A DNA stretch of 64,000 bases from the NCBI RefSeq assembly GCF_004010195.1, contig NC_057718.1:67296588-67360587 (forward strand), written 5' to 3'. The DNA comes from Chiloscyllium plagiosum. Its lineage: Eukaryota. Below the pieces are notes generated by a model. That model was given only the letters and a program-made list of their open reading frames with translations. It was not told where the DNA came from and made no database searches. How positions within the stretch are numbered: the stretch's first letter is position 1; each line of letters starts with the position of its first letter. Positions 1 through 64,000 of this stretch are shown here, in pieces. Made by a program: the position numbers and the translations under genes.

Positions 1-84
1 GACAGCTCTGTACCATCCATTCCCCCAATAGTCAGGCAGAAAGAGCTGTCCAACCTTTGAAGACAGGCTTAAGGAAACAGCCTA

Positions 85-209
85 GGTGAAAGTGAGCAGA
101 TGCTGGAGATTAGAGTCAAGATTAGAGTGGTGCTTGAAATACACAGCAGGTCAGGCAGCATCCGAGGAGCAGGAAAATCAATGTTTCGGGCAGAAGCCCT
201 TCATCAGGA
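85..209 (-). mobile_element. Short PLE-derived element with hammerhead motif
   Basis: Flanked by the 14-bp direct repeat AAGGAAACAGCCTA (71-84, 210-223). Minus strand reads CTGATGAAGGGCTTCTGCCCGAAACATT. Confidence 0.85.
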
Positions 210-275
210 AAGGAAACAGCCTACAGCTTCACTAGATACCAAACTGTCCCAGTTTCTATTCATTATAGGACCACC

Positions 276-494
276 GTTGAAAATGTGTTGCTGGAAAAGC
301 ACAGCAGGTCAGGCAGCATCCAAGGAGCAGGAGAATCGACGTTTCGGGCATGAGCCCTTCTTTAGGTTCCTGAAGAAGGGCTCATGCCCGAAACATTGAT
401 TCTCCTGCTCCTTGGATGCTGCCTGACCTGCTGCGCTTTTCCAGCAACACATTTTCAGCTCTGATCTCCAGCATCTGCAGTCCTTGCTTTCTCC
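276..494. mobile_element. Inverted pair of short PLE-derived elements
   Basis: Two copies in opposite orientation meet at ~365. 15-bp TSD CATTATAGGACCACC at 261-275 and 495-509. Confidence 0.88.
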
Positions 495-1128
495 CATTAT
501 AGGACCACCCCCAAGCAACTACAGGGACAGCTCTAGCAGAGTTGCTAAAGGGGAGGAGACTCCATGCCAGGTTAAGTCTGATTTTCACTGACTTGGGCAG
601 AGGGTGAAATGGCCTCAGGAGTGCCAATGCTGGACACAAAACGTTGCTAAGCAACAGAGACAGTTTACTTCAGGGGACAAAGTCTGGTTTTGGAACCACA
701 GGAATGGCCCTGTACGGGTTAGGAGGCATGGTTGATGCAAGGTCAGGTCCAGTGATATATAAAGTTTAGGTTGGTGGGTGATTATCGTGAACAAGCACAT
801 GGGCCATATGAAAGCTGCAAACTCGCAAACGTTGCTGGAGCAAAACGTGCCCAGCTCTTCGACTGCTTTTCCGACTGTTCCGTAACCCCTGAGTTTTCCC
901 TGTCCATCAAACATCAAAGATAACTCAGAATCTAAGGTGCAACCGGCAAATGTGGCCATGTGATTGAATTTCTTCCAAGATGTTCCAGGCGCAAGAGGTG
1001 AGTAATTGTGCATCACATGCCACCCGTATCAGAGGCAGTGTTGGAGGAGCCTGACTCAATGCTAAAACGCCCCAGGAAGAGCTAAAAAAGTGACCTGGCC
1101 TATGCCCTGGGACTCAGAGGGGGAGGGA

Positions 1129-1355
1129 TACAGTGATTGTAACAAGGTCAACCATGTGGACATTATAGAATGAGTTCCCTGATTGGAGCTATTAATCTGG
1201 GTCAATCAGGAAGCCCTGGCTGCTAGATAAAAGCAGAAGTGTCAAACATCCTGTTCACTCTGAGAGAGCTGGATCAGTGTCAAGGACTGTCCATGTATAA
1301 ATAAAGGCTAACTTGGTGATGAGATACCGATGAGATACTCTATTGAATTATTTCA
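1129..1355 (+). mobile_element. 3' LTR of the Gypsy element
   Basis: Follows the polypurine tract, contains AATAAA (~1300) and ends ...TTATTTCA. Confidence 0.6.
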
Positions 1356-1859
1356 CCTACAAATTGGTTTTCTCATTAATTAGTAAGAGCAATTCATTAA
1401 TTAGTAAGAGTATTTCATTATTTAAGAGTTAATTAACAATAAATACAATGACTGCTGGATGTTCCAGACTACAGGAATGGAGCAAGCTCAGTCAGAGCGG
1501 GAGATGAACAGATTGAGCTCAGTCGGAGTAGGGGATGAAAGGGAGGAACTTTCACTGAATCCAGAGGCAGAGCTCTTGAGGTGTCCATGACTGCTAAAAG
1601 TGATGCAGGACGAGAGGTTTGGATACTTGGTAACCAGCTTTTAGGGACTTAAGAGTTGTACCAGGCAGGAGACAGTGTAGAGTCCTTATTTTTGCAATGT
1701 GTAGTTTATTAAGAATACAGAGAAAGAGAGATAGAGTGAGAAATCTGATTTGGTGAATAGTGGGTAAGGTTGAACAATTTGTTCCTAGTTTACTCTTTGG
1801 AGTTGGTGAGAATCCCAATAGCAGGAGAATGCTGCCATTGGTCCGAGGGCATTCAAGTC

Positions 1860-3883
1860 AGGTGACCACTGACCTGTGCAGGACATCTAGGTATGATCTT
1901 CACAATGCCATCAGGAAGGGCAAGAGACAATACCAGACTAAACTAGAGTCCCAGACTAAACATACAAAAACACCTTGATTGTGACAAGGCTTACACAATA
2001 TAATGAGCTACAAAACAAAGTCAGGTAGAATTCCTGGCAACAATGCATCCGTCCCTGATGAGCTCAATGCATTCTATGCTCATTTTGAACAGAAAGTCAG
2101 TGAAATTATGTCACCTGTCCTGACAGCCCCGGGTGCACCTATACCACAGTCAGACCACAGACCTCAGATCGGCCTTCTTGAGGGTGAACTCACGGGAAGT
2201 GAACAGCCCGGATGGAGTCCCCAACCATGCACTCAGATCCTGTGTGAACCAGCTGGCTGGAGTATTTGCAGACATATTTAATCTCTGCTTACTACAATGT
2301 GAGGTTCCCACCTGCTTCAAAAAGACCAATATTAACCCAGTGTCAAAGAAAAATCAGGCAACGTGATTTAATGACTACCGTCCAGTGACTAGCATCCATT
2401 CTTATAAAGTGCTTCAAGAGGTTAGCCATGGCGCACATCAATTCCAGCCTCCCAGACTGCCTCGATTCGCTACAATTCACCTAGTGTAACAATAGGTCCA
2501 CGGTAGATGCCATTTGGCCCTACACTCATCGCTGAACATTTGGAAAACAAGGACACTTGCATCGGACTCCAATTTTTTGGCTTTAGCTCTGCCTTCAGCA
2601 ACCAAACTAATTCCAACCAAACTAATCTCCAAACTCCAAGACACAGAACTCTGCTCCCCATTTTGCAACTTGATCCTCGAATTCCTGACCCACAGACCGC
2701 AATCAGTAAAGCTGGTGACAACACTTCCTCCACAATAATCCTCAACACCAGTGCCCACAAGGCTGCGTACCCAGCCCCTTACTATACTCCTAATACACTC
2801 ACAACTGCATAGCTAAATTCAGCTCTAATTTTATTTACAAATTTGCTGATGACAACACCATAGTGGGTCGGATTTAAAGAACGACAAAACAGAGTGTAGG
2901 AAGGAGATAGACAGCTTAATGGCATGATGTAAAGACAGCAATCTCTCTCTCTCTCAGTGACAGTAAAATGAAAGAGCTGCTCATTGACTTCAGGAAGTGG
3001 ATTGGAGGACACACCTCTTTCTATATCAATGGTTCTGAGGTCGAGAGCTTCAAGTTCCTAGGAGTAAATATCACCAATAATCTATTCTGATCCATTCACG
3101 CCAATGCTGCAGTCAAGAAAGCACACCAATGCTCTACTACCTCAGAAGACTAAGGAAATTCAGCCTGTCCACAATGACTCAATTTTAATAGATACACCAT
3201 AGAAAGCATCTTATCCGGAAGCATCCATCCGGAAGTATGGCAACTGCTCTGACCAAGACCGCAAGAAATTATAGAGAGCTGTGAACAGTCTTCCTTCCAT
3301 TGACTCCGTCTACACTACTTCAGGAGAAACAGCCAACATAACCAAAGTCCTCTCCCACCCCAGTTATACTCACTTCCACTCTCTTTCATTGGGTAAAAGA
3401 TACAGAAGTTTGAAAACATGTACCAACAGTTTTAAGAATAGCTTCTTCCCCTCTGTTAACAGACTTATGAGTGGAGTCCCCATATATTAGAGTTAATCTT
3501 TCTTTGCAACCTTTGTGTAGCTAAGACACTATATTCTGTAACAAAAATAGAAATTGCTGGAAAAGCTCAGCAGGTCTGGCAGCATCTGTGGAGAAATCAG
3601 AGTTAACGTTTCGGGTGCAGTGACTTTTCATCATAACTGGATCGAAAATGTAATCTCTGATTTCCCTCCACAGATGCTGCTAGACCTGGTGAGCTTTTCC
3701 AGCAATTTCTGTTTTTGTTACTGATTTCTAGCATCCGCAGTTCTTCCAGCTTTTATACACTACCTTCTGCACTTTGTTCTATTACCCTGATGTACCTATG
3801 GAAGGTATGATTTATCTGGCTAGCATGCAAAACAATACTTCTCATTATATCTCAGTACATGTGACAACAAATAAATCAAATCA
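1860..3883 (+). mobile_element. Rex1/Babar-type LINE, 5'-truncated and decayed RT
   Basis: ORF fragments PDELNAFYAHFE, PDGVPNHALRSCVNQLAGVFADIFNL..VPTCFKKTNINPV and KFADD (~2840). 3' end GTACATGTGACAACAAATAAATCAAATCA. Confidence 0.8.
3540..3755. mobile_element. Inverted pair of a second short PLE-derived family
   Basis: GAAATTGCTGGAAAAGCTCAGCAGGTC and its reverse complement. Degenerate flanking repeat ACACTATATTCTG/ACACTACCTTCTG. A related copy lies at 20330-20493. Confidence 0.7.
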
Positions 3884-3889
3884 TTGGAA

Positions 3890-6527
3890 TGCCCCGCCTG
3901 CAACATTTGGGAAATCAGAGACATTTCCAGTGTATATAGAAAGTGCTTCAGCTGCAGCTCCTAATTGACCACATCGAGCAGCTGGAGTTGTGGATAGCAC
4001 TTTGAATGAGTTTACTTTCACTGGCAGAAAAGCATTGGATGACCACCAGGAAGAGTACTACGTGTGGGCAGATACTGCAGGAGTCCCCTGTGGCTATCTC
4101 CCTCTCTAACAGATACACTGTGTTGAATATTGACAGGGTGAATGTCCTCTCAGTGGAAAGGAGCAACAGCCAAGTTTGTGGCACCATGGTGGCTCTGCTG
4201 CACAGCAGAGGAGGAATAAGACTGGGTAAGCTTTAGTGATAAGGACTCAATTGTAAGGGGAACTGACATTCGGGTCTGTAGCTGCAAATGAAACTGTTGT
4301 GTGATATGTTGCCTCCCTGGTGCCAGGGTTGGGGATGCCTTAGTGTGGCTGCAGGGCAAGGGGGAGAGTGAACAGCCAACAGTCGTGGTGCATGTCAGTA
4401 TCAATGAAGTGGGTACAATAAGAAATGAGGTCGTGCAACAGGAATTTAGGGAGTTACATAGTAGATTGAAGAGGAGGAGTACTGAGGTTGTAATCTCCAG
4501 AGTACCATGTGCTACCGAGTATAGGAATAGGAAGGTAGATCAGATGAACACATGACTAAAGCGTTGGTGTTAGAGGGAGGGTATTTGATTTCTGGATCAT
4601 TGGTATAGAAGTTGCATGGATTGCATCTGAAACAGAATGGGTCCAATATCCATGCTGGGAGGTTTGCTCGTGCTGCTGGGAAGGTTTGTAAATGATTTTG
4701 TAGAGGGATGGAGCACAGAGCAGATGTAAAGACAGGACCAAGATCTAATCAGATATAGAAAGAATGTTAGGACAGTCCATCAGGCAAGAGGATATGAGCA
4801 TAATAAGATACATTGGAGGAGCAGAAAGTAAAATTAATGCAAGAAGTCTGACTTGTAAGGCAGAAGAGCTTAGAGCATTGATCAGCTTGTGGAAATATAA
4901 TGTTGCAATCACTGAGACATGGTTGAAGGAAGAATCAGACTGGCAGCTCCAAATTCCAAGATATAGCAGTTTCAGGCTTGATAAGGGGGGGATGTAGGAG
5001 AGACGGGGCATTGCACCATTGATAAAGGGGAGCATCACTGCAGTAATGATAGAGGATATCCTAGGCTCTTCAAATGAGGGCGACTAGATATAACTAAAAA
5101 GGGGTGATTACTTTGATAGGATTATACTGTAGGCCTCTTAACAGTCAGAGGGAGAGAGGAGAGCAGAAATATGGCCAAATCACAGAGAGGTGTGAGAGGA
5201 ATAACATTATAATAGTAGGTAACTAAGATCACCTTAGGCTAAAAGGATTGGGCAGGATGGAATTTTTAAGGTGCAGCCAGGGGAGCTTTTCATGCCAGAA
5301 TGTAAACCGTCCTTCTAGAGATAGGGCAGTACTAGAGAATGAAGCTAGCCAAGTAGTTGAAGTTTCAGTGGGCGAGCATTTTGGGGATCGTGACCATAAC
5401 TCATAAGTATTAAAGTCATTATGGATAGGGACAAGGATAGTGCAGAAGTTATGTGTCTAAATTGGGGAAAGGACAATTTCAGTCTCATTAGACAGGATCT
5501 GGCAAATATAGACTGGGAGCAGCTATTTGCAAGTAAGTCTATATTTGGAAAATAGGAGTCTTTTAAAAGAACTATAGTGAAAGTTCAGGTCCAGTATATT
5601 CCTCTCAGAACAAAGGTAGCAAATGAAGGGAACCTCAGATGTCAAGTGATATTATAAGTTTGATAAAGAAAAAGAAGGAAGCGTTAGGTGCACAGTGTTA
5701 AAAACAAGGGAGACCCTAAAGCATTATAGAGAGGGTATGAGTACTGAAAAAGAAATGAGGAGGGCAAAGAGGGACCACAAAATATCTTTGACATTTAGAT
5801 TAAGGAAAATCCCAAGGCTTTTCATAAATATATTAAGAGCAAGAGGATTATCAGGGAAACTGTGGCACCTAGGATATAGCAAACACAGAGGGCGGATGGT
5901 GGCTCAATGGTTGGTGCTGTTGCCTCACAACACCAGGAGCCTGAGTTTGATTCCCACCTCGGGCAACTGTCTGTGTGGAGTTTGCACATTCTCCCCTTGT
6001 CTGCGTGGGTTTCCTCCGCATACTCTGGTTTCCTCCCACAGTCCAAAGATGTGAAAGCCAGATGAATTGGCTGTGCTAAATTGCCCACACTGTTAGGGGC
6101 ATTAGTCAGGGGTAAACATAGGGTTACCCTGGATGGGTTACCCTTCAGAAGGTCAGTGTGGACTTGTTGGGCTGAAGGACCTGTTTCCATACTGTAGGGA
6201 ATCTAATCTAATCTATTAGAGACAAGGGACAACTTGTGCGTGGAGCCAGATGATATAGGTGTGGATTTAATGAATATTCCTCATCTATTTCCACAAAGGA
6301 AAAAGATAGTGTAGCTGATGATTTCAGTTGTAATGGTAAGGTTCCAGAACATGTTAAGATTAATAAAGAGGAAATATTAATTGTTTAAGTGAGCATAATG
6401 GTGCATAAATACCCAGAGCCTGGTGAGATGCTATGGGAGGAGATTGCTAAGATATTTAATATTTTACTGGCCTCAGATGAAATGGCAGATAACTACAGGA
6501 CAGTTAACGTGGTTCCTTTATTCAAGA
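3890..6527 (+). mobile_element. CR1 LINE, decayed ORF1 (SGNH esterase) and ORF2 endonuclease region
   Basis: DSIVRGTD...CCLPGARV..EQPTVVVHVSINEVG (esterase-like), then NARSL..KAEEL...VAITETWL (APE endonuclease) and HFGDRDHN. Many stops and frameshifts. Confidence 0.85.
5889..6214 (+). mobile_element. HE1-type tRNA-derived SINE
   Basis: A-box-like GGTGGCTCAATGG, B-box-like GAGTTTGATTCC, core TGTGTGGAGTTTGCACATTCTCCCC and a (TCTAA)n tail. Confidence 0.85.
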
Positions 6528-6927
6528 AATGCAGCATTTTAAGTCCAGATGCTACTTAAATATTGCGAGAGTACCTGCCTCCAACATCCTCTTAGGTAGC
6601 GTATTCCTATTAGATAATGTGAAATACAGTTATCATGAAATAAAATATTACAGTTACTCAAAATTCAAAATAAGAACAAAAAGTGCGAGAAAAATTCAAA
6701 AGGTCTGGCAGCATGTATGTGATGGAACAATCCTAGATTCATCTACCACATTTATGTTATGATTCTGGATGACATGACCAAATTATGTTCCAATCTGGTT
6801 AAGTGCCAGAAATTTTTATTGTTAAATTAAACAAAAAGATCCAGGGGACAGATTGAGAGAATAAAACCACAGGTTTCCATTGTTTTGAATAAACACCCAA
6901 GCCAGAATTATACAGGGACTTGAATAT

Positions 6928-7650
6928 TTTAAAAATTTATTTTGTGGAATGTAGGTGTGGCTGGCCGGCCAGCATTTATTGTCCATCCCCAGTTGGCCAT
7001 AAGAAGGTGATGATGAGCTGCCATCTTAAACTGCTGCAGTCCACCTGCCGTGGGTTGACCTACAATGCCATTTGGGAGGAAATTCCAGGAATTTGACCCA
7101 GTGCCAGTGAAGAAACGGCAATAGATTTCCAAGTCAGGATGATGAGTGGCTTGGAGGGGAACTTGAAGGTGGTGGTGTTCTCATTTCTAAGTCCTTCTAA
7201 ATCAGAAGTCATACCATGCCAGATTATAATCCAACAGGTTTATTTGAAAGCACAAGCTTGTGATTTTAAATAAATCTGCTGGACTATAACCTGGTGTCAT
7301 GTGACTTCTGACTTTGCCCACTCCAGTTTAACATCGCACCCCCACATCTTGTCCCTCTAGATGGAAGTGATCATAGGTTTGAAAAGTGCTGTTTAAGAAT
7401 CTTTTGTGGATTTCTGCAGTGCATCTTGTAGAAAGTACACACTGCTGGGACTGAGTATCAATGGTGAAGGGAATGGATGCTTATGGATGTAGTGTCAATC
7501 AAGCCAGCCGCTTTGTCCTGGATGGTGTCAAGCCTCTTGAGTGTATTGGGGCTACAATCATCCAGGCAAGTAGGGAGTATTCTATTGCACTCCTGATGTG
7601 GTCAGGCTTTGGAGAGTCAGGAGGTGAGGAGGTAATGTGGGCTATGGTGA
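6928..7650 (-). mobile_element. 3' end of a CR1/L2-type LINE
   Basis: Shares its 3' tail with 24790-25935, 32395-32870 and the SINE at 37520-37880. Confidence 0.6.
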
Positions 7651-8469
7651 GAAATATGGTAGAATCCCATGAGAAATCCATAGTCTGGGGTCAGGGTGGA
7701 CAGCTCTAATTTAAAGCTGATTTTTTTTCCCTGAGAATTTGTACTTAAGAATCTGTACCTAGGTACCTTTGTACCAAAGATGGCACTGTAAAAGGGAAAT
7801 GTGTAAACTTTTCACTGTATTCATTTGAGTACATGGGACAATAAAGCTAATACTATTTCTATTTCTAATTCTAATGTAAAACTTATTTCTACCACTTAGA
7901 ACTAACATGTGGTAAACATGGCAATAGGATGTGTTAAATACATTACAATGTATGAGGTAGCAAATGGGATCAAGACAGATCCCACAGATTTTTCAGCAAC
8001 ATGATGGGTCATCAAATTTTACTAAACTTCAACAAGAGATTACAATTCTTCACTTTTACTGATCTGGCCCTTTTAAGAGACTCTCCATCATGAATCGCCT
8101 TTCGCTCTTGCTTTGGTTGATTAATGGCTAATGGTACAATTCCAATTCAGGTATGTACAGGGATCAAACTGTTAGTGGTGAAGGAATGCTAACCCTTAAT
8201 TTTGACCTACAAATACAAGACAGTTTCTATCTCTGCAGAAGAGAACAAGGTCTGCAGGTGAATGGGAAACCTAATCACAGTTGTATGATGCAAGAGATTA
8301 TTCACGTTGGAAGAGTGAAAAAAAATGTAATAACAATAAATGACAAGTTAGTCCGAGAGGTAGGTACTACTGACCAGAATGGTGTATCATTTGTGCCAGA
8401 ATTAAGAACATTTCCTCAAGGCTGGAGAAAAAAACTGGAGTGGGACGGACAGAATCTATTTGTCATGAT

Positions 8470-9262
8470 CCACATAGGAATTAATAAAATAGGTATACCT
8501 GGCAATGAGGCACTGCTGAGAGAATTTGAGGTGTCAGGAGCCAAAATAAAAAGGAAAATGTGAAAAGGAATTCTCCACAAAACATATGAGCAGAAGTAGG
8601 CGAAAGTGGGTACTGCAGATGATGGAGATTAGAGTCAAGATTAGAGTGGTGCTGGAAAAGCACAATGGGTCAGGCAGCATCCAAAGAGCAGGGAAATTGG
8701 CGTTTTGGGCAAAAGCCCTTCATTAGGAGCAGAAGTAGGCTATTCGGCCCATTCAGTATGCCATTTGTTACCTGTTTACCAATCAAGGAGTTAGATGCAT
8801 TTGTAATAAAGATAACATAGTAGTCATGCAATATGTTAATGATTAGACTACTTACAGTGTGGAAACAGGCCCTTCGGCCCAACAAGTCCACACCAACCCA
8901 CAACCCACCCATACCCTTGCACCTTATACTATGGGCAATTTAGCATGGCCAATTCACCAGGTAACAAATGGCATACTGAATGGGCCGAATAGCCTACTTC
9001 TGCTCCTGATGAAGGGCTTTTGCCCAAAACGCCAATTTCCCTGCTCTTCGGATGCTGCCTGACCCACTGTGCTTTTCCAGCACCACTCTAATCTTGACTC
9101 TAATCTCCATCATCTGCAGTACCCACTTTCGCCTACTTCTGCTCATATGTTTTGTGGAGAATTCCTTTTCACATTTTCCTTTTTGTTTTGGCTCATGACA
9201 CCTCAAATTCTCTCAGCAGTGCCTCATTGCCAGGTATACCTATTTTATTAATTCCTATGTGG
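8470..9262. repeat. 305-bp inverted duplication (8470-8774 and 8958-9262)
   Basis: Direct reverse-complement comparison shows about 5 substitutions and a 183-bp spacer. Confidence 0.95.
8602..8726 (-). mobile_element. Short PLE-derived element
   Basis: 14-bp TSD GAGCAGAAGTAGGC at 8588-8601 and 8727-8740. Confidence 0.85.
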
Positions 9263-9401
9263 GAGGAAACTGGAGGAACCCCACGCAGACACGGGGAGAA
9301 TGTGCAAACTCCACACAGTCAGTCGCCTGAGGCGGGAATTGAATCCGAGTCTCTAGCGCTGTGAGGCAATAGTGCTAACCACTGTGCCACCGTGCCGCCC
9401 A
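8843..9401 (-). mobile_element. HE1-type SINE interrupted by an inverted copy of its flank
   Basis: SINE tail at 8843-8957 and head at 9263-9401 (reverse complement GGGCGGCACGGTGGCACAGTGGTTAGCAC). Confidence 0.88.
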
Positions 9402-11768
9402 CCAATGTTCATTGTTAATGTTAATGTTCATACTGACTGGAAAAACATAACTTGGAAGTGTGTCTAGTCATAGAATTTATAGAAAATAAATTTCTAGGTC
9501 ACTATGCAAGGAACATACAAGAAAAACATCTACTTTAGATCTAGGATTGTGCAAATAAGGTGAAAAAGGTAATTAATAATATCCATTGTACAAGAATCTC
9601 AAAGAATCGTCATAGATTGGGAACATTATTTATAAAGTATGAAACTGCTTTAGGTAAACCAGAAACAACAGTTTTAAATCCAAACAAAGCAAAGTACATA
9701 AGATTGAGAGGCTAGCTGGCTAAGGAATGTTGGGAAACTACATTAAAAGGTATGATAGTAAATGGATAATTTCTAGGATTTAAAGAACTAATATACAATA
9801 AATATGCATTCTTCCATAGCTCAAAAAAACACCCACAGAAAAGTGGTCTAACCATCTTGAACAAAAGCTGTTAAAGAAGATATTACATCAAAGAAGAGGA
9901 TTATAACATTGCCAAAAAAAATCAGAAGCCATAGATCATAAGGACTATGGAAGACCAAGAAATCAATAAGGAAAGAGAAATGAGATTTGACAGTAGACTA
10001 GCAAGAGATATAAAAGAACATTTCTATAGATACAAAAATTGTAACAGGTTAACAAAAGTAAATGTGGACCCATTGAAACTATAACATGAATGAAGAGTTC
10101 TGCAGACATTAAACCAGTACTTTGTCTTCACAGTGGGAGGCATAAATGGCATTGTAGAAATAATCAAAAATCAAGAGTGTCGTGGGAATGAGGAATTTAA
10201 AGAAGTCAGCATCAGTAAAGAAATATTATAGGATCTATGTGCAAGTCTGTCTGCATGCTCCCTTGAAAGTCAAGGGCCAACCATTAAGCTGAGGTAGCAC
10301 TCAGCAGGAGCACTACGTTAGATGAAAGCATCAAGATCTAAGTTCTGAAGTCCAAAAGCATTCATCTGATTAGCGGTCGATAATTGGTTGGTGAGTTTGA
10401 AGTTTCCCTGTCTTCTCTGAAGTAGGGCAGCAATCAAACTTGGTCCAGGAAAGTAGAGTGTTGTATTACATTCATCATTTATCTATTAAACTACTTCATG
10501 TAAGTACAAATAGTCATTTAATAAATACTTTGATTAAATAAAATAAGAATAGTCACAGAATCACAGAATTGTGACAGTACCACCTTGTGGACACCTTGTC
10601 ACCTTTTTAGGAAATAAAGTTTCAACTTAAAACAACAAAAGCCTAATCCAGGTACCGGATATCAGTCAGAAGACGCGCATTGGGAGCCATACCCCTGTCC
10701 TTACTTTCGTGGCCCTGCTCCCTCTCCCCATGACCACACACAAGAAAGTTCATCCCATTGGTTGGTCAACAACTCTTGCTGGCCAGGGATTCTGCCCCAT
10801 TTTGATTCTAGTGAACACCCACCAGTGTTCATGCCACTGCCTGATTGGCATAGGGCATGCATTCAGTGGGCTTCCTTAGACAAGGCAGCCTTGAAGTTTT
10901 GCATGCTCTGCAGCTGCATGCCAGATCCAAAACACCTGAACAAAGTTCCACCATGATCAGAATAAAGGTCTAAATAAAATGTAGGATCCAGAAGTACCAA
11001 TCGCTGGAATAATTCTCAGCACATGCAAATTGGCATAGGAGGAGATAGATCAGATGAATGAATACATACCTAAAGAGCTAGCCCAGAACTTTCCCATTTC
11101 AAATTAGACAGAAATGATCGTGGAATGGCAAAAAGAATTGCCACTGAGCAACACAGCCCAGCATCCCACTTCTATTTCTGCTCGATGCCATTTTTCCAAG
11201 GGTGGGAAATGTGAATAATCCTGTTCCTATTAAGGAATTAATTTACACAGTGGTAATTTAATTCAGAGTCCATTTTCAAAACAGTTTTGGATATTATTTG
11301 AGGCAACCAAGGCTCAGCAGCTGTAATGTATCAGTGCAGCTGCACAATGGTGGGGTGAGTTTACATAGTATTTTAAGTACTTTCAATTGTATTTGTGTTT
11401 GAAATTTAGACATCTGATGAGATTAGTGATTTAGATATCAAATTGTTTATTCGGGGGAATTTATGGATTCTTGGATGCAATCCAGCTCTTCAATGTCAGC
11501 ATGAACATTGTCAAGTGTTTATTACCATCTAAGTGTTTTTACCTTAACTCCTAACTGCCAAAGTCGCTTTCAGATCCACCTCTAGCCAATTATTGCCCTA
11601 AGGGCTGCAAAATCATGCTCTTTGGAGGCCTAAAGCTGGAAGTGAAAGTGCAAAAATAGCTCAGCCTTGATTCCCAGTTCCCACCAGCCATGGAAAATGT
11701 AATTCCTTAATGTGGAAAAGCGGCTTCCTTTTCTGTGATGTAGGTACCAATTCTGAGATAGAGAGGGG

Positions 11769-12600
11769 TGTAATGATGAGATGACCTTCTCCTGAATCAG
11801 AATGAAATCTGTGTCCTGCTAGAAAGTTTAAATAGGGCGGTCAAAAAGACTTGAAACTAGTCATGGGAAAGAGGGATCTATGAAAAATGTAGCATTTAAG
11901 GATTTTAACATTCATTTAGGACATTTTAGATATCACTGAAACACATTTCCAGAGTCACAGATAGTTGGAGAAAGAGAAATAGGAAAACCAGGAGTTTTTA
12001 GCTGTCTTGCAGGGAAGAAGACAAGAGCTGTTGAATATTTCTGTACAAAGAATGATCAAAAGATGTAATGGAGAGCTGAAGAAACAGAGAGTTTCTGTGT
12101 TGGGGAAGACTTGAGGAGCTCGGTAGAAGAATGTGAGTATTAATATGTAAGTGCAGCTGCATATGGATGTTTAAAAATCCATTAGAAGCATTTGCTTCAT
12201 AAAACTGAATAAGTTTAGAGATTGGTGAAGCTAGCTGTCTGTGAAAAGCTAGAATCTAAAGGTGGATGGACCCAGGGCCCAGGACAATGATCAACTAGAA
12301 AAGGTACAGTCGTTGAGACAATCTAGGATGGAATGATTCTTCAAAGGGAATTTCAAGGGAAGATCAGAAAAAGTGAACAATTGCAATATCTTGTGAAGTT
12401 TAATAAAATCTAATGACACATTGGGTCTGGGTTTAGGGCTGGTAATTCAAGAAATCCATGTGATCTATCATGAGCACATCTGCTGTTTGATGTACACTTT
12501 AGAGTACTTGATCAGTCTGTAGTTCATGTTTGCCATGTGTTAATTCTGGGTAGATGACAGGGAATGATAGTTCAGAATGGTCATTCAGTGTGTCAGAAAG
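11769..12600 (+). mobile_element. Possible old LTR
   Basis: The purine tract AGATAGAGAGGGG is followed by TGTAATG. The right end cannot be defined. Confidence 0.25.
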
Positions 12601-12684
12601 TCAGAAGTGATTTTCCACAGAATGATGCAAGTCTTACTTTGAAATCGCAAGTACAATTTCTAAATGCACAGATGATATTAAATT

Positions 12685-13015
12685 GGAAGGTCAGGCTGCA
12701 TCCGAAGAGCAGGAGAATCGACGTTTCAGAAATAAGCCCTTCAGCAGGAATGTGGACAGGGAAGGGAGCTGAGAGTTAAGTATGGGGGTGGCGGTGNNNN
12801 NNNNNNNNNNNNNNNNNNNNNNNNNNNNNNNNNNNNNNNNNNNNNNNNNNNNNNNNNNNNNNNNNNNNNNNNNNNNCTGGGATGAGGTGGGAGGCGGGGA
12901 GATTTGGAAACTAATGAAGTCGATGTTGATGCTGTGTGGTTGTAGGGTTCCAAGGTGGACGATGAGGCGCTCTTCCTCCAGTTGTCGGGTAGCTTTGATT
13001 TGGCATTGGAGGACA
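12685..13015 (-). mobile_element. PLE 3' fragment spanning an assembly gap
   Basis: Minus strand ATRQLEEERLIVHLGTLQPHSINIDF matches the C-terminus at 43612-43870. Degenerate hammerhead module at 12716-12750. Confidence 0.75.
12797..12876. other. Assembly gap (80 N)
   Basis: Run of N characters. Confidence 1.
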
Positions 13016-13101
13016 TGTGTCCCAGAGATGTTTATTCCCCAATTGAACTTCCTCCTATTTTTCTCTCATGTACCTCTACTACTATAATCATTTATATTTA
13101 T

Positions 13102-13417
13102 GGGTGGCATGGTGGCTCAGTGGTTAGCACTGTTGCTTCACAGCACCAGGGCCCCAGGTTTGATTCTAGCCTTGGGCAACTGTCTGTGTGGAGTTTACAC
13201 ATTCTTTCCATGTCTGCGTAGGTTTCCTCCGGGTGCTCCGGTTTCCTCCCACATTCCAAAGATATGCAGGTCAGGTGAATTGTCCATGCTAAATTGCCCA
13301 TAGTGTTCGGTGCATTAGTCAGAGGGAAATGGATCTGGGTGGGTTGCTCTTCGGAGGGTCGGTGTGGACTAGTTGGGCCGAAGGACCTGTTTCCACACTG
13401 TAGGGAATCTAATCTAA
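13102..13417 (+). mobile_element. HE1-type SINE
   Basis: GGTGGCTCAGTGGTTAGCACTG head, conserved core and TCTAA tail. Confidence 0.88.
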
Positions 13418-13739
13418 TTCATCTTCCTCAGATTTTCACCTGGTTTCCCCTTAAATATGTAGATACTTTTCACTTCAGCCACTCAGTGATAGCAAGTTTC
13501 ACATTCTTACCACCCTTTGGGTGAAGACATTTCTTCTGAATTTCCTTTTGGATTTCTTGGTGGCTATTTTATGTCAATAGCAGCAGTCAGTTAGCTAGAC
13601 AATTAGTTTGTGATGTGACATGTGATCTGACCAGCGTTTTATACAAATTTAAGGTAACTTCTTTACAATTCTATTTCTTTAGAAATGAATCCCAATGCTA
13701 GGCTTGCTTTTTATAAAAGTCTTATTAAAAGTTTTTCCA

Positions 13740-15570
13740 CCCAGTTCTTCCTGTTTATCTAGCAAGATTCTCCACTCAGACAGGCTGGCCTTTTTCTCCA
13801 CCAAGTGGTGAACCTGAATATCTAGGGGACAGAAATGTTCCAGGTTGGAATATTTGTAACATCATCCATTTCCCTACCTCATATTTAACTGGGTTCACCT
13901 TCCCATCAAAGTACACTTCCCTCTGCTCTTTTCTTTTTTACCATTCTGATGGCCATTACTTTGTGTGCAACTTGCACATTTTCTAATAGGATTTTCAGTT
14001 TTCCTATTGTAGAAGGTTTCGACCTTGGGCTCTGTTAAGTCTTATCCAATTAAAGATTTGATACCTCTCATGTCTGGTCATTAGAGCGTGGGAGTGAATC
14101 CAGTTGAACTGGAGAGTGAGTTCCTTATGAGCATGAGGATAAAGGATAAAACAACATTCCAGATTGAGGTGCCGCCAAATATATTCATCACTGCATGCCT
14201 TACCTGGCCTATGAAAAGGCTTCCCTGGTCTGATTCTTCATTGCAGGGAAGATTCCATCTGGTGAAAATTTGCTGAATTAGGATGTCTACTGCAACTTAG
14301 TGGTGTTCATTTGAGTGGGGAATGCTTCTACCCATTGTTAAATGTCCACAATGATCAGGATATAATTTTGTCCCCTTTATAGGGCATGAGAGGGCTGACA
14401 ACCAATACATTTAAATGTGGGGAGTGCTCTGTCAGAACGGTTAAGGGATTCAGGCAAATAATATCAGCATAATGTTGTACCGTTCAGAACATGGCTAGCA
14501 AGTGCTCCTCACACTTAAAGAAGCCCTGCTGTATTGGTGAAAGAGTCCAGAAGGCACAAGGTGCCAGTCTGAGATTACTGTGTCATCCCTGGGCCTGCCA
14601 GTGTGGCATCCATGACTGCAAGTTCCAAGGCAGAGGGAAGTTCTGGGTGAGGTACCGGTGCAGGACCCTGCAAACAGACCTGTTTTAATTCTGCAACAGC
14701 ATCATGTGCTATTTACTCAATTCCCACAGGACACTCCTTCAAGGAGGTTGAAGAGTGGGGCAGCTTTAAGTGTTGAAACCATGGATGTGGTTCTGACAGT
14801 CTCCCACTAAACCCAGAAAGAAACACAATGAGCTCACACCCCTGGGAGGCACAAACAGGTTATGGCCTCGATATGCTTCCATTCTATTCCAGTGTTTCCT
14901 TGAGTTGGCGCAGTCCTAAGAATGAGACCTGGGACCTTATGATTTGTGCCCTCTTGGGTTTAACTTTTAGTCCTAGGATGTGAGGAAGGTTAACAGTTAC
15001 TGTAACAGTGTCAAATGTTCAGTCCTTGTCTCTGTTTGCAGGAGGAGATTGTCCACGTACTGTACCAAGCAGTCCAATCAGGAAAACTGCTCTAACTCTT
15101 TAGCCAGCCTCTGGTAAAATATTGATGGAGAATTGTAAAATCCCTGGAACAAACAGGCCCATGTATTGCTCGCCCTGAAATATGAACGTGAATTTATATT
15201 GGCAGTGTGAGAGGAGGAGGATGAATCAAAATCCGTTACTAATGTCCAGCACAGTGAAATATTTTGCTCTTGGGCCTACCCCTTCATGGTTTTTGGACCA
15301 GTCACTGCTGTTGGTGATGTGATTGGGGCAGTTTTATTTAGTTCCCTGCAATCAACAGTGAGCCACCCAGAGCATTCCGGTTTCATAAACGGCCATATTG
15401 GCGAGTTATTAGTAGATGCTACAGGGCATAGGACTCCGTGTTTTAACAGTTGCTAATGACCTTAGCCACCTCCCCCTCTGACTACTTGTCTTTGTGGCTT
15501 TGGGTCTGGTCTGTCTATCACTACCTCACCCTGTATCCAGCCACACTGTGTTTATAATAGGTGAACACAC
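13740..15570 (-). mobile_element. pol: Decayed endogenous retrovirus-like pol (RT, connection region, integrase)
   Basis: Manual translation across frameshifts. RT: NNSPIWPFMKPECSGWLTVDCRELNK, KYFTVLDISNGF* (motif at 15229-15249), WACLFQGFYNSPSIF, LVQYVDNLLL (YVDN at 15048-15059), FLGLVGDCQNHIHGF. IN: YILIIVDI, WVEAFPT, IFTRWNLP..EESDQG (SDQG at 14222-14233), FLSPRYSG. Confidence 0.85.
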
Positions 15571-15571
15571 T

Positions 15572-15845
15572 TAGACCATAAGACCATAGGAGCAGAAATT
15601 TGGTCATTCCGACTATCAAGTCTTCTCTGCCATTTGATCATGGCTGATCGGTTTTTCAACCCCATTTTCCCATTTTCTCCCGAAAACTTTTTATCCCCTT
15701 GGCAATCAAGAACTTATCTATCTCTGTTTTAAATATACTCAATGACCTGACCTCCACAGCCTTCTGTGGCAATGAATTCCACAGTTTCACCATTCTCTGA
15801 CTAAAGAGATTTCTCCTTATCTCTGTTTTAAAGGGTCTGTCCTTT
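15572..15845 (-). mobile_element. CR1-type 3' tail fragment
   Basis: AGACCATAAGACCATAGGAGCAGAA terminus. Related pieces at 48350-48665 and 60545-60690. Confidence 0.6.
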
Positions 15846-16739
15846 ATTTTCTATAAGGGAATAAAACAAAAGTCAAAAACAGCATTAGAGTTCTGTAATT
15901 TAAAAAAAATTAACTGCAATGATGTGCAAAGCATTTGATCAAGCCAAGATTGTAAGCATCTAGAATTACTCAGAATTGGTGGATCAAAAAGCTATCTGGT
16001 AGCAAACAATTTACGTTCTTTTGAAAAACGACATGTTTAGCTATAACAGCTAACTTCCATTGCATAACAATAGTTACAAGTGGTCTCTATAACGTAGGGA
16101 AATGCATGGTAAACCTCATAAAAACCTGATGCGAGAGTAAAGTAGAAATGGTATGTACTAATAGAAAATCTGTCAGCCAATTGAGAAATGTAAAGCACAT
16201 TTTGCAGTCTGTCTAACCTCAGTCTCTGTTCTATTTCTTAGGGAGACAGTTGGTCATTTCTGACTATTAGTCAGTGTGGTAATGTAACACCAGACTCACT
16301 AATCTCTTTCCCATTTTCAATTGCTGCTGACACTCTACTTCAATAGCTTTTTCTCTGCACTGGCTGTTCTTTGTCAAGTAACCCACCTGAAGAAATGGAG
16401 AGTTGCAGGGATAGAAAACTATCAAATTCAAAATGGCAATAGATTTATTTGTTCGAATTTATACTGAGCTGTGGAAAGTCATTGAAAATCTCCAGTTATA
16501 TTTAAGTGCAAAGGCTAGCATCAGTATTTTTTATGATCACTTACACAGCAGTTTTTGTAAAGGAAGGTTAATTTCAATAGTGTGATGCAAATATATTTCT
16601 TAAATTACATTTTGTTTGTCCTTACATTTCCACACAAAATAATGGAGATTTCAACAATTCAAAAGTTGGGTAAGATAGTAACAACTTTGTTGTTGATGCA
16701 TTCTGATGAGAGACGCCATTTACTTTTTATTAACCTATT

Positions 16740-16850
16740 GTTCCAATCAACTTGTTGAGAGATGTTGTTACACACATCTGGAGCAAATGGCACTTGATTT
16801 CAGTTCTCTTGGTCCAGGGATAGGGGCACTACAACTGCGTCACAAGAGGG
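16740..16850 (-). mobile_element. Short tRNA-like SINE family (also ~29165-29285, 33232-33340, 61960-62037)
   Basis: The copies share a GTGCAG..GTAGTGTCC...GGTT(C/T)AAGT head and an ..AACATCTCTGA(G/A)CAGGTTGATT tail. Confidence 0.5.
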
Positions 16851-17554
16851 CATAGGTGCCATTTAATCAGAGTTTGCAGATTGGGCTCAGATGGCCATTA
16901 GCAGATGGTTCAGAGTTAATCTCCCACATTCTGCTGTAAGCATGAAAATCATAGGAGTAGCACATGCTATGCCACTTCCAGTTTCTTTGAAATTTTTTGT
17001 TCATCGATCTTAAAAATATTGGACATGGGGGTAAGAGGTTGTTTGAATGGCAATCAAAGATTGTCCAGTTAGGGAAAAAAAATTTCATTTGCTTTCCAAT
17101 TGGCAGTGGGAAGGGGAAAATTCTGTTTGATGAATGAGTTATGTGACCAATGATTGGAGCAGGGGTAGAATGGGGCTGATGAAGGCCGGAGATAATATCG
17201 TGAAATTAGAATTGGCAAGTTTGGGCAGCTGGAGGCTTCATGAGTTGTTGAAAATTGAGGCCCATTGAAGTAACAAAATGTCAAAGTCATTTGAACACAG
17301 AATGCAGATCTCCCTCTCAATGTGCCTAGTGGGACTGGTCTCCCACAGCTACTGAATCTAAATTTAATGGGGCACTTAAGTGCAGACAATCGAGTCACAA
17401 GTGTAAATTCAAAACTTGGTGGAAAAACAACAGCTCATGTAGTTTTTGTGGTCAGAGAAACAGAGTTAACCATATGTATTTTTGCCATGACCATAAGAAA
17501 CAGCACCAATCCTGTTTTCATGTCAGAAAGCCCCGTATGGTACCCTGCCCATTT

Positions 17555-18575
17555 AGAGTCAGAGAGTCATACAGCATGGAAACAGACTCTTTGGTCCAAC
17601 TTGTCCATACCAACCAGGTTTTTTAAACTAATCTTATTTGCCTGCATTTGCCCATATCCCTCTAAATTTTTCCTATTCATGTACCTGTCCAAATGTTTTT
17701 TACATGTCTTTACTCTACCTGCATCTACCATTTCCTCTGTCAATTCATTCCATATACACACAGTCCTCTATGTGAAAAAGCTGCCTCTCAGGTTCCTTTT
17801 AAATCTTTACCCTCTCAACGTAAACTTATGGCTTCTAGTTTTGAACTCCCCTACATTTGCTATTAACAATAGAAATTTGCAATAGACCTTTGCTATTAAT
17901 CTTATCTATGCCTCTCCTATTCTCCAGGGAAAAAGGTCCCAGCCAAATTCAGCCTCTCCTTATAACTCAAATGCTCCAGTTCCAGTAACATCTTTGTAAG
18001 TCTTTTCTGTATCCTTTCCAATGTAATAATATCCTTCCTATATCAGGGCAACTTGAACTGTACACAGTACTCCAAAAGTGGTCTCACCAATATCATGTAC
18101 AACTGCAGCATAACGTCCCAATGCCTATACTCAATTTTCTGACCAATGAAGGCAAGTGTGCCAAATTCTTTCTTCACAACCATGTCTCCCTCTGATACTA
18201 GAAACTATGTTTTTGAATGCCTAGGTCTCTCTGCTCGACAACACTCCCCAGTACCCCTCCAGTTGCTATGTAAGCCCTCTCCTGGTTTGCCTTACCGAAA
18301 TGCAACGCCTCGCATTTATTTAAATTAAACTCCACGTGCCACTCTTCAGCCTATTAGCCCATCTGGTCAAGATCTTATGTATTCTTAGAGAACCTTCTTT
18401 ACCAACCACTATATCACCAATTTTTGTGTCATCTGCAAACATACAAGCCATACTTCCTACATTCTCATCCAAATCATTCATTTTAATGACAAACAAGAGT
18501 GCACCACCACCAGCCCTGTGATTTACCACTCATCATAGGCCTCCAGTCTGAAAAACAACCCTCTACCACCACCCA
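17555..18575 (-). mobile_element. CR1 LINE RT and 3' end
   Basis: NDLDENVGSMACMFADDTKIG and WNELTEEMVDAG..KKHLDRYM. Confidence 0.88.
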
Positions 18576-19099
18576 TAGAGTCATTGGGATGTGGTGAAAG
18601 TGAGGACTGCAGATGTTGGAGATTAGAGTCGAGAATATGGTACTGGAAAAGCACAACAGGTCAGCCAGCATCCAAGGAGCAGGAGAATCTATGTTTCTCC
18701 TGCTCAATTTTTCAGCACCACACTCATAACTCATTGGAATGTGAGACAGGTTTTGACACAGTCACTGAGGCTGTTGGTTCGCCTCAGGGAGAAAATCTGC
18801 TGATTTTGCCCAAGACCTCCGCAGTGCCAGAGGAAACCAGAATAACATTAGCAAACTACTGGCTGAGAACTTGGGACAGGGCTGCTCCTCGCTTTATCAT
18901 GCTGATATAGTTTGGAAACTTGAGGTCGTTTGGGAAAGGGGAATGCTCCTTTTCTGAGAGGCAGAAAAGGTCACTTCATCGTGCAGCAAAGGCACTACTC
19001 TGTTCAGCTACATTTCCTTCCACATCCTCTCCCTTCTTGTTTCTCACCTTTTTCTCCTGCTCCTCACTGGATGAGCTGTCTTTATTCGGCCTGTCACCA

Positions 19100-19950
19100 T
19101 CTTCAAAATGCATACCTATCTAGAAATCCATGCATGGACAGCACAGTAGCCCATTATAATAATCAAGGCCCTTCCAAGTGGGTATTAGAGAGTCCAGTAC
19201 ATTAACCAGCCTGACTGGTCCAGACTCTGGAATCACACCCTCTGAAGCTCAATGCACTAATAAGGGTATCCCATTTGCCTCTGCCATACAGGAATGAATC
19301 ACCATGCTTTCTCGGATGCACTGTGCTTGTTAAAGTGAAAATCTGATTCAGCATGGACTTGGAGAGAATAAAGAAGTCATAGCAACTTCCAGGGAGGTGA
19401 ATTTTCACATGGACGAACCTGTTGTGATGTTCACTGGTCAGATGAAGGAAACTGACGTTCTTTCTCTTGATAAATCTGAGCTGTTAATCACTTCATGCCT
19501 TGATTCTTTCACGGCTGCAATCAATGAAACGCACTGTCTGGATGGTGGTGAAACTAGAGATTTGAGTCCGCAGCAGGCAGTATTGTCAAAAGATGAGTGA
19601 AACATCCAACAACAGTAAATTGTGAGAGATGAGATGAACAAATGCTTGTGAGAAGCAATGCAGCTGTGGATCTGATCCTTGAGATGAGACAGATGTGCAA
19701 GGTCTTTATGACTTTGACCACTGGCAGAGTGTGGTAACAGGTGCTGTAAGGTTTTCAATGGTAAGGGCACAAATGTATCTGACATCAGCCTGGAGAATCA
19801 CAGTCTCCTCTGGCACTGCATCTTTGTTGTCTCCAAATAGCTCTGGAATCAGCAGCAGATACTGTGTTGAGAGAGTATGGCCTTCATGTCCCTCTTGTCC
19901 TTCCTTTCTCTCCCATGCTGTCCTGCCGTTCATGGTTCCATCCTCCCTAT
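19100..19950 (-). mobile_element. PIF/Harbinger DDE transposase (HARBI1-like) fossil
   Basis: PGSCYDFFILSKS, then RV*FQSLDQSG and L*YPLGRALIIIMGYCAVH. These resemble the PGS.HD..IL, KMRFRCLDRSG and LQY.P...IIVACC.LHN motifs. Confidence 0.75.
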
Positions 19951-20329
19951 AGGGTTTTGCCTCCCATTGCCACAAGGTTCTACATCTGACAGCCACAGAT
20001 CAATTCTCAATAGCAGCCTTCCTCTTGTTCTGTCTCCACCATTTCAGGGGTTCCTGATGTTAAGTGCACTTTCTTTCTGCTATCCTCTTACCATGTTAAG
20101 TCTCCTTTGCATTGTTGACCTTCTATGGTGCAGATTCGATGGGTCAAATGGCCTGCTTCCACACTGTAGGGATTCTTTGATTCCATGAAGACAGTGTCAT
20201 TTGAGGGATGACACAACAGTTCTGTGGTTAGAGATAGTGGAATATGACAGACACAGTATCAGTGAGGTAGAAAGAGAGGTAGACAGCCATAAAGTGAACT
20301 TCCTACAATTCCGCTAACCAATGTAAAAA

Positions 20330-20493
20330 TGCAGATGCTGTGGATCAGAAATAAAAATAGAATTTGCTGGAAAAGCTCAGCAGTCTGGCAGCATCTGTGC
20401 AGAGAACTCAAAGTTAACTTTTCGGGTTCAGTGACCCTTCCTCAGAATACCTTCCAGGCCTGCTGAGCTTTTCCAGCAACTTCTGCTTTTGCT
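20330..20493. mobile_element. Short PLE-derived element with partial inverted copy
   Basis: Same family as 3540-3755. Minus strand CTGAGGAAGGGTCACTGAACCCGAAAAGTTAAC. Confidence 0.7.
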
Positions 20494-20494
20494 G

Positions 20495-21152
20495 GAAATA
20501 CTGGGGATAATTAGACACTGTGTTTTCATATTTCAAAGAAGACCATGGAAAGATTAACTAGTTTTACTTAGGAAGTGTAAGGAAGACTGAGCCACATGCC
20601 TGGATATACAGTTAATTGGATGTGATATGGATTTAGGTGAATCAGTGCCAATAGCAATCAGTCCAGAAAAACATGGAAAGCAGAAAAGTCACTTGCTTGA
20701 TCCTAGCCAAAGCAGCTGGAATTTACTTGTATTGTTAACCCAGAAGGATTAACTGATTTGGCATAGGAAACAGAAAGGTAAATATAATCATGAAAACAGA
20801 TTTACACCCAATTCCTCGGTCAGAAGATTGTATCAATTGGGTTGGCAGTGCCTCATCTATTTCTAGAATTGATCTAATGAAGGTGGACTGGAAAGTGCCA
20901 TTAGCATCAAGGACTAACAAGATATCTTTGTTGCACCAAATGGATTATATCAATGTGAATTTTAAAATGCCCATCTACATTCAAAAGACATATGAATGAA
21001 GTCATAACTGAAGTACCTAATATGTAGTTTATTTAGATGATGTTATAATATACAGTAAGGCGTGGGAAGAACGAGCACAGCAATTAAAGAACCTGTTTAA
21101 GCGATTGCAATTAGCTGGCTTAATGATAAATTTGGCCAAATGTGAATTTATC
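20495..21152 (+). mobile_element. Gypsy RT fossil
   Basis: KTDLHPIPRSEDCINWVGSASSISRIDLMKVDWKVPL, YLDDVIIYS and LFKRLQLAGLMINLAKCEF. Confidence 0.8.
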
Positions 21153-21161
21153 TATGACATA

Positions 21162-21475
21162 AGGGTAGTATGGTTGTTCAGTGGTTAGCACTGCTACCTC
21201 ACAGTCTCAGGGACCCAGGTTCAATTCCAACCTCGGGTGACTGTGTGGAGTTTGCACATTCTCCCTATGTCTGTGTGGGTTTCCTCCCATCCAAAGATGT
21301 TCAGTTTGGGTAGATTGGTCATGTTAAATTGTCCATAGTATCCAGGGTGATGCAGGTTAGGTGGAATTGCCATGGGAAATACAGGGTTACAGACCTAGGT
21401 GCGGGGGTGGTCTGGATGGCATGCCCTTTGGAGGGTTGAATGATGCTGAGTCCACACAGTAGAAATTCTATGATG
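21162..21475 (+). mobile_element. HE1-type SINE, older copy
   Basis: CAGTGGTTAGCACTGCTACCTCACAG and GGTTCAATTCC. Confidence 0.8.
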
Positions 21476-22811
21476 CTGGAGCCTCAAGACTGAGAGCTAC
21501 TAGAGGATATCATGCAAGAATATCTACAGCTTCATCCAATGAAAGTCAACTAGCCACACCACAGCCACTGGAAAGCACTGTGCCCAAGCACTAGGGTAGA
21601 CAAAAGCACTTACAAAGCAGGATTGAGGGAAATATACAAGTGTGGATATTTGTATGCTTTATGGAAGTCTATAGAACAAAGGTGTCACAGAATGTCTTTT
21701 TTGGGGTGACTTTTATTTCAGTATTTTGGAAGCGGATGATAGACTTTCACAGTTTTGATTGGTTTGGAAATCTTTTCATTTATCTTTATGAAGATAGTAC
21801 ACTGCACAAAATACCTTGTTCATGCCAGTTAAATGGGCAAACATTAAAAGATCAGAGCACCAATTATAAATTCATTACCTTGATGAAAATAACCTTGATA
21901 TATATCCAAGGAATCGTTTCGCAATGAAACAATAATAATTTTCCTTTTGGTATATAACAGGATATCCGAATTATGCTGGTAAAGATGCACCTTTTGTGTT
22001 AATTGTGTAACCTTTGGTTCTCTATACAACAGCTATAATGGAAATTAAGATCTTTTCCATTTCAATATATAATTGCTCCAGGCAATCAACAATTTTAATA
22101 TGCTGCACAAAGTCATTTCATATGAAGTACTTTCTTTTTTTATATAGAACTTCACTAATATCTTCTAAACTGAATGACTTTGTGGTAGTCAATAAAAGAA
22201 ATTCAATTCTTTGTTTCACTGCATAGATTGGATTTCTTAGTTACATTAAGGGCATTCAGATTCTCATAGTTTTCTTTGCTCAACTCAAGCCAAACAAATT
22301 GGAATTTACCTGCTAATTTCAGAATATGTTGGAGAATAATTTGCAGTAATTTGCATTTATCATCAAAATACCAATTCTACCTTTGTAGTGCTTGACAAAG
22401 TAGAATTCCAGCTACAGTGGCTTTAGTCACCTAAATAACAGGCATCAGAGGTTTGACCTGTCAATTCTCCATCTCTTAATAATTGAGGACTAAATTAGAA
22501 TCTCATTCTGTGGTGAGGACAGTCTTTCTTGGAACAATGAATGTGACGGATGCTGACAAAATCTTCAGGCCTCATTTGAATGCACACATCTCTTCTAGTG
22601 GACCATATCAAATTACCTGAGTGGACAACAGCTGCACACTGTGGATAGTAAAGTTGCTGCAGTTCTTTTCCTAACACTGGAGCAATAATAAAATGCAGGT
22701 AGATTTACAGGATAAAGCAATGAGTAATGCATTCGTAAAAATTTGCCCAGATTATGTCATGTCCGCACAAAACAGTTCAAATTCAGTCTGGCCAGTTACT
22801 GCTCTATCAGT

Positions 22812-23443
22812 TGTTATGGACTAGGCCAGTCCACACAAAACATTCTTAAGCAGGCAGACTAGACCATAACTTTGCAATTTGTTTTGGTAAATGTACAGGG
22901 AAAAGTACCTTGAGTAAGTTGGCCATGTTGACGACCAGGTTTTCAAACGGACAAAAATGTATTCACAAAATTACACAATGAAACACAAAGAACATAATAA
23001 AGAACACTTACAGAATTCAGTCGATCCAAACTAGACTTAATTATGCTGTTCCAAATATGCACAACAGTCCCAATAAACAAACCCCTTAACCATAGTAAAA
23101 ATGAAACAAAGGCTTGCAGGTCAAAGTTAGAACGGCTGGAGGAGAGAGAGTCCAGCAACCTGTTTCCGCACAGCCCACAGCTGTACTCCCTAACTAGTTC
23201 TGGATTGAACTGCTCAGCTAGACAGCTGGCCATGCCACCTTGACTTATACAGGTTACTTCTAAAAACATAAAAGCTTTGGCCTAAAAACTCATCTGTTTA
23301 CGTATACAAAAAGGCCTTTCATCTCTGAACCAAACCCAGCCATTTCGAAGCCCGGCCTGTTAACGACCCCTCTGAAAATAACAAGGACACAGTATCCTTG
23401 AGAAAAGGAACAACGTTTAGAAAAAAGGACCAGCTTTGTGAAA
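22812..23443. mobile_element. Probable solo LTR
   Basis: Starts TGTTATG and ends TTGTGAAA (an imperfect TG..CA inverted terminus). Flanked by a 4-bp direct repeat CAGT (22808-22811, 23444-23447). Confidence 0.55.
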
Positions 23444-23639
23444 CAGTCTACTCTTGATCATCTGTAAAGTGATGGAAGAGGTTGCCAACTATGCTATCAA
23501 GTAGCACTTAGATGGAAATAACCAATTCATTGATGTTTTGTTTTAGTTCTACTAGGACTATAGCTCCTGACCTCATTACAGTCTTGAACATGGTAAAAAG
23601 GGTTGAACTCCTGAGCATACCCACTAACTTGATTGCATT

Positions 23640-24785
23640 TTTGGAGATGTGACAAAGAAGATTGATGAAGGCAGGTTGGTAAACTTTGTCTCTATGGGCA
23701 TCAGCAAAGCATTCAATAAGTTTCTGCATGGTAGACTGATTAGCAAGGTTAAATCGTATGGGTATCCAGGGGAGCTAACCAACACATTACAAAATTGGCT
23801 TGAAGGAAGAAGACAGAGTGTGGTAGTAGAGGGTTGCTTTTCAGGCTGGACATCTGTGACCAACAGTGTGCCATGATTTGGATGTGATTACAGGAGGCAT
23901 AATTAGTAAGTTTGCAAATAACATCAAAATCAATGGTGCAGTGGACAGAGAAAAATTTTTTCTCAGATGCAATGGGACCTTGAACAGATGGGCCAATGGG
24001 CAGAGGGGTGACAGATGAAGTTTAGTTTAGATAAATGACAAGTGTTGCAATTTGGTAAAGCAAATCAAGATAGGAATTATATAGTTAATAGTAGGGCCCT
24101 GGACAGTGTTGCCAAACAAGCAGACCTAAGGGTGCAGGTGTATTGTCCCTTGAAAGTGAAGTCACAAGTAGACAGAGTGGTGAAGAAGACATTGGTAGGC
24201 TTACCATCATTGGTCAGAATGAATCTAGGAGTTGGAACATCATGTTGGTAGGCCACTTTTAGAATACTGGTACAATTCTGGTCCCCCTTCTATAGGAAGG
24301 ATGTTGTTAAACTTGAGAGGGTGAAGAAAAGGTTTACAAAGGTGTTGTTGTGACTGGAGGGTTTGAGTTATAGAGAGAGGCTGAATAAGCTCGGGCTTTT
24401 ACCCTTGGAGCATTAGAGGCTAAGTGGTGACCTTATAGAGGTTTATGAAATCATGAGGGGCATGGATAGGGTGAATAGATAAGGTCATTTTCCTGGGACA
24501 GGGGAGGCCAAAATTAAAGGACATAGGTTTAAGGTGAGAGGGAAAGATTTAAAAAGGATCTGAGGGATAACTTTTTCACACAGAAGTTGGTGCATATATG
24601 GAATGAGCTGCTACAGGAAACTGGGGAGGTTGATACAATTACAACATTTAAAAGGCATCTGGATGGGTATATGAATAAGAAGGGTCTAGAGGGATATGCT
24701 GACAAATGGGACTAGGTCAGATGGAATGTCTAGGTGGCGTGGATGAGTTGTATGGAAGATCTGTTTCCATGCTGTATGACTCTAT
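23640..24785 (+). mobile_element. CR1 LINE RT and 3' end
   Basis: TKKIDEGR...SKAFNKFLHGRLISKVKSYG...QNWLEGRRQSVVVEGCFSGWTSVTNSVP. Tail TGTATGACTCTATG. Confidence 0.9.
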
Positions 24786-24789
24786 GTGA

Positions 24790-25937
24790 ATGTGACTGCC
24801 CTTGGGTACAAAGTAACATTCTACTGAGTATGACTTCAAGGGGTTCAAGCAAAACTGAACTTAATGGCAATTTGGGGGTGGAGTGGGGTGGTGGGAGAGA
24901 GGTGAAATAACTCTTCACTGTTTGGAGTCATACCCAACATAAAGGAAAATGGCTGTGTTTGTTGGAGATCAATCTTTTAAACACCAGGACATCTCAGCAG
25001 GTGTTCCTCAAGGTAGAGTCCACCTAAACCACCTTCATTTGCTTCATCAATGACTTTCTCTCTATCATAAGGTCAGAGGTGGGGATGTTTGCTGATGATT
25101 ACAAATATTCAGCAACATTTGCAACTCCCCAAATACTGAAGCAGACAATCTCCCAAATGCAGGAAGACCTGGATGACATTGTGACTGAGAAGTGACAAAT
25201 AACATTTTTATGACAAAAGTGCCAGACAATGATCACCTTCAACACATAAAATGTAACCATCTAACCTTGACATTCGAGTATATTGCCATTACTGAATTCC
25301 CCCACTAAAAGCATTATAAGGGGTACCATTGGCAGAAAGTGAACTTGACCAACTTTTTAAATCCTGTGACTGGAAGAATCGGTCAGACGCTGGGAGTCAA
25401 TGATGAGTAACTGACCTCTTGACTGTACAAAATCTGTCTACCCCCTACAGTGCCCAAGTTGGGTCTGTGATGAAATAGTCTCCACTTGACTTGATTGGTG
25501 CATATTAAACAACACTTAAGAATCACAGCACCATCCAGAACAAAGAAAACTGCCTGACCCTAAAGAGCATCTTCAATATCAATTCCTTTCTGCAAGGTTA
25601 ACTACAGTAATAAAGCCAGGCTCCTTCAACATCATCTTCTTAACTATAATCCCTACCACTTAAAAGGACAATACTAGCAGAAACATGGGAAATAATGTCT
25701 TGAACTACACCTCCAATTAACATTATCTGACTTGGACCTATATCCTTCGCCATTCTTTCACTGTTGCCAAGTCAAAATCCGGAACTCCTATCCAAAAAGT
25801 ATTGTGATGTACCCATACCATTTGAATTGGATGTTCTCAAAGGCAGCTCACTACCACCTTCTCAAGAGCAATTAGAGATGGGAAACAAATGTTGACTTAT
25901 CCAGCTGATAAGGCCCAAATCCTGTGAAAGAAAAAAA
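24790..25937 (+). mobile_element. CR1/L2-type LINE 3' portion
   Basis: GVPQG (~25000), FINDF and MFADD (~25086). A-rich end. Confidence 0.65.
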
Positions 25938-26929
25938 ATGTCAGAGCTATTATCAGTTTCTTAATTCCTTTAATTATTTGATGAATTTCTAAAACTAAAA
26001 TTTATATTATAAAACATAAGAAATGTGAACCAGGTTTTTGTAACATAGAATTGAATGTTAACAATGATGATTTTGTACAGAAATTATTGCTTCATGACGA
26101 TCCATTTTGACAGACTAGTGAAAAATGAGCCTGATTCCACTGCTTGCACATGAGTAGGTGATGCAATGAATGGAAGGGAACAGGAATTGTGACTGTAGCT
26201 GTTTAATTATTGCTTTGTTTCAACCTTGCCATTTGTTTCAGCAACAAAATGCCAATTAATGGTGAATAATGCTTGTTAAACGACTTGTTAATGCCAAAAT
26301 AGACCTCATTAATATGCAAACTCTAAATTTAACAAACTGACCAAAACAGATCAACAACAGAAAATTCAACAAGGAAATTAGAATGAGAATTCCAGTGGAC
26401 TCAGTACATTGTTTGCTCCAAATGCTTTCCATGTTGGAAACTAGGCACCAACATATCAAAGCACACTCATGGCAGCAGGTACACACAGTCCATGTCCATA
26501 AACATTGGCATCCTACATGTGACAGCATCCAAGAACCCTCATAGTACATCTCTGAGCAAGTTATAGGATGCTTCTGTATTTGAAAGCTGCATTGTAGGCC
26601 GTACTAGCAGTTATCATTATAATGCTACAGCAAGGACAGTGTGTGCTCAGGGACATGCAACCCATTTCATGGACTGGTCCAGGCCATATCTCTGGGCTCT
26701 TTGGTTGCACTTAAAGTGCTCACTCACACTGGGCTACCTGGATGTTCACAGCATTATGCATTGCATTGCCTTTCCTTGCCTGTTTGCACTTTGCATTATC
26801 AGCCAAAGATACCGGGTTCATATTACTTCTGTCTTACCTTGCTATTTAGCACAGACAGAAAAACCAAGAAGCTCATAATTGTTGTCAATGGACCTCAGTC
26901 AAGTCAGGGGGGAATACATTCACTCAGGA

Positions 26930-27120
26930 GTTCTTGGCCCAGACTCAAAGGCAGCCTCCAATAACAATCCAAATCCTGCTTGAGGCAGTCAGAGATAGGG
27001 AGGAAGTATGGGAGACAAAAGTGGTTGGCACACCTATTACTATTGATGCAGGTGGGGAGATTTTCCGAAAGAGTGAGTAGGCAGCATAGAGGACATGCAC
27101 GTGAATGGCATTGTAGTTTG
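26930..27120 (+). mobile_element. Harbinger Myb/SANT-like accessory gene remnant
   Basis: IQILLEAVRDREEV resembles the L..LLEAV..RREVL helix of MSANTD/NAIF1-type domains. Confidence 0.4.
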
Positions 27121-27206
27121 AGGTGGCTGACAGCAAGGAACGAAAGTTGTTGCAGACAATAATATGAATGATAGGGCTGAATCTCAGTAGGAGATAGATG
27201 CAGTAA

Positions 27207-27429
27207 AGATTAGAGTAGTGCTGGAAACGTACCGCAGGTCAGGCAGTGTCCAAGGAGCAGGAAAATCAACGCTTCGGGCAAAAGCCCTTCATCAGGAATC
27301 CTAATGAAGAGCTTTTGCCCGAAACATTGATTTTCCTGGTTCTCGGATGCTGCCTGATCTGCTGTGTTTTTCCAGCACTACTCTAATCTTGACTCTAAGC
27401 TCCAGCATCTGCAGTACCCACTTTCGCCT
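27207..27429. mobile_element. Inverted pair of short PLE-derived elements
   Basis: 14-bp TSD GATAGAT(G/A)CAGTAA at 27193-27206 and 27430-27443. Confidence 0.88.
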
Positions 27430-28551
27430 GATAGATACAGTAACACAGATAGAGTGAGTATGCCTTTTCAGAGAGAAAGTGGTTGCACTTAAGCTGGTAG
27501 ATTGTAGAAAGGCATTCATTTCTTCCTACAGTTCTAGGCATTCCTCCAAATGGCTGAGACTGCCATACCTGGGTGAAAGAGAGAGACATGGATTTCTCCC
27601 TGTCTGCCACAACTGGGCAAATGTCAGGAATTGTGCAGGTCAGATCTGCACTGATAGCACTTGCCTGGGTGCACTTCGAACTTTTAAAGGTAGCATGGCT
27701 GCAAAGAATGATAGTGAATTCTGGGATATTCACTGAGTCATGAGTTGTTCTGGGAGTGATGCGGGATAAGATGGGACAGAAATTGGATGTGACAGATACC
27801 ATAGGGGTTTGGTGGGTAATTAATAGGACAGATTTGGCAAGATACAATAAGAGAACGTGTTAGTGGTTGAAGCAAGAAACCCTTCAAAAACTTGATGAAA
27901 CTTCGATTCAGCCAAAAATACCTAAGATCCAGCTCTTAATGTCTGCAGAGCAACCATAAGGCCCATGGACACTGTCGGCCCCTATATCCCTGACATTTTA
28001 CAGGCATGGTGGTGAACACATTTCCAGATAAAGCTCATGCTAAAGTGCATGAGGAGCCAACAGAAGTGTCTGTGTGAGTGACGAAAGAATCTGAAGATGT
28101 TATCTATTCTACAACCTATGGATTCTCTGTTTATGGGGATATGTATAAAGGACAATTGAATGAGTAGTAAAACTTCATAAGGCCATTTCAGAATGCTTAA
28201 AACTCCCTATATGATTTTGAAGTGGACAATTCATTTTATTTGGATTGTCACATGTTGGACTGTGTGAAGAATTTTCAAAATATATTATTATTATTTGGGA
28301 ACTCAGGTTCTAAAGTGGAGGAAACATGGATTTTAATTTTCAGTTCTGTGAAGATCTGATTTGTCTTATTATAATTGAGAAAGTCATTTTGAACAGTTAG
28401 GTCAAAACAACCAACTGCAAGAATTTGTGTGATTTTAGATAAATGACCAGTGAGCCACTCCTTTGCTGACTTTCATTTTACAACCTCAAGAGTAAGGGGA
28501 AAGGTGCAAACGCAGGTTCATGAAGAAAGAAAATGTCCATAGCAGAAAATG

Positions 28552-28779
28552 AGCCAAGATTAGAGTGATGCTGGAAAAGCACAGCAGGTCAGGCAGTATC
28601 TGCGGAGCAGGAAAATTGACATTTCGGGCAAAAGCCCATCATCAGAAAAGCCCTGATGAAGGGCTTTTGCCCGAAACGTCGATTTTCCTGCTCCTCGGAT
28701 GCTGCCTGACCTGCTGTGCTTTTCCAGCACCACTCTAATCTTGACTCTAATCTCCAGCATCTGCAGTACCCCACTTTTG
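28552..28779. mobile_element. Inverted pair of short PLE-derived elements
   Basis: Perfect 14-bp TSD CATAGCAGAAAATG at 28538-28551 and 28780-28793. Confidence 0.9.
28653..28680 (+). ncRNA. Minimal type I hammerhead ribozyme core (best-preserved copy)
   Basis: CTGATGA, extra A, stem II GGGC-TTTT-GCCC, GAAAC, GTC. All core nucleotides are present, with predicted cleavage after C28680. The stem I 5' arm is truncated in this copy. Confidence 0.7.
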
Positions 28780-30029
28780 CATAGCAGAAAATGTGTTATT
28801 ACTAGCAATCTCCATACAGTCAGGGCTAGGGTGAAGTATGAGCAGAAAGTTCCAGAAACAGAAGGCTGTGAAGGTGTCAGAGATGTGTCAACTTACATTG
28901 ATGTCAAGGCATGTACTTAAGGAACCTATGTTAGGTAATAAGTGAGTTGAGTTAGGATTTGTTTTGAGGGTCTTGGGGTGAGACTTTAACCAAATAATCT
29001 AGTAAATGCACAACAATTACAGCTGTACCAATGGAGCAATAAGCTTTAGCATGGACAGATTGATGACTGCTCTTTAAGTTTTAAGTGTCTAAGATCATTG
29101 CTGAACTAAAAGGGATTGGTCTTTCTTGTTGTTATTTGTAATGAAATTGTCCCAGAAGCTCTTGTAGATATTTTCTTAAATCAACCTGCTCAGAGATGTT
29201 ATTACACACCTCTAGAACAGGGGAGACTCAAACCTATGCCTCCTTGTCCAGAGGTAAGGACACTATCACCGCACCATAAGAGCCTTCCATTGGCTCTTGA
29301 ATAATTTGATTAAAAGTACAGGAAGCCTGAGAATATGTCAGTGACTGACCTCCATGGTAAACAAAAGAAAAATAAAACTTATGGCCTATCAAGCCAAATT
29401 CTACACAGGGATCTGACTTGTCCATTATTAGAAATAGCCAGAATCATAGCAATTGCTTTTACATCCCTAACTTACTGGAAATTATACTGGAAATTTCTGT
29501 AGACCATGTAATTTGTGTGTTTCATTTATTTTATGCCTGGTTTGTAATGTTTGGGTTTTTTGTGTATCTGAAGTTAATAATTAGCTTAAGTATTTCTGTA
29601 GTCGTAGTGCTTTCTTCAAAAACATTTTGTGAGAGCCACTTTGACTGCACTAATGGTTTTTTCTTATTTTAGAATATTTTACAAATTAGCAAGGTGAACC
29701 ATTGTGATTTAAGGCTTGTTTGAAATTTCTAGACAAAGGGTTGTTGTTTAAGTTTAGGAGAAATGCACGTAGCTTAGAGCGAGAGAGACTTCTTTTCAGT
29801 TTTACTTTGTTTTGGACAGTCCTTAGGTGGAGATGGCTCTATGGAGCAGTGTTTCTGAAAAACGAAAATATAACAAAATAAGGTAATGGGTAACCAGTCC
29901 TATAGTTATGTTTCCGACCTCCAACATATTTGGAAGGTGTTTGCAGTTTCACCCAGAATATTATGACTGCAGCTAATGAGTGGTTCCAATTTACTGGTGA
30001 TTCTTACTTCCAGCTGTTTGAGAAAACCA

Positions 30030-30118
30030 GGGAAATAATCTGAGGGAAATAAACTGAGGGAAATAAATTGAGGGAAATAAATTGAGGGAAATAAACTGAG
30101 GGAAATAAACTGAGGGAA
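30030..30118 (+). repeat. Minisatellite, 14-bp unit GGGAAATAAA(C/T)TGA, ~6 copies
   Basis: Read directly from the sequence. Confidence 0.95.
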
Positions 30119-30221
30119 CCAAATAGCAGCCAAATGTTTCATCCCAACACAGCCTGCCATTTTGCAATTTTATGAGCTCAGCAATGAACTTTATATTTCT
30201 GTGTTGTTAGATTTAGATTTT

Positions 30222-31470
30222 TTTTTAATTTCAAAAATATACTTTATTCATAAAATAATTTTGATATCTATACAATTGGTGATGCCATACATACATATAC
30301 ATTACATTTCTTTACATACAGAGATCGGAATTAATCATTCGTATATACAAGTCTGTACATTGACCATCCAGGTATTTAGCTGAGGTGTCAGCGGGGCCCG
30401 ATTACTGAGTGGGCCTCCTGTTCTTCTTAGGCAGGCAGACCTTACATGGTGGTCTTTCCCCACCGTGCTTTGGCGGCAGCTGCCCCAAGCTTCAGCGAAT
30501 CCCTCAACACGTAGTCCTGGACCTTGGAATGTGCCAGACCTTGGAATGTCTCAGTTGGGGTCAACTCCTTCAGTTGGAAGACCAAAACCCAAACATTACA
30601 AACCAGGCATAAAATTCAGTCTGACTGAATTGATGATCCTCCAGGCACAGTTGATGTTTGTCTCGGTGTGCGTCCTGGGGAACAGACCGTAGAGCATGGA
30701 GTCCCGCGTCACAGAGCTTCTCGGACGAACCTCGACAAACACCACTGCATTCCTCTCCAGACTTCCTTTGCATCGGCACATTCCAGAAGGAGATGTGTGA
30801 CAGTCTGGTCCCCTCCACAGCCGCTTCGGGGGCAGCATGCAGTGTGGCAGAGAGTCCGGGCATGCATAATGGATCTCACAGGCAGAGCCCTTCTCACCAC
30901 CAGCCAAGCCATGTCTTGGTGCTTGTTGGAAAGTTCTGGCGATGAGGCATTCTGCCAAATGACTTTGACAGTCTGCCCAGGAAACGGCTCGACAGGATCC
31001 GCCCTCTCCTTTTCCCGAAGGGTCTCAAGGACACTATGTGCTGACCACTTCCTGATGGACTTGTGGTCAAAGGTGTTTTTCTTCATAAATTTCTCCATGA
31101 AGGACAGGTGATACAGAACGGTCCAACTACTTGAAGCATTCCGTGGCAGCGGGGCCAGGCCTATCCTTCGCAACACCAGGGACAGGTAGAACCTCAGTAC
31201 ATAGTGACACTTGGTGTTTGCGTACCAGGGATCCACGCATAGCTTGATGTAGCCACACACAAAGGTGGCCATCAGGGTGAGGGTGGCATTGGGTGTGTTT
31301 TGTTTGCCCAGATCTTTATACATCGAGTCCCTTTGGACCCGTTCCATCTTTGATCTCCACATAAAGTGGAAGTTGGCCTGGGTGACTGCGGTGGCACAAG
31401 TTCTGGAAATAGGCCAGACCCGTGCCACATAAAAGAGCAATGACAGTGCCTCACACCTGATGACCAGGTT
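30222..31470 (-). mobile_element. Tx1/L1-clade LINE 3' portion
   Basis: The 243-aa ORF contains LPVRSIMHARTLCHTACCPRSGCGGDQTVTHLLLEC (post-RT Cys/His motif). 3' end ATGAATAAAGTATATTTT followed by poly-A. Confidence 0.85.
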
Positions 31471-31751
31471 TTTTATAGAAGAAAGACGAGTGTAGTAAAT
31501 GTCACAGTGGCTGAGAAAGAACTTATCGAGTAACTGTGGAGTGAGGGGGTTAACAATACCTTTTAGCTAAGAGTAACTGTTGAGCATGTGTGTAAGGAAT
31601 TGTAGAAAACAGATCACATGGAAATGGAGACTAGCTTTCCAGATAATATACTCTCTTAATATCCCTTGCATAAAGCTATGTTTAATAAAATCTGTTAACA
31701 TTCATCTACCTGAGTGTGAATCTGATTTTACAATCGTAACAGATCGTAATT

Positions 31752-32066
31752 TGATTAGATTCCCTACTGTGTGGAAGCAGGCTCTTTGGCCCAGCCAGCC
31801 CACACCGACCCTCCGAGGAGTAACCCACCCAGACCCATTACCCTCTGACTAATGCACCTAACACTATGGGCAATTTAGCATGGCCAATTCACCTAACCTG
31901 CACATCTTTGGACTGTGGGAGGAAACGGGAGCACCCGGAGGAAACCCACACAGACACGGGGAGAATGTGCAAACTCCACACAGACAGTCACCCGAGGCTG
32001 GAATCGAACATGGGACCCTAGTGCTGTGAGGCAGCAGAGCTAACCACTGAGCCACCATGCCGCCCC
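31752..32066 (-). mobile_element. HE1-type SINE
   Basis: Full head, core and tail on the minus strand. Confidence 0.9.
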
Positions 32067-35000
32067 ATGTGATATTATCTTCACAGGCATGGGTGGGCCA
32101 TCATTGTGATAGATCCTGTCTAAATGTTCAATTTAAATTTTCCATGAAACAGAGACACCAAAAGTAGATCTAATATATTGTCAAGTGGGTGTGGCTATAT
32201 CTAAAAACCAGAGCATGCAGTAAGGCAGAGAAGGAGCCAGACAGCTCAGTCATAAGTAAATCTGCCTTTTCTTCTCTTATCGGCAGCCTTCCTCATTCAG
32301 ATCCATCACTGCTGACAAAACAGCACCTTTGATGTAGTAAAATGTCCCAAGGTGTTTCACAGGGAAACTAGTAATTAAAATTTACTCCAAGTCAGGTTTT
32401 GCTTTCAAGACTGGGATGTGGGCATCCCTAGCTTTTATTGTCCATTTCTGTGCCATGGAGAAGATTATGGTGAACTGCCTTATAGAATCACAATTAGCGG
32501 TGGATGGAGTGAATGTTGAAGGTGGTGTTTGGAGTGCCGATCAAGTGAACTGATTCAGAGAGTTGCTGAAATTACATTCATCCACGCACGTGTAGAAATA
32601 TATCATAGAATTCTGACTTGGGTCTTGTATTTGTGGACATGTACTGGAGAGGTAGGACCTGAGTATCTCACCTCAGAATTCTTAGCAACTAAGAATTATA
32701 GGGACAGTATCTATATGGCTGGTTCAGTTCAGTTTCTAGTCAATGGTAACCCCCAGAGATGTGAAAATGGAGTGATACTTATATCATTGAATATCAAGGG
32801 ACAAAGTTTAGATTCTTTCTTGTTGGAGATGGTTATTGCCTGGCATTTGTGTGGCACAAATTTTACTTGCCAGTTTGTCAATTGAAGGCATGTTTGATGA
32901 TGGTAAAGTAGTTAAAATCCTGTTGCTAAAGAGGTCACACTTTGAGGAGCACAGAATCTCCAAGATCTATACGGCTGAAGGAAATTACAGAGATCCCATT
33001 GGTATATCCAGGCTGAAAATTACAGTTGCTATAAATGAACCTTCTGCTGTCAGAAACAGTTCTGAGAAAACCTTTTTTGCAAAAATATAGTCTTGGCAGA
33101 CAAACATGTAGCTGCCACTAGAACACAATAAACAGATGCTCACATGGAATTTCATTCAACTGCTAATCACACCTTTTAAACTTAAACTCCTAAAGTTTAT
33201 TTAATGGTGCCCATGCTATAGAGATAAGTGAGGGACTTTTGTGTTGTAATGGTAGTGTACATGTGTGGCAGCAGACCAGGGTTTAAGTACTGCCCATCCT
33301 AGTGCATGTTATAACCTGCCCAAACAGGTTGATTATAAACAGCTATTAAGGTGAACAATGATCTAAGAGTCAGCTACAGAAAAAAATCAGCATCATTTTA
33401 CTGATGTTGCCCAAAATTAAAAATTGCAATATGCTCTCTGTGTGAGGCCTCCAAACAAACTGCAGCCAATTGAATTTGGCTCCAGGAACACTCTTGGATG
33501 GTGGGCGTTTGCCACCATCACCGAATCAGACTTTCATCTGACATGTTTAGTATAGAAGGCATTCTTCTTTTCTTGGATGTGGTTTTCATGATCAGATAGG
33601 AAGTGATGAATGCTTTTTTTAACACAGGTGAGACATTTCCCATCTCTTGCCTGCAGCCTTATCTTTGATCTCCCTGCACCATGTGCCATCAGAGTGTGTT
33701 TGGCATGTACAAGGGAAGCATACTTCTACTTTTATTTGCTTCAATGCCCCTCTAAAAGGAACTTTTATGTTGCCAAGGAGGTCCCAGAAGAGCAGAAATT
33801 ACATGGAGACCCATTACCTCCAAGTGCACATTTTCTTTTATATTCCTGAACAAGAAGAACATGTCAGTATCTCAGTAAAGGAGCCATTTTGCTGTAAGTG
33901 ATCCCAGAGACAAGAATTACAGAAAATTTTCCTGAGTAATTATTCCCCAGTCAAAACATTAATGTCTTCTTCTAACATAAACTTAACTCTGGATTTCATT
34001 CCCTACTGATTATCATTCTCTACTAAAAATATTTTCATTATGTGCAGCTATCCAAAGGAAGCAGCAAGTGAGGAAAGGGAAGCAAAGCAATCAGGATCAG
34101 TCATGGCCATACAGGAGAAGAAGGAACACCAAGGCCCAGAAAATAACCAAGAGGAGCAGCTCAATGGTGTCCGAACAGATCATGGAGGTGACGAGAACCA
34201 GCAAGAAGGATCGCTGCAGCCTCCAAAAAAAGATGCATCAGATGCTTCAAAGTGCCAGGATTGAGCAACACCTGAAACAGATGGTCCGGGGTTGAGTTGA
34301 GGATCCCTGACGCAAATCTCCCGGACCCATTGCTCTGGATACACTTTGTTCCTCTTGCTTTCAGATGCTGCAGCAAACTCTCAAAACAGACATTGAGCCA
34401 TGGTACTTCATGTGTGGCCCCGAATTAATGCCTCAAGCTGGCACTGTCACATTTGGGCATATGCGGAGAGACAAGCAACCACATGTAATGTCAAACAATG
34501 CCATTTATAGAAAAAAGCTAAACAATGCATCGTAATATATTGTGACAAGTGCCATTAATAAGTTTTCTTCTTCCTCTCCCACCCTTTAAGTCTCTATGTA
34601 TACCCTTGTTCCACGGCTAGGGAGGAGGGAGCCTGTTCACTGCGAAGCCAGTTTGCCTTGAGGGTTTGATCAGGTAATCCTGGAGGCATTGATGTTCTCC
34701 AGGAAAGGGACTCTCTTCTTTACACCATCCCTCTACATCACTGTCAGAAGATCACTGTACCATCTTCCCCTTCTTAGGCATCATCAGAAGAGGTTCTCAA
34801 CTGAGCAGTGCAACTTCGGAATTCCAGTGTTTATCTGGGTGCACAGTGGACTTTTAAAGATGGTCTTGCACAAGGGATGCCTGTCTTTTTGCAGATATCC
34901 ACTGCATGGTGAATTATTCCAGGAATGGCATGTGGCAAGATGGAACTGGAATTGGACATGAAGACACCATATAGATAGGGTTGGTCATTAATGAGATGCA

Positions 35001-36662
35001 TTGGCAAGAAATCCCACTGAGCCTCACAGTGAAAATTCCTCCAAAAAACTTGACATAACTTGCATTTAGGTTATTTTGCCTAAGAATTAGCTTTTTTAAA
35101 TATTTATTTTATTTTGAAAGTTACTTAATTTACTAGTAGGAATTTAGCAACATAAATATTTCAACCTACAATGTTTTAATGCTTCCTTTCAGCTAAGTAA
35201 AGCACTATGTAACGTAGATCCAGTTTCAGCATTGATTCTTACATAAACTATGTTTCACCTAATGTTGCAGTTTTCAGATAAGCAATCACAGTTTTAAGTA
35301 AGGGCTGACAGTTTAAATGCAAATAATTTCTGCTCATCTAGAACTGGCCACTTCATAAGCAGTCTGCTGATTTAGTCAGAGCAGAGAAATCGAAAAAGGT
35401 CACTCTGAGGTAGAGAACTGGGTGTCATTAGTCGACATGTCAGAATTAATACTTTGCCTTTGGATGACATCATCAAGTGGCAGCATTCAGATGAGGAATA
35501 GGAAGAGGCCAAGCTCCAAAGCCAATGTAATAGTATAGAAGCAGGAAAGGAAACTATTGCAAGTTGCCATTGTATCTGCTCAATGATAAAAGTTAAGAAT
35601 AAAAGCAGATGTGTGCAGTCTCACACAGAAACTGCAGACAGATTGAAAAGGACAAGGAGAGAAGGTCTACTTTGGTTGTAGTCACATTGGTTGTGTCCTG
35701 ACTGGAGGGACTGAAATAAGAAATTCTGGGAAAAATGTGACCAACTGGGAGGTAACAACATGCTCAAAGACTTTGAAGAGGAAAGAAAGAGTGGAGTTGG
35801 GACATTAATTTTCATGATGGGTTGTTTTCATCATGGGTTGTTTTTGAGGATGATGTGGTGACAATGGAGTTTTTAAAAAGTGAAGGACAAGACCTGAAGA
35901 GAGAAGACTGTTTACATAAAATAAACCTAAGTTTTGACAGAATATATCATTTTTTCAGTAATACTAACAGTCAGAAGATTTAACAGATTGAAGTAGACAG
36001 ACTAGTATGAAGAGCTACATTTACGACAAATGTACAGATGATTGATATTCATTCACTCACAATGATTTCAGTGTCCTTTAATATTTCTTTTCTGAATCTT
36101 CCTCAGTGGAACCTCAGTAGCTGCTGTTGTGTTTTAGGAAACCTGCTGACTGCTTTACCAACTTTTCTCTGATGACTTTAGCAGTCTGGTGGTCTGGATC
36201 TGAGCATTCTCTGGCCTGATGGAAGTCTCTTCACTGGTGTGCAGGTGAAACTCCTCAGCCTGACCTGACAGAAGCAACTGTGTCCCTGGCAGCGGGGAGA
36301 TAGTGTGGCAGTTGTGGTATATTCTGAGATGACAATCCCTGTTTGTCTGACTATCACTTCTTCTCCTTGTCAGTGCCCAATGATACCTCTCCCACTCATT
36401 GAGGGGTTGTGCATCTGGAGGGAATTTGTTGTCCCACTGCACCCTCTTATTCCAGGGCAGTGAACGAATGCATCATATCTTGAGCAATGAAATGAAGGTC
36501 CAGCAACAACTGATTATTCTGCTGGGTTTGCTCTTCATGCAGCTTTCACCTGTTCCAAGCAGACAGCCATGAGTTTACACACCAGACTCACAATGTCAAA
36601 CAGAACCTGGGCAGACTTTTCTGAGTTTTACTCTTGTCTCTGCATGGCCTTTTGATACCTCA

Positions 36663-36867
36663 GGGAGAAAGTGAGGACTGCAGATGCTGGAGATCAGAGC
36701 TGAAAATGTGTTGCTGGACAAGCGCAGCAGGTCAGGCAGCATCCAAGGAACAGGAGAATCGACGTTTCGGGCATAAGCAGTAAGGAGGGCTTATGCCCGA
36801 AATGTCGATTCTCCTGTTCCTTGGATGCTGCTTGACCTGCTGCGCTTTTCCAGCAACACATTTTCAG
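36663..36867. mobile_element. Inverted pair of short PLE-derived elements
   Basis: Perfect 14-bp TSD CTTTTGATACCTCA at 36649-36662 and 36868-36881. Confidence 0.9.
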
Positions 36868-37519
36868 CTTTTGATACCTCAATCAGGCATCTCTGATTTA
36901 TCTATGTATGACCTTTAGCTCATTAACAGCCCAGTCTAGAGGCTCTGTTCTCTAACATTCTTCTGAGTGTCAGAGTCCTCAAATATTTCTTACTGCTCGA
37001 GCTGTAGGCCTGGGTCAGTTCATTGCTCACTAGAGTGTAATCCAGAGTCTATACTACACAGAATGCACACTGAGGTGAATGTCTGCTTTTGTGAATGGTG
37101 GGAAGGAGACCATTTTCTGTGCTTCTTCTGAGGCTTGTGACTTCTTCCTCAGAGATCTGCTGCAGGATCTGGTGGAGGCTGTTCTTCTTTTGTTCCTGGA
37201 TTGGGAATGGGATCTAGAAAAAACATACAAAACTTCTTAGTGTTATGACCTGCGATCAGTACCCAAGATTTTATTAAGAATGCCTGTTGTGCATCTCAGA
37301 GCAGCTGTCTGGAGATCTTCATACTAGTTGTGCTATAGGTATCCAACCTGCCCTTCAACACTGGCAGCATTCCCCTTGTTGGCCTGCCAGCTTGGTGGCC
37401 TGCTCTTCAAAATGGACCAGGAGCTTTACATCAATCATCTCCCCCCATCAGTACACTGTCCTGCTGGTTGTGTACAGTCTTCTGCTTTCAAGGAGAGAAG
37501 CAACAAGAAAGAACATGTA

Positions 37520-37880
37520 AAGGAAGCAATGGTCTAGCATTATTATTGCTAGGCTATTACTTCAGAGACCCAGCTAATATTCTGGGGACCTAGGTACAAA
37601 TCCAGCTATGGCAGATGGTGGAATTTGAATTCAATAAAAATCTGGAATTAAGAGTCTAATAAAGACCATGAATCCATAGTTGATTTTCAGAAAACCCCAT
37701 CTGGTTCACTAATGTCCTTCAGGGAAAGAAACTGCCATCTGTACCTGGTCTGGCCTACATTTGAGTCTAAACCCACAGCAATGTGGTTGACTCTTAACTG
37801 CCCTCTGGGTAATTAGGGATGGGTAATAAATTCTGACCCAACCAGTGATGCCCACATCCCATGAATGAATAAAAAAAAAT
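37520..37880 (+). mobile_element. SINE with CR1/L2-type tail
   Basis: Degenerate tRNA-like head. Tail GCCCACATCCCATGAATGAATAAAAAAAAA resembles the LINE ends at 6928 and 25937. Confidence 0.6.
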
Positions 37881-38479
37881 TAGCATGGGTGCATGAGTAT
37901 CATACCTACATTGATAAATGCAAATTAAAATGTCAGTCTCCAAAGCTGAGATTGTCCATGTTCATTACTAGTAAGAAGAATGTAGAATTGGAGGACTTTA
38001 GAAGTTAAATGGTTTCAATTAAAAGGTGGTTCAGTGTCTGTCAAAGAACTACAGTCGATGCAAATCAATGGAGCATTAAATGCAGAGTGTGCCTGAGGCA
38101 TTTGTGAGATGATCATCGAAAAGCTATGCTTTGTGATGGTGTTGTTGCTCATTTGGTGAAAAGCTATCAGCTGTGCATGTTCTCCTCAATGTGAAGAAAG
38201 CTCAGTGAGCAGATGGTATGTGAGCTGTTCGGTGTTAAGGCTCCTTTCAAATTTTAAGTGTAAACAATACCAGATAAATGAGAGAGAGTAGCACTTTGGT
38301 GCTCATACTGCTATACTGACAGCTGTAATGAAGCAACTAACATTGGTTACATATGAGGCAACTCGTGGAGATGATTGGTATGCAATTTTTTAAGTGGCAT
38401 AAATTCTCTGCAGTGGCACCCTTATAATGTTAACTCACATTTAGAAGGGCATGCAGCACTAAATAGGTGGTCTCTAGCC

Positions 38480-38700
38480 TCTGGATTGCAGCAGATCATT
38501 CATCCTCTTTGTAAGACTGGAGTCAGGTTCTCTTGAGCCATCCACGGGTGCTGACCTCCTCAACCACCTCTGTTCCGGCTATTTTATCAATCAGAATGGT
38601 TTTTTGTTGCCATTGCTAAGGAAGGGACTTCCTTTCTCACTTGTACAGCCTTCAAGAAAACCTCCAGTGGAGCATCACTAAACCATGCTGCCACATTTGG
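38480..38700 (-). mobile_element. Harbinger Myb/SANT-like gene remnant
   Basis: AAWFSDAPLEVFLKAVQVRKEV...TEVVEEVSTRGWLKRT*LQS/KRMNDLL, read across frameshifts. Confidence 0.65.
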
Positions 38701-39399
38701 TCTGGTCTCTCACATCTCTACGGGCGGGTGGGAGCAGAGGTTGAGTGATGCTGTTGGGTTGCAGACAGTAAAGTGCAGTCTGGTAACATTTTCTCTAAGC
38801 TATACAGCTGCTCAGAAGTTCCATGCATGCTGTTTGACTTGCCAGTTCATTGACTCCTTTTTCAAGAAGCCACTGTCAGATAATGGCAGTGGAATGGCAG
38901 CTAAGATTATGGGGAACATAGCTGTCAGAGCGCCTTTTAAATATAGCACACAGAAGTTGGAGCCTAGAGGGTTCTGGTGGGCTTTAGAAATTTCTGCCTG
39001 CTCATAAAATGGGTCATTTTACCCACACATGAATATGCAATCAACTAAGAACATAATTGTGTAAAAAAACCCAACCCACTCCTGAGCAGAAGCACTTCCT
39101 GCCTCCACATTTAGTCTGAAAAACAAGATTCTGCCAACTGTCTCTGAATTTAATACTTCACACAAGAGAGTTGCAAAACCCTATTGATCATAAGTAGACA
39201 TAAATGTCGAGTTTCTATCGTTGTACAGCAATGGTGAATTTTCCTGTCACTTGAATGTTCAGCAGAGAAGAAAAAAAGACCAGTTTACGGTCTTAGTTGA
39301 TACTGTCTTAGGTGAGACTTTAGACCATGTCTTGACTTGCTGAAGTGCTTGTCTGTTCAGCTTGTAAAGTGAGTGTTGGGGGGAGGGGGCGGATGGAGG

Positions 39400-39650
39400 T
39401 ATTAGCTTTGTGCCATGCTCACTTGCCCTAAAGGCACTTCACAAATGTTGAAATCATTTGATGATACTGAATTCTCCATTTGGATCTGTCCAAGGATATT
39501 TTTTCCCCACATTTGGGATCCAGCTTGCAAGGTTGGTTTTCAGATTGTCTTTATATCAAAGTTTGGCAGGTCCCGTGATGTAGTTGTGGAGTACTGTTCT
39601 TGGTAAGCTGAGCTCTGAGAGCATGCTCTAGGTGCCAGGCACATGACCCT
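39400..39650 (-). mobile_element. Old RTE-type LINE C-terminal remnant
   Basis: LPRTVL, YKDNLKTNL and LDRSKWR. Confidence 0.45.
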
Positions 39651-40486
39651 TTGCAAGGACCTTGGCACTGGGAATTTTAAACAAAATAGAATACAAGTAG
39701 ATCTTATAAATCCAGTTGCTTTAGGTGATGCCTATAGGTATTCAAGTGTAGCACTCCTAATTAAAATTCACAGAATAGAGATTTCAGTCTTTGTTCTGAG
39801 TCAAACTTTATGCTCTTTCCAAAGTCAATAAGTGAGTCTGCCAAACATTATACCTGCTTTGGCAGTGATGACTGCCATGCAATGTAGTGCAACAGGAGAG
39901 GTTCCTCTCAAAACCTCTGTACTGAACTTAGAAGGCTTGGAGTCTGTGACCAGTGCGCACCTGTCTTCTTCTAACTTATCATCCAGTCAAAAGTTTTCTA
40001 AGTCAGGGCAAAGTGATTGACGAGCATTTGAATGCCCCCTGGAGTATGTGCTGTGAAAGCACAGTCACCTGCAAACAGGAGTTCATTCAGTAGTTGTGTA
40101 CTCTCTGTAGCCTGTGACTCTCTGGCTTATAGCTTTAAATGATTCTGGATTGACAATATTAGATCATGTGACTGAACCTGACTTCATAAAAAGAATCTTA
40201 TCAACCTAAGAGCCAGGCAGAGACAAGACAATCAACAGACTAATAGGACAAGAGGTAATATTCCTCTGACCAGAAGAACAGTGTTGCCAGTTACCTCTCT
40301 CGACAAACTGTTTTTGGCTTGGCACAAAGAGGAAAAAAGTCAAATTTGTATCGACTAACCAGCACCTTTATTAGTTTAGTTAAAACAGACATACAATTCA
40401 AACCATTTAGTTAGGAAAAGGTTAACAGCAGGCATGCAATTTATGTAAGGCTAAAATTCAAATGCATAATTTTAAAATAGTAGCCA

Positions 40487-40673
40487 TGATGTGGAGATGC
40501 CAGTATTGGACTGGGATGAACAAAGTCTGAAGTCACACAACACAACAAGTTTTTGATACCCCAAGCTTTTGGAGAATTGCTTCTTTGTCACCTGACAAAG
40601 GAGCAGCGCTTTGAAAGCTTGTGATTTCAAATAAACCTGACCGGCTATAACCTGGTGTTGTGTGACCTCTAAC
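40487..40673. mobile_element. Short PLE-derived element, third family (also ~7205-7350 and 54245-54345)
   Basis: Partial inverted structure. Degenerate hammerhead CTGACAAAGGAGCAGCGCTTTGAAAGCTT at 40592-40620. Confidence 0.55.
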
Positions 40674-41042
40674 TTAGTTTTTGAATGATGTTCTCTGAAC
40701 AGTCAACAAAAATGAAGGCTAATACCTGAGGATAAAAGCTTACGTTGGCCAGGCGGTTTCTTCTTCTTGATGTCTTCTCCATAATTACAAATGGGGTGGG
40801 GGGGGTGGCGCATGACTTTGCGAATGTTGCTGTCTGGAGTTTTTGCTGATGGTATACCAAAATCTTTCATCTTTATCCTTTTTCCTTACCTTTCAAAACT
40901 GTGGGGTTTTGTTCTTATTGGTTCCTGGCTCATCTGAGCACCGGTGGCTTTCCATGATAGACTCACTCCAAGGCCTTTAGGATTACCTCATTATTCATTC
41001 TCCAGATAGGACCTGCACCCTATGTCATTCCTCTGAACTGAT

Positions 41043-41441
41043 CTGGTTTGAGCCAGCCCAAGCCAATGGCTGGGACTCAGGTAACTTCAGTTCTCAAGCT
41101 TGCTGTTTTTATGTGTGAGCAGCCCCTGGTCAACGGCAGAATCCTGCCTAACAATAAGTCCTCACTGGCAGTATTAATTGGCCTAATTTATCTTTACCTG
41201 AAAAGATTTAGCCCTACAGAAACTTAAGTGATAATTTCACCTGGTTTGAGCCAGCCCAAGCCAATGTCTGGGACTCAGGTAACTTCAGTTCTCAAGCTTG
41301 CTGTTTTTATGTGTGAGCAGCCCCTGGTCAACAGCAGAATCCTGCCTAACAATAAGTCCTCACTGGCAGTATTAATTGGCCTAATTTATCTTTACCTGAA
41401 AAGATTTAGCCCTACAGAAACTTAAGTGATAATTTCACCTG
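41043..41441 (+). repeat. 198-bp tandem duplication
   Basis: 41043-41240 versus 41241-41438, two substitutions seen, CTG at the junctions. Confidence 0.97.
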
Positions 41442-41629
41442 ACAATCCAGAGGCTTCCAATATTCCTTCTTTACCAAAGAACCAGGAGAGAGAACTCATC
41501 CAGCCTGCATGGTGTACATCTTAAAAGACTGAAATTTCTACAAGTGATTTCTTTATTTTGGTTTTGCTAATACTCTAAACACAGACTTTATTTATAAAAT
41601 CCATGCGAATTGAATGCCTATCAGTCCAG

Positions 41630-42490
41630 GGGACTGTCAAAGAACACAGGAGAATATAGATAGACTGGAGAGTTGGGTGGAGAAGTGGCAGATGGAGTTC
41701 AATCCAGGCAAATGTGAGGTGATGCATTTTGGGAAGTCTAATTCTAGAGCGATCTATACTGTAAATGGGAAAGCCTTGGGAAAACATGATGAGCAGAGAG
41801 ATCTGGGAGTTCAGGTACATTGTGGCTGCACAGGTACATAGAGTGGTCAAGAAGGCATATGTATGCTTGTCTTCATCAGGCGGGGAATTGAGCTGGCAGG
41901 TCATGTTAAAATTGTACAAGAGATTGGTTCGGTCGCATTTAGAATACTGTGTACAGTTCTGGTCGCCACATTACCAAAAGGATGTGGACGCTTTGGAGAG
42001 GGTGCAGAGGTTTACGAGGATGTTGCCTGGTATGGAAGGTGCTAGCTATGAAGAGAGGTTGAGTAGGTTAGGGTTGTTTTCATTAGAGAAAAGGAGATTG
42101 AGGGGTGGACCTGATTGAGGACTACAAAATCATGAGGGGTATAGACAGGGTGGATAGAGATAATTTTTTCTCCCAGGGTGAGGAATTCAATAATAAAAGG
42201 TCATGCATTCAAGGTGAGAGGTGAAAACTTTAAGGGGGGATACACGTGGAAAGTACTTTACACAGAGGGTGGTAGGTGCCTGGAATGTGTTGCCAGCTGA
42301 GGTAGTAGAGGTAGGCGCGGTAGATTCATTTAAAGTGCATCTGAACAGTTGCATGAGTAGGTGGGGAGCAGAGCGATACAGATCCTTAGGAATTGGGCAA
42401 TAGGTTCAGACAGTGGATTTGGATTGGCTCAGGCTTAGAGAGCTGAAAGGCCTGTTCCTGGGCTGTACATTTTCTTTGTTCTTTGTTCTA
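41630..42490 (+). mobile_element. CR1 LINE 3' end
   Basis: WVEKWQMEFNPGKCEVMHFGK and LKLYKRLVRSHLEYCVQFWSPHYQKDVDALERVQ. (TTCTTTG)n tail. Confidence 0.92.
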
Positions 42491-43104
42491 TCCAAGAACT
42501 GGTTTCAGAGTCATGACAAGTGAGAGAAAGTTGTCCCATTTTCTCCCTCTCCTGTTTATAACTGTCGTGAATAAAATAAATCTCAACTTAATTCCTAGTA
42601 TGGAGACAAGCAGAGAAGTGCTCAGATCCTACACAAATTGACAGGCTCACTTGAAAGATGGTTCCTCAGGGTAGAAGAATAGTTCAGAACAGGAACTTGA
42701 AGAAATTCTTCTGAGCTTAGGGCTAAAACACTTGGTTGAATATGTGTAGTTGAAGGTTGTGGAACTCACTGAGCTGTACCCCAGGAATAATTGAATGTGT
42801 CTAAAGCTGAAACAAGATTTAATTCCCCAGTAACGGCATTCCTCTCCTTGATGATCACAAAAATGTCTCCAAGAAATCAATGCATAAGATGGTTTCTCAA
42901 TAGTTTGCTTTTGCTTTGAAATTACTTATTAACACTCTTAAATGTACATTATTCTATGCTTCATGTATTTTGTTGTGAAAGTTACTTATTGCTTTGTCTC
43001 TGTTAGCATTTTCTTGGTGATATGGGAATCCATCCCAAAGTTGGTACAAATATCTGCAAATTACAAGAGATGTTGAAGCAAGTGGACCCTGTGGGAGCAT
43101 GGCC

Positions 43105-43315
43105 AAGACCTATCACCTTCTCCCTGACCTCCATCAATCTATCACACTCTCAGATACTTTCCCCGCAGCCCCACCCCCTCCCTCCCATTTACCTCTCACC
43201 TCCTCGGCTCATAAGCCTCATTCCTGATGAAGGGCTCTTGCCTGAAACCTCGATTCTCCTGCTCCTCGGATGCTGCCTGACCTGCTGTGCTTTTCCAGCA
43301 CCACACTCTCGAAAC
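43105..43315 (+). mobile_element. PLE 3' end with hammerhead module
   Basis: C-rich 3' UTR followed by CATTCCTGATGAAGGGCTCTTGCCTGAAACCTCGATTC. Confidence 0.75.
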
Positions 43316-43610
43316 TGAGAAAATGACTAAGTGATATTTGTGAACTATTTGACTATTAAACATGTATATTGTATGTGCATTGTAACCCATTTAAAACAAA
43401 TTTCTGCCACCTGATCCTATTAAGTCATACTAATTTTATCAATGAATATTGAACAGAATGTAGTGACCAAATGATATCAGGAGTCATGCTTAGTCCAGGA
43501 GGCATATTTTTTAACGTGAGAGGAGAAAGGTTTAAAAAAGATATGAGAGACAACATTTTTACACAGAGAGTGCGCAAAAGGTAGGACTAGTTTTTTTTGG
43601 GGTTATGATC

Positions 43611-44221
43611 GATGTGGTCTCCTCGACATCGGGGAGATAGGACGTCAACTCACGGAGCATTTCAGGGAACATCTCTGGGACACATGCACCAAACACCCCA
43701 CCACTTCCTGTGTCTGACCACTTCCCTGTCCCACTCTCCCAATATCATGCAAGTCCTAGGCCTCCTCCAACGGCAAATCAAAGCCACCCGACAACTGGAG
43801 GAAGAACGGCTAATCTTCCACTTTGGGACCCTTCAACCACAAGGCATCAACATCAACTTCAGTGGTTTCCAAATCTCCCCCCACCTCATCTCAGATTCAA
43901 CCCCCCACTTCAGCACCGCTGTCTTGACCTGTCCTACTTGTCCATCTTCTTCCCACCTATACATTCCATCCTCCCCACCGACGTATCACAATTACCCTGC
44001 ACTTGCATCCACTTCTCGCCTTCCCACTGACCTTACACCCAGCCTCACCCCACACCCCAATTTATCTCTCATCCCCCTTCGGCTTCCACATTCCTGATGA
44101 AGAGCTTATGCCCAAAACGTTGACTCTCCTGCTCCTTGGATGCTACATGACCTGCTGAGCTTTTCTAGTGTCACCCTTTTCAACTCTGACTCTCCAGTAT
44201 CTGCAGTCCTCACTTTCTCCT
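43611..44221 (+). mobile_element. PLE 3' fragment (GIY-YIG endonuclease C-terminus, 3' UTR, hammerhead module)
   Basis: CGLLDIGEIGRQLTEHFREHL...ATRQLEEERLIFHFGTLQPQGININF. Flanking repeat GGTTATGATC (43601-43610, 44222-44231). Confidence 0.85.
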
Positions 44222-45597
44222 GGTTATGATCAGCATGGATTGGTTGGACTGAAGGATCTGGTTCCATGCTGTATGATTCTATTAGCATTCCACAGGATAA
44301 CAAAGATAGCAATGGAAAAAGAGAGGGGAGAGGATCATTTATGAGCTTGCAATTTGCACCTTAATAACAGAGGAAGTACAAATCAAAGATCAATTGCTTT
44401 TCTAATAAGTTTGTCTTAAAAACATGTATTTAATGGAGATTTGTTTAAAAATACAACAGAAATGTAGGGCACTTTCAAAGAGTCAGTAAAGGTATGATGG
44501 ACTGGATTGAAGTGGAACACCTGCAGTTACCTGAGGTACTGTACACCATGAAATATTAATAATAAATGTACCACCATAACCATGTGAAGTTTCTTGGTCT
44601 ACTATTTTTACAAAGTTAGTAGCAAAATTAAATTAACCAGTTATCCATTTGTTACAGATAAAAGTTTCTGATAGATACGTTCTTAAAGTAATACTAAACA
44701 GCAAACTTTCCACCCCGTCAACAACCTGCTGACCTAACTTCCCTTTTTAAAAGAAGGCAGAGAACATTTTTTAATGGATCTAATTACAAGTTACAAAGTT
44801 CATTTAAACACTGAAATGTTAAGCCTGCATGTTACACACATAGTTCATATTTTAATAAATCAAGAAAATTTGTTGCATTTGTAGCATCCAACAATATTGT
44901 GCTGCTGGGCTCATAATTAGTTGCAGAAGCTTTCTCCTAGTTCATATTTCATGTTTCTACAAAATTCATATTTCAGCAAGATCTGTGTTATTTTGACAGC
45001 AATGTTAGTGAGATTTATAGTTTGCAATTATGGTTAATGTGATATCAGAGTCCAAGTATTGGTTGAAGTAATTCTTATGGTACAAATAAGCAGCAAGGAT
45101 CTCTTTCAACCTGTGACAGACAATGGAGAAGGATCATGGAAAAACTGTAGAGCAGCCTTGTTAGTTTTTTTCTATCTGTGTGTACCGTGTCTATTCATGC
45201 CATCACTGTGTCAGTCACGGTTACCACCTGTTTAGCACTTGCCTTCAGGTTTCATCACCTCTGCAGAGATTAAACAGCCATCTGCAGGAAATGGAGCTAC
45301 TTGCCCTAAAGCATCAACTGTCAGGTTGTGAATTTCAGAGCGTAATTGCTGTTTGCACATAAACAAAGCTCACTTATCTCTTTGGCAGTGCAGATCAGAG
45401 TCCTGTGAAACGCCCAACTCACACACTGCACTGTGCAAAACATATTAGAGATTCAGCTGCCTGCTGCAAAAGACAGCAGTGACTTTTTAAGGCATGTTTT
45501 CTTAGTTCATGTTATGATGTGCAGGTGGATATTTTTTGCCAGTCATGCAATTATTTTTTTCTCCCTGATAATATTTTCAATGCTAGAAAATGCTAGT

Positions 45598-45933
45598 GGG
45601 CGGCACGGTGGCACAGTGGTTAGCACTGCTGCCTCACAGCACCAGAGACCCGGGTTCAATTCCCGCCTCAGACGACTGTCTGTGTGGAGTTTGCACATTC
45701 TCCCCGTGTCTGCGTGGGTTTCCTCCGGGTGCTCCGGTTTCCTCCCACAATCCAAAGATGTGCAGGTCAGGTGAATTGACCATGTTAAATTGCCCGTAGT
45801 GTTAGGTAATGGGTAGATGATGGGGTATGGGTGGGTTGCGCTTCGGCGGGTCGGTGTGGACTTGTTGGGCCGAAGGGCCTGTTTCCACACTGTAAGTAAT
45901 CTAATCTAATCTAAAGTAATCTAATCTAATCTA
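45598..45933 (+). mobile_element. HE1-type SINE, young CpG-rich copy
   Basis: A box TGGCACAGTGG, B box GGGTTCAATTCC and a duplicated (AATCT)n tail. Confidence 0.92.
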
Positions 45934-46539
45934 AAAAGCATGTTGCAAGTACCATGTACTGTAAAAGTAAAAGGCCATTGGAGCACAGGTTTTATTGTAG
46001 ATTTCATGACCATCCTCTATTGATAATGTGAGCAGTGTGAATGATCTGGAAAACTACATACTACTCAAGACTCAATGACTTTACTGTGCTATCATTGGTT
46101 CAGAGGTGCCAGAACGTGCACAAAATCTTGGGAGGAGCACAGCTCCAAGCTGAGAAAGAAACTGGGCCTTTAGGACACCTGTACTTCTCCATTGCTGGTA
46201 AAAACCTGGCCATGAGCTATCAGGTACTATTGGTGTTGTATGTGGTGCAAGTCTAGCCTCCTCCCAGAACCTGCACAGTTGCAGCCACAGAAGCTATCTT
46301 CCACTTCATCCAGAGGTCTATGATGGACTATGTCTGCAGGGACAACATGTGCAAAGTTCTGGATAAGGGGGGGTGGGTGAAGATGTACTCAATGCCTCCC
46401 TCATCTGATGATCATATTTGTGTGTGGCTGCATCAAGCTGTGAATGGACCCCCAGATCACAAGCAACAAGTGTCATAAGCTTAGTTCTTTACCTAAATTC
46501 ACAGTTTTGAATTTATGTTTTGGATATATTCTAATTAAT

Positions 46540-48250
46540 GGTTAATTGTCCAGTCTGGTTTCCCACATTCACCATCAGCAATCATTAGCTAATGAGTATG
46601 ATTGTCCACTAAGAAAGTGTCACATATCACTGTTTATGGGTTCTGTGAATCCTTGTGTGTCTGATGAACCTGATTGTAGAGCCACTTCTGCGACCACACA
46701 TTTATCAGATGTTTCCGGAGGTTTCTTTGCATTCCTTTCTCCAGTTTTTTTTCTTGCCAGTGGGTTTTGCCAAAGACTGATGCCCCTTCATAGGAGAGTT
46801 TCCTCCAAGTCAGTTTTTTCTAAATGAGGATCTCGCAAGTATTGACATCTTTGTTGCATTTCTGAAGGGAAGTCTTCAGTGAGTCTTTGCAGCACTTTTG
46901 TTTTCCTCTCATTCAAATATTTCCTTCAGGTGAACAAAAAAGTTTTGCTTTGACATCCTAACTTAGTCATCCTAAGCATGTGGCAAAAGTGAGGACTGCA
47001 GATGCTGGAAACCAGAGTCTAGATTAGAGTGGTGCTGGAAAAGCACAGCAGGTCAGGCAGCATCCAAGGAGCAGGAAAATCGACGTTTCAGACAAAAGTA
47101 CGTGCGAAACACGTGGCCCACTCAATGAAATTGGTTTCAGCTGATCCGGACTCAGTGCTAGTCCTGTTGGCTATTTCAAGGACACTGATGCTAGTATACC
47201 TGACCTCTGACTGATGGGGAGTATCGATCGCAAATAAACATGTTCGATGTTTGGGAGGATTTCTCTATTATCTTAATGGTGAGATGAACTGGGACTTGAG
47301 TCTTTAGGTTGAGACTGAGACCAGTTCTTCAGTTTGCTTTTGCAAAGACATTAATCGAAGTTTGAAGACTCTCTTCCAAGAGAGTAGAGATGATGTTGTT
47401 AAGCACGCACTGAAGTTTCTTGAGAAAGGTTGGTGTCTTTCTTTTTGGATTTCAACCAGTTTATGTGAACAGTTTTCCGTCCATCCTGTAGACAGTGTCC
47501 ATACCACTGTAAGCCTTGTTCTTGCTGATGAAAAATGGTGACAGTGACACATGCCTGCTTCATCCTGTCTTGATCTCAAAGGTTCCATCATTTTACAGTG
47601 AGTGCAGGCTGTCTTCGACATTTTGTCATGGAAGAGACAGAGCATTTTGATGATTTTTCTCTGAACAGCTGACCTTTGACCGGATCTTCCATAGATAGCA
47701 CTTCCCAGTTGACCTGGTAAAATTGACAAAGGCCATGTAGAGCAGTTGTTTTGTTTCTAGCATTGCTCTTGGAGTTGCTGAGCAGTGAAAATCATATCCA
47801 TAGTTCCATGGCTTGGTTGGAAGCTGCACTGGCTTTTGGGAAAGATTTCCTCAGAGACTAAGAGAAGGCGCCTAGCGAGGACTCGGGTGATGATCTTCGC
47901 AGCGATGGAGAATAAGGAGTTTCCTTGATAGTTCCCACAATCCATTTTATTTCCTTTGTTGAAGAGAGTGGTGATGACAGCATCCCAGAGATATGCAGGG
48001 ATTTCTTCTTGGTTTTCGATTTTCAGGAACAGTTGATGGAGATAATGGTAAGCTCTACTCTTCCAAGTTTGAAATTCCCCACTGGAATCCCATTTATAAC
48101 TGTCCCTTTTCCTGTCTTCATTTGTCTAAGAACAACTTCAACTTCTACCACATTAGGTGGGAGTCCAAAATCATCTTTAATGAGGAGTTGGGGGATTTCC
48201 TCAAACATGTAGATCAGATGTTTGCAAACTTGGATCAATATTCAACATGA
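46540..48250 (-). mobile_element. RTE-clade LINE fossil, with a short PLE insert at ~46985-47095
   Basis: DCGNYQGNSLFSIAAKIITRVLARRL..EEIFPKSQCSFQPSHGTMDMIFTAQQLQEQC and LYMAFVNFT. Confidence 0.85.
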
Positions 48251-48684
48251 GTGAAAAGCATGAAAAAAAGCTATCTACAAAATAAAAGACAAAAGACATA
48301 GATAAAACACAATAAACAAAAAAACTGGGGTGGAGGGGGAAAAGCGAAAATATAAATTAAGGACCATAAGACATAGGAGCATTCAGTCTATTGAGTCCAC
48401 TGTACCATTCAATAAGTTTGTGGCTGATTGGATAACATTCAACTCCATTCTCCTACCAATTCCCATAATCCTAATTCCCTTAATAATAGAAATCTGTCTA
48501 CTGAGCTTTGAATATACTTAATAACCATGTCCTGATGGCTCTCTGCTATAAAGAATTCGATGAAATCACCAAACCTTGAGAGAAGAAATTCTTCTTCATT
48601 TCCATCTTAAATGAGCAACTCCTTTCTCTGAGTTATAACCCTCTCCCAGACTCTCCCACAAGGGAGAGTCTGCTAAGAATCTTA

Positions 48685-48925
48685 CATGCTCATGCAGAGG
48701 GTGGTACGTGTATGGAATGAGCTGCCAGAGGAAGTGGTGGAGGTTAGTACAATTGCAACATTTAAAGGCATCTGGATGGATATATGAATAGGAAGGGTTT
48801 GGAGGGATATGGGCCGAATGCTGACAGGTGGGACTAGATTGGGTTGGGATATCTGGTCAGCATAGGTGGGTTGGACTGAAGGGTCTGTTTCTGTGCTGTA
48901 CATCTCTATGACTGTATGACTCTAT
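48685..48925 (+). mobile_element. CR1 3' tail
   Basis: WNELPEEVVE..TFK. Tail CTATGACTGTATGACTCTATG. Confidence 0.8.
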
Positions 48926-49620
48926 GTACTAAAGTTCTTCCTCTCCCCAGCATTATGAAGAATAGCACTGGCCTGAGAGGCACAGGACACTTAAAATAGT
49001 TAGTCCATTTCATGTCACCTGTTCATGGAAAAATCTGCAAAGCTTTTGACCACAAGTCCATCAGGTTGTTGTTAGCACCTAGTGTCCTTGAGACCCTGCA
49101 AGAAAAGAAGAGGGTGGCTCCTGTCGCATGGTTCTCTCAGCAGACTGTCAAAGTCATTTGGCTGAATGTCTCATCACCAAAGCTTTCCAGCAAGCACCAG
49201 AACATGGCTTGGCTGGTGGTGAGAAGTGTAATACCTGCAAGATCCTTCAGGAATGCCCAGACACTCTGTGTCACCGCATGCTGCCCTTGAAGCGATTACA
49301 GAAGGGATGAGACTTACATGTTCCTACTATAGCATGCTTTGCAAAGAAAGCCAGGAGAGAGATGAAGTGTTTTTTGTCAACTTGGTGAAAGATGCTCGTT
49401 GGTCTGTCCAAAGCTTGTTGGTCTTCCAGTACAAGGAGCTGACCTCATCTGAATGGTGCACACAGGTGCCTTCCAAGATGCAGGACTTGTGTAAGGGAGA
49501 CACTGAAGCTTAGGACAGCTGCGGTCAAGGTGCAGTGTGGAAAGATCACCATCTAAGGTCTTTTAGCCAATGTACAATGGGGGTCCGCTCAGTTATCGAA
49601 CTCTACCAGTACTTAAAATT
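48926..49620 (+). mobile_element. Tx1-type LINE fragment, 3' UTR resumes at ~52720-52907
   Basis: FDHKSIR..SVLETLQEK..KVIWLNVSSPKLSSKHQNMAWLVVR, homologous to 30709-31440. Confidence 0.8.
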
Positions 49621-49654
49621 TTGAGGAAGTTTGTTGTTCAGGTTAAGATTCTGA

Positions 49655-52600
49655 TGTAGCTTTGCTTGCTGAGCTGGAAGGATTTGTTTCAGATGTTTTG
49701 TCACAATGCTAGGTAACATCATCAGTGAGCCTCCGGATGAAGCACTGGTGGCATGGCCTAATTTTATTTGTGTTTAGGTTTCCTTGGGTTGATGATGTCA
49801 TTTCCTGTGATGTCATTTCTCATGGTGATGTCATTTCTTGTTATTTTTCTCAGGGGCAGTAAATAGGATCCAAGTCAATGTGCTTGTTGAATGCCATGCT
49901 TCTCGGAATTCTTGCATGTGTCTCTGTTTGGCTTGTCCTGGGATGGATGTGTTGGCCCAGTCAAAGTGGTGTCCTTTTTCATCTGTATGTAAAGATACCA
50001 GTGAGAGTGGGTCATGTCTTTTTGTGGCTAATTGATATTCATGTATCCTGGTGGCTAGTTTTCTGCCTGTTTGTCCAATGTAGTGTTAGTTACAGTTCTT
50101 GCATGGTACTTTGTAAATGACATTAGTTTTGCTTGTTGTCTGTACAGGATCTTTCAAGTCCATTTAGTGTGTTGGTGGGTTTGTGGGCTACCATGAGGTC
50201 TGAGTAGCGTGGCAGTCATTTCCGAGAGTCATATCCTACCTGCAGGCAAAGGATGCTTGACAGTCATTTTAAATAAAGAGACTACATTGAGAAAGTGAAT
50301 GCACTGCTTGCAGATACCAATACTTACCAATAAGTGGCGATAGAACTTACCCCACAACTAGGCAACCGAATCACAGTCCTACTCAAAAAACCAGAAATCT
50401 GGAGAAATAAATAAGACCGACTTCCAAAAAATGAAACCAGATGGATCCAACACTCCACCCTCCTATGGATTACCCAAAATTCATAAACCAGGAGATCCCC
50501 TCAGACACATAGCCTCGCTACCTCGAACACCAACTTACAGGTTGGCCAAAGAGCTACATCAAAGACTAAAACACTTAGTAGATGACTCACGCCACTCCAT
50601 CCACTCCACCCAATAATTCCTGAAGACTATCAAAGACACCAAGATAGAAGAGGATGAAACAATGGTCTCCTTTGATGTAACAGCCCTGTTCACATCCATC
50701 AACATCAACCTGGCCAAGGAAACACTGACTATTCTATTAGAAGATCCAAAGACACATATACCAAACACTACCAACTTCATCAGCACAAACAATATCGTCA
50801 AGCTGGTGGACCTATGTCCTTTTACTCACTTCATCCTCAACAACAAAACCAATGGACAAACCAGTGGAACACCCATTGGATCTACGATATCAGGATTCTT
50901 TGCGGAGGCAGTAATGCAGAGACTCGAACAAACAGCTCTGCCATCCATCCAACCCAAACTTTGGGTCTGCTACGTGGATGACACCTTTGTTATCATAAAA
51001 TGAAACCTTCATGACCATCACCAATACCCTTACTGGCATAAAATTCACTAAAGAGGAGGAAAACAACAATAAACTCCCATTCTTAGATGTCGCAGTAGAG
51101 CAAACAGCCAATGGGGAACTTCAAGCCAGTGTCTACAGGAAAACAACACGTATGGACCAAATACTGTACTACAGAAGCAATCATCCCAACATCTACAAAA
51201 GAAATTGCATTAAAACATTATTTCAATGAGCCACCAAACTGCAGCAGAGGTGCTATTTGGAGACTTACCCCACAAAGGCAGCAGAAGCAGCAGCAGTCTT
51301 CTTGTTGGTGTACAGTCCAACTGCCCGGAGAGGAGGCAGGCAGTGCTGGACAGGGGTGGGGGGGGCGCAGTGCTGGACGTGGGTGGGTGGATGGTGTTGG
51401 ACTGGGTTGAGGGGCAGGCGGGGGGCAGTGTTGGACAGTTGGTGGGGGGCAGTGTTGGACGGGACTGGGGGAGAGCGGTGGGCGGTGTTGGATAGGGACA
51501 GTGTCAGGGGGGGCGGTGTTGAACAGCTGCGGTCAAGGTGCAGTGCAGAAAGACCACCATCTAAGGGCTTTTGTCCAAAGTACAATGGGGGTCTGCTCAG
51601 TTATCGAACTCTACCAGTATTTAAAATTTTGAGAAAGTTTGTTGTTCGGGTTGAATGTAGGTTTGCTTGCTGAGCTGGAAGGATTGGTTTCAAATGTTTT
51701 GTATTTATGTGTTTAGGTTTCCTTGGGTTGGTGATGTTATTTCCTGAGGTGATGTCATTCTCGTGGTGATGTCATTTCCTGTTCTTTTTCTCGGGGGGGT
51801 AAATAGGATCCAAGTCAATGTGTTTATTGATAGAGTTGGGGGGGTGCGCTATGTGCTGCTGCAGTCTTCTGAATGGGGAGCAGACTTTAAAAACTCCGAG
51901 GCCCAGAGGAAAGGCATTTAATCGATTAACCGAATAATCGATTACCCGAACGAAATACTGTCCGCCCATCTTGTTTGGATAATCGAGGCTCGCCTGTATT
52001 CAAAGAGAACGGATACCCAGAGAACACAGTCCACCAATTTCTCAGCAACAAACCCAAACAAGCAGACAAAACACGTCCAGAAACCCTAACCACTCTCCCC
52101 TACATCAAAGACATCTCGGAAATGACTGCCAGACTACTCAGACCTCTTGGCATCATAGTAACCCACAAACCTACTAAAACAGCAGCTAATGAACTTGAAA
52201 GAGCCTGTACAGACAACAAGCAAAACTAATGTCATTTACAAAATACCATGCAAGAACTGTAACAAACACTACATTGGATAAACGGGCAGAAAACTCGCTA
52301 CCAGGAGAAATAACATCAACTAGCCACAAAAAGAAATGACCCATTCTCACTAGTATCTTTACATACAGATAAGGAAGAACACCACTTCGACTAGGACAAC
52401 ACATCCATCCCAGGATAAGCCAAAGAGAGAAGTGTAAGAATTCCAAGAAGCATGGCATTCCAACCAGAACTCTATCAACAAACACATTGACTTGGATCCC
52501 ATTTACCACCCCCTCAGAAAAATAACAGGAAATTACATTACCACAAGAAATGACGTCACCACAGGAAATGATGTCATCAACCCAAGGAAACCTAAACACA

Positions 52601-52720
52601 TAACTAAAAAGCAGGCCATACCAACAGTGCTTTATCCAGAGGCTCACTGATCATGTTACCTAGTATGGTGATGAAGTGTCTGAAAACAAACCTTCCAGCT
52701 CAGTAAGTAAACCTACATCC
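49655..52720 (+). mobile_element. Penelope-like element (RT + GIY-YIG) with inverted 5' segment 49655-50225
   Basis: YGLPKIHKPGDPLRHI, MVSFDVTALFTSI, GTPIGS, WVCYVDDTF, LPFLDV, VYRKTT and NVIYKIPCKNCNKHYIG*TGR. 49655-50225 is the reverse complement of the element's 3' part. Confidence 0.92.
51250..51998. mobile_element. pogo/Tigger-like non-autonomous DNA transposon, one end visible
   Basis: Ends ...TTTGGATAATCGAGGCTCGCCTG followed by TA, where the Penelope sequence resumes. This resembles Tigger-type TIRs (CAG...CTCGATTATCC). No left TIR was found. Confidence 0.55.
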
Positions 52721-54729
52721 ACTACTAAAAATGTATATAAATGATATCTTGCAAAACTGAAAACATGCTTTTTGGGATTTTTGTTGAAACTGTTGAGAAA
52801 ACTTAGCTCCAATGTTCATTTGTTTTTCCATGTGCAAAAACTGTACAGAACTGTTCTAGTGATTTTGTATGTATGTAAAGTCTTTTTATGAATAAAGTGT
52901 ATTTTTAGTGGCAGGGTAATGGGTTATTGGCAGCTGATTTACCCTCTGGACAAAATTGTTTAATGCTTTCTTTGTATTCATACATAGACATGCTATTTAC
53001 TAGACAACATAGTGCTTTATTTCTCAATGAAATCTTTTAGTATTCTGGTCAGATATCAGTAACTTATGAAACGATCCCTCTGTCATGTGGTAGAAACATG
53101 TGGTAATGAGGGCAACAATGATGGCAGCTGTGCAAAGTACATATATGTAGGTGAAAATTCAAATAGGTAATGTAATTAACACGCTTTAGAAACATTGAAT
53201 GAATATCTAGTTAGAAGGTTGGTGGTTATAGAATAAAATCTGGACAGATGTAGAAATAAGAGTCATAGTTTACAATAATAGACTGGAAGCCATTCCTGAG
53301 CAGGGAAAATGGACGAATGAGAGGATCAAAATAAAGAATGGATCACACAGCCCAACACAGGAATTAGTGTGATGGGTTGAATTATCTATTTCTGTTCTAT
53401 GTATTTTTAATCTGAAAGGGAACAGCTTTGAAAATATAAATGCTTTTTATTTCTCCTTTCGTGAGTATATTGGAGTCGGATGAACAGGGCAAAATCAATA
53501 TCTCCTTAAAATCAAATACTGCTGCCAAACTTGATTTTAGTCTATATTTTTCTCCAATATTGTCTAAGCTATAAAATGTCTACATCTTAACGAATGTTTG
53601 GTGTGACTGCTCATTTTTATTCTTTCAGAGTTGTTCGCATATTGTGGACATGCACAATATTTCTCCACATATATATGTGAATGGAGCAATATCTTTTCAG
53701 TTTAACCCAATTTTGATTAGAAGACTAAATAAAAGTCGTAGATGAAAGTTGGCAGATAATGGGGGTGTACCTGGAAGTGCATGGCCTGCTAACTCCCATC
53801 CCATCCACCTCATTTCCTCACTGCATAAAGTCACTTAATGGCCAATTAGTTGCAGGAAGTGGAGGAGGAGGTGTTTCTGCTCCAAAGTGGGCCTTTAGAA
53901 TAGGACATCAGATGTGAGATGGATTAGGCTGTTAACTGGAAGTCAGTCATGGCCACATATTGAGTGAATGGAAGTCTTTTCTGTTGACAAATGCCCATAA
54001 ATGTCTTAATAGCCTCATATGTCATCAGCATAGAGGAGATCAAGATCATGAGGTGATGAGTTTGTCCCTTCAAACTTGAAAAATTGTTGAGCTGGTGATC
54101 AGACTTAGGCAGCAATAGACTCCTTCCATGTTTCTATAATTGGGTATTTAATTCTATTCAGGTGGTGTCATTAACTAGGACATCACTGAGGTTATTGTGT
54201 ATCAAAACATACAGAAATTGTGTTTGTTGGATTATGATGTTAAGTGCTTCAACTGTTGAAGGAGCAGCACTTTGAAAGCTTGTAATTTTAAGTAAATCTG
54301 TTGGACTGTAACGTGGTGTCGTGTGACTTCTGACTTTGTTGGGTTGGTCACTGAATATTTATTATCCATCTCCCACCAAGGCTCATGATTTCCACTCTCA
54401 CTATTGCATGCAGCATTTTCCCTCACTCAGTCCCTTTTTGCTAACCCCCATACCACAAACCCAGCAGGCTCTCTTCTCTGTCTATTCACTCCTGAAGGAG
54501 GACCACCCCCAGCTGCACCAATAATATCAGCTGTGCCAGCCATTTCTTTCCCATAATACCTCCCTTATTTCTCATTACATGAGACAGCAGCCACAATATG
54601 TAGTAGAAGCCAAAACAGGCGATAGCCTGCCCATTTCTGTCACTTACAATCAGACCCCAACACCAGATATGTATTTTCCTCCCCACCCCTATTGTATTCC
54701 ACAGAGATCATTCCCTCCACAACTCCATT

Positions 54730-55265
54730 AGGACATTGGTTAGGCTACTTTTGGAATATTGCATGCAATTCTCATCTCCTTCCTATCAGAAGGATGTTCT
54801 GAAACTTGAAAGGGTTCAGAAAAGATTTACAAGGATGTTGCAGGGTTGGAGGATTTGAGCGAGGGAGAGGTTGAATAGACTGGGGCTATTTTCCCTGGAG
54901 GGTCGGAGGTTTATACAATTATGTGGGGCATGGATAGGGTAAATAGACAAGGTCTTTTCCCTGGGGTGGGGGAGTCCAGAACTAGAGGGCATAGGTTTAC
55001 ACTGAGAGGGGAAAGATTTAAAAGAGACCTAAGGAGCAACTTCTTCACGCAGAGGGTGGTGCATGTGTGTAGTGGGCTGCCAGAGGGAGTAGTGGAGGCT
55101 GGTACAACTGAAACATTTAAAAGACATCTGGATAGGTATAGGAAGGGTTTGGAGGAATATGGGCCGGGTGCTGGCAGGTGGGACTAGATTGGGTTCGGAT
55201 AAATGGTCGGCATGGAACGAGTTGGACTGAAGGGTCTGTTACCATGCTGTACATCTCTATGACTC
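54730..55265 (+). mobile_element. CR1 LINE 3' end
   Basis: LVRLLLEYCMQF and ESRTRGHRFTLRGERFKRDLRSNFFTQRVV. Confidence 0.9.
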
Positions 55266-55267
55266 CA

Positions 55268-56015
55268 GGTCCACATCCCACCACCAACCACTCGCCACTC
55301 CCAGCACTTTCCCTTGCCACTGCAAGAGGTGTAAAACTTGCCCGCACCTCTCCCCTCACCTCCGTCCAAGGCCCCAAACGATTCTTCCAAATTGAGCAGA
55401 GATTTTCCTTCACATCCAAACATGTCATCGACTGTATCTGTTGCTCTTGATGTGGTGTCCTCTACATTGGGGAGACAGGACGCAAACTTGCAGAATATTT
55501 CAGAGAACATCTCTGGGATACAAGCACCAACAAACCTACCGGCCTGTGGCCGACCACTTCAACTCCCCCTTCCATTCTGTCAAGGACATGCAAGGCCTGG
55601 GCCTCCTCCACCGGCAAATCCATGCCACCCGACGCTTGGAGCAAGAACGCTTCATCTTCCGCCTTGGGATGCTCCAACCACATAGCACCAATGTCAACCT
55701 CACCAGTTTCCTCATCACCTCTCCCCTCACCTCATCCCAGATCCAACCCGACAACTCCACACCGCCCTCTTGAACTGTCCTACTTGTCCATCTTCCTTCC
55801 CACCTATCCATTCCAATCTCCTACTACCTCTCACCATAATACCCACCTGCAGTTCCTATCACCTTCCCAGTTACCTCACCTTCACCCACAGCCACCTTCC
55901 CCCCGCCCCACCCCCACTACATTCCTGATGAAGGGCTTCTGGCCAAAACGTCGAATCTCCTGCTCCTCGGATGCTGCCTGACCTGCTATGCTTTTCTAGT
56001 GCCACACTTTGACTT
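55268..56015 (+). mobile_element. PLE 3' fragment (GIY-YIG, 3' UTR, hammerhead module)
   Basis: FTSKHVIDCICCS*CGVLYIGETGRKLAEYFREH...TRRLEQERFIFRLGMLQP. ATTC-CTGATGA...GTC-GAAT at 55921-55956. Confidence 0.88.
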
Positions 56016-57059
56016 ACATTCAGTTTCTCACTCCTCAAGTATTGACTCTGACTGCCCCAGGCAGATGACGGAGTATCAGTGAGCCTGTGGACTGGTATTG
56101 GAGGCTTCCCTTGACTTACTGTATCAGGCCTTCTAGCTTCAGGGTGTAACTCTTGTCTTGACTGAGCATTGCTGACAATCATGATAAGCTTATTGTTTGT
56201 GTCTGTATTAAATAACAAGGCTGTACAGACATATTGTGACAGATAGTTCTAGCTGAGAGAAAAAGTGCAAAAAGGCAAGGCAAAGCAAAGGGATGCTGTG
56301 AACATCCAGGTAGGTTCAAAATGAGTGAGCACTGAGATGTGGCTTATTCTAATCTATCAGCTATGTGTCTGTCCTTGTGCATGTTCTTGCAGCAGCTTTC
56401 TAATGAGAGATGCCAGTGTCTCTGAGGAGCAACATTGAAACGTTGAAATATGCAGTTAGACAATTTGAGATGTGCCTTGATGATGCAGGGAGGCTGGCAC
56501 ATGCCAGAAGCCACTATCTGTGGACATAGTCACCATGGAGTGTGTCCTGAGATGTTATTACTGGTTGTCCAAGATGGTGGCCTGGTGGAGCAAGTGGTGA
56601 ACTGAAAGTCTCCAGATATCCATTCAGACATTCATGTCAGGAATTGTCAATTTTAGCTTCCTCGTGGCAGGTGGTAAGATTGGGAGCTGCATATTAATGA
56701 GGAAAGATTTTCACATAATGAGACAGGCAATAAGCAACATTCTACACTAACAGGCATCTCACCACTGCCTAGTGAGAATCTTGCCTTGACGCTGAGAACT
56801 CTTGTTGAAAAATGCAATAAGCTGCTCTATATGTCAAAATAGGTTTCACTCAAATTCTCAAATGATTCTCCTGGATTTCTCACCATAGCCCACATTGTTC
56901 AGGCTGTGTTGTTCACCCTCTAAGAGTCTGCCCATTATTTTTACCAGCAACGTGAACAATCTTTACACTCAATGACTGAATCAATAGACCTCATTATTAT
57001 TACAACTTGTGTTTTTAAACTTTTCAATGGATGCTTACAGATTATGGTAAATATAGATT

Positions 57060-58560
57060 AATATTTCATTGCAACTATTATCAAATATAAACTAAGTGTT
57101 TAAGAGCCAGCAATAATCCCAAAGTTTATTTCTCCACAGTAGAGTACTTGCTCTGAAATTGTTTTTAATTTCTTGAAGTATCACACTGAGTTCCATACTC
57201 CTACCTCATCATCGTGCAATAAGATTGTATCTATTCCAAAGTCACTTTCATCAATTGTCATTTTTAAAGGTTTGGTAAAGTCAGCAGTAGCCAACACCAG
57301 CTCATTAATTCCGATTGCCTTCTGCTTTTGAAAGGTTGCTTGGCATTCAAACTTGTCAAAAGTTTGCTAATGTTAGACACAAATTTCAATGAAACCCAAT
57401 CTTAAAAATCTAATGCCTTGTTTAATTTTGGGAATAGGAAATTTCATCATAGCCTTCATTTTCACTGTTCTTGACAACACTTGCCTTTCTCCTACAATAT
57501 AGAATCACTACAGTATTGAAGCAGGACATTCAGCCCATCAAGTCCACAACAACCCTCTGAACAGACCCATTCTCCTAACCTATCCCTATAACCACACATT
57601 TACCATGACAAATCCATCTAGCCTGCCCATCCTTGCACACTGTGGGGATAGTCAACCCACCAAACCTGCACATCTTTTGTCTGTAGGAGGAAACTGGAGT
57701 ATGTGGAGAAAACCCACACAGCCACAGGGAGAATGTGCAAACCCCACGCACACAGTTGCCCAAGAGTGAAATTGTACCTGGGTCTTTGGCACTGAAGCAG
57801 CAGTGCTAACCACTGAGCCATGTGCCACTCTTATGTCACAGGTAAATACACAATTGGCCAGATTTGTCACTAAGCCAGCTAATTGCATTTGCTTAAACAG
57901 GGCCTCTAATTGCTTTACTTGTTCTTCCCATGTTTTACTATATGTATTACTTCATCATCTAAATAAACTATTATCAATCAAGTCATAACTGAAGTAGTGA
58001 ATATGTCTGGAATGCTGAGCATTTTTAAGTACACATTTCATGCAACAAAGGCAAATCTCTTTACCCTTGATGCTAATAGTACTTTCCAGTACACCTTCAA
58101 TAGATCAACTCTAGAAATAAATGATGCACTGCCAGCCTTATCAATACAATCTCCTGACTGAGGAATTGGGTGCAAATCCATTTTCATGACTACATTTACC
58201 TTCCTGTAACCTACACAAAATCAATTGATCCTTCTGGTTTCGGACTTATAACTACAAGTAAACTCCAGCCACTTTGGCTAGGTTCAGCATTGTTTTTCTG
58301 GACTGAACTGATAAGGATATTGTTTTATTGACACTGATTCACCTATACCAACATCACATCCAATTAACACTATGTCCAGGCATATGGCTCAGACTGCCTT
58401 ACCGTTCCTAAGTAAACTTATTTGATTTCTCCGTTGTTTTCATATAGAAGAAGAACACAGTGTCTAACAGTCCCCAGTATTTCCACATTGGCTAGTGGAA
58501 TTTTAGCAAGCTTGCTGTATGACTGTCTACCTGTCTTCTACCTCACTCTTAATGGCTCTC
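57060..58560 (-). mobile_element. Gypsy pol fossil (RT and RNase H), interrupted by a SINE
   Basis: 58020-58490 is the reverse-complement homologue of 20495-20940. VLATADFTKPLK and KYSTVEK occur at ~57130-57300. Confidence 0.7.
57500..57828 (-). mobile_element. HE1-type SINE, older copy
   Basis: Reverse complement reads GGCACATGGCTCAGTGGTTAGCACTGCTGC. Confidence 0.8.
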
Positions 58561-59204
58561 ATCTTCCACTATCTCGATTTCATAGCAAAAGATTAATTCA
58601 AGGGGACTAAATCCAGTAGATTCAACAAGGAATCTCTGGTAGCAAATAATAAGAGCTTCACCCTTTTGGCCCAATCCTGTGGGTATTCATGACACTATGC
58701 TGTAATCATGGCTTTGACAATTTTATGGAAACTCACCAAAGCTCCCTATTTTTGTGGATGATGTGTGACTGATTTCAACTGTTTAATAGCCAAACTGCAG
58801 ATTATGTCCTGGAAAACTTTAGACATAAAGTTAGAATGCTGGTCAGATTGTAGTTCAATTGGTAGGCCAGTGAGGTCTCCCCAGATGGGCAAGGATGCAG
58901 ATTGGCAAGCTGCATCATGGAGGCAGTCTGTTTATTTATCTAACTAAAGTTCCAAATAGTATAAGAGGACTAATTTCAGACTTGAGTCTCCTTGTTGTGT
59001 AGGGTCACCACTGAGGCCACCAGCTTAATGAAAATATCCTTCTTTATCTTCCAGTATGGTCTGAAAGGATGTCTAAAGATCTAATGGAATGAGGGCACAA
59101 GCAATGGATATATTAATTAACAGTTAATTGAGTGTGAGTTGAATTGGTGAAACTTCCCTCTAATTGACCTTCAGAGTGAGATTTGAATACAGGCGCAGGG
59201 ATTT

Positions 59205-59560
59205 CTTGCTGGAATTATACAGAGCCTTGCTGAGGCACACCTGGAATATTATCTGAGGGAGGGGGTTTTGGCGATGGAGCGGGTGCACACAAAGGTCTAT
59301 CTGATCAATTCCTGGGATGGCAGCTCTGAGGTGTGAAGAGAAATTGGATCAGTTAGGATTATATTCACTGGAGTTTAGAAGAATGATGGGTGAATCTCAC
59401 TGAGACCCTAAAAATTCTAACAAGATTAGACAGAGTAAATACAGAATGGATGTTCCTGATGACTGGGAAATCCAAAACCAAGGGTCACAGTTTAAGGGTA
59501 TGGGATAGACCAATTAGGACTGAGATGAGGTAAAATGTCTTCACCCAAGAGAATAGTGGG
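59205..59560 (+). mobile_element. CR1 3' fragment
   Basis: LELYRALLRHTWN and LGLYSLEFRRMMG. Confidence 0.65.
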
Positions 59561-62500
59561 CTTTTGCTCCTGTATTCTATGATTGCACCAACCTCAGAAA
59601 CACATTCCACCCAGACCCCCATCCTATCCCTGTAACGCCTTATTTACCATGGCTAATTATGGTATAGATCAAATATATGAAAAAGCATGATTTTTAGTGT
59701 CCCATAAAAGACATTGGATTGGGTAACACTGCAAATTCTAGTTAGAAGCAAATACAATTGGTTTGCCTTACAGTCTCTTCAAATGAATACAATTGGTGTT
59801 CAAATCTGTAGGTATTTAGATTAATAGGGGGGATTGATCCTAAAAGTGAGGATTATTGAGATTGAGGAGCAAGATTAATACCATCTCTGACTATATGGGG
59901 TAGTTTTCTTAGTGACTAGAAAGATGCTTCAGGGTTTTGGTAGTGTTGTACTGTGTAAGACTGTGTGAGCAAGAAAAATAATAAACTTTAATTTCAGTGC
60001 AGAAACAGAAAGTTGGAGAAGATTGTAGAACAATGAAAATCTGAAAAGTTTTTAAGTTCTACTTAAGGTTTGTGTAGAAAGGAATCATATTTGAATATGA
60101 AAATAAATTATTGATGAATCAGGTGACAAAAGTGGGAATGGAAATTGAGCAATTAAAATGTACATTCTGTCAGATTGTCCAATGCTTGTCTGTATAGCTA
60201 AAGGAACAAATGCAGCAAACTTTGTTCTAACCAGCACCTTAAGGACTGGCACTCTCAATAAACCAACCAAAATTATATACCTCAAATACCAGAAGTTTAC
60301 TGTATTGTTGCACTCTCCGCAATGTCCGATAGTCAGCTGAGGGTGTGAGTGAGAAAGCTCTCTGCTGGAAAATTTTATTTCAGACAAAGTTGCATCATTA
60401 TTATTTAAATGTTTTATGCTGTAAATAAAGTATAACAGTGATGTACATACCCCTACATTACGTTGTTATTTCTTAGTTTTTACATTGATTATGTGGACCT
60501 CTTGTTCAGCTGAATATTTAATCAATTGGCACATTCCTGATCCCATAGGAGCATAGGAAATAGGAACAGGAGTAGGCAACTCAGCCCTACGAATCTGTTT
60601 CTGCCATTTAACATGATCGTGGCTGATCTCATCCTGCTCTCAACCCCACTCTCCTGTCTATTCTTCTTAGCCCTTTATCCCACTTTTCATCAGGAGCATA
60701 TTTCTTTCTTGAAACAAATAGGTACTGGTTAATAAAAAATCTGCTGTAACTGAACAGAGGGCACAAAGAAAACGTGGTGGAGAGGTCAGAACCAGCAAGA
60801 ACTCAGATACATTTGGCCAAACACAAGGAATTTTACGGAATATTGGACCTGAAGGGGGAAATGGAGGCATAGCAGTTCTGGCAATAAGGGATTGGGCTAC
60901 ATGATTTGTTCCCTTCCTTTGTCCCCCTATTCTTTGATCAAAGTAGGGAATGACACTTATTACTCATACCTTGTCAAGAAAACATGTAAAAGAAAAAGTA
61001 AATCAAATGGGAAAGAAAATATTTTAGAGACTTAATGCAAATAATGAATAATTAAATCTCTTGCTGCAGGATTTCCTTTGCTTTCAGTGCATTGACCTTG
61101 CAACTGTTCACTTTACCAGAGATTGCTGATCACGCCTTACTTCACCTTTTTATCAGTCTGGAACATTAACCTTTTGTACGTTTTCTCTCTCATTAATCTG
61201 TTGCAGACATACTTGGCAAGGTCAGCATTTATTGCCTGCTCCAGAGAAGATGCTGGTGAAATGCGTGGTTGGATTGTTATCTTCTGTAGATACACCCACA
61301 GTCCTGTTAGGCAGGGAATTCCAGTATATTTTACTGAAGCTGAAGCCTCATGCCAAGGTAAAGATATTGCTACCAATGGTAATAAAGGCCATAGTGGCAT
61401 TGAACCACCAGGAGTCCAGATGTTTGTGGGTGTCTAATACAACAAGTGCCAATGGTAGGATACTAACTGCAGTAAAGGCTGAGATGACGGAAAGAAGCTG
61501 AGGTGCAAACTAAAATGTCCATGAACATGCCAACAGCAGCTTGCCCTTCATACCATGCAGCAGGGTAATGTGGAAGATTTTACGTTCCTAAAAAAATGAA
61601 ATAAACAAATTTATTGAATGACATCTGTGAAGAAGTAACTAACTAAATGAAACTTCTATAACTTTTACTTTAACTCAATTGAGAACCAATATACAATACA
61701 CAAGAATGAACAGACAAATGATACTTCAAATGCAAAAATAAAAGTCACTTTAAGTAGTGAGTACAGTAATGATATGTCTTACACAACTATAAACATTCCT
61801 TCAACACCTATGACATTATATAGCCTTACAATACACTCTTCTTGTTTATGCTGGGCAAATTAGGATGTTATATAACTCCTAGCCAAATGGTAACATGCAA
61901 ATCTGCCTAATTATATAATTATTCTTAATCAAAATATTCAGGCAGTTTAGGACACATTGCTGAAAGAGGTAGTGCTTGAACCTAAGTCTGCTGGATCAGA
62001 GATAAGGGCACTACTGCTGCATCACAAGTGCTCTCAAGACCTAATTGTGGTATGATTTTCGAAATACATTCTCTATTACAATGCCTCAACCAATCATGGT
62101 TGATTACACTGTGCCATGAGTAAATTGGTAAGGGTAAATAAGTTTTAAAAAGTTAAACGCATGACTAAATGATTGATATGGAAGGAACGAGTTTCAATTA
62201 ATCAGATACTGGCACAGTATTAGAAAAAGAGAGTTCTATCATTGGGACAACTGTTGTGAATGTCTAGTTCGTGGTTCAGATGTTGTAGTATATAATCTTT
62301 CATATTATGCATTCAAGTTTGGCAAAAAATAGAATAAATGCAATTGAACCCAATTGAAATCTAGTGCACTTCAAAGATTGTGGTTGGGTTACTTTACAAA
62401 GTTAACAGCAAGGAAGGAAAAATAATCAAAATGCCAGATCTTAGTGCCTTCCAAAACGTTTAAAGCACTTTAGGAGGTTACCCACGTTTACTCAATAGAA

Positions 62501-63377
62501 TCAGATTAGAAGAGGGGGAGGTGTAAAAGCTATAGGTGTGGCTTCACTGTGACATTGAGAGTTGTGGAGATAAAGCCCAGGATCAGCCATAACCATACTG
62601 CATGGTGCAGCAGGCTCAACAGGCCATGTAATCTACTCCTGCTCCTAGTTCTCGTGTTCTTGTGTAATTCCATGCCTATCTGTGTTTTATAGCCACAACC
62701 TCTCATCACTGAATGTGAGTTAAGCTGAAGTATATAAATTAAGGGGTGTGACTCCATTTTCATGCAAAGTGACTAGATAACTTACTCCCACCTCTCAATT
62801 CATTGAAGTGTCTGAAGGTCAGACCCCAACTTATCAAATTAGAACCCAAATTCCTTGACGTGCTATTTACTTCAGATGTGCTTGCTGTGGATCATTAAGG
62901 TGTCTACCAAAAACCACATGCTATAGCTGTAACATCTCACTTGCCCTTCTAGCTTTAATTTGTTTGTATCCAGTAAATTATCCATCGTTTATATTCAATA
63001 TTCACTATTTACACTATAAATGTAAAAAGCATTCAATTTCCCCAGGACCAGTTTTAATTATTGTCCGAGTTTGGGGGAGGAAAAAGAAACTTAAAACCTC
63101 CTAATACAAACGGTACATCTACATAATAACTCAAATCCCCAGTTCTCAGGTGCTGCTATCTCCAGCTTTTTCTCTTGGACCGATCCTTTATGTAATAGGT
63201 CGGAACAGTGTCTCTCCACTTATCGCTTCAAATTGAAATTCCTGTATTTAAGTACTTGGCCTCACAATACTTCATCTAACCAGCCAATTTCATGCCACAT
63301 ACCTGTCTTCAAGTAATGCATCTGCATTCACTCCATCATGACTTCCCTGTTCTTGTAATCTATACCTTGATTCATAA

Positions 63378-64000
63378 AGTCAAAAAGCACACAACACCGG
63401 CTTATAACCCAACAGGTTTATTTGAAACTGTAAGCTTTCAGGGCCCTAGCTTTCCTCAGGCAGCTGGTGAGAGAGAATACATCAGACCCAGAATTTATAA
63501 GTAAAAGATCAAAGGGTTATACAACTTATACGAATGCATTGAAAAAACCTAGATGGCTATTAAGTCTTTAATCAATAAGAATGGAGATGCAGGTTTTGAT
63601 TTGATTAATATGTAAATCTCAGAACTTCTTTCAAGTCCACTGCCCAAGATAACAGCCTCAACCGGGATTTTGGGTTCATGTCACACTACAGGTGACCTCA
63701 GCACACTATTCACTCTCACACATGGGCAAATACACACACACACACACACACTCACTCACACAAGCACACATATACTCTCACACAGGCATGTATTCCCTTA
63801 CACTTGTGCACACTCTGTCAAGCACACACACTCATACGCATGTATATAAACACATATACTTCCTCACACTCACAAACACTCTTGCAAGTGCGCATGCATG
63901 CACACACACAGACACCCCCCCCCCCCCCCCAACAATATCTCTCTCTCACACACATGCTCTCTCTCTCCCTCTCACACACACAAATCTAGGGGGTGAATTT
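63378..64000. mobile_element. PLE 3' fragment with inverted segment and CA/CT-rich 3' UTR, runs off the window
   Basis: LNRDFGFMSHY at ~63657-63690 resembles a PLE protein C-terminus. 63378-63460 resembles the 40487-40673 family. Confidence 0.55.
63712..63982 (+). repeat. Degenerate (CA)n/(CT)n microsatellite with poly-C
   Basis: Read directly from the sequence. Confidence 0.95.

Follow-up and report, generated by a model that had tools for sequence, protein, structure and literature searches.

The window analysed here, a 64,000-nucleotide stretch of Chiloscyllium plagiosum contig NC_057718.1, carries on its minus strand, at 15565-13790, a broken retroviral pol gene. This gene is likely to be a dead, internally deleted fragment of an endogenous retrovirus (ERV) from the snakehead retrovirus (SnRV)-like (clade Huo) branch, inert today. 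The element is a retrovirus and lies outside Ty3/Gypsy, and it probably represents an unnamed family of a deep retroviral branch already known from a cartilaginous fish. SnRV-like is the published name of this neighbourhood and its best label, rather than a clade recovered in our trees.

A broken pol gene spread over three frames

In a three-frame translation of the minus strand, the reverse transcriptase (RT) motifs are found as NSPIWP..KP...W.LTVD.RELNK near 15410-15350, LDISNGF at 15249-15226, which is followed by a stop, F.FQGEQY near 15185-15165, QGFYNSP near 15145 and QYVDN at 15062-15048, and the integrase motifs WVEAFPT and SDQG lie at 14334 and 14233. The motifs are distributed across all three frames, and the ORF list contains no frame of at least 90 aa over 13740-15570. 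The original prediction, which had reported a pol with these RT and integrase motifs that was missing from the ORF track, is borne out in both respects.

Frameshift-aware alignment was performed with two intact relatives as references, P0002 from Xenopus tropicalis and P0010 from Aquarana catesbeiana. The alignment spans 15568-13842, about 560 codons at 38-39% identity, and contains 13-15 frameshifts and 10-13 stops (13 of each against P0002; 15 and 10, respectively, against P0010). One of the three minus frames matches Pfam RVT_1 (E=2.1e-07), 206 out of 1.84 billion proteins match at E<=0.001 in an exhaustive search (best E=2.1e-23), and the frameshift-aware identity to the unnamed protein P0006 is 54.5% over 286 aa, which places the fossil far above chance. 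A single broken frame gave 0 matches among 155 candidates in a word-seeded protein search and no match when searched against viral contigs, and an Rfam search of the window also gave no match.

Domain layout and internal deletions

The features of the locus are listed in Table 1, and the domain order is RT, tether, deletion and integrase. The 5' end of the RT is truncated, and no protease is attached to it. The RT retains its first catalytic Asp (15244) and also the leading Asp of the YVDD box (15051), which here reads YVDN. The tether scores 104 compared with at most 40 for shuffled sequences, and its match to Pfam RT_RNaseH is weak (E=0.18).

Table 1. Features of the pol fossil and of the adjoining repeats, in window coordinates
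Feature	Position	Strand	Evidence
Reverse transcriptase (fingers, palm, thumb), broken	14715..15565	-	89/198 and 24/56 residues identical to P0002
Tether (degenerate Ty3-like RNase H), dual-RNase-H type	14400..14714	-	38/104 identical to P0002
Junction of large internal deletion, about 370-395 codons	14400..14420	-	Unmatched: P0002 residues 541-913, P0010 residues 541-935
Integrase core and C-terminal part, broken	13790..14400	-	40/110 and 19/67 identical to P0002
High-copy LINE 3' end adjoining the truncated RT 5' end	15570..15860	-	tblastx matches to repeats elsewhere in the window, best E=6.6e-11
Old diverged LINE piece 3' of the fossil, at the expected env position	13420..13740	-	Score 53 vs 30 shuffles <=35, LINE-like start of P0043
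SINE, family D5	13100-13418		Follows the 13420..13740 LINE piece

The large deletion, which measures 373 residues against P0002 and 395 against P0010, removes the end of the tether, the entire RNase H and the integrase zinc finger, as judged from the Pfam domain limits on P0002. The intact relatives P0002 and P0170 have a tether plus an RNase H according to Pfam; in the window, the tether is kept and the RNase H is deleted. This deletion, overlooked in the original prediction, is spanned by a single contig per run in three sequencing runs. When three relatives were used as queries for the deleted RNase H and zinc finger segment, the scores at 9000-13740 and 15560-19500 were within the shuffle range. 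Near 14174, a further loss of about 34 codons has taken away the catalytic Glu of the integrase. The integrase alignment stops at 13842-13848, and the final 50 nt were judged by eye. On its sequence, the element is incapable of replication.

Flanking sequence

The repeat that adjoins the RT at 15570-15860 reaches a contig depth of thousands to more than 100,000, and the LINE piece at 13420-13740 has no tblastx match elsewhere in the window. We take both LINE pieces to be CR1-like, an assignment that is weak for 13420-13740.

On the flanks, the protease/gag ends of six relatives and six candidate env transmembrane regions score within the shuffle range, and the flank self-comparison reveals no LTR-like match. 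SnRV gag and env give nothing credible against the window, and none of the six minus frames of 15600-19500 and 10000-12790 contains any Pfam family. The reported absence of gag, env and LTRs is therefore upheld within the flank stretches covered. The 3' end of the fossil lies 900 nt from an assembly gap (80 N, 12797-12876), which limits the env and LTR search on that side, and loss of env and LTRs is indistinguishable from native absence at this locus alone. Since gag, env, the primer site and LTRs are absent from the locus, they provide no confirmation of the SnRV-like label.

Phylogenetic placement

RT domains were taken from 283 sequences, and three trees were built: tree 1 (101 rows) by a quick method only, and tree 2 (52 rows, RT) and tree 3 (44 rows, RT plus tether) by a careful method. 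Near-duplicates, most Gypsy rows, four long-branch class II rows and P0080, which was mislabelled as ERV-L, were removed between the tree sets. The group labels were assigned in this analysis; those of the ERV-L/S, gamma/epsilon, class II and Gypsy rows are provisional assignments from motifs. The foamy rows are 15 viral contigs of 11.6-13.2 kb that were found via a motif from solved foamy RTs. The lokiretrovirus and fish foamy-like rows were labelled by motifs from the supplement of PMC7947760, and the SnRV row P0014, which is 99% identical to L007, has the SnRV motifs printed in the same supplement. P0170 or P0002 served as the guide for the read-through of the window, and this choice may bias it slightly toward their clade; scores for which each reference chose its own frames gave an unchanged ranking.

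The window pol is sister to P0006 in all three trees, with support of 100/99 in both careful trees, and the pair nests with frog, coelacanth and unnamed elements in one clade (96 in tree 1; 86/81 for RT; 95/96 for RT plus tether). In addition to P0006, this clade holds pol proteins of Xenopus tropicalis, Latimeria, Aquarana and Pyxicephalus, which carry "NYNRIN-like" labels, and RT identity to the window within it is 44-62%. Several of these relatives are intact protease-RT-tether-RNase H-integrase frames, whereas the window copy is deleted and broken. The Gypsy, lokiretrovirus, foamy plus foamy-like, ERV-L/S and gamma/epsilon rows each form a clade of their own without the window in both careful trees. 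The RT thus groups with the retroviruses, outside Metaviridae, and of the earlier proposal the old ERV of a deep lineage stands, but the emphasis on foamy viruses and lokiretroviruses does not. When P0006 was used as a query against metagenomes, six loci at 28-33% identity were obtained, the contig of P0006 itself not being among them.

RT identity to the window is 62% over 175 columns for P0006, 44-50% for coelacanth and frog pol and 39% for SnRV, which is the closest named and classified virus, the other named groups reaching at most 35% (gamma/epsilon, 31-35%; lokiretroviruses, 32-34%; foamy viruses, 29-34%; Gypsy, 22-33%; ERV-L/S, 27-32%; fish foamy-like, 23-29%). The frameshift-aware scores give the same ranking, with 301 for SnRV compared with at most 254 for the other named groups. 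SnRV (P0014, L007) also shares the RT motif set of the window (LDISNGFW, PQGF..SP, QYVDD) and has the dual RNase H layout, but it is not sister to the window in the trees and its tether is more degenerate. It falls outside the window's clade in all three trees; its position is not fixed by RT alone, and on RT plus tether it groups with gamma/epsilon and other fish and shark lineages (92/87). Yet forcing SnRV into the window's clade is not rejected by the AU test (p=0.26 and p=0.205), and SnRV-like is therefore a label and not a demonstrated clade. A Huo-like group that includes ERV-L is borderline in the same test (p=0.055).

Two other candidate identities were rejected. The window has QYVD where the ERV-L/S clade has a YIDD box, and the ERV-L/S rows group at 100/100 without the window, which excludes ERV-L and XtERV-S, an ERV-L-like element with a YIDD box and a dUTPase (PMC8278194). 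Membership in gamma/epsilon (class I) is likewise rejected, as the class I rows group at 100/98 without the window in the RT tree.

Alternative placements

The window and its relatives from frogs, coelacanth and probably sharks might instead form a deep lineage of their own that branched after the lokiretroviruses and before foamy viruses, ERV-L, SnRV and gamma/epsilon, with the SnRV-like elements forming a grade; we regard this as a possible but unlikely arrangement. On RT plus tether, the remaining non-loki retroviruses in the sample group to the exclusion of the window's clade and of two small pairs next to it, but the support of 84/86 falls under the star threshold of the tool, that tree has no class II rows, and the RT-only backbone does not resolve the branching. 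The tethers of P0002 and P0170 match Pfam RT_RNaseH_2 at about 1e-25, compared with 6e-12 for the SnRV-type P0014; a slow-evolving tether, however, would itself draw the clade rootward, and monophyly with SnRV is not rejected by the AU test, as described above.

A foamy-like element (clade Tu), as in elephant shark and catshark, is very improbable. D..NGFW, QGF.NSP and YVDD are likenesses to foamy viruses and to the fish and shark foamy-like ERVs, the latter already published from those two hosts (PMC5512871, PMC10699275), and among solved structures the foamy virus RTs match best (E=8e-12, compared with 3.5e-10 for MLV). No match in that ranking is labelled as an SnRV-like RT, so it says nothing on the SnRV-like alternative. 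The foamy and fish foamy-like rows, with shark foamy-like sequences left out, form a 100/99 clade without the window, at 23-34% RT identity to it, and their grouping with the window is rejected on the 52-row set (AU p=0.01).

There is very little to recommend the element as the first lokiretrovirus of a cartilaginous fish. NSPIWP, LT(V/I)D.R.LNK and a Gypsy-like tether are common to both, but lokiretroviruses have PFGY.NSP and IYVDD (PMC7947760), which the window lacks, their rows form a separate clade at 100/100, and the AU test on the 52-row set rejects the grouping (p=0.0019). Lokiretroviruses are further marked by a paramyxovirus-F-like env and an optional smc gene, and no env was found at the window locus. 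In the loki screen, none of the three Orectolobiformes genomes is positive (PMC7947760). The foamy- and lokiretrovirus-like emphasis of the original description is misplaced: the RT motifs are specific to neither group, and SnRV also has LDISNGFW, PQGF..SP and QYVDD.

A Ty3/Gypsy retrotransposon having just one RNase H, for which the tether would be the genuine domain, is scarcely credible: the window does show RT, one Gypsy-like RNase H domain and integrase in that order, and database labels of the relatives read "Gypsy retrotransposon integrase-like" or "NYNRIN-like", but the Gypsy rows split off at 100/99 (RT) and 100/100 (RT plus tether), the relatives have a second RNase H, and the missing integrase zinc finger indicates that the layout results from deletion and is not native.

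Copies, shared locus and age

At least 20 of the 24 listed runs, which bear three organism labels and come from seven studies, contain part of the stretch, and no RNA dataset is listed among those that do. In one poly(A) single-cell RNA run, for which about 2 in 100 of the reads were sampled, none lies on 13606-15477, a negative of little weight. The RT and integrase cores are matched at 85% or more by 3-5 contigs per DNA run, which indicates that a few related copies exist; position 14391, beside the junction, is covered by only one contig per run.

The insertion, its flank and the deletion are identical in layout under the two other organism labels. Four runs were compared at the locus. In organism B, one contig covers 13397-15029 with 41 differences in 1636 nt (2.5%), and a second covers 15042-15609 with 18 differences in 567; in organism C, a contig covers 13396-15396 with 74 differences in 2002 (3.7%). 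Two of these contigs are long and run across both the left flank and the large deletion, which argues that insertion and deletion predate the host splits, and because they show only 3-5 gaps each, most breaks are shared between the hosts. An insertion common to three organisms at about 2.5-3.7% divergence marks the fossil as old.

At assumed shark substitution rates of 0.5e-9 (PMC10699275) or 2.2e-10 (PMC4422223), the divergence of 3.7% corresponds to a minimum age of about 37 or 84 million years, respectively; these ages presuppose a shark host, in keeping with the shark-like look of the repeats. From the number of stops, 0.14-0.22 changes per site can be estimated, about tenfold the length of the branch to organism C; this estimate is a rough upper guide, since some stops may be misframed and some of the damage may be older than the insertion. 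A bolder joint proposal, that the element and P0006 are an unnamed earliest-branching family after the lokiretroviruses, distinct from SnRV and having the tether that has degenerated least, and that the shared insertion is well over 100 million years old and could serve as a dated reference for calibrating the deep evolution of retroviruses in cartilaginous fish, is in our judgement improbable.

Other elements in the window and among the relatives

A second LTR-type pol fossil is present on the minus strand at 57148-58919, with the integrase at 58919-58629, the RT at 58324-57754 and the RNase H at 57501-57148. The integrase precedes RT and RNase H, which is the Gmr1-type Gypsy order (Gmr order as in PMC4131045). 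On the plus strand, a Gypsy-type RT fragment lies at 20609-21242 with the motifs IDL.K..W at 20868 and YLDD at 21030 (RVT_1 E=4.6e-08), in agreement with the Gypsy RT first reported for the window. Its start matches 58065-58240 in inverted orientation, at 84% over 176 nt, which suggests that the two elements are one family.

Four further features were observed. At 8470-9262 there is a near-perfect inverted repeat with 305-nt arms, 98% complementary and spaced by 183 nt, that is made of short interspersed repeats, and at 41043-41438 a tandem duplication of 198 nt, 99% identical, is either recent or an assembly artefact. Direct repeats (130 nt, 92%) and inverted repeats (124 and 119 nt) surround an RT-like YVDD at 50971 within 49515-52430; we assume that this element may be Penelope- or DIRS-like. 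A 285-aa open frame on the minus strand at 30709-31566 is presumably the C-terminal part of an L1/Tx1-type LINE ORF2.

Among the database relatives, P0338, a member of the P0181 cluster from the shark Mustelus asterias, belongs to a deep pol lineage nearer to gamma/epsilon on RT plus tether. This lineage falls apart from the window's clade, so sharks have more than one deep pol lineage. P0195 stands for an NCBI cluster that has no name, comprises 3937 members and retains an intact pol; this large and probably young ERV family is, together with the spotted gar protein P0040, sister to the gamma/epsilon rows. The database label of P0297 is a Vagococcus metagenome bin; in the tree this protein falls among the fish foamy-like ERVs, and it is likely host DNA inside the bin.

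Discussion

The SnRV-like reading can be set out as a sequence of events. A retrovirus with a normal protease-RT-tether-RNase H-integrase pol, like that of the intact relatives, would have integrated into the germ line of a shared ancestor; the RNase H and part of the integrase would have been lost before the split of the three hosts, and the ends of the element may have been lost among LINE insertions, with neutral drift since.

The branch is represented in print. Clade Huo is related to SnRV and is described as present in all major vertebrate lineages (PMC6001957); in the coelacanth, SnRV-like elements are the major ERV class and perhaps an ancestral branch (PMC4977317, citing Hayward 2015), and about nine SnRV-like copies are given for Silurana (PMC4131045). 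In the elephant shark, CmiERV lineage I has been grouped with SnRV (PMC4422223). By eye, this lineage has NSPIWP, LDISNGFWS, LPQGFHNSP and a tether plus RNase H, and motifs read in this way, tree placement aside, suggest a link between it and the window. CmiERV scaffold 2 contains short RT and RNase H motifs common to P0002, P0012 and P0169, which were noted by eye and then checked, and the CmiERV env shows gamma-type motifs by eye (PMC4422223).

As a complete provirus (PMC4422223), CmiERV lineage I has the LTRs, gag and env that are missing from the window copy. Additionally, CmiERV has the TPACAP motif of P0002, P0012 and P0169, and the absence of TPACAP from the window makes this copy look, in a comparison by eye, like a different family. 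A described shark ERV thus accounts for the branch, but apparently not for the family. No report of this family was found in the literature searched, although supplements of large ERV screens may include such elements; among the matches listed for bamboo sharks, epaulette sharks and elasmobranchs there is no ERV title, which does not imply absence from print.

With this fossil, a deep branch known before from a chimaera, coelacanth and frogs gains one more family, in decayed form. The insertion, common to three species, sets a minimum age for the branch in this host lineage. The intact relatives bear on whether the SnRV-like elements form a single clade or a basal retroviral grade, a question to which the broken copy contributes little beyond the intact frog and coelacanth proteins.

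Follow-up and report, generated by a model that had tools for sequence, protein, structure and literature searches.

Minimal hammerhead ribozymes (min-HHRs) are known from the pLTRs of metazoan Penelope-like elements (PLEs), where thousands of mostly solo copies have been described and where Neptune and Poseidon elements are the hosts in fishes (Cervera and De la Pena 2014, PMC4209133). Published PLE inserts comprise an inverted pLTR, an optional 31-bp tail and a target-site duplication (TSD), with head-to-head being the commonest arrangement (Arkhipova et al. 2013, PMC3846280), and adjacent inverted copies with a one-sided tail of 30-40 bp have been reported as well (Craig et al. 2021, bioRxiv 10.1101/2021.04.23.441226). 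For the Anolis Poseidon element PAc, unprocessed RNA was the main substrate and the hammerhead cleaved only together with protein (Frangieh et al. 2024, PMC11167929). Non-LTR retrozymes are present in the one chondrichthyan sampled by Li et al. (2026, bioRxiv 10.64898/2026.07.22.740005).

The repeats in the window studied here (the whole stretch of analysed DNA, 64 kb) are very probably short inserts of the terminal module of a Neptune-type PLE, which carry the known minimal hammerhead, likely stem from uncut RNA and are likely silent in the genome (Table 1). The hammerhead type, the abundance of solo copies and the architecture of the insertions are already published. In the literature covered, which did not extend to Repbase, Dfam and most subscription journals, we found no description of these families or of such palindromes in sharks, and sharks, Callorhinchus and Leucoraja were not found in the part of the supplement to Cervera and De la Pena (2014) that was covered.

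Table 1 Features of the window; positions are those of the whole stretch, and hammerhead cleavage is predicted
Feature	Position	Strand	Remarks
Index insertion, palindrome of two PLE end-pieces, family A	28552..28779	.	opposed arms, one hairpin
Left TSD, 14 bp	28538..28551	+	identical to 28780-28793
Right TSD, 14 bp	28780..28793	+	identical to 28538-28551
Junction filler, 6 nt	28646..28651	+	complementary to neighbouring stem II/loop
Tail, ~32 nt	28748..28779	+	right arm only; left arm stops at equivalent of 28747
Minimal hammerhead motif	28653..28680	+	sole window arm with all invariant core bases and ACGT palindrome; predicted cut after 28680
Second hammerhead motif, opposite arm	28618..28645	-	core intact, palindrome mutated to ATGT
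Solo family-A insertion with tail	85..209	-	14-bp TSD; core intact, palindrome mutated
Family-A palindrome	276..494	.	15-bp TSD; + arm core intact, - arm G5A
Family-B palindrome	3539..3756	.	hammerhead 3634 (-): stem I AGTT/AACT, 5-bp stem II position, C3 mutated
Solo family-A insertion	8602..8726	-	14-bp TSD; G5A and G12A
Mirror copy of 8602-8726	9006-9130	+	G12A; inside 305-bp inverted duplication
PLE 3' fragment	12688..13065	-	GIY-YIG end, 3' UTR, decayed hammerhead: A6C, stem II broken
Collapsed family-A palindrome	18594..18730	.	arms cut inside/past hammerhead; 13-bp TSD, 1 mismatch
Family-B asymmetric palindrome	20330..20492	.	hammerhead at 20445 (-)
Family-A palindrome	27207..27429	.	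14-bp TSD with 1 mismatch; both cores mutated
Family-A palindrome	36663..36867	.	14-bp TSD; core 5' half missing from both arms
Family-A copy with native upstream 3' UTR	43150..43307	+	core intact, ACCT replaces ACGT, no tail; left boundary approximate
PLE 3' fragment	43611..44221	+	GIY-YIG remnant, 3' UTR, hammerhead (G12A), tail, 10-bp TSD
Family-A arm with tail	46985..47098	-	truncated inside stem II; no clear TSD
Third PLE family P	49641..52720	.	RT 50464-51304 (+); GIY-YIG 52222-52320 (+), 49942-50139 (-)
Decayed family-P hammerheads	49725 (-), 52647 (+)		6-bp stem II
PLE 3' fragment	55300..56014	+	Cys linker, broken GIY-YIG, 3' UTR, hammerhead 55925 (G12A, perfect stem I)

Positions 28653-28680 of the forward strand consist of the core CTGATGA, an extra A, stem II GGGC/GCCC with the loop TTTT, GAAA, CG and TC. 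The initial annotation had described a hammerhead core with a 4-bp stem II and a GUC site, which the letters match exactly, and copies were found by nhmmer/blastn and in the sequences themselves at all nine further positions it had named. Altogether, family A accounts for 12 loci and 17 arms in the window; a mirror copy comes in addition. A loose core pattern matched the window 20 times, compared to 7.07 +/- 2.57 times in shuffled sequences, none of which (0/100) reached 20. A strict descriptor that required the core, stem II and the U16.1-H17 site gave 6 matches, more than expected by chance: 100 dinucleotide shuffles averaged 0.02 matches and never gave more than 1. In the Rfam search at E up to 10, hammerhead models were absent among the 21 matches for the whole window and the 14 matches for 28630-28720. 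The matches seen were sub-threshold and mostly microRNA hairpins, due to the palindromes, while the missing hammerhead match is probably explained by the absence of helix III.

The palindrome ACGT replaces helix III, as had been proposed; it is present in the index copy, forms the majority in family A and also occurs in family B, and one of the five core-intact arms of family A keeps it at the 15.1-16.1 segment. The index copy and the family majority satisfy the invariant core CUGANGA...GAAA..UH, stem II and G10.1-C11.1, which holds individually for 5 of 12 arms; stem I of the index copy comprises 1 contiguous pair only. Both the core match and the recurring copies support the claim that a very abundant repeat carries a minimal type I hammerhead of the PLE type, and by its sequence the motif descends from a real minimal type I hammerhead of this kind. 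It shares with the min-HHRs of Cervera and De la Pena (2014) the type I core, the extra base after A9, G10.1-C11.1, the palindromic 15.1-16.1 segment and a short stem I, as well as the occurrence of several families per genome and of mostly solo copies besides some opposed pairs. In contrast to the min-HHRs of that study, family A has a 4-bp stem II and a U.U mismatch in stem I, and opposed copies are only 1-10 nt apart and mask each other, whereas distances of 100-700 bp were described there.

Three hammerhead families with a common core, A, B and P, are present in the window. As read by hand from few copies, the stem I pair 2.1-1.1 is C-G in A, U-A in B and A-U in P, the pair 2.2-1.2 is U-A in A and B and C-G in P, and stem II has a length of 4, 5 and 6 bp, respectively, with differing sequences. 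No compensatory change was found in stems I and II among 16 arms of family A. Covariation of both stems is seen between the three families and is missing within family A. The usual downstream strand of stem I in family A, GATT, results in C-G, U-A, U.U and A-U, i.e. three of four pairs with a U.U mismatch, while one copy of family B forms four of four pairs and family P three contiguous pairs; PLE minimal hammerheads have a stem I of 4-5 bp. The perfect stem I (ATTC/GAAT) reported for copy 55925 does exist, but in that copy alone, where G12 is lost and stem II contains a G-G mismatch; the GAAT variant makes up 0.15% and 10.5% of the summed depth in two DNA runs and 4-6% of the RNA reads. Similarly, the statement that stem II is kept applies to 9 of the 13 arms covering all four pairs, the rest having mismatches or G.U, none of them compensatory.

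The element of family P at 49641-52720, which we take to be Poseidon-like, had been overlooked in the initial annotation; its RT and GIY-YIG remnants lie in opposed orientations, and an unrelated GC-rich repeat is located inside it at ~51250-51520. The window also contains two imperfect palindromes without a match to families A, B or P (7199-7314 and 40519-40679, 79% and 84% complementary), possibly remnants of another fold-back family, and a near-perfect two-copy tandem with a 198-bp unit (41043-41441, 99%).

The repeats are tied to a PLE because three copies are located behind GIY-YIG fragments that have a long relative with both RT and GIY-YIG. These copies, at 55925 (+), 44094 (+) and 12747 (-), lie ~200-250 nt downstream of frameshifted GIY-YIG fragments, with a Cys linker and a GIY-YIG remnant at 55300-55710 and further GIY-YIG remnants at 43611 and 13065. 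Within the fragment at 12688-13065, the pyrimidine-rich 3' UTR includes an 80-N assembly gap (12797-12876). The translation of 55361-55552, with X at one stop, gave a weak Pfam match to GIY-YIG (E 0.037, 14.8 bits versus a cut-off of 22.6), and with this fragment phmmer retrieved 674 relatives (E up to 0.001). Searches of a protein word index with short pieces of the endonuclease yielded 1 and 4 candidates and no relatives. Among the 150 of the 674 relatives that were listed, two are long (827 and 883 aa) and match at their C-terminus. Relative P0132 contains RVT_1 and GIY-YIG in Pfam, both slightly below the cut-offs, relative P0111 contains GIY-YIG above the cut-off, and both exhibit a CX4CxxC linker and an ADKG motif. 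A CX2-5CxxC linker before a C-terminal GIY-YIG marks Neptune/Nematis PLEs (Craig et al. 2021). The repeats appear to represent the 3' end of a PLE that is probably of Neptune type, an assignment based on the linker. Neither an RT of family A nor an intact element was found in the 64-kb window. Other retroelement fragments are located at 30709-31566 (-) and 47757-48125 (-), with a 285-aa frame containing zf-RVT (E 2.5e-08) and with a weak RVT_1 match (E 0.0013).

At the index locus two opposed copies are enclosed within 28552-28779, which had also escaped the initial annotation. The arms 28551-28645 and 28653-28747 are 92% complementary, and the RNA folds into a single hairpin (-177.5 kcal/mol, z -25). 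The filler between them (28646-28651), which may have originated from a template switch, blocks stem II even if the index arm is isolated (predicted p 0.015). In the DNA runs, depth steps and loose ends were observed near 28745 and 28767-28771 in the tail region. Since one contig of the related organism B spans 28754-28945, at least the tail end and the flank are common to both; among the contigs listed for organism C none crosses this region, and an empty insertion site was not seen in B and C. Extra contig depth of ~80-160 at 28840-28885 in the flank, present in both DNA runs, suggests a further low-copy repeat.

With locus boundaries and 5' ends set by eye, a TSD score of at least 10 was obtained for 9 of 15 loci (8 of 14 without the mirror copy), compared to 0 of 150 random site pairs; no clear TSD was present at 6 of the 15 loci tested. 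Four further family-A palindromes (276-494, 18594-18730, 27207-27429, 36663-36867) are flanked by TSDs of 13-15 bp, the solo copies 85-209 and 8602-8726 have 14-bp TSDs as well, and the tail is restricted to one arm in all five family-A palindromes (5/5). This organization resembles that of endonuclease-positive PLEs with their 5'-truncated copies, inverted head-to-head copy, tail at one end, TSD and microhomology junctions (Arkhipova et al. 2013; Craig et al. 2021). Unlike those PLEs, the units described here are only 125-230 bp long and their 5' ends cluster at the 5' edge of the hammerhead, and the TSD is mostly 14 bp as opposed to 8-10 bp in rotifer examples. The region 8470-9262 is a 305-bp inverted duplication (98%), which comprises a solo PLE stub together with its TSD and flanking DNA unrelated to it. 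The 183 nt between its arms include a piece of another common repeat, and the duplication may have arisen recently by fold-back or may be an artefact of the assembly.

Five TSD-flanked palindromes of similar size in 64 kb, together with the fold-back joints that are common in two related species, would also suit a 228-bp palindrome that is itself mobile (MITE- or retrozyme-like) and copied as a whole. We regard this as most improbable, since the five centres all differ in sequence and truncation point, the arms come from different subfamilies, the same 14-bp TSD is found on solo copies and longer copies continue into PLE coding sequence. Like the animal non-LTR retrozymes of Li et al. (2026), the repeats are non-coding, PLE-derived and equipped with a type I hammerhead. 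However, retrozymes are head-to-tail tandems with intact hammerheads in consecutive units, and no head-to-tail tandem units with complete hammerheads exist in the window. The DNA runs of the related species contain head-to-tail joints in 23 and 23 contigs, so that dimer-competent tandems may occur elsewhere in related genomes. For the window itself, palindromes made from two short PLE inserts remain our preferred explanation.

When C3 is numbered 0 and the cut +28, the 5' starts of the 17 arms, read by hand, fall at -4 to 0 in 8 arms, far upstream in 4, and at approximately +7, +10, +11, +20 and +30 to +33 in the other 5. C3 is reached by 12 arms, and 8 of them end within the next 5 nt, with a binomial p of 3e-8 for an estimated and 6e-4 for a generous background, arms of one palindrome not being independent in these statistics. 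At most one of the 17 arms begins near the cut site, and 4 of the 5 shorter arms begin before the cut. As the start of 8 of the 17 arms lies 0-4 nt ahead of the core and not at the cut, the template was probably uncut RNA that started there, and templates probably carried the whole ribozyme uncut in most cases. The initial annotation had considered that cleavage could generate the element's RNA ends; for the 5' ends of inserted copies this is not supported, as these 8 starts lie ~30 nt upstream of the cut. Among the 15 of 89 joint rows listed, 11 direct fold-back joints are anchored at 28652, all with partners at 28685-28722, past the cut, a hint that may also be an aligner artefact.

A putative RNA start at -4 is our preferred reading of this boundary. 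The sequence around -4 is CATT in family A and CAGT in family B. This context resembles a polymerase II initiator, a motif of low information content. In a rotifer pLTR, ACATT was called Inr-like (Arkhipova et al. 2013). The boundary might instead be caused by drop-off of the RT at the upstream pyrimidine tract or hairpin, or by an endonuclease cut at ATT in the element's own repeat. The PLE endonuclease from Anolis prefers ATT and cuts a site in its own repeat in vitro (Frangieh et al. 2024), and in family A ATT occupies -4 to -2 and the upstream region is strongly C-rich; family B, however, has AGTT, and of its two long arms one terminates at -2, a weak counter-argument. We consider such an origin rather unlikely, and it would alter the explanation of the boundary only; what the repeat is would stay the same. 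We rejected an intron with its end at stem I, the situation in D. virilis (Cervera and De la Pena 2014), as no AG exists at -6/-5 in the four long copies; in D. virilis the start site is located 46 bp before an intron (PMC2377424), unlike the arrangement we infer here.

Returning to the RNA start at -4, a more far-reaching version is that the element RNA starts at the first base of stem I, in two families an initiator-like A located four bases ahead of the core, that the 95- and 130-nt stubs are complete 5'-end cDNAs and that the hammerhead works as a self-decapping switch; we put this forward as a tentative and doubtful proposal. If true, the two stub lengths would reflect two internal RT start sites, the palindromes would testify to priming at the same time on the two strands of a staggered 14-bp cut, and the hammerhead would remove the first ~32 nt instead of being a tool for making element ends. 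The resemblance to PAc extends to two RT start sites that bound the tail, to the cutting and extension of both target strands, to insertion from uncleaved RNA and to the lack of RNA-seq ends at the cut site (Frangieh et al. 2024). PAc differs in belonging to the Poseidon clade and in having an ORF that begins inside the hammerhead, whereas in the repeats described here the ATG within the core opens only a 17-codon frame.

Are the genomic copies catalytic? All 11 invariant bases are kept in 5 of 12 core-spanning arms, and ACGT in addition in 1 of 12. Non-CpG changes affect 6 of 136 core positions versus 53 of 742 downstream (p 0.35; 16 of 18 arms, without the mirror copy 9005+ and the short arm 18697+), which indicates no significant protection of the core in the 16 arms, at low power. 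In agreement with the initial annotation, CpG changes are among the defects in the decayed cores. The frequencies of G12>A and C11.1>T were 14.7% versus 15.9% in DNA run X10 and 9.2% versus 8.9% in X19, as percentages of summed contig depth, not of copy number, in two related species. G12 decays like the adjacent, non-catalytic C11.1. Three of the five core-intact arms are part of palindromes, and the predicted stem II probability was 0 in the four palindrome arms folded. At the index locus the constrained hammerhead fold (-156 kcal/mol) is 36 kcal/mol worse than the hairpin (-192 kcal/mol), and, taken in isolation, the index arm is predicted to fold into a different hairpin that involves the junction filler. 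In the two solo core-intact arms (208- and 43224+), stem II is predicted to form (p 0.98 and 0.6-0.77); the palindrome is missing and the stem I probability is at most 0.12. No pair of core-intact arms lies close together head-to-tail in the window.

In RNA run X21, 3142 of 12,955,460 records aligned to 28646-28945, in both orientations, and in run X22 none (0 reads). RNA ends after the GUC had been suggested as a sign of cleavage; no position with many molecules beginning or ending was detected in X21, a poly(A) single-cell library that is weak at 5' ends. The depth ratio across the cut was 0.76 for sense reads (from the mate direction) and 0.72 for antisense reads, a weak test of cleavage with copies pooled and ~2% of the run covered. 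G12>A was found in 193 of 1072 sense-oriented reads (18.0%) versus 89 of 824 antisense reads (10.8%). This excess is what cleavage of intact copies would give and argues against silent copies, but non-catalytic CpG sites are equally asymmetric in either direction (28696, 43.6 versus 31.1%; 28697, 14.5 versus 22.7%). Strand-biased A>G or T>C was also seen in the RNA reads at 28709 (23.5 versus 8.1%), 28721 (21.9 versus 6.7%) and 28750 (55.6 versus 26.3%), above the level in the DNA runs (1-8%). This is only a hint of A-to-I editing of hairpins, because the DNA runs are from other species and T>C at 28695 is raised on both strands.

The initial annotation envisaged dense seeding of this genome with catalytic RNA that could act on host transcripts. 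Transcription of the family in both orientations (3142 reads), the core kept in 5 of 12 arms, the sense-biased G12>A and a copy number at which some intact tandems probably exist all favour working ribozymes that cut the host transcripts around them. On the other hand, G12 decays like its neighbour, most cores are mutated, the index copy and other palindrome arms are predicted to be buried, stem I is weak, no ends pile up, and no X21 reads derive from the unique flank of the index locus (28786-28945), which was sampled shallowly. Furthermore, published minimal hammerheads had no activity as monomers and low activity as dimers (Cervera and De la Pena 2014), and that of PAc cleaves only with the element protein (Frangieh et al. 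2024). We therefore think host cutting very unlikely. Because the majority of copies either carry mutations or are predicted to be trapped in long hairpins, cutting of host RNAs by them is unlikely, and, as far as the folding predictions go, the genomic copies are probably catalytically inactive. By analogy with published PLE hammerheads, cleavage of the active element's own RNA is likely.

We propose that the element protein nicks both target strands ~14 bp apart and that reverse transcription is primed at two internal RNA sites ~32 nt apart, which would account for inserts with or without a tail. The cDNAs would extend as far as the 5' end of the RNA, shortly before the core, or come to a halt in stem II. 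Two cDNAs joined to each other would give a palindrome, each one made anew, while a single cDNA joined to the far target end would give a solo copy. A transcript of the palindrome would meet the antisense arm first in either direction, so that a duplex of ~95 bp is predicted to enclose the hammerhead. The ribozyme may be active only in the RNA of the active element, weakly and probably with the element protein or as a dimer.

As a find of catalytic RNA the repeats are ordinary, since abundant, mostly solo minimal hammerheads in PLE terminal repeats were described in 2014. If the RNA does start at stem I, arms of a second class, whose start lies just past the GUC, would be relics of templates that had been cleaved, and the hairpins would supply the transcriptome with double-stranded RNA as a target of editing and silencing. 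The value of these repeats is that they preserve, in very large numbers, traces of how PLEs insert; where the arms end with respect to the core and the cut can be counted genome-wide, which bears on whether cleaved RNA ever serves as template.
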